Below are positions 1-32,000 of a DNA stretch of 32,000 bases, piece by piece. Location of the stretch: NCBI GenBank assembly GCA_964354495.1, contig CAYHAA010000008.1, positions 83,054 to 115,053 on the forward strand. The letters run 5' to 3'. The notes beneath the pieces were generated by a model, which saw only the letters and a list, made by a program, of their open reading frames with translations, had not been told where the DNA came from and searched no databases. The stretch comes from an uncultured archaeon. Its GTDB lineage: Archaea > Asgardarchaeota > Thorarchaeia > Thorarchaeales > Thorarchaeaceae. The number at the start of each line of letters is the position of its first letter. Positions within the stretch are counted from its first letter, which is position 1. Position numbers and translations under genes: made by a program.

Positions 1-314
1 TAGAACAGATCACTGAACCTGTTGTAGAGTGTTTCCTTCTCGGAGCTCTCTGAGAGGAGGTAGAACTCCGCAGCTCGAAAATAGAATGCAGCTGGAAGAA
101 GCATGCCTTCTGCAACCGCTCTCTCTGCCAGTTCGAGCATTACCTTCGTCCAATCACTGAAATTCCTGATCCTTTTCCCGGCTTCTACAAGATCGCCATA
201 TCTCGCATATCCAAGGGAATGCCAGCGATTCAGCTGAAAATTGAAGAGCTGGTTCTTGTGGAATCTGTGATATCCGATGGGAAATGTGAACGTTCTGGCA
301 GTCCTGCTTGTCAT
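1..314 (-). CDS. Alpha/beta-hydrolase family protein (FrsA/DHPON-hydrolase-like N-terminus), 5' part only; runs off the window start
   Basis: Not in the ORF track. Manual translation from ATG at 314: MTSRTARTFTFPIGYHRFHKNQLFNFQLNRWHSLGYARYGDLVEAGKRIRNFSDWTKVMLELAERAVAEGMLLPAAFYFRAAEFYLL..., open to base 1, with AGAGG RBS-like sequence upstream. The NFQLNRW and A-x-F-Y-x-R-A-A-E-F-Y motifs resemble the N-terminal helical region of this esterase family (recognised from memory). Confidence 0.6.
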   Translation of the reverse strand, partial: MTSRTARTFTFPIGYHRFHKNQLFNFQLNRWHSLGYARYGDLVEAGKRIRNFSDWTKVMLELAERAVAEGMLLPAAFYFRAAEFYLLSESSEKETLYNRFSDLF

Positions 315-557
315 GTCGACAGTTGCCTCTCTTGTGTACATCTTCCTGATGCGCCCTACATATCTATCTATTCTAGGCTCCCGCTGGAGAGGGTATGCGG
401 GATGCATTGACTTTTTCTATGGGTGACGCCACAGTGAGCGTCAGCCACTTTTCTACATAGTGCTCTCTTCCTCATACCAAGCATATCCTTGAGTAGATGG
501 TTTCAGAGAAGCAAAGCGAGGTCGGACAAATGCTTGTATACCGAGGTCAGGAGCAAG

Positions 558-768
558 ACCGTTCATTGTAAGTTGTACAATCTTGGACACCAGAGCGTTG
601 TACCCCCAAGAAACGGCACTGGGTGGACTCTGCGAGGCCAGGTACGTGTCAGCACAACCTCAGAGTCCTGTCTCCCACGAGTGATATTTAAAGACCTACA
701 AGAATGGTTCACAGAAGTATCTAAGAGATGTCCAACTTTGTCCGAGTTTTCAGCAGCTGTTGCATACC
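558..768 (-). mobile_element. Short non-autonomous insertion element (MITE-like), copy 1, 208 nt plus one GGT repeat; intergenic
   Basis: Ends match 4110-4298 (37/44 and 59/66 nt identical by manual alignment). ACC (GGT on the minus strand) at 558-560 and 766-768. Subterminal inverted repeat at 573-588 / 730-745. Confidence 0.7.
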
Positions 769-991
769 CTACTCTCGATTCGACACGGACTCTCAAATCA
801 CAAGTCGACCCCAGTGTAGTCCTCTGAGCTGACAACACGCAGGTATCAAGTCTGTGCAATACAGAATGAATGATTTAGCCGGTATGTCTTAATAGTATGA
901 CTGTCATTCTGGGATTGACGACCATAAATGTCCGCAAGAACGGATTCGTGCCCCTAGACACAGGTTCAGTGCAATTCGGAGGCTGCTATTC

Positions 992-2272
992 TTGGATTTC
1001 ACAGGTCTGCTGGTCATTGCCGTCTTTGTGGTAGTGTACGCAGCGATAACGTCAGAGAAAGTCAACAGAACTGCAATGTCGCTCACGGGAATGGCGATTG
1101 TAGCATTAATCCTGTGGACTCTGGGCACAAGTGACTTCAGAGTCTTGACTGAGCACATTGAGTGGTCCACAATCCTATTCATCACAGGTCAGATGATTAT
1201 TGTCACTGTATCTCGTGCCTCTGGCATGTATCAGTATCTCGCTCTTACTCTCGCCCGCCCATCCGGCGGAAATCCACGTCGTCTGTTCATCACCTTTGTT
1301 GTATTCGTATTCTTCATCTCGCTATTCTTTGATACTACGTCAACAATGCTCATCATCGGGCCTTTGACAATCGAGGTCTGCAGGGCATTGGCCTTGGATT
1401 TCAAGCCATTTCTTGTCTCTGAGGCGATAGTCGCGAACTATGCTTCCATACCATCTGTCGTTGGGGATGTACCAAACCTTGTCATTTGGCACGCTACACA
1501 AATCAACGCGGGTTCCATGTTCCTTGCTCTGATTCCTCTGTCCTCCATCTTCTTCCTCATCTCTCTGCCTCTCATGCTGCGATACCTCCAGCGTACTCTC
1601 AAGGAACGTGACATGACAAGATGCGAGGAGTTCCTCGCACTTGACCCGAGTACTCTGATTCACTCTAGACTTGAGTTCTATATGTCCGTAGGAGCCATGA
1701 TTGCCATAGTACTGGCCTTCACAATTGGCAACGCAGTTGGTTTGGAGCCGAGCCTAGTGGTCATGACTATTGCTGCAGTCATGCTGTTGATGACACGACG
1801 TGAGGTGGAACAGATCCTACGTCAGGTGGGATGGGGCACGATCTTCTTCATAATTGGACTGTTCGGCATTGTCGCTGCCCTGGATCTCACTGGAGTGCTC
1901 ACTGACATGACTGTTTGGGCAGAAGCGACTGTAGGCAGTGACAAGGTCATGACCACCCTCTTCATGTTCTGGATACCTGGAGTGATCTCAGCCGTCATAG
2001 ACAACGTACCGATTGCCGCTCTGCTATCTCCCCTTGCAGCTACTTTCGCTGGCATGAGCCCTGTTGTGGTCCTTGCACTCATCTCTGGCGTCAATGTAGG
2101 CGCATTCATCCTCCCCATAGGCTCTCCCGCAAACATCATCGCTCTCGCATTATCAGAAACCGAAAGGGATCCTATTGGCATAGTGGGCTTTGCGAAGGTC
2201 GCAACTCCAATGGCCATACTGATGATGTTGATTGGGACAGGGTATCTGTATCTGCTTACATTCCTACTCTGA
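992..2272 (+). CDS. ArsB/NhaD (ion transporter superfamily; P-protein/SLC13-like) permease
   Basis: 426 aa with about 11-12 hydrophobic segments. Motifs SLFFDTTSTML, VGDVPNLVI, SAVIDNVP and GAFILPIGSPANII are typical of the IT superfamily. TTG start. Confidence 0.8.
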   Translation: MDFTGLLVIAVFVVVYAAITSEKVNRTAMSLTGMAIVALILWTLGTSDFRVLTEHIEWSTILFITGQMIIVTVSRASGMYQYLALTLARPSGGNPRRLFITFVVFVFFISLFFDTTSTMLIIGPLTIEVCRALALDFKPFLVSEAIVANYASIPSVVGDVPNLVIWHATQINAGSMFLALIPLSSIFFLISLPLMLRYLQRTLKERDMTRCEEFLALDPSTLIHSRLEFYMSVGAMIAIVLAFTIGNAVGLEPSLVVMTIAAVMLLMTRREVEQILRQVGWGTIFFIIGLFGIVAALDLTGVLTDMTVWAEATVGSDKVMTTLFMFWIPGVISAVIDNVPIAALLSPLAATFAGMSPVVVLALISGVNVGAFILPIGSPANIIALALSETERDPIGIVGFAKVATPMAILMMLIGTGYLYLLTFLL

Positions 2273-2395
2273 GCCACTCATTCATCTGGTTCATTCATCC
2301 TGCTAGAATCAAAGAACAGCTCAAAGATAGATCCTTGTCCAGCGGAGACTGACAAATCTGACAAACTGTCAATACACATTCAGATTGAACTTGGC

Positions 2396-2509
2396 ATGGA
2401 GAGAGAAGTATTCGTCTGTCCCTTCTGTGGAGCTCCTGATAGAGAAGCAACCACGTCCGATGCACCCAATGGACGTGTGGAACAATGCGACGCTAGGCAT
2501 CCACAGTAA
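2396..2509 (+). CDS. Possible 37-aa zinc-ribbon micro-ORF or gene remnant (MEREVFVCPFCGAPDREATTSDAPNGRVEQCDARHPQ)
   Basis: Manual translation. Contains CPFCGAP, but the second knuckle is incomplete (C-x3-H). Confidence 0.3.
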   Translation: MEREVFVCPFCGAPDREATTSDAPNGRVEQCDARHPQ

Positions 2510-2552
2510 TGGTTGGCCGTTTGCATGTCTTCGTAAGCTCTATTAGTGTTTA

Positions 2553-2590
2553 ATCACTAGTGATATCGCTAGTGATATCAATACTGATAT
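2553..2590 (+). promoter_or_regulatory. Palindromic operator cluster overlapping the PadR start (probable autoregulation)
   Basis: Perfect palindrome ATCACTAGTGAT (2553-2564), near-perfect GATATCgCTAGtGATATC (2562-2579), and a further TGATAT at 2585-2590 overlapping the ATG. Confidence 0.55.
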
Positions 2591-3188
2591 GAAAAAGCGA
2601 GATTACCAACACGGGGGTGAAAAACAAGATATGCACGGACCAAGAGATATGTGCGGACCAAGAATGCACCACCACTGGAGCAGAGGAACCTCATTCGTAC
2701 CAAAGGGATACCTTAGGTCTCAGGTTCTGAAGTTGCTCAGCGAGAAGCCTATGTCGGGTGCTGAGATCATGAGTGTGATGGAAGACAAGACCAGCATGAG
2801 ATGGCGCCCGAGCCCAGGCTCTGTCTATCCTCTGCTCTCATGGCTCCTAGACTCGGGTTACACAAGAGAATTGTCTGACTCGGAGGCTGGTGTCCGCCGT
2901 TACGAGTTAACGGAAGAGGGCAGGAAGTTCCTCGAAGAGGAGGAACTACGAAGGGACCAACACAAGGGTTCCCGGTTCTTCGGACCTCAGTTCGAAGACT
3001 GGGAGGGACCAATGCCTGAAGCGGCACGCGAGCTGATCGGCAGCTGGCGGCACATGAGACGAGCTGGCTTTGCGCTTCGCAGGAAGCTCAGGGATAACTA
3101 CTCTGACGCTCTGGCGACGGAAGCCAAGAAAATAGTGGATGACTTCGTGGAGAAGATCTCCCGCCTCTCTGAAATTGAGAGGGCATAG
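2589..3188 (+). CDS. PadR-family winged-HTH transcriptional regulator with a His/Met-rich N-terminus
   Basis: LRSQVLKLLSEKPMSGAEIM...WRPSPGSVYPLLSWL...RRYELTEEGR is the PadR signature. Confidence 0.9.
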   Translation: MKKRDYQHGGEKQDMHGPRDMCGPRMHHHWSRGTSFVPKGYLRSQVLKLLSEKPMSGAEIMSVMEDKTSMRWRPSPGSVYPLLSWLLDSGYTRELSDSEAGVRRYELTEEGRKFLEEEELRRDQHKGSRFFGPQFEDWEGPMPEAARELIGSWRHMRRAGFALRRKLRDNYSDALATEAKKIVDDFVEKISRLSEIERA

Positions 3189-3245
3189 CTGCCTCCACGG
3201 TGGAGTGAATTAGAATCACTCCATCTTACTCTTCTTTTGAACCAA

Positions 3246-3875
3246 TCAGTCTTGGTTCAAGAATGTCATCACCCTTTCAAGTAGATAACAGGGCGTCTTG
3301 CTCAATGTCTTGCTGACATTCCCCTTCGAGGTCTTTGTAGCCTCTGCAATCTCTGATGTTCGTTTCTTTTCCCATATGTAGTAGTAACAGTGCTGCAGCT
3401 GAGAGGCGCTGAGACCTACAAGTGTCGTGTAAAAGAGGAGAGAATTGACCACTGCATTGTTCTCATCACCTGAGGCCTTCTCATCGACCTTGAAGCCAGC
3501 TGACCTATTCATGTACTTCATGCTCTTTGTTTCATTCAAGGCCTCTCTTGCGTTCCAGAAGGCTGGTCCATCGCACTCATCAGCGCTCTCTTTTCGTATT
3601 ATGATCTCTCCTGTTCCCAGTCCAACACGGAACTCCAGCTCTTCCATCAGAAGCCTATGAAAGAGGAACACAATTGGTTGCCAGCTACTGACCAACAACT
3701 CAATGCTATCGCCCTGAGTTATAGCGGGCATGGCGAGGCAGTAGTCCTTGAAACGTTCGTATGTCTGGCTCAACATGCCGCGCATCTTCTCGTCCACTTT
3801 CCTCCGCTCACGAGCATTGACATCTCTTGATGCTACGATGTCAATAATGACTGCAATCAACGGCTCCTCACCCAA
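3246..3875 (-). CDS. SatD-family protein (nucleotide-cyclase-like palm domain plus C-terminal HTH)
   Basis: IIDIVASR, ITQGDSIELL, FRVGLGTGEI, DGPAFWNAREAL, then HTH-like TSEIAEATKTSKGNVSKTL. TTG start overlaps the upstream gene's stop. Confidence 0.8.
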   Translation of the reverse strand: MGEEPLIAVIIDIVASRDVNARERRKVDEKMRGMLSQTYERFKDYCLAMPAITQGDSIELLVSSWQPIVFLFHRLLMEELEFRVGLGTGEIIIRKESADECDGPAFWNAREALNETKSMKYMNRSAGFKVDEKASGDENNAVVNSLLFYTTLVGLSASQLQHCYYYIWEKKRTSEIAEATKTSKGNVSKTLSKTPCYLLERVMTFLNQD

Positions 3876-4551
3876 CTAGCAGAAATCTAAAGCTGCCCCA
3901 TGTCAACGCCAGCGCCATAGTGATACTCATGAACGTGCCGAGAATATACCAGTCCGCGCACGCACGATCAGTGGTTTCCTTATTCGAGTACCGGAAAATT
4001 GCCTTCCCAGCAACAATGACTGAGAGGAAGCTGAGGATTGTTGTGTATGACAGCGCGCTGTCAAAATATGCTATCAGAATTGCCAGGAATATCAGGCTCC
4101 TCTCCATGTACCGTTCATTGTAAGTTGGACAACCTTGGACGCCGGAGCGTTGTCCTCCCAGAAACGGCACTGGGAAAGAACTCCGCGAGGGCAGGCGTGT
4201 GTCGGAACACTCTCCTCTGTCTGTAGTGGGTCGTAGCATATGAACTCGTACAGCGAAATGTCCAAGTTCGTCCAAGTTTTCAGCAACTGCTGCACACCCC
4301 ATGAGATATCCTCCGTATTGGAGGCCGCCGCACTTAGACGCAATGTCTTCTTCATGCCCTCTTGCCAACCTTCCAAAGACTAGATCAATCAGTAGGCCGG
4401 GCAAGAACAGAGCCAAGAGGTACCCAGAGAGAATTGTGAGGAACTCTGTATTCAGTGAGGGTATCGGAAAGACTACAAGTAGAAACAGAGCAGTACAACT
4501 CACTACTGTCATTAGTAGACCAAGAAGTCGCTGAGACGCCTTCAGAAACAC
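3868..4551 (-). CDS. SatD-partner multi-pass membrane protein (DUF3307-associated C-terminal type), carrying a 62-codon in-frame insertion
   Basis: Hydrophobic N-terminus. Removing 4113-4298 restores GLQYGGYLMG-YMERSLIFLAIL...AGKAIFRY...ADWYILGTFMS, matching the family pattern G-x-x-I-G-x-L-E-R...A-K-S-I-F-R...E-Y-I-L-I-G-T-L (from memory). Confidence 0.8.
   Translation of the reverse strand: MFLKASQRLLGLLMTVVSCTALFLLVVFPIPSLNTEFLTILSGYLLALFLPGLLIDLVFGRLARGHEEDIASKCGGLQYGGYLMGCAAVAENLDELGHFAVRVHMLRPTTDRGECSDTRLPSRSSFPVPFLGGQRSGVQGCPTYNERYMERSLIFLAILIAYFDSALSYTTILSFLSVIVAGKAIFRYSNKETTDRACADWYILGTFMSITMALALTWGSFRFLLVG
4110..4298 (-). mobile_element. Short non-autonomous insertion element (MITE-like), copy 2, 186 nt plus one GGT repeat; intragenic and in-frame
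   Basis: ACC at 4110-4112 and 4296-4298. Inverted repeat TTGGACAACCTTGGAC (4125-4140) / GTCCAAGTTCGTCCAA (4260-4275). Homologous to 558-768. Interrupts a conserved protein motif. Confidence 0.75.
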
Positions 4552-4587
4552 ACCACATATATGATTGCGCTATAGTCTTCTCGCTCC

Positions 4588-4671
4588 ATTATAAGTTTAC
4601 CTTTTTTATTAACAATACACACTGTTTACTATAAAAGTTAACAAACTGACATGTTTACCAATATGGTACAA
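4588..4671 (-). promoter_or_regulatory. TATA-like promoter of the membrane protein-SatD operon plus three tandem GTTTAC-N7-RTWMAM operators
   Basis: Minus strand reads AAAAAAGGTAAACTTATAAT about 40 nt upstream of GTG 4551. GTTTAC occurs at 4595, 4624 and 4653 (29-bp period). Confidence 0.55.
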
Positions 4672-4710
4672 GCCCGGACATCCAAGTAGCTCGTATCAAA
4701 GAAGAGTGTT

Positions 4711-4765
4711 GAGAGAGGAATGCCCTCTCTCGATTTGAGACTCGAAACTACATCTGTTTCTCTTG
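4711..4765. repeat. Intergenic repeat family B, copy 1 (GAGAGAGG-loop-CCTCTCTC hairpin plus ACTACATCTGTTTCTCTTG)
   Basis: Near-identical to 25375-25428; partial copies at 15152-15212, 24328-24360 and 30939-31019. Confidence 0.7.
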
Positions 4766-4868
4766 CCCGTAGAGTAAGCACTCAGGCGCGAACAGCAAAT
4801 CTATAACTGTGCAACACCATATGCGTACTAGCTGACCAGACAGCTAGTTCTGTTCGATAACGACGAAA

Positions 4869-5138
4869 ATGTGGAAGTGTCAAACTGTGAGAAGGGGCAG
4901 TCTGAAGGGCTACAGCGGTAGAGTCAATCGAGTTGTCAAGATTCCAAGGGCGAGCGTGGAGCACTTCATCTATGGCACACCGGAAACAACTTTCGGGCAG
5001 GCTCTGCGCAACAATTGGCCTTTCGAAGACCAAGGCATCAAGAGCAAGTGGAGAATAGTTACAGAAAAGGGCGCGGACGTGACCAATAGTGCGCTGTCAA
5101 GCCATGAAGGCACCGTGCTCGTAGAATTCCTCTCTTGA
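4869..5138 (+). CDS. Small hypothetical protein (start uncertain)
   Basis: 89-aa ORF with protein-like composition, filling an otherwise empty gap; no recognised motif. Confidence 0.5.
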   Translation: MWKCQTVRRGSLKGYSGRVNRVVKIPRASVEHFIYGTPETTFGQALRNNWPFEDQGIKSKWRIVTEKGADVTNSALSSHEGTVLVEFLS

Positions 5139-5252
5139 CATATCGTGGACATTCGTTTTGTGGATTCACCAGCCTAGTGCTCCTAATGGAACTGAATGCC
5201 ATTTGCAGGCGCGAGTAGGTATATAATGACAACGAACTTTGCATGCTGTAGA

Positions 5253-5474
5253 ATGAGCGAATCTAAGACGAAATCTGGGATGAGCCGCAGGAATGTCCAT
5301 CTAGGTGATACTGTCGATATAGTCCAAAAGATGGATCAACGCACTGGAAAGCTCACCCGTGGAGTTGTGAAAGACATCCTCACAAACTCCCCCAGTCATC
5401 CACATGGCATTAAAGTGCGGTTGCAGACTGGTCAAGTGGGACGTGTTCAAGCAATCATCACAGTGACCAAATGA
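5253..5474 (+). CDS. YwbE/DUF2196-family protein
   Basis: VDIVQKMDQRTGKLTRGVVKDILTNSPSHPHGIKVRLQTGQVGRV is the YwbE signature. Start placed at ATG 5253. Confidence 0.85.
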   Translation: MSESKTKSGMSRRNVHLGDTVDIVQKMDQRTGKLTRGVVKDILTNSPSHPHGIKVRLQTGQVGRVQAIITVTK

Positions 5475-5662
5475 CAAATCTGGAGCGTTACTTCCACATC
5501 AGTGTACCCCTCCGTTCACTAATTCTGAAGGTGAAGGCACACCGATCATTCAATGTGTGGATCCTGAAATAGAGAGAATGAGAGAGAGCTGGTGATTCCT
5601 CAGCCCACGTGAAACGGCGCCGGTCGAAAGAGGTATCAATGGCAGGAATGCACACAAGACGC

Positions 5663-6142
5663 ATGTCAAGAGTCATTGTCATCTACGATTCAGAGACAGG
5701 CAACACTGAGAAGATGGCGACTGCGGTCGCCGATGGCGTTCGAGAGGTCAGAAGTGTTGAAGTCATTGTAAAGAAGGTAGACGAAGTCACTCACGAAGAC
5801 TTGCTGAGTTCGCAGGGCATCATCATCGGGTCTCCGACGTACTATGGTCTAATGTCTGGGAAACTCAAGTCATTCATAGACACCACGGCGAAGATACACG
5901 GCAAGCTGAGAGACAAAGTCGGAGGCGCATTCACGAGTTCGGGAGGAACTGCGACAGGCGCGGAAACCACTCTGCTATCAATCCTGGATACTATGCTAGT
6001 GCATGGTATGATAGTGGTCGGAAGGGATGACAACAAGCACTATGGTGCTGCCGCCACAGGAGCCCCGAAGGGAAAGGATGTGCAGACCTGTTCAGACCTA
6101 GGAAAGAGGATTGCTGAACTGACAAAGAAGCTGCATGGCTGA
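5663..6142 (+). CDS. Flavodoxin-like NAD(P)H-dependent oxidoreductase (WrbA-like)
   Basis: YDSETGNTEKMA FMN-binding loop, IGSPTYYG, GKLRDKVGGAFTSSGG. Start placed at ATG 5663. Confidence 0.85.
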   Translation: MSRVIVIYDSETGNTEKMATAVADGVREVRSVEVIVKKVDEVTHEDLLSSQGIIIGSPTYYGLMSGKLKSFIDTTAKIHGKLRDKVGGAFTSSGGTATGAETTLLSILDTMLVHGMIVVGRDDNKHYGAAATGAPKGKDVQTCSDLGKRIAELTKKLHG

Positions 6143-6309
6143 AGCCGTCTCGACAAGGATTTGTTCTCATGGAACTACCCAATCTAGTAACGGTCTTGAA
6201 TGTGATTTTCAACCATGGCGCTGTCAAAAATACGAAAGAGTCATCTTTGCCTATGATGGACTAGAATCTAAGAGAAATCTTCCTCAATCAAATCAGGAGC
6301 GCCCCCTTG

Positions 6310-7296
6310 ATGCAGATACCAACATTTGGAGCGGTTCTGGCTGCCCAGAAGCGCATCAGCCACTACTTGCGACCAACACCATTACTTAGCTACCCGACTG
6401 TCAACGAGCTCGTGGGAGCAGATGTGTACATCAAACATGAGAACTGTCAACCGGTAGGAGCATTCAAAGTCCGTGGGGGCATCAATCTCATGTCGCAGCT
6501 ATCTGATGATGATAAGGCGAGAGGTGTCATTGCAGCCTCTACCGGCAATCATGGTCAGTCAATTGCATATTCATCAATGATATTTGGGGTCAAATCAACA
6601 ATCGTGGTTCCTGAGAAAGCAAATCCGGGAAAGGTGGCAGCTATGAAGGCATTGGGTGCTGAGATTGTCTTCCATGGAGCCACATTTGATGAGGCAAAAA
6701 TCCACTGTGAACAGCTCGCCAAGACGCATGGTTATCGCTATATTCACTCGGGGGATGAACCTGACCTGATAGCTGGCGTAGCCACTGAAGTGCTTGAGAT
6801 GCTTCAAGAAGAACCTGACATTGACGTGATCATTGTTCCAGTGGGAGGAGGAAGTGGAGCTGCCGGCGCATGCATTGTGGCCAAGTCCATTGATCCTAAG
6901 ATCGAGGTCATTGCAGTACAGTCTGAGGCCTCTCCTGCAGCCCATGACTCATGGCGCAGCAAGAAACCTGTCGAGCGCCCCAACCACACCTCTGCCGAAG
7001 GGCTTGCAACAGGAACTGCATTCGAACTCCCCCAAAGGATCTTGAGACAGTATCTGGACGACTTCATTCTCGTGAGCGAACAAGAGATCATGAGAGCAAC
7101 AGTCTGGATGATAGAGCTAGCGCATACGCTTGCTGAGGGCGCAGGAGCCGCACCATTGGCGGCAGCGTACAAGATTCGAGAACGCCTCAAAGGGAAGAAG
7201 ATTGGACTTGTATGCTCAGGAGGCAATCTATCGCTGGCAAAATTGCAGGAGGCACTCGATTTCACTATCAATAGACAGACACATCATTCGTCCTAG
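6310..7296 (+). CDS. PLP-dependent threonine/serine dehydratase family protein
   Basis: KHENCQPVGAFKVRG (PLP lysine), AASTGNHG, VPVGGGSG, AEGAGAAPLAA, CSGGN. Confidence 0.9.
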   Translation: MQIPTFGAVLAAQKRISHYLRPTPLLSYPTVNELVGADVYIKHENCQPVGAFKVRGGINLMSQLSDDDKARGVIAASTGNHGQSIAYSSMIFGVKSTIVVPEKANPGKVAAMKALGAEIVFHGATFDEAKIHCEQLAKTHGYRYIHSGDEPDLIAGVATEVLEMLQEEPDIDVIIVPVGGGSGAAGACIVAKSIDPKIEVIAVQSEASPAAHDSWRSKKPVERPNHTSAEGLATGTAFELPQRILRQYLDDFILVSEQEIMRATVWMIELAHTLAEGAGAAPLAAAYKIRERLKGKKIGLVCSGGNLSLAKLQEALDFTINRQTHHSS

Positions 7297-7393
7297 GACG
7301 AGTGAGCAAGAAAGGAAAAACTCTCTTGCTGCATTCCTTGTGCTCCCTCTATTTCTCTAGCCCGTTCGATTCATACTCCTTTAGGAAGAAGAA

Positions 7394-8923
7394 CTACCAA
7401 TTATTGATCAGTGGGATTCTTGCATCTGTCGTCAATATCAGGCCTAGCTCTTTCAGAGCCTTCTCACATCCTTGTCCGACAAGATGAGTGCTGTGCATAT
7501 CACACCCGTGAAGGTTTGGCAACACAGTGATGCATTCTGCAGCATTTGGATTGAAGACTCCACTTACAGCAAGAGCATCAAGTACCTCCTTGACATCGAG
7601 ACTGATATCAACTGTGCCCATCTGTTTCTTGAGTTTCATGATACTCTCTATGATGATTGGTGATAGAACATCGATGTCATCTGGAATGCCCGCTAGGAAT
7701 TTCACTGCGTTCAGGAGTGCAGCGGACTCTGACATGAGAATCTTTGACCGTTTCCCGGTGAGAATGACAGGGGCGTCATCGGTGGGGTATATCTCGATGG
7801 CAGCTCCAGTATGCATCTCATTTAGTGCGCTCTTTGATTTCTTCGAGCTCTCTTCTAGAGCCTTATTCGCTTGAATTGCCACGATACGATCTTCAGGTTT
7901 AGCTTGTACGCGCTGCATAATCTTGTCCATACGCTCAAGCGTGTCATTGGCGACATTTCCCTCAACAAAGTCCCTGTGGTACTGGTAGTACCTTCGGACA
8001 ATCTCATCAATACTCGCCTGTTGCACCACACTGTCATCGATTATCCCCTCTTTGGCCATATTGACTCCCAAGTCTGTTGGGCTCCTGATTTCTGCCAAGG
8101 GGTCTCCAGCAGGAGTGATCTTCTCGATGATCTTCCTTATGATGGAGAAGTTCTCCACATCCCTATTATAGTTGGTCGCATCAACACCGCAGGCCTCCTT
8201 ATGGAAGGGATCAATACAGTTGTAGTCACCGATATCCGCAGTGGCTGCTTCGTATGCGATATTCACGGGATGATTCAGAGGTAGGTTCCATATCGGAAAG
8301 GTTTCGAACTTTGCAAAATTGCTCATGATGCCAGCTTTTCTGTCATGATAGATCTGACCCATGGCGAAGCTCATCTTTCCGCTTCCAGGTCCTGGCGCCG
8401 TGACAATGACAATCTTCCTGTCAGTTTCCACATAGTGTAGCTTCCCATAGCCCTCTTCACTGACCACTTTGTTCGGGTCTGTGTGATAGTCAGGTATCTC
8501 AATGTTAGTGATTACTCTGACGCCTCTATTTGCAAGGCGCTGCCTGAACTTGTCAGATGTCTGCTCTCCGCCATACCTACTGATCACAACAGCAGATACA
8601 TCCAATTCCAGTTGTTTCAGGTCGCCTATGTCCCTGAGAATCTGGTCCTCATACGTTAGACCGAAGTCACGCCGTATCTTTCGTCGTTCAATGTCCTTCG
8701 CACTGATGCAGTGGATGATCTCGATGTTTTTGCCCAGCTTCTTGAGCATCCGAACCTTTGTATCGAGCTCATAACCAGGCAGCACTCTTGATGCATGATG
8801 GTCGAATCTGAGCTTTCCTCCGAACTCAAGGTAGAGCTTGTCAAATCGGTTCACCCTGTCCATGATGCGCTGTATCTGAGCAGAGAGGTATCTTGAGGTA
8901 TCAAAACCCTTCTTTCTAATCAT
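7394..8923 (-). CDS. DUF1846 family protein
   Basis: KLYLEFGGKL..D.HASRVLPGY, P-loop-like TAPGPGSGKM, AKFETFPIWNLPLNHPVNIAYEAATAD, NYNRDVE. Start placed at MIRKK. Confidence 0.9.
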   Translation of the reverse strand: MIRKKGFDTSRYLSAQIQRIMDRVNRFDKLYLEFGGKLRFDHHASRVLPGYELDTKVRMLKKLGKNIEIIHCISAKDIERRKIRRDFGLTYEDQILRDIGDLKQLELDVSAVVISRYGGEQTSDKFRQRLANRGVRVITNIEIPDYHTDPNKVVSEEGYGKLHYVETDRKIVIVTAPGPGSGKMSFAMGQIYHDRKAGIMSNFAKFETFPIWNLPLNHPVNIAYEAATADIGDYNCIDPFHKEACGVDATNYNRDVENFSIIRKIIEKITPAGDPLAEIRSPTDLGVNMAKEGIIDDSVVQQASIDEIVRRYYQYHRDFVEGNVANDTLERMDKIMQRVQAKPEDRIVAIQANKALEESSKKSKSALNEMHTGAAIEIYPTDDAPVILTGKRSKILMSESAALLNAVKFLAGIPDDIDVLSPIIIESIMKLKKQMGTVDISLDVKEVLDALAVSGVFNPNAAECITVLPNLHGCDMHSTHLVGQGCEKALKELGLILTTDARIPLINNW

Positions 8924-9068
8924 GAGTATCACTCAGAGCTGCTGTTGGCGTACTGAAAACCAAAGCAATGTCCGTGACTGCTGTCACTCCCTCTATAAAA
9001 CCTTCGAACGGTGAAGGAAATACATTTGTAGAATGGAGTCATTCTAGAGTGCAATGGAATGAGTCATC

Positions 9069-9629
9069 ATGAAGACACTGATAGCATATGGGACACGATA
9101 CGGAGCAACAGCCGGCACTGCTGAAGAGATCTCTAAAGTACTTCAGGAACAAGGACACGATGTCCGAGTAGTTGATGTGAAGAAGGACAAGATCAAGAGC
9201 ATATCCGAATACGAACTAGTCATCATAGGAAGTGGTATGAGGATCTTCAGGTGGGTCGGTGAAGCTGAGGAATTCATCAAGAAGTTTCAAGACGAACTAA
9301 GACAGAAGAAGACCGCGATATTTGTGTCGTCGGGCGCACAGGCGATTCACAAGCATGACAATGACACTGAATCGATGAATACCGCTTGGACGAAGTACCT
9401 TGACGAGAAGGCAGAGAAGTTCTCCCTTCGACCAATCATGATGGCAATCTTTGGCGGTGTCTGGGACTACAACAAGATGGGCTTTCCCTTCAAGAAGACC
9501 ATGATGGCATTTCAGGAGAAGCTCAGAGAGGTTGGCATCGAAGAGACACATCCCGGTGTATATGACACGCGTGACTGGGAAGAGATCAGAAGCTGGGCAA
9601 GGGAGCTAGCGCAAAAAGCAAGCGGATGA
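9069..9629 (+). CDS. Flavodoxin-domain protein (HemG/Flavodoxin_5-like)
   Basis: MKTLIAYGTRYGATAGTAEEI, YELVIIGSG, YDTRDWEEIRSWA. Confidence 0.85.
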   Translation: MKTLIAYGTRYGATAGTAEEISKVLQEQGHDVRVVDVKKDKIKSISEYELVIIGSGMRIFRWVGEAEEFIKKFQDELRQKKTAIFVSSGAQAIHKHDNDTESMNTAWTKYLDEKAEKFSLRPIMMAIFGGVWDYNKMGFPFKKTMMAFQEKLREVGIEETHPGVYDTRDWEEIRSWARELAQKASG

Positions 9630-9724
9630 TCTTGGCTCATCCTGTGGCAGTTTCGTTGCGGGAGTCCGTAAGTCAGATATCTTTATCCTCTCCCTTGGGC
9701 AACGGTTTGGTGAGGTGCATTGAG

Positions 9725-10627
9725 TTGACAAGAGGACTAGTCTGCGTTGAGATCTATCTCCTCGCCGATGCAAATGTGCAGCTTGAAGAGGTCCTTGGAG
9801 AGGCTGGCTTCGCTGCGCTGGTCAGCGCGACGTACGACGATTCGAGTGAATTCCAGTTCCTCTTTGACACGGGTTATGGAACTCCCGCCTTAGAATATAA
9901 TGCTTGTATCATGAAGAAATCTCACAAACGAGACCTGTCCTCTATTGAGTTAATCATACTCAGTCATGGACATTGCGACCATGTGGCTGGAGTGCTGAAA
10001 GTCCTTTCACTGATCAAGAAACGAGTGCCTGTTCTATGTCATCCCGATGCGCTGCTGCACAAGATATTCACCTCTGATGATGGAAAGAAACACGAAGTCG
10101 GGATTCACGAGTACTATAGTGACTCTGAACTCAGAAGCAGTGCTAGGGTCATTACAACCCAAAGACCCTATCACATTGCCGATGGTATCATGACTACAGG
10201 GGTTGTGCGGAGAACAAACGACTTTGAAGAAATCTCGGGCGAACTACGGAAGATTGTGACAGTAAGAAACGGAAAGGAAACACCTGACCTCATCGAGGAC
10301 GACCTCTCGGTCATCTTTCACCTGAAGGATGGTTCAATTGTGATTCTTACAGGGTGTTGCCACTCTGGCATTGTGAACACAGTCAACCATGCGCTCTCGC
10401 TCACTGGTTCTTCATCTGTAGTCGGAATCGTGGGAGGCCTTCATCTTCATGATGCGTCAAGTGAGAGATTGAACAGCACTATTGAACATCTACGCAAATA
10501 TCCCCTCTCCGTTCTTGGAGCCTGTCACTGTACAGGGCTGAGAGGCCGTGCTGCTCTCATGTACGCCTTCGAAGACTCCTTCAAGGAAGTGAGCGCAGGA
10601 TCTCTGTTGAAGTTCCAGTCAAAATAG
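9725..10627 (+). CDS. MBL-fold metallo-hydrolase (MJ0448/dihydropterin-synthase-like)
   Basis: FLFDTG, ILSHGHCDHVAG, EDDLSV, LTGCCHSGIVN, VGGLHL, ACHCTG. Start placed at TTG 9725 after TGAGGTG. Confidence 0.85.
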   Translation: MTRGLVCVEIYLLADANVQLEEVLGEAGFAALVSATYDDSSEFQFLFDTGYGTPALEYNACIMKKSHKRDLSSIELIILSHGHCDHVAGVLKVLSLIKKRVPVLCHPDALLHKIFTSDDGKKHEVGIHEYYSDSELRSSARVITTQRPYHIADGIMTTGVVRRTNDFEEISGELRKIVTVRNGKETPDLIEDDLSVIFHLKDGSIVILTGCCHSGIVNTVNHALSLTGSSSVVGIVGGLHLHDASSERLNSTIEHLRKYPLSVLGACHCTGLRGRAALMYAFEDSFKEVSAGSLLKFQSK

Positions 10628-10699
10628 ATTGCTGGAATCGCCGCAGCCTCTTTCCGATGTCAGGATGACCACAATGTTCTATCTCTCTATCGAAGACTC

Positions 10700-12283
10700 C
10701 TACGAATGCATACCAAGCCCAAGTAGCATCTTGCATGTCTTGACTTGATTCTCTATGACCTTCGCCCTATGCAGGTTGTCAAAGAATACCTTGATGTGAG
10801 AGGTATAATTGTCCGACCTCTTGCCGCCATACTCTCCGAATATGTGCCCAGTATTCTCTAGGTCAACAACTCCATAGAGCAGCGAGAGCGACACTATGAG
10901 GTCAACGAGGCCCCTATCTGTTGTTTCCACCACCTGAGGAATCTCATTTGGCGGCTCAAGAATGAAGCACCCTACATTCCCTGCGTTTCTACAGTGGTCT
11001 TCCATCTGCAGGTCGGAAGAGAGCAGGGTGACAGTTGCCTGTTTATCTCTCGCAAACTCGCTTAGCGATTTCACAATGACTCTGTCTGCCTCTTCGGAAT
11101 CATGAGGAAGTGGTTCGCACTTGGCTCTGTCATGAGTCGGCTGCTGCACGAGGAGGTGAAACTGAGAGCTAGCCATCTTGGCAATCCTTGTCTCAAGCGT
11201 GTTCCGATTGTGAAACTCGTCGAAGAAACGCCTCTTGTCAGGACCACTCATGGCTTTCACCGAGCCAATCCAGTCCTGTCCGTATTTGTCTGACACATTC
11301 CGGTCTATCTCTTGCACGACCCCTTCAGATGTGACGAAGAGAAGTTCTCCTCTGCGAATCTGATTGGCCGCCATCAAAGACTCAAGACATGACACAAATC
11401 CACTGTAAAACAGGTTTGAGTCTAATGAGATGTACCATCGCCCCGAAGCGTGTCTGGGGTCGCTCTGTCTCTTGTATCCCTCGACGAAGAACTTGCGGAA
11501 CTCATCGCCTGATCTGTAGTCAATGAGCCCCGCGTAGCAGAGTGAGGCACGTAGTTGTGAGTAACTAGGGTGGTCCCAACCTGTTTCACCACATTCTCTC
11601 AGGTCCTCGGAGTACTTTGCTCTGTCAGTCAGCATGTGGGCTTGTTTCTTAGATAGGTCCAGCTCCATGAGATCCATCTCCATGAGCGGATTCCTGACTT
11701 TCAGTCTGACATGCTCATTGTACCCATAGTTCAGGACGACTGTTAAGAATTCCTTTGACATCTCCAGTCCTTGCCATCTGGTATCAGTCACACGGATTAT
11801 GTCTTTTCTGCACTCTATGTTCTGAGCCAGGTCTCTCAGGAGCTGAATCCTCTTGGGTATCATGAGATAGGGCTTCGCGGCGTCCTCTGTGGACTCGATG
11901 GTCAAATAGTAGATGTGCTTGAGAAACTTGCCTGAGAATCCTAATAGACTACCTGCGACCAGTGCCTTTCTGCCACCAGTGATGTTCAATGCGACTTCGG
12001 AGCCGCTATCTTTGAGACTCTGGATGATACGCTCTATCTCGTCCCGTGTTGCGCGCATATCGAAGTTGGGAACCCTGACCTTCTCTATGTTCCGCTCGCC
12101 ATACTCCTCTTGGATTGTCTTCATGCCCTCAACAACAGGATTGATATCACTCTCATACTGAGCCTCGTACAGGAGGATGATTCTGTCAGGTCTGAAGTCT
12201 GTTTCAAGCATGACTGCATGGTAGGAATTCACGACCCCCCAGCCGCTTCTGCCCATGAGTGTTACGAAGACCTGTTCCGTCAA
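10700..12283 (-). CDS. CARF-domain plus PIN-domain protein (predicted nucleotide-ligand-regulated RNase)
   Basis: N-terminal VFVTLMGRSGWGVVNSY and ALNITGGRKAL are CARF motifs. C-terminal ISLDSNLF, VVQEID, ADRVIV and LLSSD form the PIN acidic tetrad. Confidence 0.75.
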   Translation of the reverse strand: MTEQVFVTLMGRSGWGVVNSYHAVMLETDFRPDRIILLYEAQYESDINPVVEGMKTIQEEYGERNIEKVRVPNFDMRATRDEIERIIQSLKDSGSEVALNITGGRKALVAGSLLGFSGKFLKHIYYLTIESTEDAAKPYLMIPKRIQLLRDLAQNIECRKDIIRVTDTRWQGLEMSKEFLTVVLNYGYNEHVRLKVRNPLMEMDLMELDLSKKQAHMLTDRAKYSEDLRECGETGWDHPSYSQLRASLCYAGLIDYRSGDEFRKFFVEGYKRQSDPRHASGRWYISLDSNLFYSGFVSCLESLMAANQIRRGELLFVTSEGVVQEIDRNVSDKYGQDWIGSVKAMSGPDKRRFFDEFHNRNTLETRIAKMASSQFHLLVQQPTHDRAKCEPLPHDSEEADRVIVKSLSEFARDKQATVTLLSSDLQMEDHCRNAGNVGCFILEPPNEIPQVVETTDRGLVDLIVSLSLLYGVVDLENTGHIFGEYGGKRSDNYTSHIKVFFDNLHRAKVIENQVKTCKMLLGLGMHS

Positions 12284-12352
12284 GTCTCAATCTCCTCCAA
12301 ATTCTTGGTAGGATTCCCAAAGCGTGTACTTGCAGAGGCTGACAACATCAGT

Positions 12353-13855
12353 CTATATCTCCAGAACGTCATCTCTCTTCATGACCATGACTTTTCGATG
12401 CCACTCTTTGAACATCTCGGGATGTTCTGTGTGCATCGGTATCACTATCTCTGGTTTCACTCTCTCAATCAGATCTTTCAACTCACGCCCTGAGAGATGC
12501 CCTGAGCAGTGCTTCATCGCAGGTTCTCCAAGACCAAAGTGTTTCAACCATCTCTTGACCCGCTCGAGTTCTATCGCGCCCTCTTCGTCATAGGGTTCTG
12601 AGGCCGACCAGATGAACTTGCTGCCCTGTTTTGGCTTGAGATCATGAAGGATGCCCAAATCGTAGAAGCTGCATGTCACAACATACTCCTTCTGCGCGCT
12701 CGCCACTTCCTGCGGCGTCACCAGGACAGAGTCTTGAAACACATACTCTCTCACAGGTTCCGGATAGCTGTAGGAGTAATCCCGCAATTGCGCCTCCTCG
12801 TCGTAATCTGAATTCGCCCAGATTCCCCATGACTTTCGAGGGAGCAATACCTCGATGTTCTTCGAGTCAACTGCAGGAATGTCCTTCGTCTGCAGCATCT
12901 TCGAGAGAAAATAGGCCTGCTTGGGGCTGATCAGTAGTTTCCGTCCACTGGCACGAGCAGCGTTACTGATTGTAACCATCCGGCTGATATCTCGTTGGGC
13001 GTAGTTCACAAGGACCAACGCCTTGGAGTCCTCGATCGTATCTGCCATTTCTTTCTCAAGGTTCTTCTCGGTCATGCCAGGCGCATCTTCTGCACGAGTG
13101 CCCTCACAGAGGAGCACTCTCAAGTTGGAATCCTCAAGTGCAGACGCGAACTCCTTTGATGATGAAGCAAAGTACCCATGAAACCTGAGGTCTCCTGTGT
13201 ATGCGACAGCACCGCAGTCTGTGTTCAGAATATAAGCGTCCGCCCCTGGCAGGCTATGGTCGACCTGATACGCTGTCGCCTCGATGTTGCCGACTTTGAA
13301 AGACCTCTTGCGCTGCGTCTTGACAAAGGGACGTTCGATCTTTTCATCTTCAACATCTGTCTTGGTCGCTCTCTTCAGACCCCCGCCCCTCTGTCGGGAC
13401 GTCATCTTGAAGGACGGGTACCAGGTGCAAAACTCCTGTTCATCGCCCGTTATTGTTTCCTGCAGGTACTTCATGATGATCCATGTTGTTTCAGAGCCGA
13501 CCAGCGTAATATCTGGTCGCAGATATGGAACCATGCCGACATGGTCCATATGCGCATGGCTGATCAGGACTGCCTCAACGCTCTTCTTCTTACTAGACGC
13601 TAGGGCGGGATTAGATGAGTTCATGTGTTCGAGATGGTCCTCACGGTAGATTCCCTTGACTGCAGGGAGAAGCCCGAATGAGATGTATTCCTCGATGATG
13701 GCGAAACCTCTAGCCCCAAGAAACTCGTCGTAGTATTTTCTCTGTTGGCCAAAGCTGAGGCCGAAATCGAGGAAGACTCGCGTTCCGCCGTCCTCTATTA
13801 GAATCTTGTTTCCGCCAACCTCATCGACTCCGCCATGAAATACGAACTTGGTCAT
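12353..13855 (-). CDS. MBL/beta-CASP hydrolase (RNase J-related, archaeal type)
   Basis: FHGGVDEVGGNKILI, LDFG, ISHAHMDHVG, VDHSLPGA, YTGDLRFHG, CEGT, HCSGH, IPMHTEH. Start placed at MTKF (13855). Confidence 0.85.
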   Translation of the reverse strand: MTKFVFHGGVDEVGGNKILIEDGGTRVFLDFGLSFGQQRKYYDEFLGARGFAIIEEYISFGLLPAVKGIYREDHLEHMNSSNPALASSKKKSVEAVLISHAHMDHVGMVPYLRPDITLVGSETTWIIMKYLQETITGDEQEFCTWYPSFKMTSRQRGGGLKRATKTDVEDEKIERPFVKTQRKRSFKVGNIEATAYQVDHSLPGADAYILNTDCGAVAYTGDLRFHGYFASSSKEFASALEDSNLRVLLCEGTRAEDAPGMTEKNLEKEMADTIEDSKALVLVNYAQRDISRMVTISNAARASGRKLLISPKQAYFLSKMLQTKDIPAVDSKNIEVLLPRKSWGIWANSDYDEEAQLRDYSYSYPEPVREYVFQDSVLVTPQEVASAQKEYVVTCSFYDLGILHDLKPKQGSKFIWSASEPYDEEGAIELERVKRWLKHFGLGEPAMKHCSGHLSGRELKDLIERVKPEIVIPMHTEHPEMFKEWHRKVMVMKRDDVLEI

Positions 13856-14000
13856 ACTGCAAAGACCACTCTCCAACCAAGAGTGACATACAAGACCGTG
13901 ACCTCCCATATAAGAAGTTCTGGTCGAACAAGACCGCTCTGTAGGAGAGACCTCATATGTGTCCGAAGGACTGCACATGCCCTCACGTCTATCGTTCGAG

Positions 14001-14795
14001 TCAGAGCAGGTCCTTGAGGAAGAGTCGCGTACGTTCAGTGTGCTCGGTCATGACGCTCCGAATGACGATAGGGGAGACAGTGATGTTACCGTTTCGAGAA
14101 ACCTCCCTGGCATCATGACTTTCATCCGAGAACTTCTCCCCGCCACGAATCCAGTAGCATGGCTTTTCGTAGGGATCAAGCCTTTTCTCTAGCTTGTTCC
14201 GTACAACAGCATTACTGGGTTCCACGACCACCAGCCGACTCTGTCCTGAGTATGCCGCGGGGAAGTTCACGTTCAGGCCGTCAACACCAGAGGGCAGCCC
14301 CTGTTTCAGAACATGGCCTATGAGCCGGGCGCTCGTGTGGCATACATGTTCAACTCCCTCACTCACACCGGCTTCAGTGAACCAGTGGACCGGGTCCGCT
14401 AGGTAGGAGAGAGCGACACCTGGGTATCCCTGCAGGGCTGCTTCGAAGATGGCGCCGACTGTGCCGCTCGTGAGCATCCTGTGGTATCCGACATTTGCAC
14501 CCGAGTTTATCCCTGAGACGAACATGTCGATTCTCTTGACCAATGAGAGGGCGATAATCACCGAGTCTGCAGGAAACCCGTCGTGGACTATCATGCGATA
14601 GCTGCCTGTATTCACGTCGCTCACTATCCTGAGAGGCCGACCAAGCGACAGAGCCTTGCTGGCACCACTTCGCTGCTGGTTGGGGACCACCACAGTGAGG
14701 TCCATTTTGGGAGTCAGCGTTTCAGCTAGCCTAAGCAGGCCGATACTGCTTGGGCCATCATCATTTGTTAGGCAGACTGTAGGCATTGGTTCCAC
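14001..14795 (-). CDS. surE: 5'/3'-nucleotidase SurE
   Basis: LTNDDG, VVPNQQRSGAS, HDGFPADSV, SGINSGANVG, SGTVGAIFEA, LNVNFP, ITVSP. Confidence 0.92.
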   Translation of the reverse strand: MEPMPTVCLTNDDGPSSIGLLRLAETLTPKMDLTVVVPNQQRSGASKALSLGRPLRIVSDVNTGSYRMIVHDGFPADSVIIALSLVKRIDMFVSGINSGANVGYHRMLTSGTVGAIFEAALQGYPGVALSYLADPVHWFTEAGVSEGVEHVCHTSARLIGHVLKQGLPSGVDGLNVNFPAAYSGQSRLVVVEPSNAVVRNKLEKRLDPYEKPCYWIRGGEKFSDESHDAREVSRNGNITVSPIVIRSVMTEHTERTRLFLKDLL

Positions 14796-14843
14796 CAGCT
14801 TCCTGTTCTCTGACTTCGCCTTATGTGCTCGTCGATGATTGAT

Positions 14844-15071
14844 TCAGCAACCATGAATGCGTTCCAGAAGATATCCACCGAACGCCCCATAGGCGATCCA
14901 GTGGACGAATTTCCATCCCTGACTTGTCATAGTATTCAGTGCATAGAGTGCCTTCTCCCAGTCCGGGCCTCGCATTCCAGAAGTCACCCTGATGAACACA
15001 TATTTCCCTGTTATCTCCATGAAGTCTACAGTTTCCTTCACAAAGTCTTCAACATCAATCACATCTCTCAT
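14844..15071 (-). CDS. Small hypothetical protein
   Basis: 75-aa ORF MRDVIDVEDF...GGYLLERIHGC, co-oriented upstream of surE. Confidence 0.55.
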   Translation of the reverse strand: MRDVIDVEDFVKETVDFMEITGKYVFIRVTSGMRGPDWEKALYALNTMTSQGWKFVHWIAYGAFGGYLLERIHGC

Positions 15072-15151
15072 ACTGAACACCATCGATTCTGGATGTTGCT
15101 CTCAACAAGAGACCGGAATATATGTTGTTTCCCGAATTCAGTTTGAGCCAA

Positions 15152-15212
15152 AGAGAGGAAAAGAAATTCGGATGCCTCCTCAATCCCACTTGAACTACAT
15201 CTGCGTCTCTTG
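15152..15212. repeat. Intergenic repeat family B, degenerate copy
   Basis: AACTACATCTGCGTCTCTTG (15193-15212) is an 18/20 match to 4746-4765, preceded by AGAGAGG...CCTCCTC. Confidence 0.55.
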
Positions 15213-15242
15213 GGGATACGGGAAAGATTCATGGAATACTCT

Positions 15243-15539
15243 ATGAGCAATAGAGGAAATATCTCTAGTAGGGAAGATCTGGTAGAAAAGACAGAGGGCA
15301 AAGTCGAGCTACACATAAGAAAGAGGATGGGTTTCTCTGGATTTGCGCTTGGAGTAGCACTCTAGTTCTTTCTGATAGCCATCAGCCCTCTATTCCCTTA
15401 CATCCCTCTCATGGAATATGTTCTCTGGTTCCTATTTCCACGCTATCCGTTTCCATGGAACTATATCATGATCTTCGTCACTTCTCTCATTTGGGGTTCA
15501 ATACTCTATTTCATCCCCTACAACAAGTCTAAGTTTTGA
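15243..15539 (+). pseudogene. Small membrane protein ORF interrupted by one in-frame TAG (15363-15365)
   Basis: Manual translation MSNRGNISSREDLVEKTEGKVELHIRKRMGFSGFALGVAL*FFLIAISPLFPYIPLMEYVLWFLFPRYPFPWNYIMIFVTSLIWGSILYFIPYNKSKF. The hydrophobic helix continues straight through the stop. Confidence 0.55.
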
Positions 15540-15809
15540 TTACGAGATCATTAGTACGCACTGGGCCACGTACTCAACTTGGAGGGATAGGCTGCAATTT
15601 AGTGGCCAATTTGGCAGTAAACAAACAGGTCTCTCCAAAAAAGAAACACGGCCATTAAGCCAGAACGCTTATGACTCTCTTTTCCTAGCTGTTTCGGCAT
15701 TCAAGTGGATGCAACAAGTCAAGGTGATGGAATTCCATCACCTTTGGTAGTGCATTATCACATATCATTTGTTTCTTGCGCATTCATTGTATAGGTTAGT
15801 GAGGGAGAG

Positions 15810-18800
15810 ATGCAGAGTACGAAGCATGCCATAGTGGTACTTAGCGTGATCTTCATTTTCATGTTTGTAGTGTCTGACGTCTACACGGTTCAAGTCTGGT
15901 CCACTATGAAGGGGGCAGATCCCAACATACTTGAGAACGACACTGAGGCAGACATCGGCGCCCCAAGAGCAGCATTCTCACTTGCTAGCCTCGTGGAAGA
16001 GCTGATGTCAGTAACAACTGATACCAGAGATGCCGACATTGACGGACTTGTCGATTCAATCGAGGCCATCATTGGCACCAGTCCAATCAATAATGATAGC
16101 GACTATGATAGGGTACGAGATGATTTTGAGGTTTGGAATGGCACCGACCCATTGGAGCCTGACTCAAACTTCGATGGATTACCAGATTACTTTGAGCTGA
16201 AGGCAACAAATCCGGATGTCGATGGCGATGGAGTCGACAATGCTTGGGATTTTGATAATGACAATGATGGCGTCAATGACGCAGCTGACATATCTCCCTT
16301 CTGTTATTCTGCTGTGCAGGACAGCTTCCATATGGAGATCGTGACTGGCGGCAATCCCACATATGTCACTCTCCAACTAAGACCACGCGACCCGGCACAC
16401 CTCAAGTTGTTCTACCAATATTGGGATTGGCCTTACGACTCTCAGGGTTCTATGAAAGATATGGACTATTCAGAAGAGGACGTCAGAGCAATTCCACAAC
16501 TCAATATTGCTACTGACAGCTCTCTAAGTCAGTCAGCCGTGAGCGACTATGGAATGCTTGTGACGCCAACTGGCTTCCGTATTCCCCTGAATCCCATATG
16601 GGATAATGGTGATCTGCTAGCATTCGAGTGCAAGATATTCTTCCCGCAGTCTGCTCAGACGAGTTGGGCCATTGATATTGATATGTTTTGGAGAATTATG
16701 GGAAATACAGACATTGAGGCTGTAGCACTCGGTGCCAGCAATGGTATGTATGTAGTCCTTGGAGAAAACAATTCTGCAATCGCTGATGGTGATAATGCTC
16801 ACGCTGGAACTCTACAATGGATTGACTTGGGCGATGGTAATGTCTCAATCAAGACCTTCAATGGAGCATACCTGTCACTGGCAGACAATACTACAATTGG
16901 TGTTTCGTCCATCCTTGACGATAATGCTAGATTTGCAGTGACAGAAGTAGATGACGAAATCGCGCTCAAGGCAATCAATGGACTGTACATCACACTAAGC
17001 GAAGATAATCACCTTCTTGCTCAAGGCGATAACCTCTCTGAAGCAGAGAGATTTCATATTGTTGATTTAGGCTACCAATCAGAATGGACAACACTGGTCA
17101 CATACCCTGAACCATTCATGCTCGCTGGATTCACAGTCGAAGAGAACTTTGGCTCCAATCTCGGACTATTCTATAGCTCGAACAGGGATTGTATTATCGC
17201 AGCTGACATGGTGATGACATACGAGTTCATGAGGAATGCCACGAACCTGCTAACGGACCAGTCAGGTATCCTTGCTAACAACGGCATTGACGTGGATAGC
17301 CTCTCTTCATCATTCACGCATAGAGATGAGGCATTCAAGAGCATGAGTAATGACATGCTGCCCGATGTGCTTAGGTCCCTGCCCGATGGCGAAATTCTCC
17401 CAGTCATCATTGCAAACATCGACCGCTCACGAATTCTAGAGATGTCTGAGATTCTCTCTGGCGTGATGACGCTTGACGACTCGTTTTTCCTCAACGTCAC
17501 CAGATTCCCTGTTCTGACTGTCAGGACTCTCAAAACGAATTTCTATAATACATCCAGCTTCGGAGCTCTAGCGCTCGATGATGTTATGTCTGAAGTGGTC
17601 AGCTGGGGCCTAAGTGATACAGCAACTTTCAATATCCTGACCATGATGATGAAGTGGTTTAATGGAGAGCAACTCGTTACAAGCATCGATGATATTCCAT
17701 TGTCATTCGGAACGCCAGATGATGAATGCTTCAACATGGCACAGAATATCATAATTGGTAGTCTAGAAGCATTAGGCGGTCTCTCTGAAATAGTATGGAT
17801 CTGGAAAGCATTCAAAGAGATGAAGGTCCTAGAAAAAGGTGGCTTCGTGTTCAACTCAATAGTAAGGTCTCTTAAGACTGGGAGCACGAGCCTGATCGGA
17901 GCCTGGGCGAAGACGAGCACGAGCCTTGCGAAGATCAACAAGGGCTTCACAAAGGCTTTCAAATCGTTCCAAAAGGCCCTAATCGTAGCCGGGATTGTTC
18001 TCGACGTGGGCCTTTCAATCTATGCGGCTATACTGATTGCTGATAGCATTGGAGGTCGCTTAGGATCTGAGATTGGAGCCATATATGGTGTAGCGGGCGC
18101 TGCGTTCGCAGTTGTTGGCGCACTCCTTCTCTTTGCCATCGGGGAGATACCTTATGTGGGATGGCTAATTGCTTTGGGGCTTGTCCTTGCAGACTTGATT
18201 GGCGGCTACTCGGACAAGCTCATAGAATGGCTCACCGGAGCTATATTCGGTGATCAGGAGGATGTGCACAAAGTTGAGCTTGCTGATCCTGGGATTGAGG
18301 TTGTGAGACCACCATCAGCGACAACCATTGACCATGATGGGAACGGTCTTGATGTAGGAGATACAATCGAGATCATCGTGCGTTTCCGCGCAACAGTAGA
18401 GGACACAGTCAATAGTACAATTCCAGTGGACAGCTACATTAGACCATACATTCAGCTCTTCGTACCTCAGGGCGAGGTTTCATCTTCTGGATACCCTGCT
18501 GTAGATGACATGAAAGTGGAGAAGGGCGATTTCTGGAAATCAGAGACCTATGACACAGCTGCGTGGGCAACGCCCAGTCTGCCAATGGTGAATTTTCCAG
18601 TTCTGGTGTTGCTCAAGTATGATTACAGACTTCGTTATGATTGGCGACACTTAGTCATGGGCATGGCATACTGCGATCATACAGACTGGGAGGAGGGCTC
18701 TGGTGTCGAACAACTGACTAGATATCACTTCGATATCATGCCACAGACAATTGATGACTTTGTGAGATGGGGCGGAATCAGGTTGCTTGACTCTGATGCA

Positions 18801-21800
18801 GATGAGTTGAAGGACTCTGAAGAGTCCTCAACAGATGTATGGAAGTACGATTCAGATGGGGACAGCCTTCGAGACAAGTACGAAATCGACTACGGCCTGG
18901 ACCCGAATAATTTCGATAGTGACGAGGATGGGCTCAGCGATAAATGGGAGCTTGTCTATGGCACTAATGCGACAATGCGTGATAGTGATGTTGACGGACT
19001 TCCAGACTATGCTGAAATTGCCGGCTGGAACATCGAGTTCAACTACACTCAGACCGAAGGTTCCGTGATTATTCCATTCACTACTCACATGTACTCGGAT
19101 CCACGGAACAATGACAGTGATGCGGATGGGATCAATGACTTCATAGAATACCAGAGTGGTCTCAATCCCCAATCAAAAGACACTGATGGCGACTCTGTCT
19201 TTGATCAACCTGCTCCAGAGACCGAGACGCTGGTAGAGGAAATCTGGCAAAGGTCTGTAGGACCCACAAACGGCTTCGACGTTGACTACTGGGGCAACAT
19301 ACATTGCGGCTACGCATCGACCTCAGGCTCATCGATCTGGAAATTCAACCCAGGTGGGGAGGCCATCCTTAATTATGGCGCTGGGGAACTCACTCTACCA
19401 ATGGCTCTAGCTACGGGAAATCAAGACACTGTCTATGTTCAGGACTGGAATATCCCCTCGATCATCCCCAAAATCTCTTTGCCCACTTATACTAACAGCA
19501 TCTACCCGGCTATTGCCCTTACTCGAGATGGTAGTAGACTGGCAGTTGGCTCAAGGTATGATGATACGGTTTGGATCTATAATCGGGTCGGTTCAGAGTG
19601 GATCCTAGAGAGCACGCTTTTTTCAACAGCAGGTTCTGAGAACTTTGGGTGTTCTCTTGCATTCAGTGCGGATGGAAACACACTTGTTGTTGGAGCGCAT
19701 TTGCGTGATGTTGCTTCGTTCAGTAATGGAGCCGCATATGTCTATACCAGATCTGGAACCGAATGGACTCTGAATTCTTTCCTCTCTGTATCAGACGCAC
19801 ACACATACCACTTCGGCTATGCAGTGGCAATTGCTGGCTCAGGAAGTATAGTTGTGGTCGGTCAGGAACGAAATATCTACATCTATGTCTATCAGAATGG
19901 GGGATATACCTTCTGTCGGAGATACACGGTTCCAACCACGAACAGAATTGTATCCTCTATAGCTGTCAGTGATAATGGCGCTAAGATCGCAGTGGGTGCA
20001 GAGTACCTCTATTCTGGTTCTTCTGAAGAGGCAAAGGTCTTTGTCTATGAGTACAACGGAGCAGTAGCTCAGTGGATACCTTATGAGCTGACGAGTGCAG
20101 ATAGAGTCGCTGGAGACCAGTTTGGTCATGATGTTTCAATCGATAGCTCGGGCAGCATCATAGCTGCTGGCGCGCCGCACTATTCTGACCAGGGAAAAGG
20201 ACCTGGATCAGTATACATCTTCACAAAGGATGCCACATCCAATCCATGGTCACAGTCACAGATAGAAAGAACAAGACTAACAGATCCAACCGGTCGTACA
20301 GACTATTGTTTTGGGTTTTCAGTGAGGCTCAATCCAGTCGGTGATCATGTTCTAATTGGTTCACCAGGAAGAGGAAGAGGCGCAATGTTCGTCTTTGAAG
20401 AGTGTGACTCCACATGGGTGCCGCTCTCCTGGATAGATCCAATATTGGAGTCTGCGCACGGCAATTTTGGTTATTCTGTGGCAATCGATTCTACAGCGAG
20501 CCGATTGATGGGAGCTGCCATTCAGACTGATATAACTCAACCAATGCCTGTCTTTGAGTTCTCAACTGCCCCTGACCGGATAGTACGCTTTGATTCCGAT
20601 GGGACAAATGCAGGAGTGTTCCTTCCCAGTCTAGCATGGGGATATTCTGCTTGGTATACGTCAGTATTTGGCATGACATCAGATTCGGATGGCTACTTGT
20701 ACGTGTCATACGATGATACGGTCATTGCGGGCATCCGAAAATACGCTCCCTCTGGTGAGTTGGTTAGCTTCATCGGTGGTGGCTGGCTTTCTCGTCCATA
20801 CGGTATGGCCATTGATAATGATGGAAATATCTACGTGGCTGATAGGGGGAACAACGATGTTCTGAAGTTCTCCCCTGCTGGAGAACTGATGCCAACACCT
20901 TGGTCTGGATTCTCGGAACCTAGAGCCGTGGATGTGGACTCAGAAGGCAATATCTACGTCGCTGACACAGGAAACAATCGTGTGCTTGTGTTTGATGAAA
21001 ATGGAATCCCTGTTACGTCATTCTCTTTCCCTTCGCCTATGGCGCTAAGACTGGACGACGATGGCAATCTGTATGTCGCAACTTGGGACAGACTTGCAAG
21101 GTACAGAGTCTATGAAGTATACGTTGAGATCGAACCACCAAGCGAATCCATTGACTGGGACGAGGACGGACTCATCAACGACGTAGAAACTGCAGGCTGG
21201 GACATAGTCTACGTGACCTCTGATGGAACCTGGTTCGCTCATGTTGATAGCAGTCCGAATCAGGAAGATACTGATCTTGATGGGCTCTCCGACCTACAAG
21301 AATGGGAGCTGGGTAGTAATCCACGATTGGGGGACACCGACAAGGATGGGTTGGATGACCACTTCGAATGGTCAAATGGCCTAAACATTACAGACTTCGA
21401 TACCGATGGAGAAATGCTGGATGATGGTACAGAGTTGACCTTTGGTAGCAGTCCTCTTCTACGAGATACAGACTTTGATGGCACAGATGACCACATCGAG
21501 TTCTTACACGGCACCAATCCACTGGCGATTGACACTGATCGTGATGATGCGAATGACACTGAGGAATTGAGGGTTGGGTCAGAGCCGCTCTCACCCGACT
21601 CAGACAGTGACTTTGTCTTTGATGGTGCTGAACTTGACCAAGGCACAGATCCTGTCAATGGTGATAGTGATGCGGACTTCATCGAAGATGGTCTAGAAGG
21701 CATCATGGGCACTAACCCACTCTCTAATGATACAGATGGGGACAATGTGACGGATTTCGTGGAGATTGCTCTGGGTCTCAATCCTGTATCAAATGACACA

Positions 21801-23309
21801 GACGGAGATAATATCCCGGACAATGTTGAGCTGATAGGGGGTACGAACCCTCGGAGCAATGACACAGACAATGATGGCATTCCAGATGGTCTTGACTCAG
21901 ACTCACTATCCGATATCTCCGGTCGAATAATCCTCGTCTGTGATGACCTCAGTGACCCAGAAGTTGCGGCATTTGTTGACAACGTAATGGAATATCACAA
22001 TGCAATCATTACGGATAGAGAAGGCCTTCTGGCCAACTATACAGATGACCCCTGGATTGTATTGATAGGAGCGCCCTCGCCCGATAATGAAACCGTGGGC
22101 AATCTCATTTTCACTCTGTTAGAAGACTCTCCGGATGTGTTGCAAGCCATGATAGAATCCGGTGGGAACCACATCGCTGTAAGATATGGAGTATGGAATG
22201 AGACTCAGACGGTCGTCATGCTCTCACAGGTGACGCCTCAAGATGTCTATCCTGTTCTTCAAGCATTAAAGGAGAAGAACGTCACCCTGAATGGGGACAC
22301 TATCATTGTTGAGTTTCCATTACTCACTAATACAGAGCATATTGTGAACATCTTTCTGCAACTTGATGACATTGACGTAGTGAAGACGACCGATTCAATG
22401 GCAATGGTGGCGTTCACAGAACCGGTACAACCGACATTCATTATGAGAGCCTATAATGAGTCTACGACTCCCTCTCAGCTAACAGATGCAACTGGGTTGG
22501 AAACTTACAGTGAACCTATGGGCAAGTATCTTGAGATCGACCTGAGTATTGAGGGGTCTGGTGATGCACCGGTTGACTCAGCGATAATAAGGATTTACTA
22601 CAGGGAATCCGAGCTTGACCGAACCGGCGATGAACTGGCAACTGATATTGAGGACCTCAATGAGACCACTCTTGCTCTCTACTTCTATGATGAGGCTGCT
22701 GGACTGTGGATCAGACTCCATGAGGGTCTTGATTGGGTCATAGCCACTGGTGTGAACACCACTGATGTGTATCTCTATGGCGAAGTCTATGCTGGATATG
22801 TCTGGGCGCATGTGCGACACCTCTCACTGTACAGCATCGCTGGCATGACGCACAATCGTCCCCCCGATGTCTCAGGCGCGTATCCGAGCATCGAGTTCCT
22901 CTGGCCGCCGAACGGAAGATTCGCCGGTATAACGATAGAGGGTGTCTTTGACCCAGATGGTGACAATGTGACCATCACGATACTGAACATAACAAGTGAT
23001 GAGTCTGTTGGATGTCGCCCAGATGCATATGGGGTGGGCACTGATACCGCTTGGCTTCGAGCTGAGAGAGATGGACGTGGCAATGGTAGGGTCTACGAGA
23101 TCACTTTCTTGGCCTCTGATGGGCGAGGAGGTGAAACAGTGAGTTCAGTGTTCGTCTATGTACCGCACCACAGGCACAGATGTGGCTTTGTGATACCCAT
23201 AGATGACGGACAGAACTACGACGCCACTCAAGGATGGCGTCCCATACACTGGCGATGGTGGCACTGCTTTGGCTTCCGGCATTGTCATGGCTGTCATAGA
23301 CTCAGGTAG
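15810..23309 (+). CDS. Giant (2499 aa) secreted/surface multidomain protein: Ca-binding DxDxDG (TSP3-like) repeats, fascin/beta-trefoil-like region, hydrophobic hairpin, FG-GAP-like and NHL propellers, C-terminal beta-sandwich domains
   Basis: N-terminal hydrophobic signal/anchor after GAGGGAGAG RBS. Three blocks of D-x-D-x-D-G-L-x-D-x-x-E...G-T-x-P repeats, FG-x-S-V-A-I repeats, P-x-G-x-A-x-D-x-x-G-N-I-Y-V-A-D NHL repeats, LWPPN...LRAERDGRGNGRVYEITF domain, and many NxS/T sequons. Confidence 0.9.
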   Translation: MQSTKHAIVVLSVIFIFMFVVSDVYTVQVWSTMKGADPNILENDTEADIGAPRAAFSLASLVEELMSVTTDTRDADIDGLVDSIEAIIGTSPINNDSDYDRVRDDFEVWNGTDPLEPDSNFDGLPDYFELKATNPDVDGDGVDNAWDFDNDNDGVNDAADISPFCYSAVQDSFHMEIVTGGNPTYVTLQLRPRDPAHLKLFYQYWDWPYDSQGSMKDMDYSEEDVRAIPQLNIATDSSLSQSAVSDYGMLVTPTGFRIPLNPIWDNGDLLAFECKIFFPQSAQTSWAIDIDMFWRIMGNTDIEAVALGASNGMYVVLGENNSAIADGDNAHAGTLQWIDLGDGNVSIKTFNGAYLSLADNTTIGVSSILDDNARFAVTEVDDEIALKAINGLYITLSEDNHLLAQGDNLSEAERFHIVDLGYQSEWTTLVTYPEPFMLAGFTVEENFGSNLGLFYSSNRDCIIAADMVMTYEFMRNATNLLTDQSGILANNGIDVDSLSSSFTHRDEAFKSMSNDMLPDVLRSLPDGEILPVIIANIDRSRILEMSEILSGVMTLDDSFFLNVTRFPVLTVRTLKTNFYNTSSFGALALDDVMSEVVSWGLSDTATFNILTMMMKWFNGEQLVTSIDDIPLSFGTPDDECFNMAQNIIIGSLEALGGLSEIVWIWKAFKEMKVLEKGGFVFNSIVRSLKTGSTSLIGAWAKTSTSLAKINKGFTKAFKSFQKALIVAGIVLDVGLSIYAAILIADSIGGRLGSEIGAIYGVAGAAFAVVGALLLFAIGEIPYVGWLIALGLVLADLIGGYSDKLIEWLTGAIFGDQEDVHKVELADPGIEVVRPPSATTIDHDGNGLDVGDTIEIIVRFRATVEDTVNSTIPVDSYIRPYIQLFVPQGEVSSSGYPAVDDMKVEKGDFWKSETYDTAAWATPSLPMVNFPVLVLLKYDYRLRYDWRHLVMGMAYCDHTDWEEGSGVEQLTRYHFDIMPQTIDDFVRWGGIRLLDSDADELKDSEESSTDVWKYDSDGDSLRDKYEIDYGLDPNNFDSDEDGLSDKWELVYGTNATMRDSDVDGLPDYAEIAGWNIEFNYTQTEGSVIIPFTTHMYSDPRNNDSDADGINDFIEYQSGLNPQSKDTDGDSVFDQPAPETETLVEEIWQRSVGPTNGFDVDYWGNIHCGYASTSGSSIWKFNPGGEAILNYGAGELTLPMALATGNQDTVYVQDWNIPSIIPKISLPTYTNSIYPAIALTRDGSRLAVGSRYDDTVWIYNRVGSEWILESTLFSTAGSENFGCSLAFSADGNTLVVGAHLRDVASFSNGAAYVYTRSGTEWTLNSFLSVSDAHTYHFGYAVAIAGSGSIVVVGQERNIYIYVYQNGGYTFCRRYTVPTTNRIVSSIAVSDNGAKIAVGAEYLYSGSSEEAKVFVYEYNGAVAQWIPYELTSADRVAGDQFGHDVSIDSSGSIIAAGAPHYSDQGKGPGSVYIFTKDATSNPWSQSQIERTRLTDPTGRTDYCFGFSVRLNPVGDHVLIGSPGRGRGAMFVFEECDSTWVPLSWIDPILESAHGNFGYSVAIDSTASRLMGAAIQTDITQPMPVFEFSTAPDRIVRFDSDGTNAGVFLPSLAWGYSAWYTSVFGMTSDSDGYLYVSYDDTVIAGIRKYAPSGELVSFIGGGWLSRPYGMAIDNDGNIYVADRGNNDVLKFSPAGELMPTPWSGFSEPRAVDVDSEGNIYVADTGNNRVLVFDENGIPVTSFSFPSPMALRLDDDGNLYVATWDRLARYRVYEVYVEIEPPSESIDWDEDGLINDVETAGWDIVYVTSDGTWFAHVDSSPNQEDTDLDGLSDLQEWELGSNPRLGDTDKDGLDDHFEWSNGLNITDFDTDGEMLDDGTELTFGSSPLLRDTDFDGTDDHIEFLHGTNPLAIDTDRDDANDTEELRVGSEPLSPDSDSDFVFDGAELDQGTDPVNGDSDADFIEDGLEGIMGTNPLSNDTDGDNVTDFVEIALGLNPVSNDTDGDNIPDNVELIGGTNPRSNDTDNDGIPDGLDSDSLSDISGRIILVCDDLSDPEVAAFVDNVMEYHNAIITDREGLLANYTDDPWIVLIGAPSPDNETVGNLIFTLLEDSPDVLQAMIESGGNHIAVRYGVWNETQTVVMLSQVTPQDVYPVLQALKEKNVTLNGDTIIVEFPLLTNTEHIVNIFLQLDDIDVVKTTDSMAMVAFTEPVQPTFIMRAYNESTTPSQLTDATGLETYSEPMGKYLEIDLSIEGSGDAPVDSAIIRIYYRESELDRTGDELATDIEDLNETTLALYFYDEAAGLWIRLHEGLDWVIATGVNTTDVYLYGEVYAGYVWAHVRHLSLYSIAGMTHNRPPDVSGAYPSIEFLWPPNGRFAGITIEGVFDPDGDNVTITILNITSDESVGCRPDAYGVGTDTAWLRAERDGRGNGRVYEITFLASDGRGGETVSSVFVYVPHHRHRCGFVIPIDDGQNYDATQGWRPIHWRWWHCFGFRHCHGCHRLR

Positions 23310-23328
23310 AGGGTAGACCCGCTCTCTA
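23307..23328 (+). terminator. Possible hairpin at the end of the giant gene
   Basis: TAGAG-GGTAGACCCGCT-CTCTA overlapping the stop codon; imperfect stem. Confidence 0.25.
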
Positions 23329-23458
23329 TCTGAATAGAAGGACTTTCGTCTCTCAAGATACAGACCCGGTTGACAACAAAGAAGATATGGTGGGACGCTG
23401 TATCTCTTCATCGCCATGCACAACGTCTTGGATGTTATGGCATAGAGGATGTGAAAGA

Positions 23459-24325
23459 ATGGGTAAGCTGGAAGATAGAGTGAGTGTGATAACTGGTGGT
23501 GCTAGTGGCATTGGAGAAGCAATAGTACGTCTATTCGCGAAAGAAGGTTCTCGGGTGGTCGTCGCTGACATCCAAGATGAGCCTGGTCAGAGACTCGCTA
23601 AGAGCCTTGGAAAGAAGGCCACCTTCATACACACTGATGTCAGCTTGGAAGACAACGTCAAGGGTATGATTGATTATGCTGTAGCCTCCTATGGTCGTCT
23701 GGACTGTGTTGTCAACAATGCAGGCATAGGTGGTGTTGAAGGGGAAATCGAGTCCATACCTGTCACAGGATTTGATAGGACAATGACTATTCTGCTTCGT
23801 GGAGTGTTCTTGGGGATGAAACACGCAGCGCCGGTCATGAAACGACAAGGTAGGGGGAACATCATAAACATCGCCAGCATAGCTGGTCTGCGTGGCATAT
23901 CCCAAAATCACCCATATAGTGCAGCTAAGGCGGCCGTTATCCAGCTGACTCGTACGGTGGCGATGGAGCTGGCGCAGCACCAGATACGCGTGAACTGTAT
24001 CTGCCCGGGCATGATTGTGACCTCCATATTTGGTAACACCAAGGGAATGTCTGGTCCGGATATTGCCCGCACAAAGGAGAATCTGAATCGTCTCTTCGAA
24101 AAAATGCAACCCATTCAGCGGACTGGTCTTCCAGAGGACGTAGCCAATGCTGCGCTCTGGCTAGCAGGCGACGACTCGAGCTTTGTCACTGGACATGCAT
24201 TGGTTGTGGATGGAGGTACAAGTGCTGGGCAAATGTGGTCCTCCCAGATGAAGTACAAGGCAAAGATAGAGTCCGCTCTTGGACTGGAGCCTTCTGAGCA
24301 GATGCCAATCACAAAGAAAGAGTGA
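23459..24325 (+). CDS. Short-chain dehydrogenase/reductase (SDR)
   Basis: VITGGASGIG, VNNAG, NIASIAG, YSAAK, RVNCICPG, VVDGG. Start placed at MGKLEDR (23459). Confidence 0.95.
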   Translation: MGKLEDRVSVITGGASGIGEAIVRLFAKEGSRVVVADIQDEPGQRLAKSLGKKATFIHTDVSLEDNVKGMIDYAVASYGRLDCVVNNAGIGGVEGEIESIPVTGFDRTMTILLRGVFLGMKHAAPVMKRQGRGNIINIASIAGLRGISQNHPYSAAKAAVIQLTRTVAMELAQHQIRVNCICPGMIVTSIFGNTKGMSGPDIARTKENLNRLFEKMQPIQRTGLPEDVANAALWLAGDDSSFVTGHALVVDGGTSAGQMWSSQMKYKAKIESALGLEPSEQMPITKKE

Positions 24326-24327
24326 GG

Positions 24328-24360
24328 GAGAGAGGCAGTCCCTCTCTCAATTGAAAACTC
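24328..24360. repeat. Repeat family B hairpin half (GAGAGAGG-CAGTC-CCTCTCTC-AATTGAAAACTC) between convergent genes; may act as a terminator
   Basis: Same 8-bp stem as at 4711 and 25375 with a different loop. Confidence 0.6.
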
Positions 24361-24398
24361 GTGAGAATGCACTAGCAGATCTCATCAGTCTTGCAGTA

Positions 24399-25271
24399 TC
24401 ATTCAATGAACTCGGCAATTCCATTGACCAATACTGGAATGCCTTTTTCATCCCTCGTCTCAAAGTGCACGACATGGATTCCATTCTCTTTGATTCCTGC
24501 ATCGTAGACCTCTGTCACTAGACTCTGGTTCAGAAGAACAGGCCTTGAGAAGCGGACCTCCATGCTCTTCAACCGCGTTGGATCACCACCTAGGAGTTCA
24601 TCCACAAGCACCTGTGAGGCGAGAGCCATAGTGCATAATCCCTGGAGAATTGCACTGGGAAGTCCCGCACTTCTGGCAATCTCATCACTTATGTGAATTG
24701 GATTATGGTCTCCGGAAGCCTCAGCATACCTTGCTCCCTGGTCCTTCGTGACCACTGCCTTCTTCCTCGCAAGCACTTTTCCTCTCTCAACAACCTGAGC
24801 GCTCTCTCGGGCCTTCTCATCTGTTGTTGCCTTTTTTCCTCTGGCCAACAATCGATACTTTATCTCAACTACAATGCTCTTTCCTCGCTTGCAATGAATC
24901 TGCAGGTCTAGGATGTCGTTGACTCCGCGTTGCTCCATGTTGATGATCTTTGCAGTGGTGCGGATTGAATCTCCTGGGTGTATAGCTGCTCTCCATGACA
25001 TCTTATGTTCTGCATGAACCACCCTCAGGATGTCAAGGTCTATATCTTCTGCATCATTCACTAGTTGGCTAAGGATTCCTGGTAAGAACACGACAGGATA
25101 GAGAGGAGGTGGAACAAGTTTAGCGTGGGGACCTGTACTTAGATAACGTGGGTTCTTCTCATTAGTCGCTAGAGCATATTGCCGAATACTCTCGGGTTCC
25201 ACGAGTTGAGATTCAGTACGGTACTCCTTTCCCAGAAAATCTCTGTTCAGTGTCACAATCTCATCAGACAA
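24399..25271 (-). CDS. Double hot-dog MaoC-family dehydratase (R-specific enoyl-CoA hydratase-like)
   Basis: N-terminal IRQYALATNEKNP...LRVVHAEH and C-terminal YAEASGDHNPIHISDEIARSAGLPSAILQGLCTM, VRFSRPV. Confidence 0.88.
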   Translation of the reverse strand: MSDEIVTLNRDFLGKEYRTESQLVEPESIRQYALATNEKNPRYLSTGPHAKLVPPPLYPVVFLPGILSQLVNDAEDIDLDILRVVHAEHKMSWRAAIHPGDSIRTTAKIINMEQRGVNDILDLQIHCKRGKSIVVEIKYRLLARGKKATTDEKARESAQVVERGKVLARKKAVVTKDQGARYAEASGDHNPIHISDEIARSAGLPSAILQGLCTMALASQVLVDELLGGDPTRLKSMEVRFSRPVLLNQSLVTEVYDAGIKENGIHVVHFETRDEKGIPVLVNGIAEFIE

Positions 25272-25374
25272 GGCCGCGTCTCCTGATTCGTACAGAATGC
25301 CAGTCGCAAAGTTGTGGCAATACGTGTCGCCTGTTGTGTGATGTTTGTAATTAGTCTATTCATTTATCATGTGA

Positions 25375-25428
25375 GAGAGAGGATACGAACCTCTCTCGAT
25401 TTGAAATTGAGACTACATCTGTTTCTCT
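25375..25428. repeat. Intergenic repeat family B, full copy overlapping the 3' end of the TPR ORF
   Basis: GAGAGAGG-ATACGAA-CCTCTCTC-GATTTGAAATTGAG-ACTACATCTGTTTCTCT. Confidence 0.7.
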
Positions 25429-25691
25429 ATCAGTGGGATAGGGTAGTTTGGATTGAGGGAGGTAGCAGTATCTAGGAGAGCAAGGGCTTCAATTGTGTCT
25501 GGATTTTTCTTACCCGGGTCCTCCTGTTTTTGCATCAGTGCTATAGCCAATGTGATATGACCATTGACATGATTTGAATTCTTCTCAATTAGGAGTCTTA
25601 GTGCATCGATTGCTTCTCTATTTCTACCTTCAGCTAACATCCTTGCTGCTGCTTAATAGATTTGGTTTCGTGGATGTCTAAAGAGAGGCAT
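25413..25691 (-). pseudogene. TPR-repeat protein remnant
   Basis: ATG 25691 gives MPLFRHPRNQIY*AAARMLAEGRNREAIDALR... with an in-frame TAA at 25653-25655. TPR-like ...ALALLDTATSLNPNYPIP ends abruptly in repeat-derived IEKQM*. Confidence 0.55.
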
Positions 25692-25766
25692 CAGAAATCA
25701 CAATGAGAAATACGTGAAACAACTCTTAAGTCATCACCTACTTGTACAGATTCAGGTGAAAGGATC

Positions 25767-27125
25767 TTGACAACAATGTTTGGTACAAACGGAGTCCGTG
25801 GTATAATAAACGAGGGCTTTACCGTTGAAATGGTTCTCAATCTGGGTCGTGCCATAGGCACTGTGCTAGGTCCTGGTGTAGTTGGTATAGCGCGGGACTC
25901 GCGGATGGGAGGCGAAATGTTCACTCGGGTATTGACTTCTGGGTTAACCTCAACAAGCTGTTCTGTTGTCAATCTTGGTCTTGTGCCGGCTCCGACTTTG
26001 CAGTATATGATTCCCAGACTAGGATGTGTCGCTGGAGTCATGGTTACGGCTTCACACAACCCTCCTCAATTCAATGGAATGAAAGTGATAGGATCCAAGG
26101 GAATTGAGATATCTCGCGAGACCGAAAATCAGATTGAATCAGTCTACCAATCGAAGCAGTTCAAAATTGCTGATTGGAACAAAATCGGTCTTATCACACA
26201 TTATGACTCTGCAATTGATGCGTATATAGAGGGAATCAAAAAGCTCCTTGATGTTGATAAAATAAAGAATAAGAAACTGAAAGTGATTGTTGATTGTGCT
26301 AATAGTGTAGGGGGTTTAGTGACACCCAGACTCCTAAGAGAACTTGGATGTACCGTAGTTTCACTTAATGCTCAGTTGGATGGTTCATTTCCGGGAAGAA
26401 ATCCTGAGCCAATCCCTGAGAATATCAAGGACCTTGCACTCGCGGTAAGAGTCACTGGGGCTGATTTAGGGATAGCACATGATGGTGACGCAGATAGAGC
26501 AACCTTCGTTGATGAAACGGGCAGGGTACTGTGGGGTGACCAATCCTTTGCATTGATTGCCTCGCGAGTATTGGCTAAGAAACATGGGTCAACTCTAGTC
26601 ACGCCTGTTTCAAGCGGTCGTCTTATTGAAGATGTAGTCCGAAAAGCTGGCGCCAAGATTGATTGGACTGAAGTGGGAAGTGTTGTTGTTTCGCACAGAC
26701 TCGAGGAGATTGGTGCAGAATTAGGTGGTGAGGAAAATGGCGGGGTTTTTTTCCCAGCTCATCAGCCTGTTCGTGATGGTGCGATGACTGCTACCCAAGT
26801 GGTGGAAATGATTGCTCTAGAAGGCAAGACTCTCTCACAGCTTGTCAGTGAACTTCCTGCATATTTCAATACAAAGGTGAAAGTACATGTACCTCAGGAA
26901 AAGAAGGAATTGCTTCTAGAGGCACTCCTTGAACTAAGTAAGGACATGAATCGTATAACAATAGATGGTGTGAAGATAATCCACGATGATGGCTGGATTC
27001 TTATCAGACCGTCTGGCACTGAGCCTATCTATCGTTGTTTTGCCGAAGGAAACACGCAAGAGACTGCAGATCGCCTCAGTGACGAAGGTGTTAAGCTGAT
27101 TGAGCGTGCAAAGAAACTGGTCTAA
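25767..27125 (+). CDS. glmM: Alpha-D-phosphohexomutase (archaeal phosphoglucosamine mutase / PMM-PGM type)
   Basis: FGTNGVRG, VTASHNP (phosphoserine), DGDADR, GGEENGG, RPSGTEP. Substrate specificity (GlmM vs PMM) cannot be fixed from motifs alone. Confidence 0.85.
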   Translation: MTTMFGTNGVRGIINEGFTVEMVLNLGRAIGTVLGPGVVGIARDSRMGGEMFTRVLTSGLTSTSCSVVNLGLVPAPTLQYMIPRLGCVAGVMVTASHNPPQFNGMKVIGSKGIEISRETENQIESVYQSKQFKIADWNKIGLITHYDSAIDAYIEGIKKLLDVDKIKNKKLKVIVDCANSVGGLVTPRLLRELGCTVVSLNAQLDGSFPGRNPEPIPENIKDLALAVRVTGADLGIAHDGDADRATFVDETGRVLWGDQSFALIASRVLAKKHGSTLVTPVSSGRLIEDVVRKAGAKIDWTEVGSVVVSHRLEEIGAELGGEENGGVFFPAHQPVRDGAMTATQVVEMIALEGKTLSQLVSELPAYFNTKVKVHVPQEKKELLLEALLELSKDMNRITIDGVKIIHDDGWILIRPSGTEPIYRCFAEGNTQETADRLSDEGVKLIERAKKLV

Positions 27126-27290
27126 AACCTCCTTCCATTATCTAGTATCATCTCCAAATGAAATGATAGACTGATTTGATACTTGAATTATGACTATTGA
27201 AAATGCCAGTTCATAACGCTTATCTCTTGCTGCAAGTTAGGTATTCAAATTGGATGGCATCTTTGTATCCACTGGTGATGTGATTAGTTT

Positions 27291-28454
27291 ATGTTGAGAA
27301 TAGCTTATGTGAGCAGCTATACACCCAGAGAGTGTGGAATAGCCACTTTCACTGAGGACTTGACAAAGAGCATAGACGCTCTCCACGTATTGGAACCTGC
27401 AGCTATTATTGGCATAAATGACTCAGGCTCATCCTATAACTATGGAAAAGAAGTAGTGACGCAAATTGATGCGACTGATGAAACGACCTATCACCAAGTA
27501 GCTGATCTAATCAACGGTTCAGATTTCGATTTGGTAAATGTGCAGCATGAGTTTGGACTTTTCGGTGGAGATTGGGGGAATTATCTCTTGACCTTCCTCG
27601 AAAGACTGAGCAAGCCTAGCATTACTACAATGCACACAACACTCTCACCCGATTCGAGGATATTCCAGTCGCCTGAAAGTATTGCAGCTCATAACAAGGT
27701 GGTGAAGGGGATAGGGCGATACAGCTCTGCCATTACAGTCATGACGAAGATGGCGGCAAACATCCTCAGAGAAAACTATGATGTCGATGCAGATAAAATC
27801 CGGATTATTCCACATGGAACCCCTCCTATACCATCTGTGCCAAGCGAGCTGGCAAAAGATGCCTTGGGCTTGAATGGGCGAATTGTCTTGTCCACCTTCG
27901 GGCTCTTAAGTCGAGATAAGGGAATTCAAAATGCAATCAAAGCTCTGCCAGAACTCGTCAAAGAGTGGCCCGACATACTCTATCTGGTAATTGGAGCGAC
28001 TCATCCACAAGTTAGACTGCATGAAGGCGAGAAATACAGAAACCGACTAGTCCGTTTGGTGAAGAGATTAAAGTTAGAGAACAATGTCAAGTTCCACAAT
28101 CGCTTTGTGACCCAAGATGAACTAATTCAATACTTACGGGGTACGGATGTTTATATTTGCCCTTATATCAACGTGGATCAACTCTCAAGTGGGACAGTGA
28201 CTTATGCACTAGGGGCCGGAAGAGCCATTGTTTCCACTCCCTTTTACTACGCTACAGAAGTTTTGGCTGAGGGTCGGGGATTACTTTGCAAATTTAAAAG
28301 TCCCAGTTCCATTACCGAAAGCATCAGACAACTCCTAGAAAACCCTGGACAGAGAGCACGTATTGAGAAGCTGGCATATGAGTACGGTCAGGAAATGACA
28401 TGGCCCAAAGTGGCTTCGAAATATGCTTCTTTATTTAAAGAAGTGATTCAGTAG
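27291..28454 (+). CDS. Glycosyltransferase family 4
   Basis: SSYTPRECGIATFT, QHEFGLFGG, TFGLLSRDKG, SSGTVTYALGAGRAIVSTP. Confidence 0.9.
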   Translation: MLRIAYVSSYTPRECGIATFTEDLTKSIDALHVLEPAAIIGINDSGSSYNYGKEVVTQIDATDETTYHQVADLINGSDFDLVNVQHEFGLFGGDWGNYLLTFLERLSKPSITTMHTTLSPDSRIFQSPESIAAHNKVVKGIGRYSSAITVMTKMAANILRENYDVDADKIRIIPHGTPPIPSVPSELAKDALGLNGRIVLSTFGLLSRDKGIQNAIKALPELVKEWPDILYLVIGATHPQVRLHEGEKYRNRLVRLVKRLKLENNVKFHNRFVTQDELIQYLRGTDVYICPYINVDQLSSGTVTYALGAGRAIVSTPFYYATEVLAEGRGLLCKFKSPSSITESIRQLLENPGQRARIEKLAYEYGQEMTWPKVASKYASLFKEVIQ

Positions 28455-28462
28455 AGAGGAGG

Positions 28463-29512
28463 GTGGACTCTATCAAACTTCCTTCTATCAGCGTTGGTTG
28501 GCTACAAGATTTGACCGATGACACAGGTATATTCCAACACACAAAAGCCTCGATTGCTGACAGGAGAGAAGGATATACTACTGACGATAATGCTCGTGCT
28601 CTCATAGCTGCCCTCAAATATCATAGATTAAGCGGAGATGAACAAGCTATGACCCTTGCACGGACCTATCTGAGCTTTCTTCTCCATATGCAGAAGGAAG
28701 ATGGGCGGGTTCACAACTTCCTTGGATACAGTCGCAGCTTTCTCGATGAAGAGGGGTCGGAAGACTCACTCGGTCGGGTTCTTTGGGCCTGTGGATATTC
28801 TCAAGATGCGCTGATTTCTGATGATTTAAGAATGATAGCGAATGAGATTTTCGACAAGAGCTTGATTTGGGCGTTGAGGTCTGGTTCGCCTAGAACACAT
28901 GCCTATGCCATCCTGGGTCTTTATCACTATGTTAAGGCATTCCCTCAAGACAAGAACCTTCCGTTGAATGTGATTCATCTGGCTGATCGCCTCTGTGAAG
29001 CTTACAGGCATGAATCTACAGAGTCGTGGCAATGGTTCGAGCCAAACCTTACGTATGCAAATGCTCGACTTCCTCATGCACTTTTCAGGGCATATCAGAT
29101 AACCGGAAAGCAAGACTATCTCATCATCGCTGAGAAGACTTTCGAGTTTCTTGTATCGACGGTTATTATTCATGATATGTTCCAACCAGTAGGCAATCGG
29201 TCCTGGCAGAGAAGAGGAGGAAAAAAGACGCTCTATGATCAACAGCCAATTGAAGCATCATGTATGGTGGAAGCGGCTTCCACAGCATTTCAGGTAACTG
29301 GAAAGAAGCAATACTCCAAAACTGCACGCATTGCATTTGATTGGTTCATGGGAAAGAACTCAAAGAACATAATGGTCTATAATCCCGCCACTGGCGGTTG
29401 TTTTGACGGGATTACACCTGAAGGGCTCAACATAAACCAGGGGGCGGAGTCAGGTCTCTCCTATCTCTTGGCCCGTCTTGAGATGGAGACTCTGCATAAG
29501 AATGAGCCATAG
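28463..29512 (+). CDS. (alpha/alpha) barrel glycoside-hydrolase-like protein, equivalent to the C-terminal half of long GT4 fusions
   Basis: LTDDTGIFQH, GYTTDDNARAL, EDSLGRVLWACG, WFEPNLTYANARLPHAL, DQQPIE, GGCFDG, NQGAES. Confidence 0.8.
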   Translation: MDSIKLPSISVGWLQDLTDDTGIFQHTKASIADRREGYTTDDNARALIAALKYHRLSGDEQAMTLARTYLSFLLHMQKEDGRVHNFLGYSRSFLDEEGSEDSLGRVLWACGYSQDALISDDLRMIANEIFDKSLIWALRSGSPRTHAYAILGLYHYVKAFPQDKNLPLNVIHLADRLCEAYRHESTESWQWFEPNLTYANARLPHALFRAYQITGKQDYLIIAEKTFEFLVSTVIIHDMFQPVGNRSWQRRGGKKTLYDQQPIEASCMVEAASTAFQVTGKKQYSKTARIAFDWFMGKNSKNIMVYNPATGGCFDGITPEGLNINQGAESGLSYLLARLEMETLHKNEP

Positions 29513-29538
29513 TGTTCAATCGGAAAAGCCGAACTCAA

Positions 29539-30423
29539 CTAGGGAAGAAGCTCTCCCAGGTCGTATTCGGCTCCACAGACTACGGAATCAGCACCACCAT
29601 AATAGACAAGAAGCTTGTCATCCAACATGACGCTCCCACAGCTAAACACGACATTAGGCACCTTGCCAAACCTTTCATAGTCCTCACTTGGTTCCAATAT
29701 TGGTTTTTCCGAACGATAGAGTATGTTCTCCGGGTTCTCCTTGTCAATCAAGAGAGCGCCGAGACGATAGACGTAGTTATAATCCACCCCATGATATATG
29801 AAAAGCCAGCCCTCATTCACTTCGATGGGCGGTCCTGCTGATCCGACCTTGAGGCAGTCCCAACTATCGTTTCTGGGCTCCATCACTGCCTTGATATTGC
29901 ACCATCGTTTCAGGTCGTCGGAATATGCTATGCATAAATAGGGTTCAAGACGGTGATACATCACATAACGCCCGTCTATTTTCTTTGGGAATATCACTGC
30001 ATTCTTGTTGAGGATGCCATCAAAAGGTAACCATCTCTCTCCCCAGTTCCAATCGTTTGATATCAAGTCTTCCAGAGATATCTTTGTTATAGAAACTTGA
30101 TACGCGTTACTGGGATAACTCCTGTAGGCCGTGTAGGTCATCAGGCATTCTCCGTCCATTTGTGTGAGACGCGGGTCTTCACACCCTAGATTCTCACAGG
30201 AACTTGCCGGAGCAAAAGCTGGTTCGGGCTGTCGCGTGTCAATCGAATATCCATCCGAAGAACTCGCGTATCCCAAACGTGACACTCCATCGTCTCCCAT
30301 GGCACGATAAAGGATATGGACTTTATCTCCTGCATAGAGGGCGGCTGCATTGAATACTTCTCGATTTTGCCAATAATGACCTTGTACTGGCTCGAGGATT
30401 GGATTATTACTAAACCGCTTCAT
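29539..30423 (-). CDS. GH130-family glycoside phosphorylase/hydrolase
   Basis: NPILEP, VFNAAA, GCEDPRLT, NKNAVIFP, KVGSAGPP, WLFIYHGV, VPNVVFSCG, YYGGADS. Confidence 0.9.
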   Translation of the reverse strand: MKRFSNNPILEPVQGHYWQNREVFNAAALYAGDKVHILYRAMGDDGVSRLGYASSSDGYSIDTRQPEPAFAPASSCENLGCEDPRLTQMDGECLMTYTAYRSYPSNAYQVSITKISLEDLISNDWNWGERWLPFDGILNKNAVIFPKKIDGRYVMYHRLEPYLCIAYSDDLKRWCNIKAVMEPRNDSWDCLKVGSAGPPIEVNEGWLFIYHGVDYNYVYRLGALLIDKENPENILYRSEKPILEPSEDYERFGKVPNVVFSCGSVMLDDKLLVYYGGADSVVCGAEYDLGELLP

Positions 30424-30455
30424 TAGTTTCTCTCCTAGTGGTATGTCAAGGTTTT

Positions 30456-30845
30456 CTAGGTTTTGACTGACTGCATATCATGGACTTCATCCAAGATTAT
30501 TCTTAAACTGAGGAGGCCGATAAGATGCCCCTGCTTATCAGTCACTGGCAAATGTCGTATATTATGAGATTTCATGATATTTTTTGCCTCTGCGAAGGAA
30601 GCTCCCTTTTCGACAGTCTTGAGATTGGTCGTCATGACCTCCTTGAGCGGTGTACTCAATGGAATATCAGAAGCTACGACTCTAATAGCGTCTCGTTCTG
30701 TGAATATTCCCTTGCACTTCCTCTCCTTATCGATTATAACAATCGAACCAATATGCTTGACATAAAGGATGTGAATCGCCTCTTTGATAGAGATATCTCC
30801 CGAAGCCGTTACTACATCTTCAATCATCATACCGTTAATCTTCAA
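30456..30845 (-). CDS. CBS-domain pair protein
   Basis: HIGSIVIID...GIFTERD...EVMT...IRHLPVTD...IGLLSLR. Confidence 0.88.
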   Translation of the reverse strand: MKINGMMIEDVVTASGDISIKEAIHILYVKHIGSIVIIDKERKCKGIFTERDAIRVVASDIPLSTPLKEVMTTNLKTVEKGASFAEAKNIMKSHNIRHLPVTDKQGHLIGLLSLRIILDEVHDMQSVKT

Positions 30846-30938
30846 TCAACCATTCCTCTCATCCGTTGCTTGCTAGATAGGGGTATTTAACATGATGGTA
30901 GGGTTAACCTACATTGTAAGGGTAATCCCTTTCAACAT

Positions 30939-31019
30939 CTCTCTCTAGTTGAGACTCAGGTCCGAATATTAGACACACATTGTAGTCGGGTACAACAAGC
31001 TACATCTTTTATCTCTTGC
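30939..31019. repeat. Repeat family B, split/degenerate copy
   Basis: CTCTCTCTAGTTGAGACTC (30939-30957) and CTACATCTTTTATCTCTTGC (31000-31019), separated by about 40 nt. Confidence 0.5.
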
Positions 31020-31035
31020 ATCATTACTAGAATGT

Positions 31036-31689
31036 ATGGAAAAAGGGAAATATCTCACAGCTGCTATGATAGTTGCGCATCCTGATGATGAAACGATCTG
31101 GGCTGGAGGGACTGTGCTCATCCACTCGGACTGGCATTGGACAATTGTATCGCTCTGTCGTGGAAGCGACACAGATCGGGTGCCAAAATTCATTCGCGCT
31201 GTCCAGCAACTTGGCGGAGTTAGTGAGATTGGTGATCTCGATGATGGAACTGAGCAATTGCCTCTATCAGAAGCTGATGTACAGCAAATGGTGCTCTCCT
31301 TATTGCCTGAAAAGCATTTTGACCTTATCCTAACCCACAGTCCACATGGAGAATACACACGGCATCGACGCCACGAAGAAATCGGGACAGCAGTTGCTTT
31401 ACTATGGGAGAGAGAACTGATTAAAGCAAAAGAGGTCTGGATGTTCGCTTATGAGGATGGTGGAAAGGGTGGTAAGGATGATCTCCCTAAAGCGATTAAG
31501 ACGGCACATCTGATATCATACTTGCCTGAGGACATATGGCTAAGGAAATATACTATCGTTAATGACATATACGGCTTTGCTCCTGGGACATATGAAGCTG
31601 ATATCATCATGAGAGAAGAAGCGTTCTGGTGTTTCCAATCCCCTGTTGAATTCCGAAAATGGTTAAAAACGAAGAGGAGCAAACGATGA
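31036..31689 (+). CDS. PIG-L/LmbE-family N-acetyl-sugar deacetylase
   Basis: IVAHPDDETIWAGG; ILTHSPHGEYTRHRRHEE is a variant of the HxDH motif. Confidence 0.85.
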   Translation: MEKGKYLTAAMIVAHPDDETIWAGGTVLIHSDWHWTIVSLCRGSDTDRVPKFIRAVQQLGGVSEIGDLDDGTEQLPLSEADVQQMVLSLLPEKHFDLILTHSPHGEYTRHRRHEEIGTAVALLWERELIKAKEVWMFAYEDGGKGGKDDLPKAIKTAHLISYLPEDIWLRKYTIVNDIYGFAPGTYEADIIMREEAFWCFQSPVEFRKWLKTKRSKR

Positions 31690-32000
31690 GGGTACTAGTA
31701 CTATACGACTTTCCACCTCCCCCTGGAGGACTGGCAACCCAAGGTGACCTACTCTACAAGGGACTCAAAGAATTAGGGATTGACGCTCAAGCGGTTCATT
31801 ATTCTTCTGCACAGGAAAAGGAATGGTACTACCGCTGGTTCAAACCGGATATAGTTGTGGGAGTGGGCTACTGGGGAAATACGCCTGATCTGGTTCTCCA
31901 TGCTCAGCGGTATGGGGCCCTGCCGGTGCCCTGGCTGGTGGCCGATGGCTATGTAGCGAATTATCAGGAGATCCTTAACGCACTGCCTCTCATTCTGGTC
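31686..32000 (+). CDS. Glycosyltransferase (probably GT4), 5' part; runs off the window end
   Basis: Manual translation MRVLVLYDFPPPPGGLATQGDLLYKGLKELGIDAQAVHY...KPDIVVGVGYWG..., open to the end. ATGA overlap with the PIG-L stop. Confidence 0.7.
   Translation, partial: MRVLVLYDFPPPPGGLATQGDLLYKGLKELGIDAQAVHYSSAQEKEWYYRWFKPDIVVGVGYWGNTPDLVLHAQRYGALPVPWLVADGYVANYQEILNALPLILV

What the first reader, a model, noticed from the sequence alone, without database searches (positions are those of the whole stretch)
558..768. Second, diverged copy defines a transposase-less element family with IS607-like end architecture
Seen: the two copies share 37/44 nt at one end and 59/66 nt at the other, with a variable middle (208 vs 186 nt). 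Both are bounded by GGT in direct orientation, preceded by AGGG/TGGG flanks. Each end carries a 9-bp motif AA(C/G)TTGGAC twice at 10-bp spacing, inverted between the ends, plus a degenerate third TTG 11 bp further out on the left. Established: IS607-family serine transposases cross over at a GG core without a classical TSD and bind helically phased 9-bp motifs near the ends. Inference: this is a non-autonomous IS607-like MITE mobilised in trans. IS110/IS1111-type ends are the alternative.
Basis: partly seen in the sequence, partly recalled or inferred. Interest (0 to 1): 0.75.

Follow-up and report, generated by a model that had tools for sequence, protein, structure and literature searches.

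The report
IS607-type mini-transposon carrying a guide RNA
The two look-alike stretches belong to a family of about 190-base jumping elements in a Thorarchaeota (Asgard archaeon) genome; they have no genes of their own, borrow a serine transposase from an 8-kb parent transposon, and very probably each still make a guide RNA for that parent's TnpB nuclease.

Summary
Window 558-769 and 4110-4299 are two of about 20 full copies in this genome. Six more sit at contig ends. The family occurs in 14 of 27 other species genomes of the genus.

All copies run GGGT...AATGAACGGT on the window's minus strand. They have no target-site duplication, unrelated flanks and a weak A/T before GGG. A ~95%-identical metagenome contig lacks copy B by exactly 186 nt and reads GGGT at the empty site.

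The same ends bound elements that encode an IS607-family serine transposase plus TnpB. One is a deleted copy on contig C24, one is a truncated copy on C22, and complete 8-9 kb copies lie in a congener. No IS110 or Y1 transposase was found in this genome.

About 25 nt further on begins a ~110-nt region with three hairpins and two long-range helices, supported by compensatory changes in 82 distinct copies. Its 3' part is homologous to the tnpB 3' end plus right end. I read it as a self-promoted omega (guide) RNA used by TnpB in trans. No RNA data exist.

Other agents of this scan had already noted the family and the guide-RNA idea on other DNA of this genome. It is a new variant of known kinds (IS607 non-autonomous elements; omega-RNA-bearing PATEs).

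The parts
558..769 (-). Copy A of the non-autonomous IS607-type element (212 nt; net insertion 208 nt). In element orientation the left end (LE) is at 769 and the right end (RE) at 558.
   Evidence: nhmmer 152 bits; CM R1 129 bits
729..769 (-). Copy A left end. The terminus is GGGTATGCAACAGCTGC, followed by two TTGGAC-type words 10 bp apart (730-735, 740-745), 22-41 bp from the tip. These are putative TnpA binding sites.
   Evidence: the same arrangement occurs in the parent LE; compare PMC6188088
685..692 (-). TATA-like box (TTTAAATA on the minus strand), about 25 nt upstream of the first RNA helix.
   Evidence: 1.31 bits/column in the box against 0.35 in the following spacer, over 82 distinct copies
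558..668 (-). Putative omega-RNA scaffold of copy A: helix H1, linker, H2 and H3, two long-range helices, and the tail ..ACAAUGAACGG. The guide would continue into 540-557 on the minus strand.
   Evidence: covariation; the CM also hits tnpB 3' ends plus RE
558..588 (-). Copy A right end. The tip is ..ACAATGAACGGT, with two motif words (573-578, 583-588) 13-31 bp from the tip.
4110..4299 (-). Copy B (190 nt; net insertion 186 nt). LE at 4255-4299, degenerate TATA-like box (TTCATATG) at 4237-4244, scaffold about 4110-4220, RE words at 4125 and 4135.
   Evidence: (127 bits)
3868..4551 (-). Host membrane-protein reading frame that copy B interrupts. The frame stays open through the insert. Relatives and one environmental strain have the gene without it.
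   Evidence: 227-aa ORF; empty sites in G020, G019, G004, G018; 186-nt skip
777..872 (+). Degenerate right-end fragment of a third, older copy. It lies 8 nt from copy A's left end, in the opposite orientation.
   Evidence: nhmmer hmm 82-179, E 2.3e-8; sequence

Best explanation
This is a family of transposase-less derivatives of an IS607-family transposon of Thorarchaeota.

DNA level (strongly supported). The serine transposase TnpA of the 8-9 kb parent binds the helically phased TTGGAC words near both ends. It exchanges strands at the GG inside GGGT (left) and CGGT (right). It cuts the element out as a circle and pastes it into other (A/T)GGGT sites without a target duplication.

RNA level (inferred, about 65-70%). 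Each copy has its own archaeal TATA-type promoter. This would drive a ~110-nt pseudoknotted scaffold that ends in ..AAUGAACGG at the right end and runs on into the flank. That would make an omega RNA whose guide is the neighbouring host DNA. Loaded onto a TnpB made elsewhere in the genome, it would cut the vacated (A/T)GGG-plus-flank site after excision. Recombination would then restore the element, as shown for bacterial IS605/IS607. The right end's own ACGG in place of GGGG would spare the occupied site.

Shown: the family, its ends, the target, the empty sites, the parent with tnpA and tnpB, the conserved box, and the covarying structure.
Inferred: transcription, TnpB binding, the TAM, and homing.
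For: Family and ends:
- About 20 full copies plus 6 contig-end copies in G000.
- 85 copies in genus genomes.
- The junction logo over 60 insertions reads W|GGGT ... AATGAACGG(T)|random, with no TSD.

Empty sites:
- Relatives carry GGAT at copy B's site.
- A ~95%-identical contig skips exactly 186 nt with a 3-nt overlap, leaving CATGT-ACCC-CATGA.

Parent:
- C24:10673-13864 and C22 carry IS607 TnpA, at 160 and 186 bits against a cut-off of 110. One search shows an uninterrupted 200-aa reading frame for the C24 TnpA.
- G015:C20 holds a complete 8,018-bp element with tnpA, a 1663-aa ORF, a 712-aa tnpB and the same ends.
- All 6 genomes with TnpA above the cut-off hold the small element. None of the 12 genomes without any CM hit at E<=1e-5 has TnpA above the cut-off.
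- No IS110 or Y1 transposase in G000.

RNA:
- Five helices are 94.7% paired against 88.0% in shuffles.
- The covariation score is 0.230 against 0.112 (0/500 shuffles), and 0.03-0.075 when partners are slid.
- Pairs with several Watson-Crick types: 106/134 GC42 UA19 CG18; 84/103 CG63 UA17; 74/116 AU50 GC17.
- The two long-range helices were not in the model that made the alignment. An independent MAFFT alignment gives 94.4% paired.
- The TATA-like box is a conserved island placed one promoter distance before helix 1.
- The model also finds tnpB 3' ends plus RE at 40-65 bits. 34 such ends share H2, H3 and the tail.

Literature:
- The IS607 target and TnpB TAM are TGGG, and the omega RNA ends in UCGG (bioRxiv 10.1101/2023.11.20.567912).
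- GG target, no TSD, phased 9-bp motifs (PMC6188088).
- Omega-RNA-only elements act in trans (10.1101/2023.03.14.532601; PMC10691335).
Against: - No transcript data exist for this organism.
- Single-sequence folding energies are not better than shuffles (z -1.6 to +0.3).
- The 5' half of the scaffold (helix 1 and linker) has no sequence likeness to the tnpB coding 3' end that it replaces. Only the last ~70 nt are demonstrably homologous to a TnpB-linked right end.
- Copy B's TATA-like box is degenerate (TTCATATG).
- The TnpB most like the small element's right end in this genome (C24) lacks its first ~200 residues. The user nuclease would therefore have to be the more distant C1 or C3 TnpB, or an unassembled copy.
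- TnpA was not found in 8 of the 14 other genomes that hold the element (incomplete MAGs).
- The sequence cannot tell whether the exchange is at GG or at the overlapping GT.
Confidence: 0.68

Rival explanations
1. This is a plain non-autonomous IS607 element. The conserved interior is only transposase-binding DNA, and no RNA of any function is made.
For: TnpA of IS607-family elements covers 70-80 bp of an end (PMC6188088). Helix H3 overlaps a TTGGAC word. Single-sequence folding energies are unremarkable.
Against: Compensatory double changes occur in five helices, two of them long-range and crossing. These have no meaning for a protein that reads double-stranded DNA through an HTH. The conserved TATA-like island with a variable spacer is also unexplained. 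The varied word in the right end (GTCC/GTAC/GTGC) changes with its RNA partner, not with the left-end words.
Confidence: 0.17
2. The element is moved not by the serine TnpA but by the giant cargo protein of the parent. Published work on Asgard 'aCas1-TnpB' loci proposes aCas1 as their transposase.
For: PMC10691335 proposes aCas1 as the transposase of Asgard TnpB loci flanked by repeats. The parents carry a 1432-1663-aa ORF of no Pfam family.
Against: Sixty insertions lack any target duplication and have GG at both junctions and in the target. That is the signature of serine recombination. From general knowledge of casposons and CRISPR adaptation, Cas1-type integration duplicates the target. 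The two complete parents share ends and tnpA but differ in cargo. The C24 copy keeps tnpA while most of the giant gene is deleted.
Confidence: 0.06
3. This is an IS110/IS1111-type or IS200/IS605-type (Y1, PATE) element. Both kinds also insert without inverted repeats at specific short sites and carry structured ends.
For: There are no terminal inverted repeats and no TSD, and the target motif is fixed. The ends are structured. IS110 elements encode a structured bridge RNA.
Against: No DEDD (PF01548) or Y1 (PF01797) transposase is detectable in the 97.7%-complete genome. At least five loci place an IS607 TnpA between these same ends or next to the left end.
Confidence: 0.03
4. The RNA is real but is not a TnpB guide. 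It could be an antisense or regulatory RNA, or an RNA that lets the element be removed from host transcripts, as in IStrons or archaeal introns.
For: Copy B lies in the sense orientation inside a gene and keeps the frame open. IS607 IStrons combine an intron with an omega RNA (10.1101/2023.11.20.567912).
Against: There was no Rfam hit, including introns. An internal promoter makes little sense for an intron. The RNA's 3' part is homologous to the tnpB 3' end plus RE, where omega RNAs are encoded. It ends in ..ACGG at the boundary, as the characterised IS607 omega RNA ends in UCGG.
Confidence: 0.06

Closest known systems
IS607-family insertion sequences (H. pylori IS607, M. tuberculosis IS1535, C. 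botulinum IStron; serine TnpA plus TnpB)
   Same: - No terminal inverted repeats and no TSD.
- GG at both junctions and in the target, with a (N)GGG preference.
- Two or more ~9-bp words in helical phase 13-41 bp from the tips.
- The parent encodes a MerR-HTH/resolvase TnpA and a TnpB.
- The right end stops in NCGG while the target or TAM is NGGG (AGGG/ACGG here; TGGG/TCGG in C. botulinum).
   Different: The element here has no gene at all and is 177-222 bp long. Its host is an Asgard archaeon. Its parent is 8-9 kb with large cargo genes and an enlarged (~712-aa) TnpB.
PATEs and standalone omega RNAs of IS200/IS605 elements (Meers et al. 2023, 10.1101/2023.03.14.532601; Altae-Tran et al., cited in PMC10691335)
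   Same: Gene-less mobile elements that keep both transposon ends and the guide-RNA scaffold. They would rely on TnpA and TnpB supplied in trans.
   Different: Those are moved by a Y1 HUH transposase as single strands and have palindromic DNA ends. Here the partner is a serine recombinase. The 5' half of the scaffold has been replaced by a non-coding hairpin, and a dedicated TATA-type promoter is present.
SMN1 of Sulfolobus islandicus (320 bp, mobilised by the ISC1733 transposase; Berkner and Lipps 2007, as cited in PMC3718332)
   Same: An archaeal non-autonomous element that depends on the transposase of a two-gene IS. That ISC1733 carries a resolvase-type orfA and that SMN1 lacks inverted repeats is from my memory; I could not read the paper.
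   Different: A different phylum with no sequence relation tested. No guide RNA or promoter has been described for SMN1, as far as I could find.
aCas1-TnpB loci of Asgard archaea (Makarova 2020; Altae-Tran 2023, PMC10691335)
   Same: Probably the same or a related kind of parent element: an enlarged Asgard TnpB beside a giant gene, flanked by repeats, with a variable stretch after a conserved T downstream of tnpB.
   Different: The published reading names aCas1 as the transposase. Here the ends, the target and the small derivatives all point to an IS607 serine TnpA. I did not test whether the 1663-aa ORF is Cas1-like (no Pfam hit).

Membership tests
IS607 family (non-autonomous derivative) | Ends shared with an element that encodes a serine transposase with an N-terminal MerR-type HTH and a resolvase catalytic domain | tested here: met
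   C24, C22, G015:C20, G015:C189 and G023:C205. NF033518 scores 160-195 bits (cut-off 110), with Pfam Resolvase plus MerR/HTH_17. LE and RE were aligned by eye and by nhmmer.
IS607 family (non-autonomous derivative) | No target-site duplication | tested here: met
   60 independent insertions have unrelated flanks. The empty site differs from the filled one by exactly the element, with a 3-nt overlap.
IS607 family (non-autonomous derivative) | Identical GG core dinucleotide at both junctions and in the target | tested here: met
   GG is present in 59/60 left junctions and 56/60 right junctions. Empty sites read GGGT or GGAT. GG cannot be told from the overlapping GT.
IS607 family (non-autonomous derivative) | No terminal inverted repeats, and several ~9-bp subterminal words in helical phase | tested here: met
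   The tips GGGTATGCA and ACCGTTCAT are unrelated. Each end has two TTGGAC words 10 bp apart, as described in PMC6188088.
IS607 family (non-autonomous derivative) | Excision as a double-stranded circle and re-insertion by TnpA | not testable with these tools
   Only indirect evidence: copy B is absent from a ~95%-identical strain, and some insertions are shared with a sister species while others are not.
TnpB omega RNA (standalone) | Encoded at the right end, read towards the flank, with the scaffold ending at the transposon boundary | tested here: met
   The structured region runs from ~110 nt inside to the RE tip ..AAUGAACGG. The promoter-like box lies upstream on the same strand.
TnpB omega RNA (standalone) | Homology to the tnpB 3' end plus RE of TnpB-encoding relatives | tested here: inconclusive
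   The last ~70 nt (H2, H3, tail) are shared with 34 tnpB-linked ends. The 5' ~45 nt are not alike in sequence.
TnpB omega RNA (standalone) | Conserved secondary structure supported by covariation | tested here: met
TnpB omega RNA (standalone) | Transcribed, bound by TnpB, and directing TAM-dependent DNA cleavage | not testable with these tools
   No RNA run holds this DNA. TnpB genes with intact long ORFs and related right ends exist (C1 729 aa, C3 713 aa).
IS110/IS1111 family | DEDD transposase encoded between or beside the ends | tested here: not met
   PF01548 gives no match in G000 (97.7% complete), while the control genomes do match.
IS200/IS605 PATE | Y1 (HUH) transposase partner | tested here: not met
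   PF01797 gives no match in G000.

The most novel reading that the evidence does not exclude
The small element is a 'guide-only' selfish gene. It would be an IS607-type mini-transposon that has replaced the tnpB coding part of the omega RNA with a non-coding hairpin and gained its own archaeal promoter. Dozens of copies per genome would then each arm a trans-encoded, enlarged Asgard TnpB with a different guide. Its 60+ natural insertions would also show that the so-called aCas1-TnpB transposons of Asgard archaea are moved by a serine TnpA at (A/T)GGG sites, not by Cas1.
Probability: 0.5. Interest if true: 0.65.

Novelty: new variant of a known kind. Interest (0 to 1): 0.55.

Why it matters
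- It gives a clean natural data set for an unstudied Asgard TnpB system: more than 80 copies, exact ends, the target motif and empty sites. From these follow the likely TAM ((A/T)GGG), the scaffold with its covariation-supported fold, and dozens of natural guides. All of these can be tested directly in E. coli-type assays.
- It indicates that guide-RNA-only mobile elements, known from bacterial IS200/IS605, also arose in the serine-recombinase (IS607) branch and in archaea. Here they come with their own promoter.
- It bears on how the 'aCas1-TnpB' elements of Asgard archaea move.
- Practically, the element breaks the assembly at six contig ends and splits at least one gene. Annotators should mask it.

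Tried and rejected
- Rfam scan of the whole window at E<=1: no family matched. ARAGORN found no tRNA.
- Sequencing runs: no RNA holder is listed for window 300-1300, so expression could not be examined. Only the contigs of four DNA or unknown-type runs could be laid.
- Folding the whole element pairs the left-end words with the right-end words. I rejected this as an RNA feature, because the predicted promoter lies between them and the words are the transposase sites.
- The RNAalifold helix 110-113/118-121 was poorly paired (82.6%). It was replaced by the better-supported long-range helix 73-77/113-117.
- I looked for the MITE's helix 52-56/118-122 in tnpB-linked right ends, as pairing between the AACAUC codons and the H3 loop. 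Some pairs looked compensatory (C24 against G015:C20), but others break it, so I make no claim.
- A search for second genomic matches of the 17-nt presumed guides gave only the copies' own flanks plus noise-level fuzzy hits. There is no evidence for trans targets.
- A palindrome (GGGAGCAATATTGCTCCC) seen beside one copy occurs only once exactly in the genome. I dropped it.
- IS110 and Y1 partners were searched for and not found.
- An intron-like reading of copy B (in frame, in sense) was considered and rejected, as given under the rival explanations.

Full report
WHAT IS THERE

The window is G000:C8:83054-115053 of a 3.3-Mb, 51-contig genome. Earlier notes of this scan call it a Thorarchaeota (Asgard) MAG.

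Copy A is window 558-769 and copy B is 4110-4299. TTGGAC-type words lie 10 bp apart at 573/583 and 730/740 in A, and at 4125/4135 and 4260/4270 in B. They are inverted between the ends.

A FAMILY, NOT A PAIR

- blastn and nhmmer against the whole genome find about 20 full or nearly full copies of 177-212 nt. They also find six copies cut by contig ends and several fragments. One fragment lies at window 777-872, right beside copy A.
- Every copy starts and ends at the same bases, and the flanks are unrelated.
- A covariance model of the promoter-to-right-end part finds full-length copies (>95 bits) in 14 of 27 other species genomes of the genus. One of these genomes has up to 28 hits.
- Some insertions are shared with a sister species and have the same flanks (G000 C6:71395 with G012 C78; G000 C3:19012 with G012 C6). 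Most are not shared. The family is therefore old, yet has moved since the species split.

ENDS AND TARGET

I orient the element as its parent is oriented, which is the window's minus strand. Over 60 insertions with different flanks the junctions read W|GGGT(A/T)(G/T).. on the left and ..ACAATGAACGGT| on the right.

| Position | Counts |
|---|---|
| Base before GGG | A 38, T 13, G 7, C 2 |
| Each G of the left GG | 59/60 |
| Right GG | 60/60 and 56/60 |
| Last T of the right end | 55/60 |

Beyond these positions the flanks carry no information, and there is no target duplication.

For copy B the unoccupied site could be read directly:

- Three congeners have the membrane-protein gene uninterrupted, with GGAT at the site.
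- A contig from a public run, about 95% identical to the window, joins 4109 to 4296. It skips exactly 186 nt with a 3-nt ambiguity. That leaves CATGT-ACCC-CATGA, which is GGGT on the element's strand.
- The contig is single and of low depth, with 38 nt on its shorter side. It nevertheless agrees with the congeners in length and position.

The filled site equals the empty site plus the element, with GGT present once before and twice after. This is what a conservative exchange at a 2-bp core gives. Sequence alone cannot tell a GG core from the overlapping GT. GG is the published core for IS607 (PMC6188088; bioRxiv 10.1101/2023.11.20.567912).

THE PARENT

On contig C24 the same right end (..TGTCCAAGTTTGTACAACTTACAATGAACGGT, ending at 13864) follows a tnpB-like ORF. 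A left end of the same design (GGGTGGTATACAGCT..TTTGACAAAGTTGGACA, from about 10673) precedes a 200-codon gene.

- That gene is an IS607-family transposase: NCBIfam equivalog NF033518 at 160 bits (cut-off 110), with Pfam Resolvase plus MerR/HTH_17. Its 200-codon reading frame is uninterrupted.
- A second tnpA (186 bits), behind the same left end, lies on C22 and is cut by the contig end.
- The C24 copy is an internal deletion. Its 329-codon antisense ORF is the last 320 residues of a 1663-residue protein, and its tnpB ORF lacks the first ~200 residues.
- Complete parents occur in congener G015. C20:571-8588 is 8,018 bp and carries tnpA (206 aa), an antisense 1663-aa ORF with no Pfam family, and tnpB (712 aa). 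It has T|GGGT.. and ..CAACGGT| ends.
- A second complete parent in G015, about 9.4 kb on C189, has the same ends and different cargo, including a Rad51/RadA-like ATPase.
- Across the genus, all six genomes with TnpA above the cut-off also hold the small element. None of the 12 genomes without any CM hit at E<=1e-5 has TnpA above the cut-off. The MAGs are incomplete and related, so this is descriptive only.
- No IS110-type DEDD transposase and no Y1 transposase is detectable in G000.

HOW THIS COMPARES WITH PUBLISHED IS607 BIOLOGY

- Chen et al. 2018 (PMC6188088) showed that insertions are at GG, with (G)GG preferred, and give no duplication.
- The same paper showed that TnpA nucleates on 9-bp direct words in helical phase 20-60 bp from the left tip, and on two words 10-28 bp from the right tip of IS1535. 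Here the words lie 22-41 bp from the left tip and 13-31 bp from the right tip.
- Zedaveinyte et al. (bioRxiv 10.1101/2023.11.20.567912) showed for a C. botulinum IS607 element that TnpA prefers TGGG and that TnpB needs the same TGGG as its TAM.
- They also showed that the omega RNA scaffold ends in ..UCGG, so the right end (TCGG) is spared through the -3 position. The Thorarchaeal element reads (A/T)GGG at the left junction and ACGG at the right end, which is the same logic.

Layout. Alignment of the copies shows this order: the left end, a variable insert of 0-32 nt that defines subfamilies, a conserved box (TTTATATA, TTTAAATA or CTTATATA), a ~25-nt spacer of free sequence, and then about 110 conserved nucleotides up to the right tip.

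Conservation. Information content is 1.31 bits per column in the box, 0.35 in the spacer and 1.25-1.65 in most of the rest. The box has the sequence and the distance expected of an archaeal TATA element. That expectation rests on established knowledge, and I could not test it.

First structure. RNAalifold on 17 copies gives three hairpins. On 82 distinct copies from 15 genomes these hold, with compensatory changes.

Long-range helices. A scan for covarying column pairs suggested two further helices:

- the linker CAGAG pairing with CUCUG in the H3 loop (columns 73-77/113-117);
- GACAC in the H1 loop pairing with GUGUC (columns 52-56/118-122).

Support for the five helices together:

| Measure | Observed | Shuffled | Partners slid |
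|---|---|---|---|
| Cells paired | 94.7% | 88.0% | - |
| Cells changed on both sides | 144 | 44 | - |
| Covariation score | 0.230 | 0.112 (0 of 500 shuffles reach it) | 0.03-0.075 |

Single pairs show several Watson-Crick types:

- 106/134: GC 42, UA 19, CG 18
- 84/103: CG 63, UA 17
- 74/116: AU 50, GC 17, GU 9
- 88/99: GC 63, UA 8, GU 7
- 44/67: UA 61, AU 10

Checks. The two long-range helices were not part of the model that made the alignment. A MAFFT alignment made without any structure gives the same counts, 94.4% paired.

Caveats. The copies are related, so the shuffle test overstates significance. The changes may amount to roughly ten events rather than 144. Single-sequence folding energies are not unusual.

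Why RNA. Crossing helices with compensatory changes are hard to explain for a protein that reads duplex DNA. I therefore take the structure to act in RNA.

WHY AN OMEGA RNA

- The structured part sits where TnpB guide RNAs are always encoded: at the right end, reading outward.
- The covariance model also hits the tnpB 3' end plus right end of C24, C17, C46 and C1 at 40-65 bits.
- 34 tnpB-linked right ends from the genus share helix H2, helix H3 and the tail ACAATGAACGG directly after the NAARNI codons. H2 itself shows compensatory variants among them: CCCAG/CUGGG, CCCAC/GUGGG and UCCAG/CUGGA.
- In the small element the coding stretch upstream of H2 is replaced by the non-coding hairpin H1 and by a promoter-like box.
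- Gene-less elements that keep an omega RNA and depend on TnpA and TnpB in trans are known for IS200/IS605 as PATEs (10.1101/2023.03.14.532601). Standalone omega RNAs have been shown to work in trans (PMC10691335, citing Altae-Tran 2021).
- I found no report of such elements for IS607 or for archaea in the library searched. That is not proof of absence.

MOST LIKELY MECHANISM

TnpA from a parent copy excises and inserts the element at (A/T)GGGT. The element's own promoter would make scaffold plus flank-derived guide. A TnpB made elsewhere would use the guide to cut the emptied site, and recombination would restore the element. The C1 TnpB (729 aa) and the C3 TnpB (713 aa) have intact long ORFs and related right ends.

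- Shown: the ends, the target, the empty sites, the parent, the box and the covariation.
- Inferred: activity of TnpA on these ends, transcription, TnpB loading, the TAM and homing.
- Confidence: about 0.9 that this is a non-autonomous IS607-family element, and about 0.65-0.7 that it encodes a working omega RNA.

A SIDE RESULT

The literature proposes aCas1 as the transposase of Asgard TnpB loci (PMC10691335). The insertion signature of 60 small derivatives, the shared tnpA and the variable cargo argue that, at least for this lineage, the serine TnpA moves the element. I did not test whether the giant ORF is Cas1-like.

RELATION TO EARLIER NOTES OF THIS SCAN

- Copy B had already been followed up as an in-frame IS607-type insertion (e1-5383731).
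- The parent had been described on other contigs (e1-5383985, e1-5384079, e1-5383252).
- I tested these points myself as set out above. The pseudoknot suggested in e1-5383546 was not the one that the counts support.

VERDICT

The feature is a real, genus-wide mobile element family and a new variant of known kinds. Its main value is as a ready-made key to an unstudied Asgard TnpB system.

Noticed in passing
window 777-872 (+); G000:C8:82270-82448 (606 nt before the window): There is a small cluster of insertions. A degenerate right-end fragment of the same element lies 8 nt from copy A in the opposite orientation. A further full copy lies just upstream of the window.
   Followed up: partly
window 3868-4551 (-): Copy B sits in the sense orientation inside a membrane-protein gene, and the 227-codon frame stays open through the 186-nt insert. 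Relatives and one environmental strain have the uninterrupted gene. I did not examine whether the enlarged protein still works.
   Followed up: partly
G000 contig ends: C6:152723-152816, C42:1-94, C35:10552-10606, C25:2-117, C36:4-54, C8:122123-122173: Six contigs end inside near-identical copies of the A-type element (94-98% identical to copy A). The element is a cause of assembly breaks, and the true copy number is higher than the number assembled.
   Followed up: no
L127 (G015:C20:571-8588) and L126 (G015:C189, about 8961-18320): Two complete parent elements share the ends, tnpA and an enlarged tnpB, but they carry different cargo. One has an antisense 1663-aa ORF with no Pfam family. The other has a sense 1432-aa ORF, a Rad51/RadA-like ATPase and a 245-aa ORF.
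   Followed up: partly
G000:C17:19845-20223 and C46:2533-3017: Two intermediate-size derivatives (379 and 485 nt) keep both ends and a piece of the tnpB 3' coding region. They look like steps between the full element and gene-less forms.
   Followed up: no
G000:C24:10673-13864 (L031): This genome's only completely assembled tnpA-bearing copy is an internal-deletion derivative. It retains the tail of the giant ORF and a tnpB that lacks its first ~200 codons.
   Followed up: yes

Follow-up and report, generated by a model that had tools for sequence, protein, structure and literature searches.

A SatD-family gene with a conserved operator array and an interrupted DUF3307-related membrane partner in a Thorarchaeota genome

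The locus described here raises the question of what role is played by a small protein with the predicted fold of nucleotide cyclases, encoded directly beside a gene for a membrane protein, and of what follows from the interruption of the latter by an inserted element. Both genes come from an Asgard (Thorarchaeota) archaeon and lie on the minus strand of the window, that is, of the whole stretch of 32,000 nucleotides that was analysed. According to the sequence-only reading, they would constitute an antiphage signal synthase and its membrane effector. The name SatD originates from the sat operon of Streptococcus mutans; to our knowledge, no biochemistry has been described for SatD and no fold for its membrane partner, and full-text literature searches for SatD in connection with cyclases, mCpol or DUF3307 returned nothing relevant.

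In regard to the identity of the genes, both minus-strand open reading frames were confirmed to exist. The one located at 3246..3860 (-) belongs to the SatD family, matching PF16264 in Pfam with E=4.7e-16 and 59.5 bits against a gathering cut-off of 29. It is the only SatD copy in the genome, its closest relative (P0003) is 89% identical, and the family as a whole comprises 3956 clusters at 50% identity. When 20 archaeal and bacterial SatDs were aligned, D51, G80, G82, D97, G98, F101 and W102 proved invariant, while D7, G50, N103 and R105 were at least 90% conserved. The motifs quoted in the sequence-only reading are present and equal to this conserved core of the family. All four core motifs, namely the strand-1 Asp, the Gly-Asp hairpin, R-x-G-x-G-x-G and DGPAFWNAR, occur in the window protein, and they are kept in Asgard, methanogen, Firmicutes and spirochaete members alike.

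The longest reading frame of the SatD gene extends to 3875, whereas a protein of 204 aa results if translation begins at the conserved TTG (3860). Comparison of 20 Asgard junctions places the beginning of SatD at MIA(V/A)I, which corresponds to the TTG at 3860 in the window, and the TTG at 3875 is not conserved. The 8-nt overlap between the two genes that had been reported is thus an artefact of longest-frame calling, as the conserved start leaves a spacer of 7 nt instead; the tight linkage of SatD and the membrane gene holds, but their overlap does not. The junction (3861..3872, minus strand) consists of the TGA stop at 3868-3870, an SD-like GGTGAGGAG at 3864-3872 that runs across this stop, and the spacer preceding the SatD start. 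Most of the 20 orthologous Asgard junctions share this arrangement, with GG(G/A/T)TGA, 6-7 nt and finally ATG/GTG/TTG.

In almost every Asgard locus the two genes are direct neighbours, the membrane gene preceding SatD. The reverse order, with adjacency still preserved, was found in Streptococcus, in spirochaetes, in a Clostridiaceae MAG, in Methanolapillus and on a haloarchaeal plasmid, where the RefSeq names are SatD and DUF3307. The window locus has the make-up of a SatD-DUF3307 cassette, with a co-oriented homologous membrane gene placed directly upstream of SatD and separated from it by the 7-nt spacer. No SatD-DUF3307 fusions were detected among the top 150 representatives, and the long SatD forms within this set are either tandem SatD or SatD-TPR proteins.

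The membrane gene occupies 3868..4551 (-) and has a frame of 227 aa, compared to 163 aa in intact orthologues; an in-frame GTG is present at 4551, and CTG stands where orthologues start with ATG. The earlier proposal that SatD is coupled to a multi-TM protein was borne out, and the AF2 model of this protein consists of five long helices and one short (pLDDT 77). It is short and homologous to the C-terminal half of DUF3307 proteins, as phmmer comparisons with four PF11750 proteins gave E-values of 8e-6 to 3e-4, and an HMM built from these four matched the Asgard proteins at 1e-11 to 1e-17. The PF11750 model itself gave no match at E<=1 for intact Asgard orthologues and none at the window locus, while bacterial and Methanolapillus partners score 69-73 bits against it, on their N-terminal part. 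The Asgard partner is devoid of the N-terminal His/Asp region covered by the Pfam model, and PF11750 consequently does not score.

Within the membrane gene lies a gene-less repeat element at 4110..4300 (-), 191 nt long by the repeat-family boundaries obtained from six aligned copies, and a second, diverged copy of the same element is intergenic at 558..775 (+). The insert noticed from the sequence is real: the net gain in comparison with orthologues amounts to 186 nt (4113-4298), in frame, with no stop codon and no target-site duplication, and in the orthologues of three genomes (G020, G018 and G019) residue 85 is followed immediately by 148, residues 86-147 of the membrane reading frame being absent from them. 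The element splits the multi-TM protein in its most conserved motif, as the insertion point at residue 85/86 directly precedes the invariant E86-R87, where the third long helix begins. The genome holds about 29 stretches matching the element, whole and partial copies included, and the conserved end of the element was found directly 3' of TnpB zinc-ribbon regions on four contigs (C1, C17, C24 and C46). The insert is a gene-less, non-autonomous derivative of TnpB-type insertion sequences. A spliced bulge-helix-bulge intron was also considered and rejected, since the insert with its flanks folds no better than shuffled sequences (z -0.94), the window contains no Rfam match, and the element family is mostly intergenic.

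The interrupted membrane gene is probably inactive, with SatD left intact. Alternatively, because the insert keeps the frame and contains no stop, the membrane protein might still be made and work, the 62 additional residues being tolerated or co-opted as an extra soluble loop. A frame-keeping, stop-free outcome has a rough prior of only 2-5%, the nearest other copy of the element (on contig C23, 92% identical, one of two close copies in all) has its corresponding frame disrupted by a TGA and a 1-nt indel, and the halves of the membrane gene flanking the insert, with 81% and 90% identity to the G020 orthologue, show no further damage. Nevertheless, we consider continued function unlikely, given that the insert breaks an invariant motif, GG.LIG..ER, where a membrane helix begins, that the conserved ATG start is replaced by CTG, and that the membrane gene has plainly been lost in other lineages.

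Residues 1-146 of SatD form a cyclase-like palm domain in the AF2 model (pLDDT 92.5), and this predicted N-domain resembles class III cyclases, GTP cyclohydrolase III, GGDEF and Cas10 palms (Foldseek, VIA). The proposed assignment of SatD to palm folds of the cyclase/GGDEF/Cas10 type with conserved acidic residues is therefore supported. According to the predicted secondary structure of the model, D7 closes strand 1 and G50-D51 falls within the hairpin of strands 2 and 3, the canonical places of the metal-binding Asp residues. Sequence profiles gave no comparable signal: PF00211 had no match at E<=10 among 54 family members, and hhalign probabilities were not significant against either 25 spirochaete class III cyclase domains (2.25%) or 11 GGDEF domains of PF00990 (0.4%), with the proposed alignments off the expected register in both cases. 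SatD also shows neither the GG(D/E)EF signature nor a GGDEF profile match.

The C-terminal HTH noted earlier is likewise present, spanning residues 144-200. It gives weak matches to Lrs14-like, MJ223 and MarR chains in a PDB profile search and to the YlxM, sigma70 region 4, ArsR and MarR families in Pfam; PDB sequence searches with SatD yielded nothing beyond weak HTH matches. Furthermore, a LuxR/sigma-r4-type HTH is kept in each copy of the tandem SatD-SatD proteins, which fits dimeric action.

A possible target for this domain lies upstream of the membrane gene, where a promoter and operator array extends over 4589..4659 (-). The array contains GTTTACY at 4595, 4624 and 4653, with an exact period of 29 bp, and RTTAAC at 4608 and 4637, and the TATA-like TTATAA at 4589-4594 abuts the proximal GTTTACY site. 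Of the 22 promoters compared, representing the window and 21 Asgard orthologues, 14 contain GGTAAAC and 14 contain GTTAACA. The loose palindrome pattern of the array has a single occurrence in the 3.3-Mb genome, at the window locus, and the array accompanies the operon regardless of the flanking genes. Among the latter, the PadR gene beside the window pair is not a neighbour common to other SatD loci, and SatD is the sole DNA-binding protein encoded in the operon. Since SatD contains an HTH and its operon a conserved operator array of its own, with a palindrome pattern found once in the genome, we read SatD as a self-regulating transcription factor.

The best explanation of the locus, to which we would give a probability of about 60%, is that the window pair represents the Asgard version of the SatD-DUF3307 cassette, organized as a self-regulating two-gene operon in which the palm domain works as a nucleotide or metal switch. 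By analogy with its cyclase-fold relatives, SatD would probably act as a dimer, and its C-terminal HTH would most likely bind the three putative operators spaced 29 bp. Because the TATA box directly adjoins the proximal operator, bound SatD would silence both genes. The palm domain keeps an apparent metal- and nucleotide-binding centre, composed of D7, G50-D51, D97-G98, N103 and R105, and most likely serves as the switch, with a bound nucleotide, perhaps turned over, altering DNA binding. The membrane protein would then be either the regulated output or a sensing partner, whose gene is split here by the non-autonomous TnpB-IS derivative with presumable loss of function. What counts against the switch is the character of the conserved centre, as its acidic, Asn and Arg residues, invariant in bacteria and archaea alike, look more like a working enzyme than a mere ligand pocket.

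The same residues lead to a different explanation, in which SatD works as a nucleotidyl cyclase and the nucleotide it makes would open or activate its membrane partner, causing abortive infection similar to that of Pycsar or CBASS, while the HTH only autoregulates or senses DNA. The class III cyclase fold with conserved Asp, Asn and Arg speaks for this explanation, as does the patchy, accessory-like distribution of SatD, present in 33 of 201 Asgard genomes. In seven Methanimicrococcus homologues both D7N and R105G occur and none has an adjacent DUF3307 gene, a co-occurrence that links the chemistry with the partner and agrees equally well with a synthase-effector model. Moreover, genuine PycTM-PycC pairs were detected in other Asgard genomes, and at one Thorarchaeota locus (L059) an orphan PycTM-type effector, with no PycC within 6 kb, stands in the partner's place (PADLOC 5e-22; PF18967 above cut-off). 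However, this replacement concerns 1 of 41 loci, and the gene is on the opposite strand. PADLOC models, including PycC, PycTM and CD-NTase, matched neither SatD nor its membrane partner, with the PycC model recognizing its controls (L143 and L144) at 1e-55 to 1e-58, and SatD has no profile similarity to cyclases or GGDEF. Nor do the gene neighbourhoods favour it: metabolic or housekeeping genes make up most of the 130 neighbours examined around 41 SatD loci, with no family shared more than 3 times, and the streptococcal pair is located in the ffh operon. Together with the HTH and the operator array of SatD, these results leave the antiphage proposal unsupported, and we regard it as doubtful.

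A nucleotide signal made by SatD could, in another version, be destined for a CRISPR-less CARF-PIN / RNase J-like / SurE cassette located at 10700-14795, 6.8 kb from the SatD pair. Such a cassette lies within 2-7 kb of the pair in two genera, and in the second of them (G071) only one gene intervenes while all other neighbours are different. In addition, a search for class III cyclases (PF00211) gave no match in the 81 Asgard genomes covered, nor in five SatD-bearing genomes. Against this, CARF-PIN occurs without SatD in three genomes (G024, which is 99% complete, G196 and G214), SatD occurs without CARF-PIN in 12 of the 16 genomes of the family, and of 46 further SatD loci inspected for it, just one (L054, the G071 locus) has the cassette within 6 kb. 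The GGDD motif is also absent from SatD, and a supply of signal to this cassette is very improbable.

The retention of SatD next to broken partners could also be explained by a relationship similar to that of toxin and antitoxin. The membrane protein would be harmful when made in excess, SatD would be its repressor or antidote, and the pair would persist by addiction, from which the host escapes by breaking the membrane gene. Four Thorarchaeota lineages indeed have a broken membrane gene and an intact SatD, namely the window, L059, L070 and SMTZ1-45/G004, where a deletion of 25 nt shifts the frame, although the loci were found through SatD itself and broken SatD genes would thus be under-sampled. 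Tight autorepression would agree with the position of the operator directly against the TATA box. In S. pyogenes, 178 of 249 genomes carry satD, which makes it an accessory gene, yet it scored as essential in all transposon screens (PMC11323703), a pattern typical of antitoxins and repressors, with adjacency to DUF3307 assumed in that species. On the other hand, only 2 of 72,556 plasmid records match, both of them haloarchaeal megaplasmids, so the pair is not a typical plasmid addiction module. We therefore retain addiction as a possible but tentative explanation.

Elements of these alternatives can be combined. SatD could be a DNA-bound cyclase, regulator and synthase in one, whose product gates an exchangeable effector, mostly DUF3307 and once PycTM, and maybe feeds the nearby CARF-PIN cassette; it would be a suicide or addiction system found from streptococci to Asgard archaea and disarmed repeatedly by breakage of the effector gene. 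Such a combination seems to us quite unlikely, but if true, it would represent an undescribed Pycsar-like system. In the preferred reading, a self-regulating operon, SatD would combine the role of a transcription factor with the fold of a nucleotide cyclase and a seemingly intact catalytic centre, which is unusual for a one-component switch. In either case, the Asgard loci offer a natural experiment, as they include a minimal partner keeping only the conserved C-terminal half, several loci in which the partner was knocked out independently while SatD was kept, and one apparent swap of the partner for a Pycsar-type effector. Taken with the essential but accessory satD of S. pyogenes, these variants provide concrete tests by which a regulator could be told apart from an addiction module and from a signalling pair.

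Among known systems, class III cyclases (M. avium Ma1120, PDB 4wp9, and M. tuberculosis Rv1900c, 1ybt) and GTP cyclohydrolase III (MJ0145, 2qv6) resemble SatD, as modelled, in the palm fold, in the Asp that closes strand 1 and the Gly-Asp of the strand 2-3 hairpin, and in the R-x-G-x-G-x-G strand followed by a helix with Asn and Arg. SatD differs from the class III cyclases in the spacing of the last two residues (N-x-R, compared to N-x-x-x-R), in its fusion to an HTH, in its pairing with a membrane protein and in having no PF00211 match. Pycsar (PycC + PycTM) likewise places a small cyclase-fold protein beside a small membrane protein, and a PycTM-family gene is found at L059 where the DUF3307-like gene is expected; SatD departs from it by the HTH, the operator array, a usual context other than a defence island and the lack of PycC/PycTM matches. 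The insert shares with derivatives of IS200/IS605-IS607 TnpB elements the absence of an ORF and of target duplication, the multi-copy occurrence, and an end of 65-85 nt in common with the sequence directly 3' of TnpB genes. In comparison with DUF3307 proteins, the Asgard partner is shorter by about 100 residues and has conserved Cys residues peculiar to Asgard forms, but the GG.(W/L)IG..ER, AAK..FR and ILGT motifs of the C-terminal half are shared. Finally, the window locus differs from the SatD/DUF3307 pair of bacteria (PF16264 + PF11750) by its membrane-gene-first order and by the mobile element inside the partner, whereas the SatD score, the DGPAFWNAR and GD motifs, the HTH and the adjacent partner are common to both.

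The two ORFs lie on the minus strand (3246-4551, by ORF calling in the window), SatD at 3246-3860 and, upstream, a membrane protein ORF related to DUF3307 at 3868-4551, hereafter the partner. Most likely they form an operon that is repressed by its own regulator, SatD, with the SatD cyclase-fold domain as a putative nucleotide switch, and in the window genome a mobile element would have disabled the membrane partner. Across 20 Asgard junctions that were compared, the SatD reading frame opens with MIA(V/A)I, its start codon (ATG, GTG or TTG) being located 6-7 nt past the TGA of the partner, and a Shine-Dalgarno-like purine run spans the partner stop codon. The sequence-only reading had the genes overlapping by 8 nt, which rests on a TTG at 3875; orthologue comparison places the SatD start at the TTG at 3860 instead. 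With this start lying beyond the TGA as in the orthologous junctions, the pair is, on sequence comparison, tightly linked without overlap, and is surely co-transcribed. At the other end of the operon (4543-4551), the ATG of the partner orthologues is replaced by CTG, and the sole nearby start is an in-frame GTG at 4551, two codons upstream of it.

In regard to the regulator, the window SatD scores 59.5 bits against the Pfam SatD model (cut-off 29), and its gene is single-copy in the 3.3-Mb genome. A structure model built from 54 aligned homologues of Asgard and Korarchaeota origin is confident (pLDDT 92.5), and its residues 1-146 match the class III adenylyl/guanylyl cyclases Ma1120, Rv1900c, Cya2 and bPAC (Foldseek probability 1.0, E about 2e-4). 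In cyclases, the two Asp that bind metal are found at the end of strand 1 and in the strand 2-3 hairpin, and D7 and G50-D51 of SatD occupy these canonical places in the predicted model. The cyclase-like structure proposed previously holds, as does the HTH following it (residues 144-200). Seven residues (D51, G80, G82, D97, G98, F101 and W102) are invariant in 20 SatDs drawn from Asgard archaea, methanogens, Firmicutes and spirochaetes, and D7, G50, N103 and R105 are nearly so. The SatD profile reached a probability of only 2% against 25 cyclase domains and only 0.4% against GGDEF domains; the likeness to cyclases is limited to the fold. The HTH of single SatD members gives weak matches to YlxM, sigma-70 region 4, ArsR and MarR, and that of tandem SatD-SatD proteins gives clear LuxR/sigma-r4 matches. 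The family comprises 3956 clusters at 50% identity, mostly of stand-alone proteins of 200-230 aa, with some tandem duplicates, which would fit dimeric action by analogy with cyclases, and some members carrying TPR repeats. Cluster representatives P0227, P0234, P0271 and P0313 are tandem long forms with an HTH in each half, and P0282, P0329, P0341 and P0324 are SatD-TPR fusions, one of which also holds hexapeptide repeats.

Upstream of the operon, GTTTACY is present at 4595, 4624 and 4653, with an exact 29-bp period, and RTTAAC at 4608 and 4637, together composing two 23-nt imperfect palindromes and one half-site, the latter abutted by a TATA-like TTATAA (4589-4594). This layout recurs across Asgard orthologous promoters irrespective of the neighbouring genes (of 22 promoters compared, GGTAAAC and GTTAACA are each found in 14), and the loose palindrome pattern occurs once in the 3.3-Mb genome, at this operon. 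Since SatD is the only DNA-binding protein travelling with the array, we infer autorepression of the operon through these predicted operators.

The partner ORF in the window (227 aa) matches no model in Pfam, NCBIfam or PADLOC. Three other genomes of the genus encode orthologues of 163-169 aa, in which residue 85 of the window ORF is joined straight to residue 148. The intact form has weak similarity to the C-terminal half of four bacterial PF11750 (DUF3307) proteins, sharing the motifs GG.(W/L)IG..ER, AAK..FR and ILGT, and an HMM made from these four finds the Asgard partners at 1e-11 to 1e-17. They go unscored by Pfam because the PF11750 model spans only an N-terminal His/Asp region, which they lack. 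The partner is predicted to form five long helices and a short one (pLDDT 77), and no meaningful fold relative was found for it.

The sequence splitting the partner is a repeat element of 191 nt by its family boundaries (4110-4300), with neither an ORF nor a target duplication. The net gain relative to the orthologues is 186 nt, as both element ends resemble the target sequence GGATRY. Whole and partial copies counted together, 29 stretches in the genome match the element, and relatives are present across the genus; on four contigs, TnpB zinc-ribbon regions are followed immediately, on the 3′ side, by its conserved end of 65-85 nt. One conserved-end copy on another contig (L010:1501-1585) has as its neighbour, some 120 nt away, an N6/N4 DNA methylase gene (1709-2602) in place of TnpB; a larger parent element may have carried this gene as cargo. 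A second, diverged copy in the window (558-775) is intergenic, upstream of a CitMHS transporter gene. In the partner ORF, the element adds 62 hydrophilic residues where the third long helix begins, just ahead of the invariant E86-R87. Its sequence there keeps the reading frame and has no stop; in that frame, the nearest other copy (92% identical) carries a TGA plus an indel. The interrupted membrane gene is probably inactive (about two chances in three).

Alternatively, the pair could be a signal synthase with a membrane effector in antiphage defence, as the sequence-only reading proposed, which we consider a minority possibility. The patchy distribution of SatD (33 of 201 Asgard genomes, 16 of 43 within the family, 1 of 14 in a sample of its own genus) speaks for it, but neither protein matches a PADLOC model, and 130 neighbours of 41 SatD loci fall into 175 Pfam families, mostly metabolic and none recurring more than three times, with few and generic PADLOC matches. 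The streptococcal pair, moreover, follows ylxM and ffh. Two concrete leads are retained. On a Thorarchaeota contig (L059, JAFGAR010000070.1), an orphan gene of the Pycsar membrane effector family PycTM (5394-5912, minus strand; PADLOC 5e-22, PF18967 above cut-off) takes the place of the partner. It is head to head with SatD, which is intact, the old partner being reduced to a 13-residue remnant, and within 6 kb there is no PycC-like cyclase. PycTM homologues are found in 8 of 201 genomes, and complete pairs of PycTM followed by PycC are present at Asgard loci L143:1479-2757, L144:1483-2771 and L140:723-2028 (PycC at 1e-55 to 1e-58 in PADLOC), although the class III cyclase model PF00211 found nothing in the 81 Asgard genomes searched at E<=1e-5. 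The second lead is a CARF-PIN/RNase J-like/SurE cassette 6.8 kb from the pair in the window (10700-14795), which in another genus (G071, L148:8495-12561) is separated from the pair by a single gene, all other neighbours differing. However, its presence or absence across genomes does not correlate with SatD, and among 46 other SatD loci checked it was found within 6 kb at that G071 locus only (L054).

A broken partner beside an intact SatD was seen in four Thorarchaeota lineages (the window, SMTZ1-45/G004, L059 and L070), a tally biased by the collection of loci via SatD. In SMTZ1-45 (L047:5527-5993) and G004 (L032), the partner has lost GGLQYGGY to a 25-nt frameshifting deletion, some 8 nt from where the element sits in the window; the place could be a hotspot, or the deletion a repair scar left by an element of that kind. 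In seven Methanimicrococcus homologues lacking an adjacent DUF3307 gene (L073, L075-L078, L081, L083), SatD carries D7N, S11A and R105G in every case, so its conserved centre seems, from these substitutions, to matter only in the company of the partner. Methanolapillus SatD retains D, S and R at these positions together with the partner, and of four Methanimicrococcus genomes searched, two carry a DUF3307 gene elsewhere. Genes that are accessory yet essential are a pattern seen for antitoxins and repressors. According to a meta-analysis (PMC11323703), satD of Streptococcus pyogenes belongs to the accessory genome, being present in 178 of 249 genomes, yet every transposon screen scores it as essential. 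The broken partners, this essentiality and the Methanimicrococcus substitutions hint at an addiction-like logic.

The membrane gene is immediately 5′ of SatD in nearly all Asgard loci having upstream sequence, and a partner orthologue, present in 5 of 24 genomes of another same-genus sample, adjoins an intact SatD in all five. The order is the other way round, with a DUF3307 gene immediately 3′ of SatD, in Methanolapillus, Streptococcus, Sphaerochaeta and other spirochaetes, and a Clostridiaceae MAG. RefSeq also annotates this gene pair on a haloarchaeal plasmid. As the linkage outlasts a switch of gene order, there is good evidence from gene neighbourhoods that SatD and the membrane protein work together, and the cassette described here is the Asgard variant of an already known one.

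Follow-up and report, generated by a model that had tools for sequence, protein, structure and literature searches.

A gene for a small membrane protein in a Thorarchaeota genome (3.3 Mb in 51 contigs) is split, in the middle of a conserved motif, by 186 nucleotides that keep the reading frame and contain no stop codon. A first-pass annotation of this locus proposed that the insert is either mobile DNA, tolerated through frame keeping, or an intervening sequence that is removed from the RNA. The locus thus raises the question of what the insert is, whether it reaches the protein, and why its frame is open. Coordinates given without a contig refer to the window, by which we mean the whole analysed stretch of 32,000 nucleotides (C8:83054-115053).

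An insert between invariant residues

The host gene, its neighbour and the insert are located as follows.

3868-4551, minus strand: host ORF, encoding a small membrane protein of five helices
4549-4551, minus strand: GTG start of the host ORF, giving 227 aa
4510-4512, minus strand: ATG start of the host ORF, giving 214 aa
3246-3875: SatD-like gene downstream of the host ORF, which overlaps its start by 8 nt
4113-4298, minus strand: net insert, 186 nt, 62 codons, no stop

Database entry P0001 represents the 214-aa form that begins with ATG. A search of 5.8 billion proteins yielded 74 homologues, all told a family restricted to Thorarchaeota/Asgard archaea, whose members are 137-187 aa long, nearly all of 161-163 aa and mostly of 163 aa (n = 74). 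No family for the host protein was found in a Pfam search, and a fold search returned one unnamed relative together with weak matches to DUF3307 (E about 1). Translation of the host gene is coupled to that of the SatD-like gene downstream. The arrangement of the 163-aa membrane protein, the SatD-like protein and a PadR-type regulator (3246-4551 and 2589-3188 in the window) is kept in relatives (L020, L021).

On the minus strand, the interrupted gene reads GGA TAT CTC ATG GGG TGT GCA ... AAT GAA CGG TAC ATG GAG AGG. Once 186 nt are deleted, GGYLMG becomes fused in frame to YMERSLIFL; because GGT stands at both junctions, several cut registers are equivalent, and they extend to 4110-4295. In alignments of 12 and of 66 sequences, the insert is flanked directly by the invariant GGYL(I/M)G and YxERS, its neighbouring residues being the invariant G85 and Y148 (numbering of the window protein). 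The first-pass description of the insert, including the 62 open codons, the motif restored by deletion and the GGT direct repeat, proved correct in every detail. Only the window's own protein carries the insert, and its absence from all 74 homologues excludes that the orthologues share a homologous 62-aa loop.

AlphaFold2 modelled the five-helix core of the host protein well. The insert, residues 86-147, lies almost wholly inside a segment with pLDDT below 50 (residues 83-142) between the helices 35-65 and 145-163, the latter drawing in its last three residues. Of the 50 columns with a conservation of 90% or more, 49 are unchanged in the window protein, and the lone change, I84M, adjoins the insert. 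The codon in question, at 4300-4302, is ATG (Met), while at least 90% of the homologues have Ile (ATA in L020, L021 and G020); the ATG turns the insertion target into TGGGG instead of AGGG. This change may be older than the insertion, as no difference is listed at the codon in the empty-allele contigs from runs X2 and X4 described below.

Empty alleles in close relatives

The empty allele that the first-pass annotation anticipated was found in several places. As DNA, the uninterrupted gene occurs in four congeners (G020, G004, G018 and G019), in two metagenome contigs, and in contigs from the DNA runs X2 and X4, which come from two studies. The metagenome contig L020, encoding an 85%-identical homologue (P0004), reads CTC ATA GGG TAC ATG GAG AGG; its empty-site sequence, CTCATAGGGTACATGGAG, is the one predicted by that annotation except for one base. 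The X2 and X4 contigs join 4109 to 4296 and skip exactly 186 nt (4110-4295). They are ~94-95% identical to the window, and the four differences listed all fall at third codon positions. Because these runs are DNA, the joined form is an empty allele and not spliced RNA.

Since empty alleles of ~94-95% identity exist, the insertion is, on this comparison, lineage-specific and fairly young. The filled allele was seen only in this assembly, and its junctions are bridged by none of the runs X1-X4, each of which holds only a small share of the stretch. Precise excision of the insert would restore CTCATGGGGTACATGG.

A family of short repeats in one genus

The insert belongs to a repeat family. A homologous copy with a stop had been noted earlier at 558-768. 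That copy is real, and it is joined by many more: an iterated nhmmer profile run against the whole genome gave 39 matches, 19 of them full copies of 173-210 nt, and several copies sit at contig ends. Relatives added at least 46 further full copies. The family, whose copies range from 173 to 219 nt, is present in 14 of 27 congeneric genomes, and none was found in 16 genomes outside the genus. The closest paralogous copy, a sister on contig C23, is 92-93% identical to the window copy. Copies and their parts in the window, with LE and RE for the left and right ends, are listed here.

4110-4299, minus strand: whole copy in the host gene, LE to RE, GGGT...AACGGT, aligned with the family
4297-4298 (LE side) and 4111-4112 (RE side), minus strand: GG core dinucleotides
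4259-4276, minus strand: LE subterminal repeats, two (C/A)TTGGACA units 10 nt apart
4124-4141, minus strand: RE subterminal repeats, two TGTCCAA-type units, inverted relative to the LE units
558-769, minus strand: second full copy, intergenic, 208 nt net, stops in all sense frames
777-874, plus strand: degenerate partial copy (RE half), inverted, adjoining the second copy

Read in the orientation of the host gene, the copies begin with (A)GGGT and end with AACGGT, and their flanks are otherwise unrelated. The arrangement A/GGGT...AACGGT/, slashes marking the borders, is read in 15 of the 19 own copies; junctions of the form GG-T...AAC-GG(-T) occur in the 19 own copies and in most of the 46 from relatives. 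Both LE and RE contain a pair of TTGGACA-type units spaced by ~10 nt, and the pair at one end is inverted relative to that at the other. Neither a target-site duplication (TSD) nor a terminal inverted repeat (TIR) was found in the family copies examined. The second copy has the same ends as the one in the host gene and a different middle, and the peptide sequence is not conserved among copies.

Three copies or fragments lie within about 1.7 kb: 558-769 and 777-874 in the window, and G000:C8:82270-82448 just upstream of it. This cluster near the window start may reflect a local insertion hot spot or nested insertions.

Ends and junctions of the IS607 type

A ~3.2-kb element on contig C24 (L001) is bounded by ends like those of the short repeats and contains three ORFs.

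tnpA in L001: 200 aa, MerR-type HTH and Resolvase domain, that is, a serine-recombinase TnpA
1851-2813 of L001, minus (opposite) strand, between tnpA and tnpB: ORF of 320 aa, no Pfam family
tnpB in L001: 504 aa, PF07282

The ends that match the short repeats (LE at 1174-1258, RE at 4300-4365 of L001) flank TnpA and TnpB. The LE subterminal motifs of the window copy recur in the L001 LE at 1190-1216, and its RE subterminal repeats are homologous to the L001 RE at 4336-4366. Every partial match to the ~70 nt on the right falls on the 3' end of a tnpB gene, and six of these ends are additional to that of L001. The tnpA gene is intact on C24 and has an 86%-identical copy on C22. The inner ~60-100 nt of the short element are not recognisably derived from the full-length element on C24. 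Homologues of the 320-aa ORF adjoin tnpA on C22 (78% identity) and on C7 (48%), and this ORF may be a passenger gene of IS607-type elements.

In an IS607 element studied experimentally, a GG core dinucleotide is strictly required at each of LE, RE and target, the favoured target 5'-TGGG-3' serves at the same time as the TnpB TAM, inverted repeats are lacking, and transposition passes through a circular double-stranded DNA intermediate with scarless excision (bioRxiv 10.1101/2023.11.20.567912). The insertion site in the host gene falls between TGGGG and T, so that the filled site can be written ATGG-GG-T...AAC-GG-TACATGG; most other copies have A-G-GG-T. With IS607 transposons the insert shares its type of ends, a GG core at both junctions with (A/T)GGG upstream, short subterminal repeats, the lack of both TSD and TIR, a scarless empty site, and an RE overlapping the 3' end of tnpB, the location of the guide RNA scaffold. 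Unlike them, it is gene-less, too short for a transposase at the family's 173-219 nt, and multicopy, with dozens of copies in one Thorarchaeota genus.

Because its junctions and ends match L001 and the published behaviour of IS607, the 186-nt insert is, by these features, a miniature non-autonomous element (MITE) of the IS607 family that was inserted at the DNA level. The L001 match also excludes the possibility that its ends are unrelated to any TnpA/TnpB element. Together with the empty allele, this supports the first of the two explanations originally offered, mobile DNA tolerated through frame keeping, and gives the mobile DNA a name. TnpA encoded by a full-length copy would act in trans to move the MITE, via a circular double-stranded intermediate recombining at GG, with the LE subterminal repeats as presumed TnpA binding sites; a MITE copy could in principle excise scarlessly. 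We found no earlier description of a MITE family of this Thorarchaeota genus in the literature searched. The family defined here is marked by clear ends, by (A/T)GGG-GG as a clear target motif and by secondary structure in the RE half.

A structured right-end half

4110-4220, minus strand: RE half, three covarying helices, candidate remnant of an omegaRNA scaffold

Whether 12, 19 or 58 copies are aligned, the consensus fold is better on the sense strand (-34/-31 kcal/mol) than on the antisense strand (-19 kcal/mol). Modest covariation was seen in three helices, for instance GC/UA/CG at 30/12/12 for one pair among 58 copies. At another pair, 44 of the 58 copies have G.U, a pairing possible on the sense strand alone. 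Folding of the single sequence is not unusual (z of -1.3 sense and -0.95 antisense). No Rfam match to the element was found in the window at the gathering score, and L001 and L002 gave only chance-level matches at E<=10.

The last ~70 nt of the RE half are homologous to tnpB 3' ends and RE in this genome. Both its position at the right end and its location on the tnpB strand fit an omegaRNA, with homology limited to these ~70 nt. We infer that the RE half is an omegaRNA-like scaffold, the guide of which would be the 3' flank from 4109 downwards. In IS605/IS607 elements, cutting of the empty allele by TnpB favours retention (bioRxiv 10.1101/2023.11.20.567912). By analogy, TnpB loaded with RNA of the RE half could target the empty allele, through the TAM-like TGGG and the 3' flank, and so help to retain the copy in the host gene.

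Frame preservation across the family

The open frame of the window copy might be thought to reflect a property of all copies. Most family copies have two to five stops per sense frame, and the window copy (4110-4299) is open in two of its three sense frames. In the remaining 18 full copies of this genome, about 6% of the combinations of copy, frame and strand are a multiple of three in length and stop-free. The first-pass annotation had put the chance of such an outcome at ~2% by assuming random sequence; the family itself gives about 6%. Lengths are multiples of three in 11 of the 19 own copies, a count dominated by one 177-nt subfamily, and in 39 copies from relatives the lengths modulo 3 are distributed 15/12/12, with no bias.

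Only two of the 19 own copies are truly intragenic, namely the window copy and a copy in a methyltransferase gene.

G000:C4:57847-58027 (L010 1548-1724), gene on the minus strand: methyltransferase copy, 177 nt, sense, in-frame stops

This copy splits a SAM-dependent methyltransferase exactly in motif I, between VAAGTGR and VSLALA. Because neither half of the gene shows other damage and the copy hardly differs from one at C1:289798, the insertion looks recent. Three further copies that appeared intragenic (C8:16898, C7:21114 and C16:58191) were rejected, as the ORFs spanning them are upstream extensions; the true genes (PAP2, Tsr3-like and Holliday-junction-resolvase-related) start after the insertion.

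For relatives, intragenic insertions were called by joining the flanks and searching the product against this genome. Four were validated, all with in-frame stops or a frame shift. Thus, the window copy is the only open one among six validated intragenic copies. In L030 (G011:C349), a 207-nt copy at ~1389-1599, LE to RE, interrupts a 391-aa ORF in sense orientation and with stops; the orthologue of that ORF in this genome (C25:11343-12482) is 78% identical and uninterrupted, making a reverse pair of filled and empty sites. Frame preservation as a family-wide trait is therefore rejected, on the lengths of the copies in relatives and on the stops or frame shifts in five of the six intragenic copies. 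One open case among six is unremarkable and compatible with pure chance, at about 6% per event.

Translated, spliced or broken

Could the insert nevertheless be removed before the protein is made? If the archaeal splicing endonuclease (EndA) acted on a relaxed bulge-helix-bulge (BHB) at the junctions, the MITE would be excised from the mRNA, the mature product would be a normal 165-aa protein, and a DNA transposon would act as a mobile archaeal mRNA intron. The genome encodes two EndA paralogues.

G000:C7:64948-65196 (L022) and G000:C6:24745-25002 (L023): tRNA-splicing endonuclease genes (PF01974), in frames of 197 and 212 aa

These paralogues may conceivably form a heteromeric enzyme of broad specificity, and heteromeric splicing endonucleases are linked to relaxed intron motifs in other archaea. 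The canonical hBHBh' motif has two 3-nt bulges on opposite strands at the splice sites, with a 4-bp helix between them. With cuts between 4298 and 4299 and between 4112 and 4113, an outer helix UCAU/AUGG (4/4), a 5' bulge GG/G and a central helix GUGU/GUAC (4/4) can be drawn, and by a post hoc estimate an equal h+H score is reached at 0.9% of 15,945 genomic GGGT sites given the element. This coincidence of pairing and the two EndA genes are the sole hints of such splicing. However, the h' helix is missing (2/4), and where a 3-nt bulge should hold the 3' cut site there is an open strand of 13 nt; a strict BHB intron (hBHBh') is rejected on these grounds. Forcing this fold costs 12.4 kcal/mol relative to the minimum free energy, its pair probabilities are about 0, the element ends by themselves supply two of the four central pairs, and intergenic copies score similarly. 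Furthermore, the five other intragenic copies carry stops and show no sign of special handling, and the private loss of a TGA described below would be of no consequence for an insert that is spliced out; such an insert needs no open frame, yet the window copy is uniquely open. With no Rfam intron family and a BHB that is incomplete and energetically disfavoured, the RNA-level alternative of the first-pass annotation is unsupported, and we regard endonuclease splicing as very improbable. The probability that the insert removes itself, as a group I or II intron of the IStron kind or as an intein at the protein level, is practically negligible. An intein would accord with Cys as the first residue of the insert. 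Inteins are, however, marked by a Hint domain, an N-terminal Cys/Ser, a C-terminal His-Asn and a downstream Cys/Ser/Thr, and the insert ends in NER followed by Tyr, matches no Hint/intein family in Pfam and has only 62 aa, so that an intein is rejected; its peptide sequence, moreover, varies among copies. As to self-splicing, the known group I or II intron cores are larger than 186 nt, and the Rfam searches given above, of the window and of L001/L002, returned no intron match, even though IStrons, in which IS605/IS607 elements are fused to a group I intron, do exist in clostridia (bioRxiv 10.1101/2023.11.20.567912).

The reason why this copy is open can be traced to one codon and to its length.

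4213-4215, minus strand: private codon, GGA in the host frame where the family has TGA

At the T of the conserved TGAGG motif, 54 of 58 copies have T, three have C (CGA), and G is found only in the window copy. The T-to-G change removes the only in-frame stop and breaks a base pair of a conserved helix. The sister copy on C23 has TGA and 187 nt, the window copy GGA and 186 nt; thus, the frame of the window copy is open because the family TGA was lost privately and the length is a multiple of three. Since an insert that is spliced out would not need an open frame, the insert appears to be translated, and the private loss of TGA, as read from these alignments, favours a translated and tolerated loop. 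A survivorship filter could explain the pattern, in that under purifying selection only a variant leaving the frame open could persist in the host gene. The modelled product would be a full-length protein in which a disordered loop of 62 residues separates helices 2 and 3; it would be at least partly functional, and the persistence of the allele would follow from this function. The same insertion could instead have created a recent null or strongly impaired allele that is open by chance. The 62 extra residues do stand inside the most conserved loop, between invariant residues; the five other intragenic copies, one here and four in relatives, simply break their genes; about 6% of family insertions are open by chance anyway; and an empty allele ~95% identical implies a young event, after which the gene need not yet have decayed. 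The host protein may indeed be impaired by an insertion that splits its motif. A null allele is nonetheless unlikely, given that openness needs two features which the sister copy lacks (the loss of TGA, and 186 rather than 187 nt), that only one of the 50 conserved columns is altered, that the differences listed from the empty alleles are confined to third codon positions, and that the host gene is translationally coupled to the SatD-like gene. It is extremely improbable that a repeat copy was wrongly joined into the gene during assembly of this metagenome-assembled genome. The family does disturb assembly, as the copies at contig ends attest, and runs X1-X4 do not bridge the filled junctions; yet the junctions are exactly those of IS607 integration (GG cores, TGGG as target, and an element that is complete between LE and RE), the element ends share only 3-4 nt with the target, too little for a mis-join in the assembly graph, and the window copy has private substitutions absent from all other copies. 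We therefore consider it probable that the insert is an IS607-family MITE in the loop-coding part of a membrane-protein gene, where it is translated and tolerated.

Comparison with other known systems

Archaeal BHB introns are known from protein genes, for example cbf5 of Crenarchaeota. The MITE resembles them as an intervening sequence in an archaeal ORF with partial h-B-H pairing at its junctions. In contrast to it, such introns are short, are not repeated transposon copies and need both bulges, whereas the MITE lacks the second bulge and h'. With IStrons the window copy has in common the ends of a TnpB-family transposon inside a gene, the sense orientation and the idea of mitigated harm to the host gene. 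Unlike them, it contains no detectable group I intron, for which it is too short, and any mitigation would come through frame preservation and not through splicing.

Fusions that stay in frame are known from Rickettsia palindromic elements (RPEs) and from other intragenic MITEs (review PMC10969869). Like an RPE, the window copy is a repeat of ~150-200 nt in a coding gene whose frame is unbroken, and it adds a peptide segment where the fold may tolerate it. The intragenic copies of RPEs, however, are mostly in frame and have a conserved peptide frame, whereas the MITE family has one open copy among six, stops in most frames and no bias modulo 3. Systematic in-frame insertion, which characterises RPEs, is thus absent from the MITE family. 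Judged by sequence, the suspected intron in an Asgard gene is a known kind of transposon event, not a new kind of intron.

In conclusion, a false intron lead is removed, and the host gene can be reannotated as encoding a conserved 163-aa membrane protein with a MITE-derived loop of 62 aa. The definition of the family is useful for repeat masking and for the reading of broken genes in Thorarchaeota metagenome-assembled genomes. It also provides natural material, from the archaea most closely related to eukaryotes, for the study of TnpB guide RNAs on non-autonomous elements. Finally, the single open copy represents a small natural experiment in the conversion of transposon sequence into protein sequence.

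What the first reader, a model, noticed from the sequence alone, without database searches (positions are those of the whole stretch)
4110..4174. Conserved hairpin loop of the element pairs with its own 3' boundary: an omegaRNA/ribozyme-like pseudoknot
Seen, on the minus strand of both copies: hairpin CCCAG-UGCCGUUU-CUGGG (4157-4174; 605-623 in copy 1) with an invariant loop. GCCGUUU can pair 7/7 (two G-U) with the terminal GAACGGU at the element/flank boundary. The opposite strand gives only 5 pairs, which points to an RNA on the host gene's sense strand. A long-range 15/16-bp stem (copy 2; 12/16 in copy 1) and an inner AGG...GUG-loop-CAC...CCU stem are also present. Established: TnpB omegaRNAs of IS200/605 and IS607 elements are encoded at the right end, form a pseudoknot next to the boundary, and use the flanking sequence as guide. 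Inference: each copy could express a guide RNA whose spacer is the flank (copy 2: UACAUGGAGAGGAGCC; copy 1: UCUUGCUCCUGACCUC) and target the empty allele next to a GGG-type motif. Alternatively, the pairing could mark a splice site.
Basis: inference. Interest (0 to 1): 0.7.

Follow-up and report, generated by a model that had tools for sequence, protein, structure and literature searches.

The report
Guide-RNA pseudoknot in Asgard mini-transposon
The hairpin loop really does pair with the last bases of a 186-base gene-less jumping element of a Thorarchaeote. This is the standard pseudoknot of the guide RNA (omegaRNA) used by the transposon nuclease TnpB, so it is a new archaeal example of a known device, not a new kind of RNA.

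Summary

- **What the copies are.** Both copies (window 4111-4296 and 559-766, minus strand) are about 190-nt MITEs of an IS607-type element.
- **Link to TnpB.** The same 75-nt right end closes 700-aa-class TnpB-like genes in this genome. One of these sits beside a serine recombinase, with the same left end.
- **Spread.** A covariance model finds about 900 copies in 58 of 86 genomes of the family.
- **The loop-terminus pairing.** Over 128 distinct copies, 94% of its cells form standard pairs. Partner shuffles give 88% (maximum 89.5%) and slid registers give 19-55%. The outermost scaffold pair occurs as U-G, G-C, C-G, U-A, A-U and G-U.
- **Strand.** The abundant G-U pairs place the RNA on the tnpB strand.
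- **Boundary logic.** It matches published IS607 biology: W-GGG (TAM) at the left junction, ACGG at the scaffold end, a GG crossover, and an empty orthologous site lacking exactly 186 nt.
- **New here.** A second covarying long-range helix, and a TATA-like box inside the MITEs about 25 nt upstream of the scaffold.
- **Rejected.** The splicing reading has no support.
- **Not shown.** Expression and cleavage.

The scan had already noted this MITE family, here and on another piece of this genome.

The parts
4111..4296 (-). Copy 2: the 186-nt MITE insert (first base T at 4296, through the right-end GG at 4111-4112), inside a membrane-protein ORF (3868-4551, minus strand)
   Evidence: Orthologues in three genomes of the genus lack exactly 62 codons here. 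Boundaries come from copy alignments.
4297..4300 (-). Left-junction motif GGGG (family consensus W-GGG): predicted TAM / TnpA target. Its last two G are the crossover dinucleotide.
   Evidence: In 43 parsed MITEs position 1 is A 26 / T 16, then G 43, G 43, G 38; upstream bases are random. Published parallel: TGGG.
4259..4275 (-). Left-end direct repeats UUGGACG and UUGGACA: presumed serine-recombinase binding sites.
   Evidence: The same pair occurs at the left end of the full C24 element. It does not covary with the right-end repeats.
4237..4244 (-). Degenerate TATA-like box (UUCAUAUG) at the position of the family's conserved GGTG-YTTATATA motif
   Evidence: A strict TATA-like match lies at a fixed distance in 58 of 107 ends not linked to tnpB, 0 of 23 tnpB-linked ends and 5 of 107 shuffles. 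Consensus.
4186..4218 (-).
   Evidence: The GAGG(N)/(N)CCUC stem is 59-60 of 61 paired, and the closing pair occurs as U-A, A-U, G-C and U-G.
4181..4185 (-). Strand a (CGGAG) of a second long-range helix
   Evidence: Pairs with CUCCG at 4143-4147. The family shows 98% pairing with CAGAG/CUCUG, AGGAG/CUCCU, CAAAG/CUUUG, AGGUUC/GGACCU.
4157..4174 (-). SL1: hairpin CCCAG-UGCCGUUU-CUGGG. Its loop (4162-4168) is pseudoknot strand 1.
   Evidence: Stem 91% paired, with 4 pairs changed on both sides.
4127..4155 (-). SL2: GGACAAC...GUUGUCC. Its loop holds strand a' (CUCCG, 4143-4147) and right-end repeat 1 (GUCCAA, 4135-4140). Its 3' strand is right-end repeat 2.
   Evidence: Stem 92% paired, with 5 of 6 pairs changed on both sides, for example GUAC/GUAC in copy 1.
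4111..4116 (-). Pseudoknot strand 2: GAACGG, the last six bases of the scaffold
   Evidence: Pairs with loop CCGUUU. Covariation.
4095..4110 (-). Predicted guide of copy 2 (UACAUGGAGAGGAGCC): host-gene sequence directly 3' of the GG boundary
   Evidence: Inference from position. Flanks are random after a preferred first T. Published rule for IS607.
559..766 (-). Copy 1: a 208-nt MITE of a sister subfamily, in an intergenic stretch. It has TATA-like UUUAAAUA (685-692), SL0 (633-663), strand a CAGAG (628-632), SL1 (605-623), SL2 (575-603), GAACGG (559-564).
   Evidence: 85.3 bits.
543..558 (-). Predicted guide of copy 1 (UCUUGCUCCUGACCUC)
   Evidence: Inference from position.

Best explanation
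Each copy is a gene-less derivative (MITE) of an IS607-type transposon of Thorarchaeota. It keeps three things: the two ends that the serine recombinase TnpA needs, a TATA-like box, and the complete scaffold of the omegaRNA that guides the element's large TnpB nuclease.

The scaffold is about 110 nt and has three stem-loops (SL0, SL1, SL2) locked by two long-range helices.
- The stretch after SL0 pairs with the SL2 loop.
- The SL1 loop (CCGUUU) pairs with the last six scaffold bases (GAACGG). This forms an H-type pseudoknot directly before the guide, which is the finding.

Transcription would run on into the flank, so each copy carries its own guide of about 16-20 nt.

After excision the donor site reads W-GGG followed by that flank. 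TnpB made elsewhere in the genome would cut it and so favour re-copying of the element. The resident copy escapes because its scaffold ends in ACGG, not GGGG.

Shown here: anatomy, covariation, link to tnpB and tnpA, boundary and empty site. Inferred: transcription, TnpB binding in trans, cleavage.
For: - **Link to TnpB.** The same 75-nt end closes TnpB-like genes at C1 (721 aa), C3, C24 and C44, plus fragments. Matches are Cas12f1-like_TNB at 1e-14 and guided_TnpB at 1e-19. GxDRG, FEDL, HADxNAARNI and CxxC...CxxC motifs are visible.
- **Link to TnpA.** No Y1 transposase is in the genome. A serine recombinase lies upstream of the C24 tnpB. A left end of the MITE type (A-GGGT..., two TTGGACA-type repeats) lies at C24:10672, giving a 3.2-kb element.
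- **Pseudoknot, whole set.** 93.6% of cells paired against a shuffle maximum of 89.5%. Pair 7 is canonical in 123 of 128 against a shuffle mean of 73, with six canonical types. C-G to U-A and G-C to A-U changes occur at two core pairs.
- **Pseudoknot, tnpB-linked copies.** In 30 tnpB-linked copies from 6 genera, pair 7 is canonical in 29.
- **Strand.** Only 78% of cells pair on the opposite strand.
- **Boundary.** W-GGG against ACGG.
- **Literature.** The nexus-loop to 3'-end pseudoknot is universal and essential; TGGG/TCGG logic. Two pseudoknots occur in an IS607 reRNA. Gene-less elements that carry omegaRNAs are known.
Against: - No RNA data set holds the locus, so no transcript is shown.
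- Single-sequence folding energy is no better than shuffles (z +0.39 and +0.55). The structure rests on covariation alone.
- Much of the pair-7 covariation (U-G to G-C) sits in one genus plus one further genome (G054). Independent events are therefore few, and relatedness inflates the shuffle tests.
- The three whole tnpB-linked copies of this genome each have one mismatch in the middle of the pseudoknot.
- Only 63 of 98 MITE-type ends keep all six pairs.
- The TATA-like box of copy 2 is degenerate.
- The TnpB scores lie below NCBIfam's curated cut-offs.
Confidence: 0.8

Rival explanations
1. The structure is a true omegaRNA pseudoknot by descent, but the two window copies (and most MITEs) are silent relics. 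They would not be transcribed or used by TnpB, and the pairing survives only because the copies are young.
For: - MITE-type ends carry more broken pseudoknot pairs than tnpB-linked ones (63 of 98 against 21 of 30 fully paired).
- Copy 2 has a degenerate TATA-like box.
Against: - Both window copies keep all six pseudoknot pairs, SL0, SL1, SL2 and the a-a' helix.
- A TATA-like box that is absent from tnpB-linked copies is kept at a fixed distance in MITEs of many genera, which suggests selection for their own transcription.
- Compensatory changes occur within MITE subfamilies.
Confidence: 0.13
2. The loop-terminus complementarity acts in DNA, as an inverted repeat read by the serine recombinase at the right end, not in RNA.
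For: - The right end does carry protein-binding repeats (TGTCCAA twice), and the terminus is part of the recombination site.
- The core CCG/CGG pairs hardly vary.
Against: - Pair 7 is a G-U wobble in 66 of 128 copies, which would be a mismatch in DNA. Pairing drops from 94% to 78% on the other strand.
- Changes keep RNA pairing (U-G, G-C, C-G, A-U, U-A) rather than a fixed protein-binding sequence.
- No equivalent repeat flanks the left-end crossover.
Confidence: 0.04
3. The pairing marks a 3' splice site: the element is removed from the host mRNA, like an IStron or an archaeal BHB intron.
For: - Copy 2 lies in sense orientation, in frame and without a stop, in a membrane-protein gene.
- In IStrons the same pseudoknot strand overlaps the 3' splice site.
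Against: - No group I, group II or other ribozyme family matches, even at E up to 10.
- The element is too small for a group I core.
- Insert lengths across the family are not generally multiples of three: 176, 177, 178, 187, 188, 208.
- Insertions lie in both orientations relative to ORFs, and in intergenic DNA.
Confidence: 0.03

Closest known systems
omegaRNA of IS607-family TnpB, as characterised for the Clostridium botulinum IStron and compared with ISXfa1 and ISDra2 (Zedaveinyte et al., bioRxiv 10.1101/2023.11.20.567912)
   Same: - It lies at the right end, on the tnpB strand.
- It has consecutive stem-loops, with one loop pairing to the scaffold 3' end just before the guide.
- The scaffold ends in CGG.
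- The TAM (NGGG) equals the TnpA target, with a GG core dinucleotide.
- Self and non-self differ at TAM position -3 (G against C).
   Different: - The host is archaeal (Thorarchaeota), and the TAM begins with A or T rather than T alone.
- The pseudoknot hairpin is the middle of three stem-loops, not the first.
- There is no intron.
- The partner TnpB is about 700-720 aa, against about 400.
- Most copies are gene-less and carry a TATA-like box.
reRNA of ISFba1 IS607 TnpB, derived from RAGATH-18 (Ren et al., Cell Res 2024, PMC11061315)
   Same: It is an IS607 guide RNA with three stem-loops and two pseudoknots. One pseudoknot is formed by an apical loop pairing with a distant segment, and both are needed for activity.
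   Different: - No match to the Rfam RAGATH-18 model.
- The scaffold is about 110 nt, against 187 nt.
- In the parent it overlaps the tnpB coding end, whereas the ISFba1 reRNA is separate from the ORF.
- The TAM is W-GGG, against AGGAG or GAGGG.
PATE-like gene-less IS200/IS605 elements that encode omegaRNAs (Meers et al., bioRxiv 10.1101/2023.03.14.532601)
   Same: These are non-autonomous elements that keep both ends and an omegaRNA, which must be served in trans by TnpA and TnpB.
   Different: - Here the chemistry is a serine recombinase acting on double-stranded DNA (IS607), not Y1 single-strand transposition.
- The elements are archaeal, with up to more than 50 copies per genome, and have a TATA-like box of their own.
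aCas1-TnpB loci of Asgard archaea (Makarova 2020; Altae-Tran et al. 2023, PMC10691335)
   Same: The large TnpB genes at C1, C3 and C44 that carry this right end are each paired divergently with a giant ORF of 1100-1900 aa. That paper noted a variable stretch after one conserved T downstream of such tnpB genes.
   Different: - I did not show that the giant ORF is the aCas1 of that paper.
- The GTTCACTCA motif reported there is not part of this right end.
- The RNA structure and the MITEs are not described in the passages I read.

Membership tests
TnpB omegaRNA (OMEGA guide RNA), IS607 type | Encoded at the transposon right end on the tnpB strand, overlapping or following the tnpB 3' end | tested here: met
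   The same 75-nt end closes TnpB-like ORFs at C1, C3, C24, plus fragments. At C1 the ORF stops 8 nt before the boundary. 30 tnpB-linked copies occur in 6 genera.
TnpB omegaRNA (OMEGA guide RNA), IS607 type | Partner protein is a TnpB-family RuvC nuclease | tested here: met
   PF07282 at 1e-14 (above the cut-off). NF040570 guided_TnpB at 1e-19 to 1e-21, but below the curated cut-off. RuvC I-III and zinc-finger motifs are present in P0001 and P0002.
TnpB omegaRNA (OMEGA guide RNA), IS607 type | Conserved scaffold stops sharply at the element boundary, and unrelated flank (the guide) follows | tested here: met
   All 27 own copies end ...AAYGRWCGR(Y), then diverge. Flank bases +2 onward are random.
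TnpB omegaRNA (OMEGA guide RNA), IS607 type | Pseudoknot between a stem-loop's loop and the scaffold 3' end | tested here: met
   94-95% of cells paired. Three pairs have changes on both sides. The value exceeds all shuffles and all slid registers.
TnpB omegaRNA (OMEGA guide RNA), IS607 type | TAM beside the left end equals the transposase target and differs from the motif at the scaffold end | tested here: met
   W-GGG at 43 left junctions against ACGG at the right end. The function of this motif as a TAM was not testable.
TnpB omegaRNA (OMEGA guide RNA), IS607 type | The RNA is made, bound by TnpB and directs DNA cleavage | not testable with these tools
   No RNA run lists the locus.
IS607-family insertion sequence / MITE derivative | Serine-recombinase TnpA; GG crossover dinucleotide at both junctions; no target duplication beyond it | tested here: met
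   A Resolvase-domain ORF lies inside the C24 element. The filled and empty sites differ by exactly 186 nt, with one GG kept.
RAGATH-18 / reRNA (Rfam) | Match to the Rfam covariance model | tested here: not met
   cmscan of the window at gathering threshold, and of 400-4700 at E up to 10, gave no such hit.
IStron (IS605/IS607 fused to a group I intron) | Group I intron core at the left end | tested here: not met
   No group I match in Rfam. The left part of the MITE is only about 85 nt.

The most novel reading that the evidence does not exclude
The MITEs are not passive relics. They would be self-promoted 'orphan guide' genes: hundreds of dispersed omegaRNA units per lineage, each with its own TATA box and flank-derived guide. 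They would load the few large TnpB proteins in trans. One use would be to retain each MITE at its own site. Another, for copies whose guide lies in a gene, would be to target or regulate host loci. The scaffold would be an unusually compact double-pseudoknot fold of about 110 nt serving a 720-aa archaeal TnpB.
Probability: 0.3. Interest if true: 0.6.

Novelty: new member of a known kind. Interest (0 to 1): 0.42.

Why it matters
- It gives a covariation-backed secondary structure, boundary, predicted TAM (W-GGG) and guide start for the omegaRNA of a little-studied, oversized TnpB clade of Asgard archaea.
- It shows that this RNA has spread as about 900 gene-less copies through one archaeal family.
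- That makes the clade testable as an RNA-guided nuclease, because protein, scaffold and TAM are all now specified.
- It extends the nexus-to-3'-end pseudoknot rule, established in bacteria, to archaeal IS607-type elements.
- The internal TATA-like box suggests how gene-less copies could still make guides.
- It is not a new principle.

Tried and rejected
- **Rfam.** Gathering threshold on the whole window, and E up to 10 on 400-4700, gave only two chance C/D-box hits. No omegaRNA, RAGATH-18, intron or ribozyme family matched.
- **Public sequencing runs.** No RNA holder is listed, and only small DNA shares were found.
- **Single-sequence folding.** MFE z-scores were +0.39 and +0.55 on the RNA strand, and -0.50 and +1.21 on the other. 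Thermodynamics alone neither supports nor orients the RNA.
- **Search outside the family.** The class holds only one further genome, and it had no match.
- **First a-a' count.** It used the wrong occurrence of CUCUG and was redone.
- **First regex parse of the loop.** It mis-registered a few rows and was redone from the model's columns.
- **Long-range left-end/right-end stem as RNA structure.** Rejected. Where right-end repeat 2 is GUAC, the local 5' strand is GUAC, but the left-end repeat stays UGGAC. In the parent elements the two ends lie 3-8 kb apart.
- **In-frame selection of inserts.** Lengths of 176-208 nt are not generally multiples of three.
- **Not run.** Protein homology searches, structure prediction and complex prediction. 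They would not change the verdict on the RNA.

Full report
**1. The observation**

Read on the minus strand, window 4157-4174 is CCCAG-UGCCGUUU-CUGGG. Window 605-623 is the same hairpin with one extra U.

Both repeats stop at ...ACAAUGAACGGU (4110 and 558), after which the two sequences are unrelated. Loop GCCGUUU pairs 7/7 with GAACGGU, with two G-U pairs. On the plus strand those two become A-C.

**2. What the repeat is**

The genome (3.3 Mb, 51 contigs) holds at least 26 copies of the same 3' end, several at contig ends.
- About 20 are complete elements of 176-208 nt. They start W-GGGT..., with two TTGGACA-type repeats, and end ...ACAAUGAACGG-U.
- None holds a gene, so they are MITEs.

The same terminal 75 nt closes large TnpB-like ORFs.
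- These lie at C1:5801-7963 (721 aa), C3:79171-77084, C24:12300-13856 and C44, plus fragments on C7, C17 and C46.
- They match Cas12f1-like_TNB (1e-14) and guided_TnpB (1e-19 to 1e-21, below NCBIfam's cut-off). They keep the GxDRG, FEDL and HADxNAARNI motifs and the CxxC...CxxC finger.

The genome has no Y1 transposase but has two serine recombinases.
- One lies just upstream of the C24 tnpB.
- A MITE-type left end lies at C24:10672. With the right end at 13864, that bounds a 3.2-kb IS607-type element.
- The C1, C3 and C44 tnpB genes are each paired divergently with a giant ORF of 1100-1900 aa.

Earlier notes also name the organism a Thorarchaeote. I did not test that.

**3. Boundary and empty site**

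Orthologues of the membrane protein interrupted by copy 2, in three genomes of the genus, lack exactly 62 codons.
- The orthologues read CTCATA-GGA-TAC...
- The filled site reads CTCATG-G-GG-T[...]AAC-GG-TACATGG.

A clean 186-nt insert requires three things: the first G of GGGT belongs to the target, a GG dinucleotide is shared by both junctions, and the T after the right-end GG is flank. A GT crossover is equally compatible. A second, more diverged empty site agrees.

Over 43 parsed MITEs the left junction is W(A 26 / T 16)-G-G-G(38) followed by T, with random bases upstream. The right end is U-(G/C)-A-A-C-G-G followed by T in 38, then random bases.

This matches the C. botulinum IS607 IStron, which has a TGGG target and TAM, a GG core, a scaffold ending UCGG, and self/non-self discrimination at position -3.

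**4. The pseudoknot**

I built a covariance model from the 27 own-genome ends. It finds about 900 matches in 58 of 86 genomes of the family (13 of 16 genera). It finds none in the single other genome of the class.

I aligned 133 distinct ends from 30 genomes.

*Tool count on 93 distinct rows*

| Helix | Cells paired | Pairs changed on both sides |
|---|---|---|
| SL1 stem | 91% | 4 of 6 |
| SL2 stem | 92% | 5 of 6 |
| Loop-terminus helix | 94.6% | 3 of 7 |

The whole structure exceeds 500 of 500 shuffles on all five measures, and exceeds every slid register (30-45% paired).

*My own count on 128 rows, with the loop read in a fixed register*

| Measure | Observed | Control |
|---|---|---|
| Cells paired, all 7 pairs | 93.6% | partner shuffles 87.9% mean, 89.5% maximum of 1000; slid registers 19-55% |
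| Pair 7 (third U of the loop with the G of GAACGG), canonical | 123 of 128 | shuffle mean 73, maximum 89 |

Pair 7 occurs as U-G 66, G-C 33, C-G 17, U-A 4, G-U 2 and A-U 1.
- Every one of the 33 copies with C at that terminal position has G in the loop.
- Core pairs also show C-G to U-A (own genome, C7:76787) and G-C to A-U (G008).
- In 30 copies still attached to a tnpB end (6 genera), pair 7 is canonical in 29, with six pair types.

Cautions:
- The G-C state sits in genus g2 plus one genome of g12, so independent events are few and shuffles overstate significance.
- The three core pairs hardly vary.
- The whole tnpB-linked copies in this genome each carry one internal mismatch.

Strand: the abundant wobble pairs make the helix 94% paired on the tnpB strand and 78% on the other. 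This argues for RNA and against a DNA inverted repeat.

Geometry: a 5-6 bp stem, one loop base, a 6-bp second stem and a long third loop. From general knowledge of RNA pseudoknots, this is an ordinary H-type pseudoknot.

**5. The rest of the RNA**

SL0 (GAGG.../...CCUC) is 59-60 of 61 paired. Its closing pair occurs as U-A, A-U, G-C and U-G.

A second long-range helix joins the stretch right after SL0 to the loop of SL2.
- It occurs as CAGAG(U)/(A)CUCUG, AGGAG/CUCCU, CGGAG/CUCCG, CAAAG/CUUUG, CAGAGA/UCUCUG, and AGGUUC/GGACCU in the tnpB-linked g2 copies.
- It is 98% paired, against a shuffle maximum of 90% and slid registers of 23-59%.
- It crosses SL2, so the scaffold is a double pseudoknot. 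ISFba1 reRNA likewise has two.

- Where right-end repeat 2 has changed to GUAC, the local SL2 5' strand has changed with it, but the left-end repeat has not.
- In the parents the two ends lie kilobases apart.
- I read these repeats as recombinase sites.

**6. A promoter-like box**

MITE-type copies share GG(T/A)G-YTTATATA about 25 nt upstream of SL0.
- A strict TATA-like pattern occurs at a fixed distance in 58 of 107 such ends.
- It occurs in 0 of 23 tnpB-linked ends, 0 in a control window and 5 of 107 shuffles. Most of the remaining MITE-type ends have one-mismatch versions.
- Copy 1 has UUUAAAUA. Copy 2 has a weaker UUCAUAUG.

Reading this as an archaeal promoter is an inference.

**7. Comparison with what is known**

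- Zedaveinyte et al. state that IS605 and IS607 omegaRNAs share consecutive stem-loops, with a 'nexus' loop pairing to the scaffold 3' end. They show that this pseudoknot is essential and can be rescued by compensatory mutation.
- Ren et al. solved an IS607 reRNA with two pseudoknots.
- Meers et al. describe gene-less elements that encode omegaRNAs used in trans.
- Altae-Tran et al. noted a variable stretch after a conserved T downstream of Asgard aCas1-linked tnpB genes. The passages I read give no RNA structure.

The finding is therefore a new, archaeal member of a known kind. Its particular features are the position of the pseudoknot hairpin (second of three stem-loops), a compact scaffold, a 700-aa-class TnpB, and MITEs with their own TATA-like box. 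It is not a member of Rfam's RAGATH-18 family and carries no intron.

**8. What is not shown**

No transcript was found, because no RNA run lists the locus. Folding energies are unremarkable. TnpB binding, TAM use and cleavage are inferred from homology of design.

**9. Verdict**

- Observation confirmed.
- The omegaRNA pseudoknot reading is supported (about 0.8).
- The splice-site alternative and the long-range-stem reading are not supported.
- The same MITE family had already been noted by this scan, on this window and on another piece of the genome (e1-5383732, e1-5383545).

Noticed in passing
window 800-874 (+): A third, weak match to the right-end model (24.6 bits, E 5e-5), on the opposite strand, 30 nt from the left end of copy 1. 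It is probably the decayed right end of an older element into which, or beside which, copy 1 landed.
   Followed up: partly
L004:265-338 (+) = G000:C8:82375-82448, about 600 nt before the window start: Another diverged right end of the same family (48.8 bits), with a broken pseudoknot loop (GCCCUCU). This makes four ends within 5 kb of this contig.
   Followed up: no
window 3868-4551 (-): Copy 2 sits in sense, in frame and without a stop in a membrane-protein gene. It adds 62 codons between ...GGYLMG and YMERSLIF.... Orthologues in G040, G035 and G052 are uninterrupted. Whether the host protein tolerates the insert is open. Family insert lengths are not generally multiples of three.
   Followed up: partly
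window 4237-4244 and 685-692 (-); consensus in relatives' loci: A conserved TATA-like box (GGTG-YTTATATA) lies inside the MITEs about 25 nt upstream of the first scaffold stem. It is absent from tnpB-linked copies. It is a candidate internal archaeal promoter for the guide RNA.
   Followed up: partly
window 4181-4185 with 4143-4147 (-); 628-632 with 591-595 (-): A second covarying long-range helix (CGGAG/CUCCG, CAGAG/CUCUG) crosses SL2, so the scaffold is a double pseudoknot.
   Followed up: yes
L030:1305-1382 (+) = G000:C1:5804-5881: The first codons of the 721-aa tnpB hold a hairpin CCAG-UGCCAUUC-CUGG that resembles SL1 (25 bits to the right-end model). Its meaning is unknown. It could be a left-end counterpart or chance.
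   Followed up: no
L031:554-1513 (-) = G000:C24:11353-12312; also C22:361-1305 and C7:24406-25347: A 320-aa ORF with no Pfam match lies between tnpA and tnpB in the C24 element. It recurs (78% and 48% identity) beside the second serine recombinase on C22, and on C7. It is weakly similar to the C-terminal part of the giant ORF at C1.
   Followed up: partly
window 2550-2590 (+): A direct repeat, TCACTAGTGATATC then GCTAGTGATATC, each half itself partly palindromic, lies just upstream of a 199-aa ORF (2589-3188). It looks like an operator for that putative regulator.
   Followed up: no
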